This document shows, one piece after another, positions 1 through 26,098 of a DNA stretch of 26,098 nucleotides (position 1 is its first letter; each line of letters opens with the position of its first letter). The notes under the pieces were generated by a model that saw only the letters and a program-made list of their open reading frames with translations, made no database searches and had not been told where the DNA came from. This DNA comes from Candidatus Hermodarchaeota archaeon (GTDB lineage: Archaea > Asgardarchaeota > Lokiarchaeia > Sigyniarchaeales > SOKP01): assembly GCA_048885535.1 (NCBI GenBank), contig JBHLLO010000039.1, positions 1-26,098 on the forward strand, read 5' to 3'. The translations under genes were made by a program, and so were the position numbers.

Positions 1-870
1 TTAAAAGCAAAAGAGTTGCTGAATCAGGGAATTATTGGAGAACTCTTAAATTTTCGAATAAATACTATTGTAACTGGTGGTCCTGGGATTACTATTTATA
101 CAAGGGGTTTATCATCACTAGTTTGGAGAATTAAAGTGGAAACTTGTGGAGGTGGTCCCTATATTTATGATGATGGAATACATAAATTTTCAATGGCACT
201 TTGGTTAATGGGAGAATCCCATGTAGAGAAGGTTTATAGCTGGATAGACTATTTTACAGGAGTCTGGGATATTCCAAGTTATATTTTTTGGAAATATCCT
301 GATAAAAATTCAAATAAGCCTTCAAAATATGGTTCAATGCAGTTCACATTAGCTCAAAATGTGTATTATCCTAGTAATTATTATGATTGTGACGAATATA
401 TTGAAATTTCGGGAACTAAAGGTATAATGTGGTTGAATCAGTGCACTTCAGGAGGAAATTTTGTTTCTAAAAGTCCACAGTTTCCACCTATAATTGTATA
501 TGTGAATGGAGAGGTGAAATCATTTGGAAAGAATTTACCGAGAGACTGGAGATATTCATTTATTAATTCCACTGAACATTTTATTAACATCGTTAAAGAT
601 GGAGGAACTCCCATTTATACGGGTGAGGAAGGAAAAAATTTATGTATTTTTGCTAAAATGCCCTATATATCCCAACAGCAAAAGCGCCCAATTTACTGGG
701 AGGAAATCAATGCAGAAAATGAGCAAAATAGGAATTGTATTGTAGAACAACCTGAAAATCGAGATTTTAGTGGTTTAGCAAGATATAACAGAATGAAAAA
801 AAGAGATTTACGTAAGGCTGCGAGAAATGGTTTGAAGCATCAACAATTCAGACATGAATACGAGGATTAA
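1..870 (+). CDS. Gfo/Idh/MocA family oxidoreductase, C-terminal part (5' end outside the window)
   Basis: The frame is open from base 1 (LKAKELLNQGIIGE...). It aligns by eye with the middle of the convergent paralog (MKAKELLDQDYIGD). DDGIH motif present. The N-terminal Rossmann domain must lie upstream of the window. Confidence 0.85.
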   Translation, partial: LKAKELLNQGIIGELLNFRINTIVTGGPGITIYTRGLSSLVWRIKVETCGGGPYIYDDGIHKFSMALWLMGESHVEKVYSWIDYFTGVWDIPSYIFWKYPDKNSNKPSKYGSMQFTLAQNVYYPSNYYDCDEYIEISGTKGIMWLNQCTSGGNFVSKSPQFPPIIVYVNGEVKSFGKNLPRDWRYSFINSTEHFINIVKDGGTPIYTGEEGKNLCIFAKMPYISQQQKRPIYWEEINAENEQNRNCIVEQPENRDFSGLARYNRMKKRDLRKAARNGLKHQQFRHEYED

Positions 871-1970
871 AACTCATTAAGTGAAACTTCTTTTCCTAAT
901 GCTGATGATTTGATAGCAGCTAAGTTAAATTTCAAAATTTTTTTTGCATATTCTCCAGATAAAATTGGTTCGATATTACCCTTTACAGCTTCAATAAAAT
1001 GGTTAGTTGCATTAATGAAACTAAATTTCCAATCATTCTCAAAATCCCTATAAATTTCTACTTTACCATCTCTTATTATCACAATTGGAGTAAAAATTTC
1101 TGATTCTGTCATGGTATTCCCAATTGAAGTTCCTTGATTTATCCTCATTATTCCTCGACTTGCTATAATCTCTATAAATTCATCTGTTGGGTAATATTTC
1201 GACGGTAATAGCATTTCTGGCAATAATGTAAATTCCATATGCCCATACTGAGGGACTAAGTGTTCTTTACCCTGTTTATATTTAAACATTACATAAGCAG
1301 GAGTATCCATACCTTTAAAATCACCCGTCCAAGCAAATACTTTGTCAATTTCTTCATTAAAAAACCATGATGCTAATACAAAATCATGCCATCCATTATC
1401 AAATAAAACTGGTGAACCGCTCTTTAGCCCTCCGATTTTTTTTGGATCTTTTCTCCAATCTTCTGCGCTTTTCAAGATAGTCCAACCGCCTTTACCTGCC
1501 ATAACAGTTTTAATTCGAATTGATGATGGATCTCCAATGTAATCTTGGTCTAATAATTCTTTAGCCTTCATAATATGAGGGGCAAAAATAAAATTTTCAT
1601 AGATTGATAATAACGACCCAGATTCTTTACAAGCATTAATCATTGAATTTGCTTCACCCAAATTTAATGCCATTGGCTTCTGTACAGAAAGACCTTTAAC
1701 GCCACTCTCTGCGGCTGAGATCGTAGCTTGAGCATGCAAATGGTGAGGAAGTAGTATCTCTACGATATCTAACTCCTCCTTCTTTAACATTTCTTTATAA
1801 TCAGAATATATTGAAATATCGTTATTCAAATCAAATTTATTTATTTTTTCTTTTGCCTTTTGAATTGTTCTATTACATAATGAAACGATTTTTACCTCAT
1901 CATTATTTAGATATCCAAGAACATTCAAATCAAAAATTACACCAGTACCTATAAAACCAACTCTAAGCAT
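867..1970 (-). CDS. Gfo/Idh/MocA family NAD(P)-dependent oxidoreductase
   Basis: VGFIGTGVI Rossmann motif, LDIVEILLPHHLHA, QKPMA (EKP-equivalent), DNGWH. The ATG at 1970 is preferred to the TTG at 1979. Confidence 0.9.
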   Translation of the reverse strand: MLRVGFIGTGVIFDLNVLGYLNNDEVKIVSLCNRTIQKAKEKINKFDLNNDISIYSDYKEMLKKEELDIVEILLPHHLHAQATISAAESGVKGLSVQKPMALNLGEANSMINACKESGSLLSIYENFIFAPHIMKAKELLDQDYIGDPSSIRIKTVMAGKGGWTILKSAEDWRKDPKKIGGLKSGSPVLFDNGWHDFVLASWFFNEEIDKVFAWTGDFKGMDTPAYVMFKYKQGKEHLVPQYGHMEFTLLPEMLLPSKYYPTDEFIEIIASRGIMRINQGTSIGNTMTESEIFTPIVIIRDGKVEIYRDFENDWKFSFINATNHFIEAVKGNIEPILSGEYAKKILKFNLAAIKSSALGKEVSLNEF

Positions 1971-2012
1971 GACTTTCAAAAGTATTTGATTAAATTTATA
2001 TCAATCTATAAT

Positions 2013-2025
2013 TGTAATTATTACA
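2013..2025. promoter_or_regulatory. Perfect inverted repeat TGTAAT-T-ATTACA in a divergent promoter region (possible operator)
   Basis: Seen directly between the divergent oxidoreductase and ilvD-like genes. The context is AT-rich, so chance is possible. Confidence 0.3.
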
Positions 2026-2085
2026 TTTATCTATATATTGAATGAATAATGAATTTTAAAATTAAAGTCTTTAAATGGGAACTTT

Positions 2086-3753
2086 ATGATGAAATATAGC
2101 AAAGAATTAAACCCAAATAAAGCATATGAGCGAGCTTTATATTTAGGGTGTGGTTATTCTTACGAAGATTTAGCAAAAGCTAAAATAGCAGTTGTTAATT
2201 CCTGGAATGAGTTAAATCCGGGTCATATTCATTTAAGAAAACTAGCTGAAATAGTAAAAATAGGAATTAAAGAAAAAGGTGGGACCCCTATGGAGTTCAA
2301 TACGATTGCAATCTGTGATGGAATCGCAAACTCAGGGGGTTTTTCAAAATATGTTTTACCTACAAGAGATATAATTGCAGCCTCAATTGAATGTACTTTA
2401 AAAGCCTATGGATTCGATGGGATGGTAATGTTATGTTCTTGCGATAAAATTATACCAGGAATGCTTCTAGCTGCCGCAAGATGCAACTTACCTACAATAT
2501 TTTTAACTGGGGGGATAATGGAACCAAAATATTTCAAAGATGGTCCTTTAAAAGGAAAAACTTTTGTTACGTCCGATATAAAAGAAGCTATAGGTAAATA
2601 TAAAGTGGGCGATCTTAATAAAGAACAATTTTACCTTATAGAATCTCAAACTTGTTGTTCCCCAGGAGCATGCAATATGATGGGTACTGCGAATACAATG
2701 GCGTGTATAGTTGAAGCTATGGGACTTTCATTACCAGGTTGTGCGACTTTAAGCGCAATTGGAAATGAACGTGAAAATTTATGTAAAGAAACTGGTGAGA
2801 GAATCATGCAGTTGGTTGAAAAAGAAATAAAGGCATTAGATTTAATAAATGAATCATCAATAGAAAATGCATGTAAAGTCGCTCTTTCATTTGGTGGTTC
2901 TACTAATATGGTTTTACATATGTGCGCTTTATCTCAAGAAATTGGTGGTAGCTTAAATCATTGCGACTTTGATAGTTTAAATAAATCTGTTCCATTATTA
3001 GCAAAGTTTAAGCCCGCTTCAGAATATACTCTTACGGAGTTCCATGAAGCAGGTGGTGTAAAGGTTTTAATGAAAAAATTATCAAAATATTTGGATTTAT
3101 CAGTTAAAAATGTATTAGGACTTACTTTGAAGGACTTCCTTAGTAAAGTAGAGTACATAGATTATCAAGTTATCCGAAATCCAGAGGATCCAATTGAGGT
3201 TGAAGGTGGAATTGCTATCTTAAGGGGAAATCTAGCACCGGAGGGAGCTGTAATAAAAAGTAGTGCTGTTAACCCAAAAATGCAATATCATAAAGGGTTT
3301 GCCAAGGTTTTTGAAAATGAAGAAGATGTTAAAGAAGCTTTCTTAAATAATAAAATCGAAGGTGGTGACGTTTTGGTAATAAGATATGAAGGTCCCAAAG
3401 GTTCCCCTGGTATGCGAGAATTATCCTTACCAGCAGCAATGTTAATTGGCATGGGATTTGCTGATTCAGTTGCTATGATTACTGATGGCCGTTTCTCAGG
3501 AGCTACAAGGGGACCTTGTATAGGTCATGTGTGTCCTGAAGCTTATGAAGGTGGTCCAATTGCAGTTGTTAATGATGGAGATCTTATTGAAATTGATATT
3601 AAAAATCGAAGGTTAAGTTTGTTGATTTCTAATGAAGAACTCTCTAATAGAATGAAAGATTGGAAAAGACCCCTCCCAAAAATTCAAACAGGTTTCCTAA
3701 ATATATATAGAAAAATCGTAAGTTCTGCCAAATATGGAGCTTACTTAAAATAA
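2086..3753 (+). CDS. ilvD: Dihydroxy-acid dehydratase (IlvD/Edd family, Fe-S)
   Basis: [72 protein letters not shown]. Confidence 0.9.
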
Positions 3754-3887
3754 ATTCAAAAAAGTAAACAAAAAACTCATTATTTCTTAGATTATCTAGT
3801 ATGAGAATATTAAAAGATTATGCCACAAATTTTAATACTTCTTAAGGTTTAGTGAATTCAGAGGTAATTATTTTTTAGTATTAAAAT

Positions 3888-5423
3888 TTGACAGAATTTA
3901 ATGAAAAGGAATTAGGAGCAGTTATTACTCCTCAAGAGACAGCAAAATATATTGTGTCAAAATTAGGTAAAATTGAGCTAAATCAAAAGATTTTAGATCC
4001 TTGTGTTGGTCCTGGAATCTTTATCAAAACACTATTAAGTTTAGGAGTTAAAAAAAATCAGATTTATGCTTATGATATTAATCCCATCTATAAAGGAAGT
4101 ATTGAAAAATTGGGAGTCAATTTTTCAATACGGGATGCATTAATGTTAATTGATACTGATTCATTTAATGAGTTTGATTTTATAATCGGTAATCCTCCTT
4201 ACCTAAATAAATCAAGTTCTTATGTGAGAAAGAATAGGTCAAAATTAAAGCAAATTTATGGTCATATCAGCACTCACGAGACATATTCTATGTTTATTGT
4301 GAATAGTATTTGGAGATTAAAAGAAGGTGGTAAATTAGGCTTTATTACTAGTGATTCATTCTTGACTTTAATAACACATAAGAAACTTAGAAAATTCTTA
4401 CTTGAAAATACAATATTAAATGAAATCATATTACCTCCTAAAGATTTGTTTTCTAATCAGGGAGTAAGTACTAGCCCTGTTATTGTTGTATTAACCAAAT
4501 GTACAGGAAAACATAATAGTGCCAAAAGAGAAAAAAATGTAGTAAAAGTTATTACACGTCTTAAAAGTGAGGTGGAGTATTGGAACCCTCCACTGAATTT
4601 TGAAGTGAAACAAAAGAGCTATCACTCCTTACCTTTCAATATATTTTACATTGATATAGAACCTCAAATAATCAAGATGTTTGAAAAATCAGCTAAATTA
4701 AAAGATTTTATTGTGGGGTATATTGGAATGCATACTCATAACAACAAAAAGTTTATTGCAGCTATTAAAGGTACTAAATTAGCTGAGATGTTTGAAAAGA
4801 GAAATCAAAAGATTCAAAACTTGGAAAAAAAATATAAAATCATCTCCAGAAATGAACTAGAAAAAAATTGGAAGCCATATTTGAAGCGTGGAGGAGCTGA
4901 CCAATATTTCAGACCAATTATTGAAGCAATCGTGTGGGATAAAGAATCTATATCATTTTATGATATCCCTAAAAATGTGCCTTTTCAACAAGAAGGAATC
5001 GTTATAAGTGGAGTAAGTTCAAGATTAGCAGCACGCTATATGCCTAGTGGATGTTATTGGGATTCAAATAAAGCTATCGGTTTTATTGTTAAAGATAAGT
5101 CTTTTTCTATAAACTATTTCCTAGGACTGTTGAATAGTTCACTGTATAATTATCTTGCTAAAGGGATTATTAATAACACAAATAGCATACAAATTTCTGG
5201 GATCCATACATTACCGATTATCCCACCAGATGAACATACAAAGAATTCTATTGAAATAGTCGTAAATAATATAATTGAAAATAAGAAAAGTAATTTAGAA
5301 TATGATTACCGATCCGAACAAAAAGAAATTGATGATCTTATTTATGAGTTTTATGATACTAAATTTTTCTTTCCTAGAAGCTTAAAAAAGAAATTAAAGG
5401 AGAGTTTTTCAGCTTATTCTTAA
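3888..5423 (+). CDS. N6-adenine DNA methyltransferase, gamma class (TaqI/Eco57I-like), with C-terminal target recognition domain
   Basis: Motif X-like GAVITP, motif I ILDPCVGPGIF, motif IV IIGNPPY, LKEGGKLGFITSDSFL, and TRD-end motifs YFLGLLNS and LPII. TTG start. Confidence 0.88.
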   Translation: MTEFNEKELGAVITPQETAKYIVSKLGKIELNQKILDPCVGPGIFIKTLLSLGVKKNQIYAYDINPIYKGSIEKLGVNFSIRDALMLIDTDSFNEFDFIIGNPPYLNKSSSYVRKNRSKLKQIYGHISTHETYSMFIVNSIWRLKEGGKLGFITSDSFLTLITHKKLRKFLLENTILNEIILPPKDLFSNQGVSTSPVIVVLTKCTGKHNSAKREKNVVKVITRLKSEVEYWNPPLNFEVKQKSYHSLPFNIFYIDIEPQIIKMFEKSAKLKDFIVGYIGMHTHNNKKFIAAIKGTKLAEMFEKRNQKIQNLEKKYKIISRNELEKNWKPYLKRGGADQYFRPIIEAIVWDKESISFYDIPKNVPFQQEGIVISGVSSRLAARYMPSGCYWDSNKAIGFIVKDKSFSINYFLGLLNSSLYNYLAKGIINNTNSIQISGIHTLPIIPPDEHTKNSIEIVVNNIIENKKSNLEYDYRSEQKEIDDLIYEFYDTKFFFPRSLKKKLKESFSAYS

Positions 5424-5444
5424 GCCTTATACATGAAATTCTTT

Positions 5445-6731
5445 TTACCAAAAAAGATATTTTTTTAACTCCCAACTTTTTTCATTCCCATTTTTTTTGG
5501 CTTTTTCATATTCATCGAGTTCCTTCTCCTTGATTTCTAAGAATATCTTTACGAATTCTTTTCCCAATACCTTTTTGATCAACTGATTTTTCTCAAATGC
5601 AACTAATGATTGATCTAAGCTACGTGGAAGTTGCTTGATTCCCAAAATATCTCGTTTTTCCTTGTTTAAACTATCAATATTTTCTTTAATTGGACTATTT
5701 GGCTCTATTTTGTTTTTAATTCCGTCTAAACCAGAAGCCATTAATAGAGCTGTTCCAAGATATATATTCATCGCAGCATCTCCTGCACGATATTCAACTC
5801 TCGCTGACTTTTCATATCCAGGTATTCGAATCAATGCAGTTCTATTGCCTATTCCCCATGTATTATATACAGGAGCTTCATGGTTAGGTATGAGTCTTTT
5901 ATATGAATTAGTAATAGGATTTAAAATAGCTGAGATGGCATCTACATGTTTTTGTATACCTCCAACATAATATCTAAGGAGACTACTAACTCCTTGTTCT
6001 TTATCAGCAAAAATATTTCTCCCTTCTTGAGTAAGATATTGGTGTATATGTAATCCATTTCCGGCTTCTAATGGAAAAGGTTTAGGAATAAAAGTAGCAA
6101 TTAGATCTTCATAAAAAGATTCAGTTTTAATAATTACTTTTGCTGTCTGAACGTTATCTGCTTGATATAGAGCATTAGATGATAAAAATTCGATTTCATG
6201 CTGCCCAGGAGCTACTTCATGATGAATAGTTTTTATTCCAATTCCCATTTCAAGCATATCATCTGTAATTTGACGTCTTAATTCATGAAGACTATCTAAA
6301 GGAGACATATCCATATATGTTCCATTATCAGCAGGTAGTAGATCGTTTGTCAAGAAATACCATTCTAATTCAGGTCTCATCAAAAATTCGTATCCTAAAG
6401 ACTTTACTACCTCAAGTTGTTTCTTTAATATACTTCGGGGACACATAGAATAAGCAATACCTTTATAATCTGTAATATCACAAATAAATCTTCCGATTCT
6501 CGCGTTCCAAGGAATGATACTGAATGTTTTTAAATCTGGAACAATCTGCATATCACTTTGTTCAGTCTTTAAAAAGCCTATACTTGACCCATCAATACCT
6601 GTGCCTTCTTTCATTTCATCCCATATATTCACAGGAAATTCAACTTCCTTAAATTCTCCAAGTAAAGTTGTAAATTGAAACTGAATATAATCTATGCCCT
6701 TTTCTTCAAAAATCTTCGAAAAATCTTTCAT
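5445..6731 (-). CDS. glnA: Glutamine synthetase, type I family
   Basis: DGSSI, SDM, PELEW, HHEVAPGQHEI, PKPF..AGNGLHIH, NSYKRLIPNHEAP, NRTALIRIP, RVEYR. Confidence 0.88.
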   Translation of the reverse strand: MKDFSKIFEEKGIDYIQFQFTTLLGEFKEVEFPVNIWDEMKEGTGIDGSSIGFLKTEQSDMQIVPDLKTFSIIPWNARIGRFICDITDYKGIAYSMCPRSILKKQLEVVKSLGYEFLMRPELEWYFLTNDLLPADNGTYMDMSPLDSLHELRRQITDDMLEMGIGIKTIHHEVAPGQHEIEFLSSNALYQADNVQTAKVIIKTESFYEDLIATFIPKPFPLEAGNGLHIHQYLTQEGRNIFADKEQGVSSLLRYYVGGIQKHVDAISAILNPITNSYKRLIPNHEAPVYNTWGIGNRTALIRIPGYEKSARVEYRAGDAAMNIYLGTALLMASGLDGIKNKIEPNSPIKENIDSLNKEKRDILGIKQLPRSLDQSLVAFEKNQLIKKVLGKEFVKIFLEIKEKELDEYEKAKKNGNEKSWELKKYLFW

Positions 6732-6780
6732 AATAACTAATTAAAAATGATAAGTGTAAGATGTTAAAAGAAATGTTAGA

Positions 6781-8598
6781 TTAAAGTTTTTCCCCTTTAA
6801 TTTCCTCTTCATATGTCTTTCTGCGATCTTTCAAATAAGTTGGAATCGATACATCCCACCATCCAATGGCGGGAGATCCAGTATAAGGATATTCTTGCTG
6901 AACTTCAACTTCTATTACTGCTGGTTTATTTGATTTTTTAGCTCGCTCTAAAGCTGGAATAATTTCATTTTTTTTGGAAATCTTTTCTGAATAACAACCA
7001 AATGCCTCACCTATTTTTGCAAAGTCGGGACTATAACTATTGCCTTCGTTATTTTCAAAAGCAGTGCCATAACCACGTTCCTCTCCAAAAGCGGCTTGTT
7101 GTAAATCTTTTATAGCTATCCAACCATGATTATTTAAAACAATGAAGAATATATTTGTTAGACCTAATTGTACAGCAACTGATAGTTCTGAAATTGTCAT
7201 CATGAAATCACCATCTCCTACTAACGCAACAACTTGTCTATCAGGTTTTCCAATATCAATTAATCCTAATTTGGCGCCTATCGCAGCTGGAACACTATAT
7301 CCCATGGTTGAGAATCCACCTGCAGTTAAGCAAGTTTTTGGTTCGTAAAATTCTAATTCTTGGAGCATCTGGGCTTGAACATTACCAGAGCTCGTTACTA
7401 TAACCGCATTTCTATCAAAAAATTTCCTAACTTCTTGTAAAACAGTTGATATCATAACGGGAACTTTAGAATCGTCACGATGTTGATTTAAAAATTCAAT
7501 CCATTTTTTTTTCTCCTCTTGTATTTCTTTATAATAAGCTGTAGATTGGTAATCTTTCTGAAAATCTCTTAATTCATCAATAATCTGGTTTAAGCATATT
7601 TTTGCATCACCAATAATTCCTACTGTTACAGGATAATTTTTGCCGATTTCATGAGGATCCAAATCAATTTGAAGTAATTTTGTAGGGGGAATTGAAAAAC
7701 TCACACCCTCTTTATAGGAACTTGCTGTTTCATCTGCAAATCTACATCCTACAGCAAGAATGACATCAGCAGTAGAAGTCATCTTTAACCCAACAGTCGT
7801 TCCTTTCGAACCGGCTGACCAACAATAAAGCGGATTAGTATTATCTATAATATCTTTCCCCATCATAGTGACCACTACAGCAGCCCCTAGTTTTTCAGCT
7901 AATTTTTTAACTTCCTCGCTAGTATTTGAAGCAATAGCTCCCCCACCTATAAACAGTACTGGTCTTTTGGCAGATTTAAGTAATATTGAAGCTTCCTTGA
8001 TTAATTCAGGATCTGCTACAAATTTTCCTTTGTATCTTCTCTCTGCGGGTTCTGGAATTTCTACGTCTATACTGTTTGCTTGAACATCCATAGGAAGATC
8101 AATGTGAACAGGTCCTTTTCTTCCTGTTAGCATAATATTGAAGGCTCTCTGCATGATTGTGGGTAATTGACTGACTGTATCAACCTCGAAACTACGCTTT
8201 ACAATTGGTTCAAGAATTTGGGGCATACTTGAATCTTTTTTTCGTTCTATTTCTTGTAAAACACCCTTACCTCTCATATGTACATGTGTATCTCCTGTGA
8301 TTATAAGACAGGGGAATGAATCTACAAAAGCATCAGCGACACCAATCGCAGTATTAATTGCTCCAGGTCCTATCGAGGTAAATACAACTAATGGTTTTCC
8401 TGTTATTCTGTAATATCCTACAGCCATATGTACACCAGACATTTCCTGTTTAGGTTGAATCAATTTCAATCGACTCTTGTCCTTAAAAAATGCATCTACT
8501 AAGGCTAAACATCCATGTCCGGGAATCCCAATAACATAGTTTACTCCTTCTTTTATAAGGTATTTAGCTATGATTTCTCCTCCAGTATATTCTGGCAT
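6781..8598 (-). CDS. Thiamine diphosphate-dependent enzyme (acetolactate synthase large subunit / IolD-like superfamily)
   Basis: GIPGHG, catalytic Glu in PKQEM, TSIGPGAIN, GPVHIDLPMDVQ, and the ThDP motif GDGDFMM...VLNN. Confidence 0.88.
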   Translation of the reverse strand: MPEYTGGEIIAKYLIKEGVNYVIGIPGHGCLALVDAFFKDKSRLKLIQPKQEMSGVHMAVGYYRITGKPLVVFTSIGPGAINTAIGVADAFVDSFPCLIITGDTHVHMRGKGVLQEIERKKDSSMPQILEPIVKRSFEVDTVSQLPTIMQRAFNIMLTGRKGPVHIDLPMDVQANSIDVEIPEPAERRYKGKFVADPELIKEASILLKSAKRPVLFIGGGAIASNTSEEVKKLAEKLGAAVVVTMMGKDIIDNTNPLYCWSAGSKGTTVGLKMTSTADVILAVGCRFADETASSYKEGVSFSIPPTKLLQIDLDPHEIGKNYPVTVGIIGDAKICLNQIIDELRDFQKDYQSTAYYKEIQEEKKKWIEFLNQHRDDSKVPVMISTVLQEVRKFFDRNAVIVTSSGNVQAQMLQELEFYEPKTCLTAGGFSTMGYSVPAAIGAKLGLIDIGKPDRQVVALVGDGDFMMTISELSVAVQLGLTNIFFIVLNNHGWIAIKDLQQAAFGEERGYGTAFENNEGNSYSPDFAKIGEAFGCYSEKISKKNEIIPALERAKKSNKPAVIEVEVQQEYPYTGSPAIGWWDVSIPTYLKDRRKTYEEEIKGEKL

Positions 8599-8668
8599 CT
8601 TTTCAGCAACTAAGTAGTTATTTTTGAATCAATAGTATTATGAATATAATAGTAAAATTAAATTTTTT

Positions 8669-8692
8669 TTATTGACTTTTAAAATTCAATAA
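8669..8692. promoter_or_regulatory. 24-bp near-perfect palindrome TTATTGA-C-TTTTAAAA-T-TCAATAA (candidate operator)
   Basis: 11 of 12 symmetric pairs match. It lies in the divergent intergenic region just upstream of a TATA-like TTTATAAG (8703-8710) preceding the radical SAM gene. Confidence 0.45.
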
Positions 8693-8741
8693 TCCCCTCC
8701 AGTTTATAAGTTGACCAATAAAATATTAAAATATATCTATA

Positions 8742-10052
8742 ATGAATTTGATGATCTTAAATTTGCCATCTACCTTAGAAAAAATTCGAGTTTTGGGAGA
8801 AAATTCTAAATATGATATATGTGCTAGCACTGCTTCCAGTCGTACAAAAAAATATCCAAAATTATTTGGAGATTCAAAGAAATGGATAGGTGCTACAGCA
8901 AATGCTGGAATTTGCCATAGCTATACACCTGATGGGCGCTGTATGAGTCTTTTCAAAACGTTGTATACCAATAAATGTATTTATAATTGTAAGTACTGTT
9001 TTTCTCACAGTTGTAAGCAAAAAATGAGCTTTACGCCAGAGGAATATGCTCGTACTTTCATGAAATTATATTCAATGAACGTGGTAGAAGGCGTATTTAT
9101 TTCATCAGCAGTGTGTGGTAGTGCTGATGAAACCACAGAAGACATGTTAGAAGCAATTAAACTTTTAAGATTCAAATATAAATTTCAGGGATACATCCAC
9201 TTTAAGTGTTTACCTGGGGTAAGTCAATACCTACTTAAAGAAGCTATATCTTTGGCTGATCGCATTTCTATTAACTCAGAGGCATCAAGCAAGGAGCATC
9301 TTACCGAAATTGCTGAACAAAAGGACTTTAATAATGATATTTTAACACGTCAAAAATGGATTAAACAAATTAGGATTAAACACAATAGAGATACTCTAAA
9401 AGTCTTGAAAGATTTAAAAGAAGATTTTAAGCTCAATTTTCAGGAAAAAATGATTGAAACTCATCGAAAGGATGGATATAAAAGTTTTCGTTGGGATGGC
9501 GCTCCCATTCTAAATAGTGGTCAAACTACCCAGTTTGTTGTAGGTGCTAATGAGAATGAAACTGACTACGATTTACTTAAAAGAATTGACTGGGGATATA
9601 AAGAAATTGACCTCAGACGTGCTTATTTCTCTTCATTTATACCCATAGAGGGCACTCCCTTACAAGATAGGCAAGCAACTCCACTAACAAGAGAGCACAA
9701 ATTATATCAATGTGATTGGCTCTTGAGGATATATCATTATACATTAAGAGAATTAAAAGAAATAATTACAGATGAGGGAAATTTACCAGATGGAGATCCA
9801 AAGATGCATTTGGCAAGACAATATTTTAGGGAGTTTGGACCAATTGATCCAAACATTGCTTCATATTATGATTTACTTCGTATACCTGGTATTGGCCCAA
9901 TTTCTGCTAAAAGAATTATTAATCTAAGGGCTAAAAAATTCAAATTCAAGAGTCGTGCTGAGTTAAAATCTGTTGGAGTGGTACTTAAAAGGGCAGATTC
10001 TTTTATTTTGTTAAATGGACAAAATCAGAAAACCTTAACTAGCTTTGTTTAA
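8742..10052 (+). CDS. Putative DNA modification/repair radical SAM protein with helix-hairpin-helix (TIGR03916-like)
   Basis: KYDICAS, GICHSYTPDGRC.SLFKTL, CxxxCxxC (CIYNCKYC), GYIHFK, GQTTQFVVGA, REHKLYQCDWLLRIY, DPK, and HhH LLRIPGIGPISAKRII. Confidence 0.92.
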   Translation: MNLMILNLPSTLEKIRVLGENSKYDICASTASSRTKKYPKLFGDSKKWIGATANAGICHSYTPDGRCMSLFKTLYTNKCIYNCKYCFSHSCKQKMSFTPEEYARTFMKLYSMNVVEGVFISSAVCGSADETTEDMLEAIKLLRFKYKFQGYIHFKCLPGVSQYLLKEAISLADRISINSEASSKEHLTEIAEQKDFNNDILTRQKWIKQIRIKHNRDTLKVLKDLKEDFKLNFQEKMIETHRKDGYKSFRWDGAPILNSGQTTQFVVGANENETDYDLLKRIDWGYKEIDLRRAYFSSFIPIEGTPLQDRQATPLTREHKLYQCDWLLRIYHYTLRELKEIITDEGNLPDGDPKMHLARQYFREFGPIDPNIASYYDLLRIPGIGPISAKRIINLRAKKFKFKSRAELKSVGVVLKRADSFILLNGQNQKTLTSFV

Positions 10053-10072
10053 GATTTTTATAATCATAATTA

Positions 10073-10753
10073 ATGTTAAATAAAATGAAAGAAAAAAAAT
10101 TCAAAGACCCATTAGAAGTAATGGGGTGTGCAAAAGGCTATTCTCGTGAAGAATTAGTTAAAAATCTGAAGAGACATGCTCGATTTACATCAAAATTAAT
10201 CAGACAAATTAATGAGATACCTGATGTTGTTTTACGCAATTTAGGAACGCCTCAAGCAAGAAAGATTAATAGAATGATGCGAGAAGTATTTACTGAAGCT
10301 TACAGAGCAAAACAGTTTACTCGAACAGAAATAAATAATCGTGGTGTATTATATGGGGTAGTATTTCTAAAACATCAAGTTATTGATTTTGTGTTAAAAT
10401 ATTTTCATGAAAGATGGTCTGAATGTGTTATTTGTCTTTATAATGAATATAATAAAATTACTAGCACTATTAATGAAAGAGGTGAAATACAAGAAATTAA
10501 ATTGCCCTTAATGGTGGTTGTTGATCAAATTAGTAAAGATCGACCCATAATTCCATACTTCGAAGATATTCAATTTTCTGGAAACGAAATATTTGAGACT
10601 TTATATAAATCTCAATTTATTAAGGAGAGAGAAAATAATTCATACTATAAAAAAATGATTCCAAAGCAGTGCTTTGAGCTACCTGGTCTGAGGAAAGGAA
10701 TTGAAAGAAAACATTGGCAGAAATACAGAAGCCTTGATTCCTTCTATAAATAA
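10073..10753 (+). CDS. DUF4130 domain protein (TIGR03915-like partner of the radical SAM)
   Basis: REVFTEAYRAKQFTR resembles the V.RE.HR.K.F.RF motif. Also H.V....KYFHERW and LYKSQFIKEREN...MIPK. It starts 20 nt downstream of the TIGR03916-like gene. Confidence 0.75.
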   Translation: MLNKMKEKKFKDPLEVMGCAKGYSREELVKNLKRHARFTSKLIRQINEIPDVVLRNLGTPQARKINRMMREVFTEAYRAKQFTRTEINNRGVLYGVVFLKHQVIDFVLKYFHERWSECVICLYNEYNKITSTINERGEIQEIKLPLMVVVDQISKDRPIIPYFEDIQFSGNEIFETLYKSQFIKERENNSYYKKMIPKQCFELPGLRKGIERKHWQKYRSLDSFYK

Positions 10754-10790
10754 GGCAAGAAGTTTTTAAAAAGATTAAAAAAATTAGTTC

Positions 10791-10910
10791 TTATTTTCTC
10801 TTTCTTTTTCTTAGTTGATATAGGACTACCAATCCTATAATTGTACCTCCACCCACCACTGAAACAGTAGAAGTAAAATCTACAACATCACGAAGAATGA
10901 ATGGAAACAT
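10791..10910 (-). CDS. Small single-pass membrane peptide, 39 aa (not in ORF track)
   Basis: Hand translation gives MFPFILRDVVDFTSTVSVVGGGTIIGLVVLYQLRKRKRK*: ATG start, hydrophobic segment, basic tail, and T-runs after the stop. Confidence 0.6.
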   Translation of the reverse strand: MFPFILRDVVDFTSTVSVVGGGTIIGLVVLYQLRKRKRK

Positions 10911-11100
10911 TTTGTGGATAAAAAAAGAGAAGTATTTTGTCTTCTGAGTCTATAATGTTGAAGTGTACTCTGACAAGAGTACTTTTAAACCTTGTGGGTA
11001 CAAAAGATATTTTAAAAATATAATCTGTTTTAAAATTTTTAATTAATAAAATCAAACCTTTTATGAATTCCTTATTTTCTATAATATAGTACAAAAGAAG

Positions 11101-11892
11101 ATGGTAAAATTAATGGAACCAAAAGTTATTTCATTTAGTGGAAAAGGAGGGGTTGGAAAATCAACCTTACTTGTGTTGATGTTAAAATACATTCTAGAGA
11201 CTAAACAATTTGAGAACATCCTCGTAATTGATGCTGATCCTGATGCGAATATTGGAGATATGGTTGGTAAAGAAATAAAATTTGGAGAAACTGTGGGGGG
11301 AAAAATGACCAAATTGCAGGAGAGAATCCAAAACCGTGAAATTCCATTAGATGTTTCGAAAAATCAGATTATTGAGTCAGAAGTATTTGAGGCTTTAATA
11401 GAAATGGATGATTTTGACTTGATCGAGATGGGAAGAGGGGAAGGAGAAGGTTGTTACTGCAGTGTTAATAATTCTTTGAAACGTATAATTGACGTCTTAG
11501 CTAAAAATTATGATATTGTTTTGATTGATGCTCCAGCAGGTTTAGAATATTTTGCACGAAAAACTGGTCAGGATGTAACGGATTTGATTATTGTAACAGA
11601 TCCGAGTAAAATGGGTTTTCATACGATGGAACGGATAGTAGAAGTAAGTAATGAAGTTAAATTAAAATTTAAACAAATTTTAATAATCGGAAATAGATTC
11701 TCGAAAGATTTAGTTAGCATAATTTCAAAACGAGTTCTAAATGTCAATGATGATAGGGTAAAATTCTTAGGAATATTGCCTTATGATGAAGAAATAAGTA
11801 AATTTAATCTTACAGGAAATAATCTATTGGAATTAGAAAAAGATAATAAAATGTATATAGAAGCAAAAAAATTATATGCAAAAGTTATCTAA
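11101..11892 (+). CDS. cooC: CooC/AcsF-type nickel-insertion ATPase (MinD/ParA superfamily)
   Basis: Deviant Walker A GKGGVGKS, IDADPDAN, Ni-binding GEGCYC, DAPAGLEYFARK. The start may be the ATG at 11113. Confidence 0.85.
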   Translation: MVKLMEPKVISFSGKGGVGKSTLLVLMLKYILETKQFENILVIDADPDANIGDMVGKEIKFGETVGGKMTKLQERIQNREIPLDVSKNQIIESEVFEALIEMDDFDLIEMGRGEGEGCYCSVNNSLKRIIDVLAKNYDIVLIDAPAGLEYFARKTGQDVTDLIIVTDPSKMGFHTMERIVEVSNEVKLKFKQILIIGNRFSKDLVSIISKRVLNVNDDRVKFLGILPYDEEISKFNLTGNNLLELEKDNKMYIEAKKLYAKVI

Positions 11893-11968
11893 TCCTATTT
11901 AGTTAAAGAAAGTCTTTGAGTTTATTTGGAATTTGCTTTTTTAACTTGAGAGTAAATATAGAACGTTC

Positions 11969-12781
11969 TTATTCCTGTCTATAGACAGGAACGATTTTTG
12001 AAGTGAAGTCTTCAAGAGTATAAGGGAATTCATCCTCGCTTGAGATTTTCCCCAATTCCAACATAACTTGTCTTGCTAATAACCAAAATGCTAAACCCAA
12101 TGCTTTTTTGCCACGATTATTTGCAGGAACAGCAAGATCAATTCCATCAAGAATATCATCAGTATCAAATAAAGAGACTACTGGAATACGTGCCAATTTG
12201 GCTTCACGAAGGATAACTTTATCTGCATGAGGATCTACAATAACAACGACAGAAGCATCTTTGATATAATCATCAATCTGTGGATTAGTTAATGAGCCAG
12301 GTATAAATCTATCAACAATAGCTTTGCATCCTAAAGCTTCACAAAATTTTCGGACTGGTTCTTTACCATATCTCCTAACGGATGTTACAATTACACGATC
12401 ACTTCCTTCTTCGATATATTTACTTAAAAATTTCGCAGCAATTTTTAACCTCTCATCTGTCTTTGTTAAATCGATAACATATAGTCCGTAATTAGTCTGC
12501 CTATAAATAAATCTCCGTGCATCTCCAGATAACAATTTCGTTCCAATATGTATCCCACAACTCAAATATAGTTGTTTTTGTTCTTCATCTTTATCAATAA
12601 TTTTTTGAGCAGTAATATCGTCTTCTTCAATACTTTCAGCATCAAGTAGGTCTAGTTCTTCAACTAGATCGAGATCCTCTTCGAAGTCTTCAACAAAATC
12701 TTCTTCAAATTCATTATCTTCTATCTTTTCCTTTGTTTCTGTTTTTTTAGCATCATCAGTTTTTTTCTTCTTTTTAGCCAA
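11969..12781 (-). CDS. rps2: 30S ribosomal protein uS2 (archaeal type) with charged N-terminal extension
   Basis: YLSCGIHIGTK, YVIDLTKTDERL, RFIPGSLTNPQ, IPVVSLFDTD, PANNRGKKALGLAFWLLARQV. TTG start. Confidence 0.95.
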   Translation of the reverse strand: MAKKKKKTDDAKKTETKEKIEDNEFEEDFVEDFEEDLDLVEELDLLDAESIEEDDITAQKIIDKDEEQKQLYLSCGIHIGTKLLSGDARRFIYRQTNYGLYVIDLTKTDERLKIAAKFLSKYIEEGSDRVIVTSVRRYGKEPVRKFCEALGCKAIVDRFIPGSLTNPQIDDYIKDASVVVIVDPHADKVILREAKLARIPVVSLFDTDDILDGIDLAVPANNRGKKALGLAFWLLARQVMLELGKISSEDEFPYTLEDFTSKIVPVYRQE

Positions 12782-12969
12782 GATATAACCCTAAAAGTTA
12801 ATAAATTAATAAGTTAATTAAATAATCTCAAATATATTAAATAAAATACTATAATTTTAATATTTTATTAAAAGAAGTCAATGATCTGCTTTAGAACTAA
12901 AGAATTAAAATATCATATTAATTTCTATTTATAGTAAATTTCATAAATATTTAAAATATGGTTTAAACT

Positions 12970-13458
12970 ATGGTCTCATACCGATTGGTAATTGGAATCA
13001 TTGTAGGGATAATTTTCAGTTTTTTCACTGCTTTATTTTTTGATATGGATGGCATTCTTCCAGTTATCCAAGTTACAGCCGGATCCGATTTTTTAAAAAT
13101 AGTTACTATATTAAGCGGTTGGAACTTTGAATATGATATCATTTCTTTTTTCATTGAGAGCCCTTCTATTGTTGAATTTTTCGCTCCTCAGCTATTAGCT
13201 TGTATTTTTGTTGGATATTTAAGTGGATCTATTTCAAAGGGATTTAAAAGAGGATTAATTGCAAGTTCATTAGTTACTGCGGTGAATTTAGCAATTTGGA
13301 TGCTACTTAGTGTGTTGTTAGGTGAAGATTTAGCAGCATTATTTCAAGGGGCTCAATTGATTGCTACAGTAGGAGGGATTCTAAGTGCATTAATTGGAGC
13401 TATTCTAGGAGGAATTACTGGTGGCTTAATTAGTGGTCCTTACGAAGAAGTTTATTAA
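12970..13458 (+). CDS. Hypothetical integral membrane protein, about 4 TM helices, Gly-rich
   Basis: Several hydrophobic helices with GxxxG repeats (GGILSALIGAILGGITGGLISG). Confidence 0.75.
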   Translation: MVSYRLVIGIIVGIIFSFFTALFFDMDGILPVIQVTAGSDFLKIVTILSGWNFEYDIISFFIESPSIVEFFAPQLLACIFVGYLSGSISKGFKRGLIASSLVTAVNLAIWMLLSVLLGEDLAALFQGAQLIATVGGILSALIGAILGGITGGLISGPYEEVY

Positions 13459-13556
13459 TATAGAAATTATGATTTTATTAGTAAATTAAATTGTTTTTGC
13501 CTTATTTATGAAATTGTAGCTAAACCTTAAAGCTTATTCTTAATATATAAAAAGTA

Positions 13557-14090
13557 ATGGATAATACTCAGATTTTGCCATCTAGGGAATTTGCGTTTGA
13601 ATTTTTAAAAAAAATGAAAGTTCCATATCATGTCAGGCGTCATTCTCTTAAAGTTACAGATAAGGCTTTAGAAATAGCAGAAAAAATAACAAAAATTGAA
13701 GTTGATGTTAATTTAATTGAAATCGGGGCATTACTACACGATGTTGGCAGGGCAAAAACACATGGATTTAAACATGCAATAATAGGAGCACAAATATTAA
13801 GAGAACATGGCTTTCCTGAGAAACTTGCAAGAATCTGTGAAACCCATATCTTAGGTGGATTAGATAAAATCGATGCTGTCAGTGTTAATCTGCCTGAAAG
13901 AGATTTTTTACCTCAATCTATTGAAGAAAAAATAATTTGTTTGGCTGATAAACATATGGCTGGAACTCGAGAAGTGTCTATTAAACAAAGATTTGACAAG
14001 TGGTTCCTAAAGTATGGAAAGACAGAGATACTTATAAAAGCTAAGAAGAGAATTGAAGACATTCAAGATGAGTTGAAAAGTTTAATGTAA
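13557..14090 (+). CDS. HD-domain phosphohydrolase (HDIG / TIGR00295-like)
   Basis: RHSLKV, GALLHDVGR, HGFKHAIIGA, CETHILGG, EEKIICLADK. Confidence 0.88.
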   Translation: MDNTQILPSREFAFEFLKKMKVPYHVRRHSLKVTDKALEIAEKITKIEVDVNLIEIGALLHDVGRAKTHGFKHAIIGAQILREHGFPEKLARICETHILGGLDKIDAVSVNLPERDFLPQSIEEKIICLADKHMAGTREVSIKQRFDKWFLKYGKTEILIKAKKRIEDIQDELKSLM

Positions 14091-14165
14091 TACAGATTTA
14101 CTTGTTTTTTAGTGGTGTTGTTATGAAGATCTGATATAAGTGATTTAGATTATTAAATAAATTTG

Positions 14166-15470
14166 TCAATTCTTCAATTTTTCATAATCCTTATCAATAA
14201 ATAATATTACTTGTTTTGTAATCTGACAAGCATTAGATAAAATTTTGGGATCTACTTTATCTGGAGTATCAATTTCGTTATGTGCAAATTTGATAGCGTC
14301 TCGAGTTATAATATCAATCGCATTATACTTCCTAAGATGAAACGGTACGGTATCAGTGTGTGCTCCAGTTGATAAGTGAAAAGTTTTAATAACTAAATTC
14401 TCTTTTAATGCTGCCTTTTCAAAATATTTTCCTAAGAGAGGAGATAATATTCTTCTAGGTAATACACCATAAGATTTTATATATTGAACGTAATTATTTT
14501 TTGCTTCTGGTGCTGATACCATATCAAAATTAATATGAAAGACTTTTCCTTTATCGAATATTTCCTCATATTTTTTTACAAAAAATCTAGATCCCATTGT
14601 CCCCAATTCTTCTGCTGAAAATTGGCAAAACCATAAATTAAAATTCTCTAAGGGACATGTTTGGAAGTAATCACTTAATTCAAAAACAATCGCCATACCT
14701 GAACCATTATCATTTGCTCCTGGTGATTTATTATCAGTATATAAAAACATTAAGGCTATATTTGATATTGAGATAAAGACCACTATAATCCAGATGAAAG
14801 GTTCTATAAATGAAAATTCAAAGTTAAAAATTTTTATTTTAACCAAAGGTAGCATTGAAAATCTCATCCACTCCACATAGATGATTTGCAGAATATAGAG
14901 TATTCCAAAAATTATTCCACTAAATAACCAAATCTTGTATACTATAATGCGCCAATAGGTTCTGAAGGTTTGAGATTTAGAATCTAAATGAGCGGAAATA
15001 ATGATATTTCCAACGCTTTCATTTTCATTTTTTGATGGAATTTCTACGAATACATTTGTTGCTTCTATTTTATTTCCAAAATATTCACCCCAAAATCCTG
15101 GATTTTCTGGAAATTTAATCCCATTATAAATTAAGTGAACAAGAATAGCCATAATCCCGATAAATAAAATTTTTATGTAGAAAAAAATATATCCAAAGAA
15201 AAATAGGAATAGAATAGAAGTAAGACTCATGATTGAGATAAATTGAATCATAGTTGTAGAGTAAAAATCTGAAAAAGTAAAGTTTTGTTTATGAATGTGA
15301 TCTTTATTATGTCCAATTTTTCTGAATGTTTTATAGCATATATCAACAGCTTGTCTTTCTCCCATTGTACCAGCTAACCTTGGAAAGCTGAATAGCTTAA
15401 CATACTCAAATAATTTTGTAATATTAAAAAATCCTTTTTCACGGGATTGGTTTTGATCAGTTTTATTCAA
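14166..15470 (-). CDS. M28 family metallopeptidase with transmembrane insertions
   Basis: FPRLAGT, SAHLDS, PGANDNGSG, AEELG, NFDMV, HTDTVPF, AHNEIDT, plus two hydrophobic hairpins. Confidence 0.85.
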   Translation of the reverse strand: MNKTDQNQSREKGFFNITKLFEYVKLFSFPRLAGTMGERQAVDICYKTFRKIGHNKDHIHKQNFTFSDFYSTTMIQFISIMSLTSILFLFFFGYIFFYIKILFIGIMAILVHLIYNGIKFPENPGFWGEYFGNKIEATNVFVEIPSKNENESVGNIIISAHLDSKSQTFRTYWRIIVYKIWLFSGIIFGILYILQIIYVEWMRFSMLPLVKIKIFNFEFSFIEPFIWIIVVFISISNIALMFLYTDNKSPGANDNGSGMAIVFELSDYFQTCPLENFNLWFCQFSAEELGTMGSRFFVKKYEEIFDKGKVFHINFDMVSAPEAKNNYVQYIKSYGVLPRRILSPLLGKYFEKAALKENLVIKTFHLSTGAHTDTVPFHLRKYNAIDIITRDAIKFAHNEIDTPDKVDPKILSNACQITKQVILFIDKDYEKLKN

Positions 15471-15546
15471 TTTTTTCAGAAGGCTGCTTTAACTTTTAAA
15501 ATAAATCTTATTATGTTCTACAACTAAATAAATTAAATTTCCCATA

Positions 15547-16179
15547 TTAAACTTTAATCCTCTTTTCCTTTAATTTTTGTAACACTATTTCTTGTATCTT
15601 TTGTTGGACAAATTCAATAATTTCATTTGTGTCAATAATAAAGTATCCCTCTTCTTTTGCCCGTTCAAGGTAAAGGTTTCTTACTTTGTTTAAAAAGGTA
15701 TCATTCTCAAATTTTTCAAAGCTAGTTGGCTTTCTTGCTAAAGATATCTCAGGATCAATATCTAATATAATAGTCAAATCTGCTTTTCCAACAAATTTAT
15801 TTATTATTTTTACCCAGTCAATTGAAATTTCATCTGATTGTATTGATTGATATACTATTGATGATTCAATATATCTGTCAGAAATAACAATAAAGCCTTT
15901 AGATAGATATTTTTTAATTTCCATTCTATAGTGAAGGTCTCTATCGGCTGCAAACATCAGAGCATCCGTAGTTGGTGGAATATTTTGATTTTTAAGGTTT
16001 TTCCTTATTAATTGGCCTATTTCACTGTCTGAAGGTTCTTTAGTTAAATGAACTTTAAGACCCATTGATTCTAAAAAGCCATATAGAAGTTTACTATGAG
16101 TCGTAGTACCCGAGCCATCAATTCCATCTAATACGATAAATAGGGAATTGATTTTATTAAGCTTATTAATACTATTCAT
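15547..16179 (-). CDS. tmk: Thymidylate kinase
   Basis: DGIDGSGTTT, TKEPS, MFAADRDLH, VISDRYIESSIVYQ, EKFE. Confidence 0.92.
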   Translation of the reverse strand: MNSINKLNKINSLFIVLDGIDGSGTTTHSKLLYGFLESMGLKVHLTKEPSDSEIGQLIRKNLKNQNIPPTTDALMFAADRDLHYRMEIKKYLSKGFIVISDRYIESSIVYQSIQSDEISIDWVKIINKFVGKADLTIILDIDPEISLARKPTSFEKFENDTFLNKVRNLYLERAKEEGYFIIDTNEIIEFVQQKIQEIVLQKLKEKRIKV

Positions 16180-16313
16180 TTTTTTGCACTTTAGTCATTA
16201 TAAGAATTACTTAACTTCTTGTAATCCAAAAAGAATTCATTTTATAAAAAGCAACTTAAATTATTAATTTATATTCATCTCAAAAAAGGCATGATAATTG
16301 ACTTAAAGATTTC

Positions 16314-16577
16314 TTAAATCCTTTGTGAAGCCTGCACATAGATCCTACACCTTATACTAAATATAAAACTTTCATGAAGAGAGAAAATACCTTTGCCTTT
16401 TTCTTTACGTAAATAATCTCTGTTTCCAGATAAAAATTCACAAACTCTAAAGTATATTCTATCATTTTCAAGCCAAATTTTATCAACCAATAAATTAAGA
16501 TCAATATTAGTTTCATGACTGTATACATGAAATGAAGTTATTTTTTCCGTTTTCAACTCCTCAGAGGTAGTAATCAT
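16314..16577 (-). CDS. Hypothetical protein (87 aa)
   Basis: ATG ORF filling the gap between tyrA and tmk on the same strand. No recognised motif. Confidence 0.6.
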   Translation of the reverse strand: MITTSEELKTEKITSFHVYSHETNIDLNLLVDKIWLENDRIYFRVCEFLSGNRDYLRKEKGKGIFSLHESFIFSIRCRIYVQASQRI

Positions 16578-16642
16578 AAAAAATTATATAGATAATTATA
16601 AGAACTACACTCTTTAATTTGAATTAAAAGGATATGCTCTTG

Positions 16643-17542
16643 TCATTTTTTTAAAATCTTTATAAACTCATAGAAATACTCGTAAGATACTTTAAAGTGA
16701 TTATCCTCTCTTGAATAATTTAAACCATCATAAAACAAATCGATAAACCCCTGTTTATCTTTACTTTGTATGATTATTATATACTCTTTTAATAAATTTT
16801 CAAATTCATCTAATACTTTTTGAAATTCCTTGTTTTGTATTTGAATTTCACCAAACATTTCCATTTCTCTTTGGATAATACTTTCAGCAAAGACTTTTTG
16901 AAGTAAAAATGTCGTACCAGCATATTTTGTCAATTCACTTAATGGTTCATTTATTCTTCTCAAAAGATTTAGAAAAAGAATATTAAACATATGAGGTATT
17001 CCTAATGTCATTGCTATGTATTTATCATGTAATTCTGGGGTGGTTTCAGTAACTACTATACCATCTGATTTGAATAAACTCAATAAATCATCCACTTTCT
17101 TACTGTAACTTTCTGTACCACCAATTTTTAAAAGAAGAATATTATAATTCTTCATATCTTTAATTCCAGGACCAAACATAGGGTGAAGTGAAAGGCAGTT
17201 GATTGGATATTCTCTCCTAATTTGTTCAAATACTCTGACTACATCACTTTTTAATGAAGTGATATCAAAAATTAATGAATCATTTTTTAAGAACGGAGCT
17301 ACTTTTCTTATTAAATCTGCTGTTTGAGTAATAGGAACTGAGACCATGACTATATCTGCATCTTTAACACTTTTTTCAAGAGATAAGTCAAAATTTACAT
17401 TCAATTCATAAGCAGCGCGTTTTAAAATATCTTCATTACGAGCATGTAAAGTTATATTAAATCCATGTTTTTTAAAATATTTAGCAAAGACTTTCCCCAT
17501 CCCTCCTGAACCCCCTATTATTGTTAAATTATTTCCTAACAT
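16643..17542 (-). CDS. tyrA: Prephenate dehydrogenase
   Basis: IIGGSGGMG, VSVPI, DITSLK, LHPMFGP, HDKYIA..LGIPH. Coupled to aroE by a TAATG overlap at 17542. Confidence 0.9.
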   Translation of the reverse strand: MLGNNLTIIGGSGGMGKVFAKYFKKHGFNITLHARNEDILKRAAYELNVNFDLSLEKSVKDADIVMVSVPITQTADLIRKVAPFLKNDSLIFDITSLKSDVVRVFEQIRREYPINCLSLHPMFGPGIKDMKNYNILLLKIGGTESYSKKVDDLLSLFKSDGIVVTETTPELHDKYIAMTLGIPHMFNILFLNLLRRINEPLSELTKYAGTTFLLQKVFAESIIQREMEMFGEIQIQNKEFQKVLDEFENLLKEYIIIIQSKDKQGFIDLFYDGLNYSREDNHFKVSYEYFYEFIKILKK

Positions 17543-18411
17543 TAAACACTACCTAAATATTCAATTACTTTTGTTTTCATTAATTCTATATTTGGTTTCT
17601 TATTTGTCCACCATTCAAACGCTAGAGCTCCTTGGTTTACCAACATGTCTAAACCACCTAGAATTCGACAACCAATCTCCTTCGAATCCCTAAGTAACTG
17701 GGTTTCTAAAGGATTATAAATTACATCAAAAACAAATAATCTATTATGTAAATAATTTTTCGAAATTGGTGATATTTCTTTATTTGGAAACATCCCTATT
17801 GGAGTTGTATTTATTAAAATATCCGAACTATTTATTTCTTCTCTTATTATTGCGTCAGTATATTCTTTACTTTCGATATCGAACTCTATTTCGTTTTTCA
17901 AATCATTTACCAATCTCTTAGCTCGATCTTTAGTTCTATTAATTATTATAATTTTTTCAACTTCAGATGCTATAGCGTAAGAAATAGCCTTTGCAGCGCC
18001 TCCAGCTCCTAATAAAAGAACTTGTTTCCCAGCAATTTTACATCCCGCATCCAATAAAGCTTTTTTGGCTCCTTCCACATCTGTATTTCTACCCTTTAAA
18101 ATTCCATCTTCATTCTTAATTGTATTTATAGTTTTGATTTTTTGTGCAATATCATCAAGTACATCTACAAATTTTATTATCCTTTCTTTATGTGGAAGTG
18201 TAACATTTACACCTTTAATATTAAGTGTTTTTATTCCTTTTATTGCCTTTTTTAATGTATTTGGGTGTATGTCAAATGCTATATAGACATAATTCAATCT
18301 AAGATCCTGGATAGCAGCATTATGCATAATTGGGCTCATACTATGTTCAATTGGATGACCAATAACACCAAGGATTTTTGTTTGTGCTGTGAAATAATTC
18401 CTAACTAACAT
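17542..18411 (-). CDS. aroE: Shikimate dehydrogenase
   Basis: GHPIEHSMSPIMHN, NVTLPHK, NTD, GAGGAAKA, NRT, DVIYNPLET, GLDMLVNQG. Confidence 0.95.
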   Translation of the reverse strand: MLVRNYFTAQTKILGVIGHPIEHSMSPIMHNAAIQDLRLNYVYIAFDIHPNTLKKAIKGIKTLNIKGVNVTLPHKERIIKFVDVLDDIAQKIKTINTIKNEDGILKGRNTDVEGAKKALLDAGCKIAGKQVLLLGAGGAAKAISYAIASEVEKIIIINRTKDRAKRLVNDLKNEIEFDIESKEYTDAIIREEINSSDILINTTPIGMFPNKEISPISKNYLHNRLFVFDVIYNPLETQLLRDSKEIGCRILGGLDMLVNQGALAFEWWTNKKPNIELMKTKVIEYLGSV

Positions 18412-18503
18412 CTACAAATAAATCAATAAATTAATAACTATTAATATGTTTAAGGATAAAATTAATTTATAATTATTTAGCTAATATTGAAAATGAATAA
18501 GAA

Positions 18504-19070
18504 ATGAATCCTAAAATGAGAAAATTAACTCTTAAACCAAGTGTAAGTGTATTTCCCATGCCTACTGCTGTTATATCTGTAGGAAAAGGGGATGAAGCGA
18601 ATTTAATTACCCTTGCTTATTTAGGGAAAGTTTGTTTAAATCCTCCTATTGTAGTGATCTCAATTCAACCAAAACGTCATTCTTATAAGCTGATTGAAAA
18701 ACATGGTGAATTTGTAATCAACTATCCGACAATTAACCAATTAAAAGAAATTGATTATTGTGGAATGCATTCAGGAAGAGATGTAAATAAATGGGAAGCT
18801 TTAAATCTGACAAAAGAGCCTGCATCAATAGTTCAAGTGCCTATGGTAAAAGAATTTCCGTGGAATATGGAATGCAAAGTGATCAATCGAATTAAATTAG
18901 GTTCTCATGTTTGTTTTTTTGGAGAAGTAGTGGCTACACACTCAGATCCTAAATATGTGAAAGGTGACAATTTAAATCCTGATGAATTTAATTTTTGTGC
19001 CTATATATCAGGAAATTATCTTGAAATAAAGAAGGGATTATTGGAGAAGCATGGCTTTTCTATTAATTAA
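18504..19070 (+). CDS. Flavin reductase family protein (flavoredoxin-like)
   Basis: FPMP, NPP, RHSYKLI...GEFVIN, DYCGMHSGRDVNK, MECKV, GSH..FFGEVV. Confidence 0.88.
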   Translation: MNPKMRKLTLKPSVSVFPMPTAVISVGKGDEANLITLAYLGKVCLNPPIVVISIQPKRHSYKLIEKHGEFVINYPTINQLKEIDYCGMHSGRDVNKWEALNLTKEPASIVQVPMVKEFPWNMECKVINRIKLGSHVCFFGEVVATHSDPKYVKGDNLNPDEFNFCAYISGNYLEIKKGLLEKHGFSIN

Positions 19071-19108
19071 AGGAATCATTCTATATTTATTATATTAAGC
19101 GAAATGCT

Positions 19109-19645
19109 ATGATTAAGGATTCTATTGCACTTATTGGATTTATGGCAGCTGGTAAAACAGTAATTGGAAAAAAGCTTGCAAAGGATTTAGGAAATGATTA
19201 TAAATTCGTAGAAACTGATCATATTATTACAGAGCTTGCTGGTAAATCAATAATTCGAATTTTTAAAGAAGATGGAGAACAAAAGTTTAGGGAACTTGAA
19301 AGTAAGGCTTGTAAAAAAGTATCAAAATTAAGAAAAGCCGTTATTTCATGTGGTGGGGGCGTTGCTCTAAATAAAGAGAATATTATCTATTTGAAAGGAA
19401 ATTGTCTTATTATATTGCTAAACGCATCGTTTGATGAACTCTATGATAGAATAATGAGGAATGGGAAAGAAAAACGACCACTAATAGATAAAAATGATCC
19501 TAAAAAAGAAATAGCAAAGATTTTACAGTATAGACAACCTTTTTATATTGCTGCAGCAGACATCATTATAGATACTATAAGCAAAAAAATTAATGATGTT
19601 GTTGATGAAATTATCACTAAAATCATGGAGTATCAATCAAACTAG
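19109..19645 (+). CDS. aroK: Shikimate kinase, bacterial AroK (NMP-kinase fold) type
   Basis: LIGFMAAGKT, IFKEDGEQKFRELE, VISCGGG, KRPL, R..FY. Confidence 0.93.
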   Translation: MIKDSIALIGFMAAGKTVIGKKLAKDLGNDYKFVETDHIITELAGKSIIRIFKEDGEQKFRELESKACKKVSKLRKAVISCGGGVALNKENIIYLKGNCLIILLNASFDELYDRIMRNGKEKRPLIDKNDPKKEIAKILQYRQPFYIAAADIIIDTISKKINDVVDEIITKIMEYQSN

Positions 19646-19730
19646 AGTTTCTCACATAAAATTTTATTCAAAAAGCTACATTTAAATTCAGGAAGTATTA
19701 CTATTTAATAAAAAGCAAAGGTTTTGTAGA

Positions 19731-19904
19731 ATGACAGAATCATATAAAAGGTTTAGATGTGCACAGTGTGGAGAAGAAAATCCTAGAAAGCTTCATGAAG
19801 AACCAGATAAGACTCAAGTGATTTATTTTTCCATGCAAGGAGCACCTGTTTATAAGAAAAAGATACGATGCGGTTCGTGTGGAACGATATTTGATAAAAT
19901 TTAA
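19731..19904 (+). CDS. Small C4 zinc-ribbon protein, 57 aa (not in ORF track)
   Basis: Hand translation gives MTESYKRFRCAQCGEENPRKLHEEPDKTQVIYFSMQGAPVYKKKIRCGSCGTIFDKI*, with two CxxCG knuckles. A T-rich tract follows. Confidence 0.8.
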   Translation: MTESYKRFRCAQCGEENPRKLHEEPDKTQVIYFSMQGAPVYKKKIRCGSCGTIFDKI

Positions 19905-19940
19905 TGAATATAAACTATTTTGTTTCTTTTTCCTATTTTT

Positions 19941-21152
19941 TTATAATGTTAAAACTATTCTATTGTGAGCTTTTAACATATCTCTCATGATGAGTTCCAT
20001 AGCTTCTTTAATATCTGGAATATTATCAGGTAGGCTTCGCTTTGCGTTAACACTTGCCATTAAAATTTCATTCAATCCGCGTAATATCATATCTGGATTA
20101 TACCATGGCCTTTGTGAGGCCCACCATTGTTGACAACTATGAATTCCCCTATCAAGTAAATTTCGTGCGTTGTCAAAGGTCCTCTTTTTTTCATCATCCA
20201 TACTTTCTCTGTATTTTGCGGATAAATGAACCAAGGTCAAAGCATACATAAAAAAACGCTGCTGTTCTCTATGGATATCATTATTGGGGTCAAACCATAA
20301 CGGAAATGGTATATCATGTGCTAAATCATATGGCAATGTTGACCAACTGGATTGACGAGGAACTTGTTTGTGTCCCTTTGGAAATTTATCTATAATCTCT
20401 GAAATTGTGCAGATTTTTATGTCATGCCTATGAGGTATACTTTGAAATAGAGGAATTAAAAAATCATTGATGGCATGTTTGACATGATGACCAAATGTTT
20501 CACCATCCATAGCAAGAATTACATAATAATCATCTGAAGTATGTTTATAATAAAGACGGGAAATAAATGAGTCAATATTGTTAATTTTATCAAATGCACA
20601 ATCAATAGAGATATAATCATCACGAAAAATTAAGTTTAAACCATTCATGTGCTGAGAAATATACGTTGTTGGAAATTCTGGTAATGTATTTGCAATTCCA
20701 CTTATAATTATCCAATTAAAGCCTAATTTTTTTACAGTTTCAAGGACTTCTTCAGAGACTGCCATCTCAGGAGGAAAAAAGCCACGAGGATTGTAGAGTT
20801 TTCCGAAAAATTTACGACTAGTTTCATCGTTCAGCTTAATTTGGCGTTCAATTTCTGGTTCGGGAATAAGTGGTAAAATTGGATGAAACTTTGCTGAACC
20901 TGTAAATTCAATCTGGCTTCGGGAAGCGACTAATTTAATAGATTGAATTAAATCGTCATAACCAAAATCATGAAGTTGTTCTGTCAATGTACCATTAATA
21001 TTTAGTGTTATTTTAGCATCTGGATGATTTATCAGTGCATCAATAATAGGTTTATATGATTCACTTACAATTTGTCTGATGACCTGCGGTATTTGCACTG
21101 GGGGTTGATATATATGAAATAAAAATGCAAAATATATGACCATATAAATCAA
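19941..21152 (-). CDS. Glycoside hydrolase family 57 protein
   Basis: HIYQP, HPILPLIP, nucleophile region FFPPEMA, acid/base DGETFGHH, SSW, HSCQQWW. Confidence 0.88.
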   Translation of the reverse strand: MIYMVIYFAFLFHIYQPPVQIPQVIRQIVSESYKPIIDALINHPDAKITLNINGTLTEQLHDFGYDDLIQSIKLVASRSQIEFTGSAKFHPILPLIPEPEIERQIKLNDETSRKFFGKLYNPRGFFPPEMAVSEEVLETVKKLGFNWIIISGIANTLPEFPTTYISQHMNGLNLIFRDDYISIDCAFDKINNIDSFISRLYYKHTSDDYYVILAMDGETFGHHVKHAINDFLIPLFQSIPHRHDIKICTISEIIDKFPKGHKQVPRQSSWSTLPYDLAHDIPFPLWFDPNNDIHREQQRFFMYALTLVHLSAKYRESMDDEKKRTFDNARNLLDRGIHSCQQWWASQRPWYNPDMILRGLNEILMASVNAKRSLPDNIPDIKEAMELIMRDMLKAHNRIVLTL

Positions 21153-21190
21153 TTTTAGTTATTTATATTATAATTTTAAGTATAGATTCA

Positions 21191-21943
21191 TTATTCATTT
21201 GAGATTAACTCATATAATTCTTGCATTGTTTTCACATAAATTTGTCCTGGTGCTGTTTGTTCCTCCAATGTGGCATATGTTAGAAATGAGCCTAATTTTA
21301 CACACATCAATCTCGAGAGTATTCCTAAATAATCCATACAAAAGGATATAACCTTTTTGTTATTTCTTGATAAATCTTGGCAAAGTTTTAAAGGAGTTAT
21401 GTTATCTTCAAAATTCTGTGCTGTGAATATTAGTTTATACACGCTTTTCCCCAGAATATCAAATTCATTCATTCTATTTTTAATTACTGTCTCTTCAAAT
21501 CTTAAAATTATTTCTTTTACTATTTCATAATCTGGAGTTTCTTCAAGGTTATGATAAGAAAAGATTAGATTAACTTTTTTCATATAAGATAAATTTATAA
21601 TACATCTAAGAGTGTCTAAATCTGAGTTCATTTCTATATCAAGAAAGTCTGGTTGGCTACCAATTAAAACTTCTAGCTTTTCTATTCTATGAGATTTTTC
21701 GATTTTATTTCTTCCCCCTTCAGAATCGTGTCTAAGAGTAAAAATACAATAAGCTTGATTTTCAATCAAGTCTTTTATTTGTCTAACAAATTTTTCAGTT
21801 AAATATTCAAGTTTATTAATATAATCGAATCTAAATTCAATAAATGCAGGATTGAATGTTAAGGCTTTGTCCACTAATGTTTTAATTTCTATAAAATTAT
21901 CATTTTTAATTGGAATAGAGATGCAAATATTATACATTATCAT
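21191..21943 (-). CDS. aroD: Type I 3-dehydroquinate dehydratase
   Basis: IEFRFD, IFTLR..SEGG, DIE, SYHN..ETP, Schiff-base Lys in VYKL, SRL, TAPGQ. Confidence 0.88.
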   Translation of the reverse strand: MIMYNICISIPIKNDNFIEIKTLVDKALTFNPAFIEFRFDYINKLEYLTEKFVRQIKDLIENQAYCIFTLRHDSEGGRNKIEKSHRIEKLEVLIGSQPDFLDIEMNSDLDTLRCIINLSYMKKVNLIFSYHNLEETPDYEIVKEIILRFEETVIKNRMNEFDILGKSVYKLIFTAQNFEDNITPLKLCQDLSRNNKKVISFCMDYLGILSRLMCVKLGSFLTYATLEEQTAPGQIYVKTMQELYELISNE

Positions 21944-21973
21944 AATATAAAAAGAATAAAAATAAAAATAAAG

Positions 21974-22618
21974 TTATAGTTCTAATACTCTTCTGACTTC
22001 TTCTTCAGTCAATTTATTTTCATAATTAATTTCTTTTACTGTTCCTTTGCTTTTATAATAATCCAGAAGAGGTTTTGCATTTTCTTTATAGACATTAAGT
22101 CGATTTCTTAATATTTCTTCATTATCATCGCTTCTTTGTTCAAATTTTATTGATGCTCCACATTTATCACATGTACCCTCTTTCTTTGGTTTCATAAAAT
22201 ATTTATTATAGAGTTCACCACAGTTAGGACATGAATATCTGCCGAGAATTCTTTTAATTATAATCTCCTCATCTACTTTTAATAGAATAACAAAATCTAT
22301 TTCAGTTATATCTGACAACGCCTCTGCTTGAGACAAGGTCCGTGGAAAACCATCGAGCACAAAACCATTATCTTTAACATCTTCCCTATTCAATCTATCC
22401 TTTATCATTTCAATAACAATTCTATCTGGGACCAACTCTCCCTTTTCCATAAATTTTTTAGCTTCTAAACCTAAAGAAGTTTCATTTTTCAAGTTTTCTC
22501 GAAAAATATCACCTGTACTGATGTGAATTATTTCGGGTAACACTTGCTTAATTTGTGCTGAAAATGTACCTTTTCCAGCTCCAGGAGGACCAAAAAGAAC
22601 TATTCTTTTCAAATTCAA
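21974..22618 (-). CDS. adk: Adenylate kinase, bacterial/long type with Zn-binding lid
   Basis: GPPGAGKGT, HISTGDIFR, GELVPD, LDGFPRT, lid CPNC...CDKC, RSDD. TTG start. Confidence 0.93.
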   Translation of the reverse strand: MNLKRIVLFGPPGAGKGTFSAQIKQVLPEIIHISTGDIFRENLKNETSLGLEAKKFMEKGELVPDRIVIEMIKDRLNREDVKDNGFVLDGFPRTLSQAEALSDITEIDFVILLKVDEEIIIKRILGRYSCPNCGELYNKYFMKPKKEGTCDKCGASIKFEQRSDDNEEILRNRLNVYKENAKPLLDYYKSKGTVKEINYENKLTEEEVRRVLEL

Positions 22619-22725
22619 TTCACTTTAATAAATTTAATAGTAGTTTTAAATATGCTAATCAAAATTAATTTTACTATTTGATATCATTTATTATCAAATG
22701 AAATAAAAAATTAAAAAAAAGATGA

Positions 22726-22860
22726 TTATCTTTCTTCCTGAATTTCTTCTAACCACTTTCCTTTTGGTTCATAAGGTTTCAAGAATAGTATGAATAGAGG
22801 AATTATCATCAATATACCAGGAATAACTCAAAACATTACCACATCTGGATCTGAAGAAGT
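22726..22860 (-). pseudogene. Remnant of a membrane transporter C-terminus (MFS sugar-porter-like)
   Basis: Translates as TSSDPDVVMF*VIPGILMIIPLFILFLKPYEPKGKWLEEIQEER*. A TM helix is followed by a PETKGxxLEEI-like motif. There is an internal TGA at 22828-22830 and no upstream gene body. Confidence 0.6.
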
Positions 22861-22898
22861 TGTTTAAGTCCTCCGATTTGGTTAGGTTTGACCCCCCC

Positions 22899-23729
22899 TT
22901 AGAGAAAGAAATCGGGGATAAGTTTAGAGCCAGATACTATGGAATATCTTTCTAAATTTGTAACACCATGCTCAATTAAGACTTCATCATCGATGAAAAA
23001 ATTTCCCGTACATTCTCTACTAGATTTTGTTAATATTATGTAAGCTGCATCAGCAACGATCTCTGGTTTCCTTGAATGTTTGATTGTTGCCTCTCCACCT
23101 AATAAATTTTTGACTGCCGCAGTAGCTATAGCTGTACGAGGCCAAAGAGCATTAACAGCAATCCTATCCTTCTTAAATTCTTCAGCCATCCCTAGTACAC
23201 ACATACTCATCCCATATTTAGACATCGTATAAGCAACATGAAGTGCAAACCATTTAGGATCCATATTTAATGGAGGAGAGAGATTTAGAATATGTGGATT
23301 TTCAGATTTTTTCAAATAAGGAAGACATAGTTTTGAACATAAGAATGTACCCCGTACATTAACTGAGAACATAAGATCAAATCTTTTCATGGTTGTACCT
23401 AATGTTGGAGTTAAGCTTATAGCACTTGCGTCATTGACTAATATATCAATTCCCCCAAATTCACTAATGGTGGCATCCACAGCTGCTTCGACTTGATCTT
23501 CGAATCTTATATCTGCTATACATGCAAGACCTTTTCCACCGGCTTTATTGATATCCTCTACTGCACTATATACCGTACCCTCTAACTTGGGATGTGGTTC
23601 AGCAGTTTTAGCAACAACGGCGATTCTTGCCCCATCTTGGGCGGCTCTCATAGCAATTGCTTTTCCTATACCTCGACTTGCCCCTGTAATGAATAGGATT
23701 TTATCTTTTAGACTTATCATTTTAATCAT
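22899..23729 (-). CDS. SDR family NAD(P)-dependent oxidoreductase (HSDL2-like)
   Basis: TGASRGIG, AKTAEPHPKLEGT, NLSPPL, YTMSK, NALWPRTAIATAA. The start may be the ATG at 23720. Confidence 0.92.
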   Translation of the reverse strand: MIKMISLKDKILFITGASRGIGKAIAMRAAQDGARIAVVAKTAEPHPKLEGTVYSAVEDINKAGGKGLACIADIRFEDQVEAAVDATISEFGGIDILVNDASAISLTPTLGTTMKRFDLMFSVNVRGTFLCSKLCLPYLKKSENPHILNLSPPLNMDPKWFALHVAYTMSKYGMSMCVLGMAEEFKKDRIAVNALWPRTAIATAAVKNLLGGEATIKHSRKPEIVADAAYIILTKSSRECTGNFFIDDEVLIEHGVTNLERYSIVSGSKLIPDFFL

Positions 23730-25227
23730 CTACCCTACATTCATGAATTAATCTTCCCTTCTCACTTAAATTCATAACTACAACTTTAGGACGACTCATC
23801 GCTTCTATCGAATATTTTATGCCTTGTGTTCCCAATCCTGAGGATTTTGTTCCTAAAAATGGAAAATGATCGGGACCTCTTTCACTTTGACCATTAATCT
23901 GTACTGTTCCAACTTCTAACTCTTGTGCAATGTTAAAGGCAAGATCAATATTATTTGTAAATATCATCCCTTGTAATCCATATTCTGACTTATTTGAAAT
24001 TTCAATCGCTTCTTCAGCGCTACGAATACGAATGAAAGGCAATACTGGACCAAAAGGTTCCTCCCATGCGATCCGCATATCTGTTGTTACATTATCAAGA
24101 ACAGTAGGCCACATTATGTTTCCTTCTCTTCGATTTCCACATTTTAAAATAGCCCCCTTACTCAAAGCATCATCAATTAAACCTTGGACATAATCACACC
24201 TTTTTGAATTTATTAAAGGTCCAATTGCTTTATTTTCGGCTGGATTCCCAATACTTAAATTTAATACTTCTTTAACAATTCTTTCCACCAAAATATCAGC
24301 AATTCGTGGCATTGGTAAAACTCTTTTAACAGCAGTGCATCTCTGTCCACTAAAAGAAAAAGCTCCTTTAACAATCGCTTTTGCGGTTAATTCTAAATTT
24401 GCGTCATCAAGAACTATAGCAGCATCTTTTCCACCTAATTCTAATAGTAGTGGTTTCATTCCTGCTACATTAGCAAGATGTTTTCCTGTTTCTGAAGATC
24501 CAGTAAAACTTATCATATCTATTTTTGGATGAGCAGTTAAGTAATCTCCAATTTCTGAACCACGACCTGTAACAATATTGAATACTCCTGGTGGAATCCC
24601 AGCTTCTTCCAAAATCACGCCAAAGTATAATGGGGTTATAGCTCCTTCACTTGGTGGCTTCATTATAACACTGTTTCCAGCTACGAGTGCTGGAGCTATT
24701 TTTGAACCTGTTAAATTAAATGGGTAATTAAATGGTCCTATACATAAAATAACTCCTAAAGGAACTCTATAAGTCATCGAGATCTTATCTTTTGTAAAGC
24801 CTTTAAAAGCATCTCCCATAATTGTTTCACCAACTATTTGAGATCCTGCATCCGCTGTTGCATTAAAAATATCTGCTGTTCTTCTAATTTCTGAAACAGC
24901 GCTTTTTAGTGGTTTTCCTACTTCTTGCATTAGAATTCTTCCTATAGGTTCAGCCCATTTAATCATTAAATCTGCTGCTCTTCTTAAAACTTTCACTCTT
25001 TCTTCTAATGGTGTGTTTTCCCAGCAATCTACATTTTCTTTAGCATAATCGATCACATCATCAACATCTTCTTTACTACATGATTGAACGTACCCAATCA
25101 AATCATTATTATAAGGATTGTAGATAGCAATTATTTCACCTGATTTGGATACTTTCCATTTTCCATTAGTATAATATTTGTAACTTAATCCGTCTTTCAT
25201 TGGAGAAAATTCTTTAGTCTCATTCAT
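23722..25227 (-). CDS. gapN: Non-phosphorylating NADP-dependent glyceraldehyde-3-phosphate dehydrogenase (ALDH family)
   Basis: PFNYPFNLTGSKIAPAL, FTGS, LELGGKD, SGQRCTAVKR, WEEPFGP, ERGPDHFPF. Confidence 0.88.
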   Translation of the reverse strand: MNETKEFSPMKDGLSYKYYTNGKWKVSKSGEIIAIYNPYNNDLIGYVQSCSKEDVDDVIDYAKENVDCWENTPLEERVKVLRRAADLMIKWAEPIGRILMQEVGKPLKSAVSEIRRTADIFNATADAGSQIVGETIMGDAFKGFTKDKISMTYRVPLGVILCIGPFNYPFNLTGSKIAPALVAGNSVIMKPPSEGAITPLYFGVILEEAGIPPGVFNIVTGRGSEIGDYLTAHPKIDMISFTGSSETGKHLANVAGMKPLLLELGGKDAAIVLDDANLELTAKAIVKGAFSFSGQRCTAVKRVLPMPRIADILVERIVKEVLNLSIGNPAENKAIGPLINSKRCDYVQGLIDDALSKGAILKCGNRREGNIMWPTVLDNVTTDMRIAWEEPFGPVLPFIRIRSAEEAIEISNKSEYGLQGMIFTNNIDLAFNIAQELEVGTVQINGQSERGPDHFPFLGTKSSGLGTQGIKYSIEAMSRPKVVVMNLSEKGRLIHECRVDD

Positions 25228-25357
25228 TTTTTATCGTGATATTATTAAAATTAATATTATAAGAGATTTTTGTTAAAAATTTAAGGTTATCCCTAATTTT
25301 TTATAAAAAATAGTTCGATTTTATGAAATTCAAGCAGTGACTCTGAGATTTTTATAT

Positions 25358-25945
25358 TTATTCCGTTTTTATGGCATTCTTTAGGTGTCTAGTTAAAAAC
25401 TCAACTCTTTTGCGTTCTTTAATACTTAATAACTTTGAAAAATTTTTCTTGATTGAATAACCATAATAAGAATTCCCAAAAAAAGTATTAGTTTTAAATA
25501 TAGTCCTTAGAATATAATCTTTGCTTCCCAAATGAAGATAAATTGATAAATCGTTCAAAACTAAAATAGAGGTAGGATTTTCGTTAAATATTTGTAAGAT
25601 ATTAGATGTTATTTTATAATTGTGACATAGATTTTTATATAAATCCTCTTTATTATCTGCTCTTAGTCGAGGTGGAATTATCTCTCCCTTGTATTTAATA
25701 TAATTACAATTCTTGCTATCTTTGAAATAATCTTTAATTCTACCTCCAATCTTCAAATTGTCAATGTAAGTTAATTTTGGGGCAAAATCTATTATAGAAA
25801 TCTCTTTAGGCTCCACATTCTCCAATTTCATTAAATACTCAACAAATTTTGAGGTTAAATAGGTTTTTTGAGTGTCATTTTCTCCGTATAATAGAGTATA
25901 TTGCCCAATAAATTTCTGAAAATCTAAATTATTTAAATTAATCAT
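25358..25945 (-). CDS. Hypothetical protein, degenerate P-loop NTPase-like fold
   Basis: TLLYGENDTQKT (Walker A-like), IIDFAP, IIPPRL, ILVLND (Walker B-like), NSYYG. Confidence 0.7.
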   Translation of the reverse strand: MINLNNLDFQKFIGQYTLLYGENDTQKTYLTSKFVEYLMKLENVEPKEISIIDFAPKLTYIDNLKIGGRIKDYFKDSKNCNYIKYKGEIIPPRLRADNKEDLYKNLCHNYKITSNILQIFNENPTSILVLNDLSIYLHLGSKDYILRTIFKTNTFFGNSYYGYSIKKNFSKLLSIKERKRVEFLTRHLKNAIKTE

Positions 25946-25969
25946 AAATCTTAGTAAATTATAATATAG

Positions 25970-26098
25970 TTACTCAAAATAATCATTTCTTGTTATTCCT
26001 GCCTTTCTTAAGATTTTCAAAGTTAAATATCCTAATATACTCCCAGGTAAACTACTCGCTCCAAATAAGACCCAGAAAGTTAATAATCCTATAAAAAA
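25970..26098 (-). CDS. C-terminal end of a membrane protein, possibly an ECF transporter S-component (ThiW-like); partial
   Basis: Translates as FFIGLLTFWVLFGASSLPGSILGYLTLKILRKAGITRNDYFE*, open to the window edge. The F..SS..GS..GY..L..L pattern recalls the last helix of ThiW. Confidence 0.5.
   Translation of the reverse strand, partial: FFIGLLTFWVLFGASSLPGSILGYLTLKILRKAGITRNDYFE

Follow-up and report, generated by a model that had tools for sequence, protein, structure and literature searches.

Genes A and B, which lie one after the other in the window (the whole 26,098-nt stretch of DNA that was analysed), are best explained as an operon for the Asgard version of a 'DNA modification/repair' pair that combines COG4277/TIGR03916 with DUF4130/TIGR03915. 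The TIGR03916/DUF4130 family itself is already known, widespread and uncharacterised, and a literature search found no biochemical study of any TIGR03916 member. The conserved C-terminal tails of both proteins resemble peptides that dock on the sliding clamp PCNA, so the enzyme may work at replication or repair sites. The proposal as a whole, a clamp-docked A-B radical S-adenosylmethionine (SAM) operon that would serve DNA repair sooner than DNA modification, is held with slightly better than even confidence.

The features of the locus are as follows.

8599 to 8741, + strand: A/T-rich intergenic stretch 5′ of gene A, divergent from a TPP-enzyme gene; presumed promoter region, as read from the sequence
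8742 to 10052, + strand: gene A, an open reading frame (ORF) of 436 aa; radical SAM enzyme with a C-terminal helix-hairpin-helix (HhH) domain, COG4277/TIGR03916 type
8820 to 8942, + strand: Cys27, Cys58-His59 and Cys67 of A; candidate accessory metal site
8976 to 8999, + strand: CxxxCxxC radical SAM cluster motif of A (C79/C83/C86), invariant in 99/99 aligned homologues
9378 to 9500, + strand: insertion within the radical SAM core of A, residues 213-253 (about 41), specific to its clade; column occupancy 0.02-0.45, low pLDDT
9840 to 9974, + strand: HhH DNA-binding domain of A, residues 367-411 (PF12836 HHH_3, E 3.9e-10, 40.1 bits, cut-off 27)
10026 to 10049, + strand: C-terminal PIP-box-like motif of A, QKTLTSFV; Q, [LIM] and [FY] kept in 77/77 complete Asgard orthologues
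10053 to 10072, + strand: intergenic spacer between A and B, 20 nt
10073 to 10753, + strand: gene B, an ORF of 226 aa; short DUF4130 protein, a TIGR03915 relative without the N-terminal domain
10193 to 10672, + strand: DUF4130 domain proper of B, residues 41-200, with a DHHA1-like fold
10724 to 10747, + strand: C-terminal PIP-like motif of B, YRSLDSFY, then K; no leading Gln
10789 to 10813, + strand: T-rich tract 3′ of gene B; possible archaeal transcription stop, judged by eye

The enzyme, its short partner and their locus

The sequence-only reading had described a two-gene unit with a 20-nt gap, and the ORFs match its coordinates exactly. Its family assignment was also right, as indicated by hidden Markov model searches. 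Gene A matches TIGR03916 with an E-value of 9.1e-102 and 341.2 bits over model positions 3-382 of 415. It misses the curated NCBIfam cut-off (343.5 bits) by 2.3 bits, a shortfall due to the 41-residue insertion and a diverged C-terminus. On sequence grounds, its homology to TIGR03916 is not in doubt, and it is best called a diverged subfamily. The same cut-off was exceeded in 56 of 301 Asgard genomes, and matches with E < 1e-50 were found in about 101. Gene A also matches the Pfam family Radical_SAM PF04055 (30.1 bits, cut-off 29.5), and the best PDB fold matches of its AlphaFold2 model (mean pLDDT 89.5) in Foldseek are the radical SAM barrels HydE, ThiH and BioB. In addition, the alignment profile of the A family matches HhH regions in PDB, namely those of ComEA (E 5.9e-9), Pol X and RuvA.

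Besides the cluster motif, the invariant residues of A that are common with the bacterial pairs comprise R143, H153, Q264, D275, Y331 and K354, and the 99-sequence alignment contains no invariant Cys beyond the motif, which argues against RlmN- or MiaB-type chemistry. The additional N-terminal Cys and His residues noticed earlier (C27, C58, H59 and C67) are all found in A, and the quartet is also present in proteins of Phaeobacter, Pusillibacter and Azospirillum. Since no more than 23 of 99 aligned homologues have the complete quartet, it is a subfamily feature and not a family feature, and a universal second cluster was rejected for the same reason. Most homologue matches to A align as two stretches flanking the insertion. 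A role of the insertion in compensating for the short partner was likewise rejected, because insertion-free Asgard enzymes of about 390 aa also have partners of 200-240 aa.

Gene B scores 52.2 bits against PF13566 (gathering score 27) but only 42.1 bits against TIGR03915 (cut-off 112.25), where it covers model positions 84-235 of 243. The partner had been suspected to lack the usual N-terminal segment, and this is borne out, since model positions 1-83 are unmatched and the 20-nt gap is too small for the segment; no second TIGR03915 match was found in the same genome. The TIGR03915 cut-off was reached in none of 301 Asgard genomes, and nearly all of the 97 matches begin at model position 60-110. 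Judged by these matches, the short partner is the norm among the Asgard genomes sampled. A few longer Asgard partners (318-331 aa) retain an N-terminal extension; in one of these (G041) the match to TIGR03915 extends back to model position 4, and in the others it starts at 42-80. B has 487 relatives, of which those listed are 210-234 aa long and 62-88% identical, and the relatives are named from metagenome-assembled genomes of Heimdall-, Loki-, Thor-, Hod-, Hermod- and Odinarchaeota. The model of B has a mean pLDDT of 86.7, and a Foldseek search of PDB with it gave no match at E ≤ 0.001; the best of the weak matches are DHH-family proteins. Compared with the DHH/DHHA1 phosphoesterases (RecJ, archaeal GAN/RecJ-Cdc45, NrnA and GdpP), the short Asgard B is without the catalytic DHH domain, and sequence identity is 4-10%.

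With regard to gene order, 78 of 80 related loci have B next after A on the same strand, and the remaining two are on cut contigs; the two genes are mostly spaced by -37 to +36 nt, and one A-B fusion protein of 664 aa was also found. The two families go together across the 301-genome Asgard sample, where strong matches to TIGR03916 and matches to TIGR03915 were found in 53 and 52 of 68 genomes in family f1, 16 and 16 of 28 in f7, and 14 and 15 of 21 in f24. At all three loci examined from family f10, the enzyme has no adjacent partner and the tails are weaker. The pair is patchy across the phylum (e.g., 0 of 76 genomes in family f9). It is single-copy, and in Asgard (Promethearchaeota) genomes it belongs to a chromosomal block of conserved synteny, with housekeeping neighbours such as a TPP enzyme (56/80 loci), a ParA/CooC-like ATPase (59/80) and uS2 (49/80). 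A mobile island or defence context was rejected in view of these syntenic neighbours. The stretch is contained in nine sequencing runs, all of sediment metagenome DNA, and no RNA run is listed among them.

Bacterial counterparts and the proposed chemistry

In bacteria, the COG4277-COG1573 operon is comprised of TIGR03916 and a TIGR03915 DUF4130 protein that is often fused to a TIGR03914/UdgX-family domain; examples are Phaeobacter inhibens pP78_a (WP_102916004/WP_102916005) and Pusillibacter faecalis (WP_187030908/WP_187030910). The bacterial operon and the Asgard pair have in common the gene order, the tight spacing, the radical SAM core, the HhH domain and the DUF4130 domain, and both enzymes carry a clamp-type peptide at the C-terminus. 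On the other hand, the Asgard enzyme has the 41-residue insertion, both Asgard proteins fall below the NCBIfam curated cut-offs, and the Asgard partner, unlike the bacterial one, is missing about 80 N-terminal residues, has no uracil-DNA glycosylase (UDG) domain and bears its own clamp-type tail. In a preprint (10.64898/2026.08.19.745780), a bacterial pair is described as a confident AlphaFold 3 complex with SAM beside the Cys motif and a narrow channel; according to the same source, conserved catalytic residues are absent from the DUF4130 protein, including its long form.

No UDG gene had been seen at the locus, and none was detected in the whole 91.6%-complete genome either, where TIGR03914 and PF03167 gave no match even at E ≤ 1; the other ORFs of the window belong to Pfam families unrelated to UDG. 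This lack is not the special trait it had been taken for, since the partner also stands alone in 3 of the 11 bacterial pairs examined (a UdgX-type UDG is fused with it in the other 8), and the UDG superfamily is also absent from 62 of 68 genomes of the same taxonomic family. Replacement of UDG by the pair as a strict rule was rejected, because neither occurs in one genus of that family (0/4 genomes for each), and it is also contradicted by families that have both, as pair and UDG occur in 16 and 27 of 28 genomes in f7 and in 5 and 5 of 5 in f10. A literature search on UdgX together with radical SAM enzymes returned nothing relevant.

Based on these features, the following mechanism can be proposed. 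Briefly, A would hold a [4Fe-4S] cluster on C79/C83/C86 and cleave SAM to give the 5′-deoxyadenosyl radical, while its HhH domain would grip the DNA backbone. B may be a non-catalytic DHHA1-like nucleotide-binding module that helps the active site to receive a single nucleotide or a single strand. The C-terminal PIP-type peptides of A and B would dock the complex on PCNA, and a complex docked in this way would work on the DNA of replication forks or repair gaps. The radical would most likely reverse or process a DNA lesion, and less likely write a modification. Homology, gene pairing, the conserved tails, the change of motif type between archaea and bacteria and the missing UDG are direct results; from these we infer the A-B complex itself, all of the binding events, the substrate and the chemistry.

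Repair is preferred over modification because the bacterial COG1573-COG4277 operon has been placed in predicted LexA regulons, according to PMC8565304, and because A has no invariant additional Cys. An alternative is that the same A-B system writes a DNA modification on new DNA behind the fork, tethered to the clamp like some maintenance methyltransferases, without repairing lesions. The NCBI family name leaves modification open, clamp tethering suits post-replicative marking as well as it suits repair, and a DNA N6-methyltransferase gene lies 3.3 kb upstream of the pair here and also occurs in 55 of 80 related loci, which may be plain synteny. Nevertheless, we consider this alternative unlikely: the predicted SOS regulons and the frequent fusion or pairing with a UdgX-type lesion binder argue for damage in the bacterial loci, known radical SAM methylases and thiolases need the additional Cys or second universal cluster that A does not keep as an invariant, and a patchy distribution would be unusual for a core epigenetic mark. 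The repair reading takes its cue from regulation in bacteria only; nothing at the archaeal locus points to DNA damage.

Among known radical SAM enzymes, SplB (COG1533) is alike in acting on DNA and in being SOS-regulated in some bacteria, as given in PMC8565304, and it served as an analogy for the TIGR03916 family in PMC3765255. However, the former source assigns SplB to a separate COG from COG4277, spore photoproduct lyase (SPL) is neither among the listed Foldseek fold matches of the A model nor among the PDB profile matches, no Cys that could be an SPL-type conserved hydrogen donor is invariant in A, and SPL is not known to have a DUF4130 partner.

C-terminal tails and the sliding clamp

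PIP-box-like tails had been proposed for both proteins, and both are there. Compared with the consensus Q-x-x-[LIM]-x-x-[FY]-[FYW], the A tail fits at positions 1, 4 and 7 and has Val at position 8, and the B tail fits at positions 4, 7 and 8 and is missing the Gln. The pattern Q-x-x-[LIM]-x-x-[FY] is present in the A tail of 77/77 complete Asgard orthologues, in which position 8 is often non-aromatic (I in 34, F in 14, S in 10 and T in 9 of 77), and the residues beyond the motif are variable or absent. The B C-terminus reads [ILV]-x-x-[FY]-[LFI] within the last 16 residues in 78/78 loci, and it takes the form [KT]x[LI]Dx[FY][LFI] in diverged Asgard partners that match B only at E 1e-5 to 1e-22. 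In both models, the motif is located at the extreme C-terminus after the last folded element, with a pLDDT of about 70 in A and 61-73 in B.

With regard to chance, the pattern Qxx[LIM]xx[FY] occurs in the last 12 residues of 28 of 1888 ORFs of at least 200 aa in the same genome, so that a single motif in a single genome is weak evidence alone, and the looser B-type motif occurs in 74 of 1888. The proteome is AT-rich and rich in Lys, Asn, Ile and Phe, and such motifs are not rare in it. It is the conservation across orthologues that raises the tail motif above chance. A set of 150 cluster representatives from the family shows a PIP-type pattern within the final 30 residues in 47 cases and a beta-clamp-type one in 36, compared with 14 and 4 of 1765 interior windows and shuffled-tail means of 3.9 and 1.6, respectively; neither motif is found in this region in 72 of the 150 (some of the pattern-free representatives are fragments or longer fusions). 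Taxon names are available for 4 of the 15 PIP-type representatives looked up and 4 of the 15 beta-clamp-type ones, and these are archaeal in 4/4 and bacterial in 4/4 cases. The Asgard enzyme tail is of the PIP type, whereas the bacterial one is QLxLF: all 11 named bacterial homologues examined have QL[SAQR]L[FLI] or a close variant, although one has it about 30 residues short of the C-terminus and another reads QLSLGF.

Enzymes of the same genome provide a calibration. Ten of the 28 ORFs whose C-terminus carries the canonical motif were chosen by eye and annotated, and they include PolD DP2, PolB, a Y-family polymerase (PolY) and Nre; comparable tails are found in FEN1, a FEN1 paralogue and RNase HII. 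PCNA binding by these client families is established in other archaea. Although these proteins are enzymes unrelated to A or B, their C-termini bear a motif of this kind too (Nre TQKTLHEFL, PolD DP2 KQQKLSDFF, FEN1 KQLTLDSFFKKS, RNase HII NKKLTDYT). The A motif resembles the tails of Nre, PolD, PolB, PolY and FEN1, and the tails of FEN1 (LTLDSFFKKS) and RNase HII resemble that of B. Two complex predictions of PCNA with full-length B, run without controls, gave ipSAE values of 0.00 and 0.00 against a mark of 0.32 and weigh neither for nor against binding. A literature search found no relevant report that joins radical SAM enzymes with a clamp-binding motif or with PCNA/PIP-box.

The pair could also be real while its tails do not bind the clamp, being structural parts of the HhH domain or an A-B contact whose likeness to the motif is convergent or compositional. 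This would agree with the weak position 8 of A, the lack of Gln in B, the chance level of 1.5-4% of the long ORFs of the genome, and the bacterial partners examined, in which no clamp motif was found, so that a two-tail arrangement is not general. Yet the motif type tracks the domain of life, being archaeal in 77/77 Asgard orthologues and 4/4 named archaea and bacterial in 11/11 and 4/4 bacterial proteins, and a purely structural element should not switch in this manner. In addition, the motifs are situated in lower-confidence model tails beyond the last folded element, about 12 unconserved residues follow the A motif in many orthologues, and the same motif forms end the PCNA clients mentioned above. 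Non-binding tails are quite improbable, and the PCNA coupling put forward earlier gains comparative support from the conservation of both tails (A 77/77, B 78/78) and the bacterial switch to the beta-clamp type (11/11). Action of the complex on RNA (e.g., tRNA or rRNA) instead of DNA is very improbable, since an HhH domain of the ComEA, Pol X and RuvA kind binds duplex DNA and the clamp motifs, UdgX fusions and SOS placement all favour DNA.

Implications for the family and for Asgard archaea

A wider model may be considered, albeit tentatively and with well under even confidence, in which the entire COG4277 family is a sliding-clamp client, its C-terminal peptide having been adapted to PCNA in archaea and to the beta clamp in bacteria. 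The Asgard DUF4130 partner would then have shed the N-terminal domain and acquired a PCNA peptide as well, the second of the pair, and the heterodimer might sit on two PCNA subunits and use radical chemistry at the fork for the direct reversal of a DNA lesion that blocks replication. Such a lesion, in a UDG-less lineage, could be an adduct derived from uracil or an abasic site.

Returning to the proposed clamp-docked repair operon, the pair belongs to a widespread, damage-linked 'DNA repair' gene set, and a clamp-docking peptide that varies with the domain of life would point to its workplace, namely clamp-loaded DNA at forks or repair gaps. The Asgard form is a minimal version, with no UDG and a one-domain partner, and for this reason it may be the easiest one for reconstitution and structure determination. 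The finding is also relevant to the handling of base damage in a lineage close to eukaryotes, in which UDG is unrecognisable in most of the family genomes sampled.

Family assignment and conservation of the gene pair

The radical SAM/HhH enzyme (A, COG4277) and its short DUF4130 partner (B) are encoded by two ORFs separated by 20 nt, and each is present as one copy in the genome (3.09 Mb in 112 contigs, completeness 91.6%):

8742-10052, + strand: gene A, ORF of 436 aa
10073-10753, + strand: gene B, ORF of 226 aa

The Pfam domains Radical_SAM and HHH_3 were matched in A, which also aligned to positions 3-382 of 415 of the NCBIfam model TIGR03916 (E 9.1e-102; 341.2 bits, 2.3 bits below the curated cut-off). 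B scored 52.2 bits against Pfam DUF4130 (PF13566; cut-off 27) and 42.1 bits against TIGR03915 (cut-off 112.25). The latter match covers only model positions 84-235 of 243, so that the N-terminal segment reported as missing in the sequence-only reading is indeed absent. The same reading described the pair correctly in all checkable details (coordinates, gap, and family profiles), and the profile check that it proposed against TIGR03916, TIGR03915, and PF13566 matched both proteins to their families; membership of A and B in the TIGR03916/DUF4130 family is practically certain. The pair is genuine and intact, an ordinary Asgard representative of a known, uncharacterised system, and a literature search retrieved no biochemical study of the family. 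In comparison with the described bacterial type, it has a short partner, no uracil-DNA glycosylase (UDG), tails of the PCNA-docking (PIP) type on both proteins, and an insertion in the enzyme.

A search of a species-level genome collection gave 80 loci as the nearest relatives of A. Almost all bear MAG titles of Promethearchaeota, Promethearchaeia, Hod-, Thor-, or Odinarchaeota; Candidatus Lokiarchaeum ossiferum (65% identity for A) is among them, and one record (L081) is titled Nanopelagicaceae bacterium MAG. Identity across the loci is 58-88% for A and mostly 59-73% for B (range 40-73%). B follows A in the same orientation in 78/80 loci, the ORFs being cut by contig ends in the remaining two. 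The neighbours have housekeeping functions (dihydroxy-acid dehydratase, glutamine synthetase, TPP enzyme, uS2, thymidylate kinase, and shikimate pathway genes), and synteny extends to the TPP enzyme (56/80 loci), a ParA/CooC-like ATPase (59/80), and uS2 (49/80). Such neighbours rule out an island origin; A-B is a vertically kept chromosomal operon. Three other genes of the window are as follows:

3888-5423, + strand: DNA N6-adenine methyltransferase, 511 aa, with Eco57I, N6_Mtase, and TaqI_C domains
11101-11892, + strand: ParA/MinD/CooC-like P-loop ATPase, 348 nt downstream of B
11969-12781, - strand: ribosomal protein uS2, with a Lys/Glu/Asp-rich N-terminal extension of ~70 residues preceding the conserved domain

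No restriction enzyme was seen adjoining the methyltransferase, which is apparently a conserved orphan methylase of the same syntenic block, since a homologue occurs in 55 of the 80 loci. The ATPase weakly matches the NUBPL/Mrp iron-sulfur carrier family, and it may have a role in loading the cluster of the radical SAM enzyme.

Distribution in Asgard genomes and the relation to UDG

Among 301 genomes of the Asgard phylum, TIGR03916 was matched at E <= 0.001 in 116, of which 101 had E < 1e-50 (counted from the table) and 56 scored above the cut-off. Its occurrence is patchy by taxonomic family: 53/68 genomes of the window's own family (f1), 16/28 of f7, 14/21 of f24, and 5/5 of f10, with none in f9 (0/76) or f14 (0/19). 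TIGR03915 matches run parallel in f1, f7, and f24 (52, 16, and 15 genomes, respectively). Family f10 departs from this pattern, with TIGR03915 in 0/5 genomes and, at the three loci fetched (L150, L151, and L152), an enzyme without an adjacent DUF4130 gene. These stand-alone homologues (~386 aa) carry weaker tail motifs (QLKLDEVY, QLRLGDV). None of the 97 Asgard TIGR03915 matches reached the cut-off of the model, and nearly all lie in 200-250 aa frames and start at position 60-110 of the model; thus, the short partner is the usual Asgard form and not peculiar to the window. When longer relatives of B were sought, a single 664-aa A-B fusion turned up (P0300; one sequence on one contig), which could be genuine or could stem from a frameshift artefact; it keeps the PIP motif of the enzyme at the junction with DUF4130. 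Of 11 bacterial loci, three have a standalone partner and eight a DUF4130-UdgX fusion.

No UDG-superfamily gene (PF03167, TIGR03914) was found in the whole 91.6% complete genome, even at E <= 1, in agreement with the earlier remark that none flanks the pair. PF03167 was detected in 6/68 genomes of f1, 68/76 of f9, and 19/19 of f14, and its absence is a lineage trait. Replacement of UDG by the pair is not supported, because f7 and f10 have the pair together with UDG, and one f1 genus lacks both. The suggested survey of co-occurrence upheld the absence itself and gave no special link with the pair.

Terminal tails and sliding clamps

Of the sequence-only reading, the proposal on the tails is the one that is substantially strengthened. 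A ends in QKTLTSFV, in line with the PIP-box-like tail described in that reading, and Q-x-x-[LIM]-x-x-[FY] is kept in 77/77 complete Asgard orthologues, immediately after the conserved strand VVLKRADP[FY]LxING; at the three loci without it, the sequence is truncated or includes N. I, F, S, T, L, or V occupies position 8, and the residues beyond the motif are variable, roughly one orthologue in five having none. The PIP box is Qxx[LIM]xx[FY][FY], and QL[SD]LF is the beta-clamp-binding consensus.

In a wider set of 150 family representatives (50% identity, from a 1.8-billion-protein library), the last 30 residues were scored for the PIP-type and the bacterial clamp-type pattern (Q[LMIV]x[LM][FWPL]), which were present in 47 and 36 tails, respectively. 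Interior segments of 30 residues from these proteins gave 14 and 4 of 1765, and shuffled tails gave means of 3.9 and 1.6. Neither pattern was seen in 72 representatives, several of which are fragments or long fusions. Fifteen representatives of each type were looked up: the four taxon-named PIP-type ones are all archaea (Woesearchaeota, Diapherotrites, Micrarchaeota, and Altiarchaeota), and the four taxon-named clamp-type ones are all bacteria (Selenomonadales, Peptococcaceae, Lachnospiraceae, and Armatimonadota). In addition, the bacterial motif occurs in 11/11 homologues from named bacteria, encoded on plasmids or chromids (Phaeobacter, Pusillibacter, Azospirillum, Ensifer, Subdoligranulum, Paracoccus, Agrobacterium, Acinetobacter, Ketogulonicigenium, Burkholderia, and Methylobacterium), as QLALF, QLSLF, QLQLL, QLRLL, QLSLL, QLSLI, or QLSLGF, in one case ~30 residues before the C-terminal end. 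At the level of sequence, the type of tail motif follows the domain of life. A is predicted, with fairly good probability, to dock on the clamp; no paper linking the family to a sliding clamp was found in the literature search.

A PIP-box-like tail had also been ascribed to B, whose C-terminus reads YRSLDSFY-K. In 78/78 loci, the last 16 residues include [ILV]-x-x-[FY] with L, F, or I as the next residue. The typical ending is RFRNKK[IL]N[DE][FY][LF]-COOH, and Asn occupies the PIP-box Gln position in 70 of the 78. Partners of other Asgard families are strongly diverged, matching B of the window only at E 1e-5 to 1e-22, and still end in [KT]x[LI]Dx[FY][LFI] (e.g., TLDSFF, KLDEFL, and TLDKFI). 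No clamp motif was found at the partner end in the three standalone bacterial partners or the eight fusions. Docking of B on the clamp is predicted at slightly better than even chances.

FEN1 and RNase HII are textbook PCNA clients. In the same genome, the C-termini are KQLTLDSFFKKS for FEN1, LQMTLDHFR for its paralogue, and YNKKLTDYTKSLL for RNase HII; both B-tail forms, LDSF[FY] and NKK[IL]xD[FY], thus occur on PCNA clients of this genome. Both FEN1/XPG-type paralogues, of 351 and 364 aa (contigs C8 and C26, loci L147 and L148), have PIP-type C-termini. Qxx[LIM]xx[FY] was present in the last 12 residues of 28 of 1888 ORFs >= 200 aa, and a looser B-type pattern in 74. Ten of the 28, chosen by eye on motif quality, were annotated: PolD DP2, PolB, a Y-family polymerase, Nre, a deoxynucleoside-kinase-like protein, a DUF72 protein, an N6/N4 DNA methylase, an LRR protein, and two proteins without Pfam match. 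The C-terminal PIP-type pattern flags clamp clients in this genome, one occurrence alone being weak evidence. Three of these proteins, each with a canonical PIP-type motif at its end, are possible unrecognised PCNA clients:

Contig C12, 7188-7904 (L163): deoxynucleoside-kinase-like protein, tail TQKTLSDFLV
Contig C22, 41285-42169 (L166): DUF72 protein, tail GQSALNKYLK
Contig C16, 7512-8321 (L169): N6/N4 DNA methylase, tail LQTGLDNF

PCNA itself is encoded on contig C12 (L083, 1489-2313). In the window's family (L083, L118-L123), it has an acidic extension at the C-terminus, with ...DMDEF or DEFDEF as the final residues; no such extension is present in the PCNAs sampled from other Asgard families. 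These PCNAs share 27-35% identity with aligned PCNAs of other families, whereas the radical SAM enzyme is 58-88% identical, mostly > 72%, across the 80 loci.

Structural models and a putative mechanism

The model of A (pLDDT 89.5) is a radical SAM barrel that, among solved structures, comes closest to HydE (E 1.8e-7), ThiH, biotin synthase, PFL activase, lipoyl synthase, and viperin; the fold matches listed do not include spore photoproduct lyase. The family profile retrieved from the PDB only HhH modules (ComEA, Pol X, and RuvA) and the HydE cluster-binding stretch, and hence no family member has a solved structure. Residues 213-253 of A form an insertion specific to the window's clade, modelled with low confidence. 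The only invariant cysteines are the three cluster cysteines; R143, H153, N178, E180, Q264, D275, Y331, and K354 are also invariant. The model of B (pLDDT 86.7; tail 61-73) gave no significant Foldseek match, and the short Asgard partner looks like the substrate-binding half alone.

A figure legend of one study presents DUF4130 as an enzyme with a predicted link to mutagenesis that is associated with UDGs and with radical SAM proteins of the SplB-like kind (PMC3765255); the domain is also named in a preprint (10.64898/2026.08.19.745780). Another study assigns the COG1573-COG4277 operon to LexA regulons predicted in Bacteroidetes and treats SplB (COG1533) as a separate gene (PMC8565304).

The sequence comparisons establish homology, operon organisation, conservation, tail types that track the domain of life, and the lack of a UDG; the following scheme is inferred. 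A and B would form a heterodimer, with the HhH domain on duplex DNA and one or both tails docked on PCNA. At the radical SAM active site, the DHHA1-like module of B may help to keep an extruded nucleotide or strand in place, and the 5'-deoxyadenosyl radical would take a hydrogen from a lesion, leading to its reversal or processing. Repair appears the somewhat likelier function, ahead of modification. The combined scheme, in which a DNA-bound and PCNA-tethered heterodimer would reverse or process lesions by radical chemistry, is narrowly favoured. The clamp link offers a concrete and cheap-to-test lead for the whole family.
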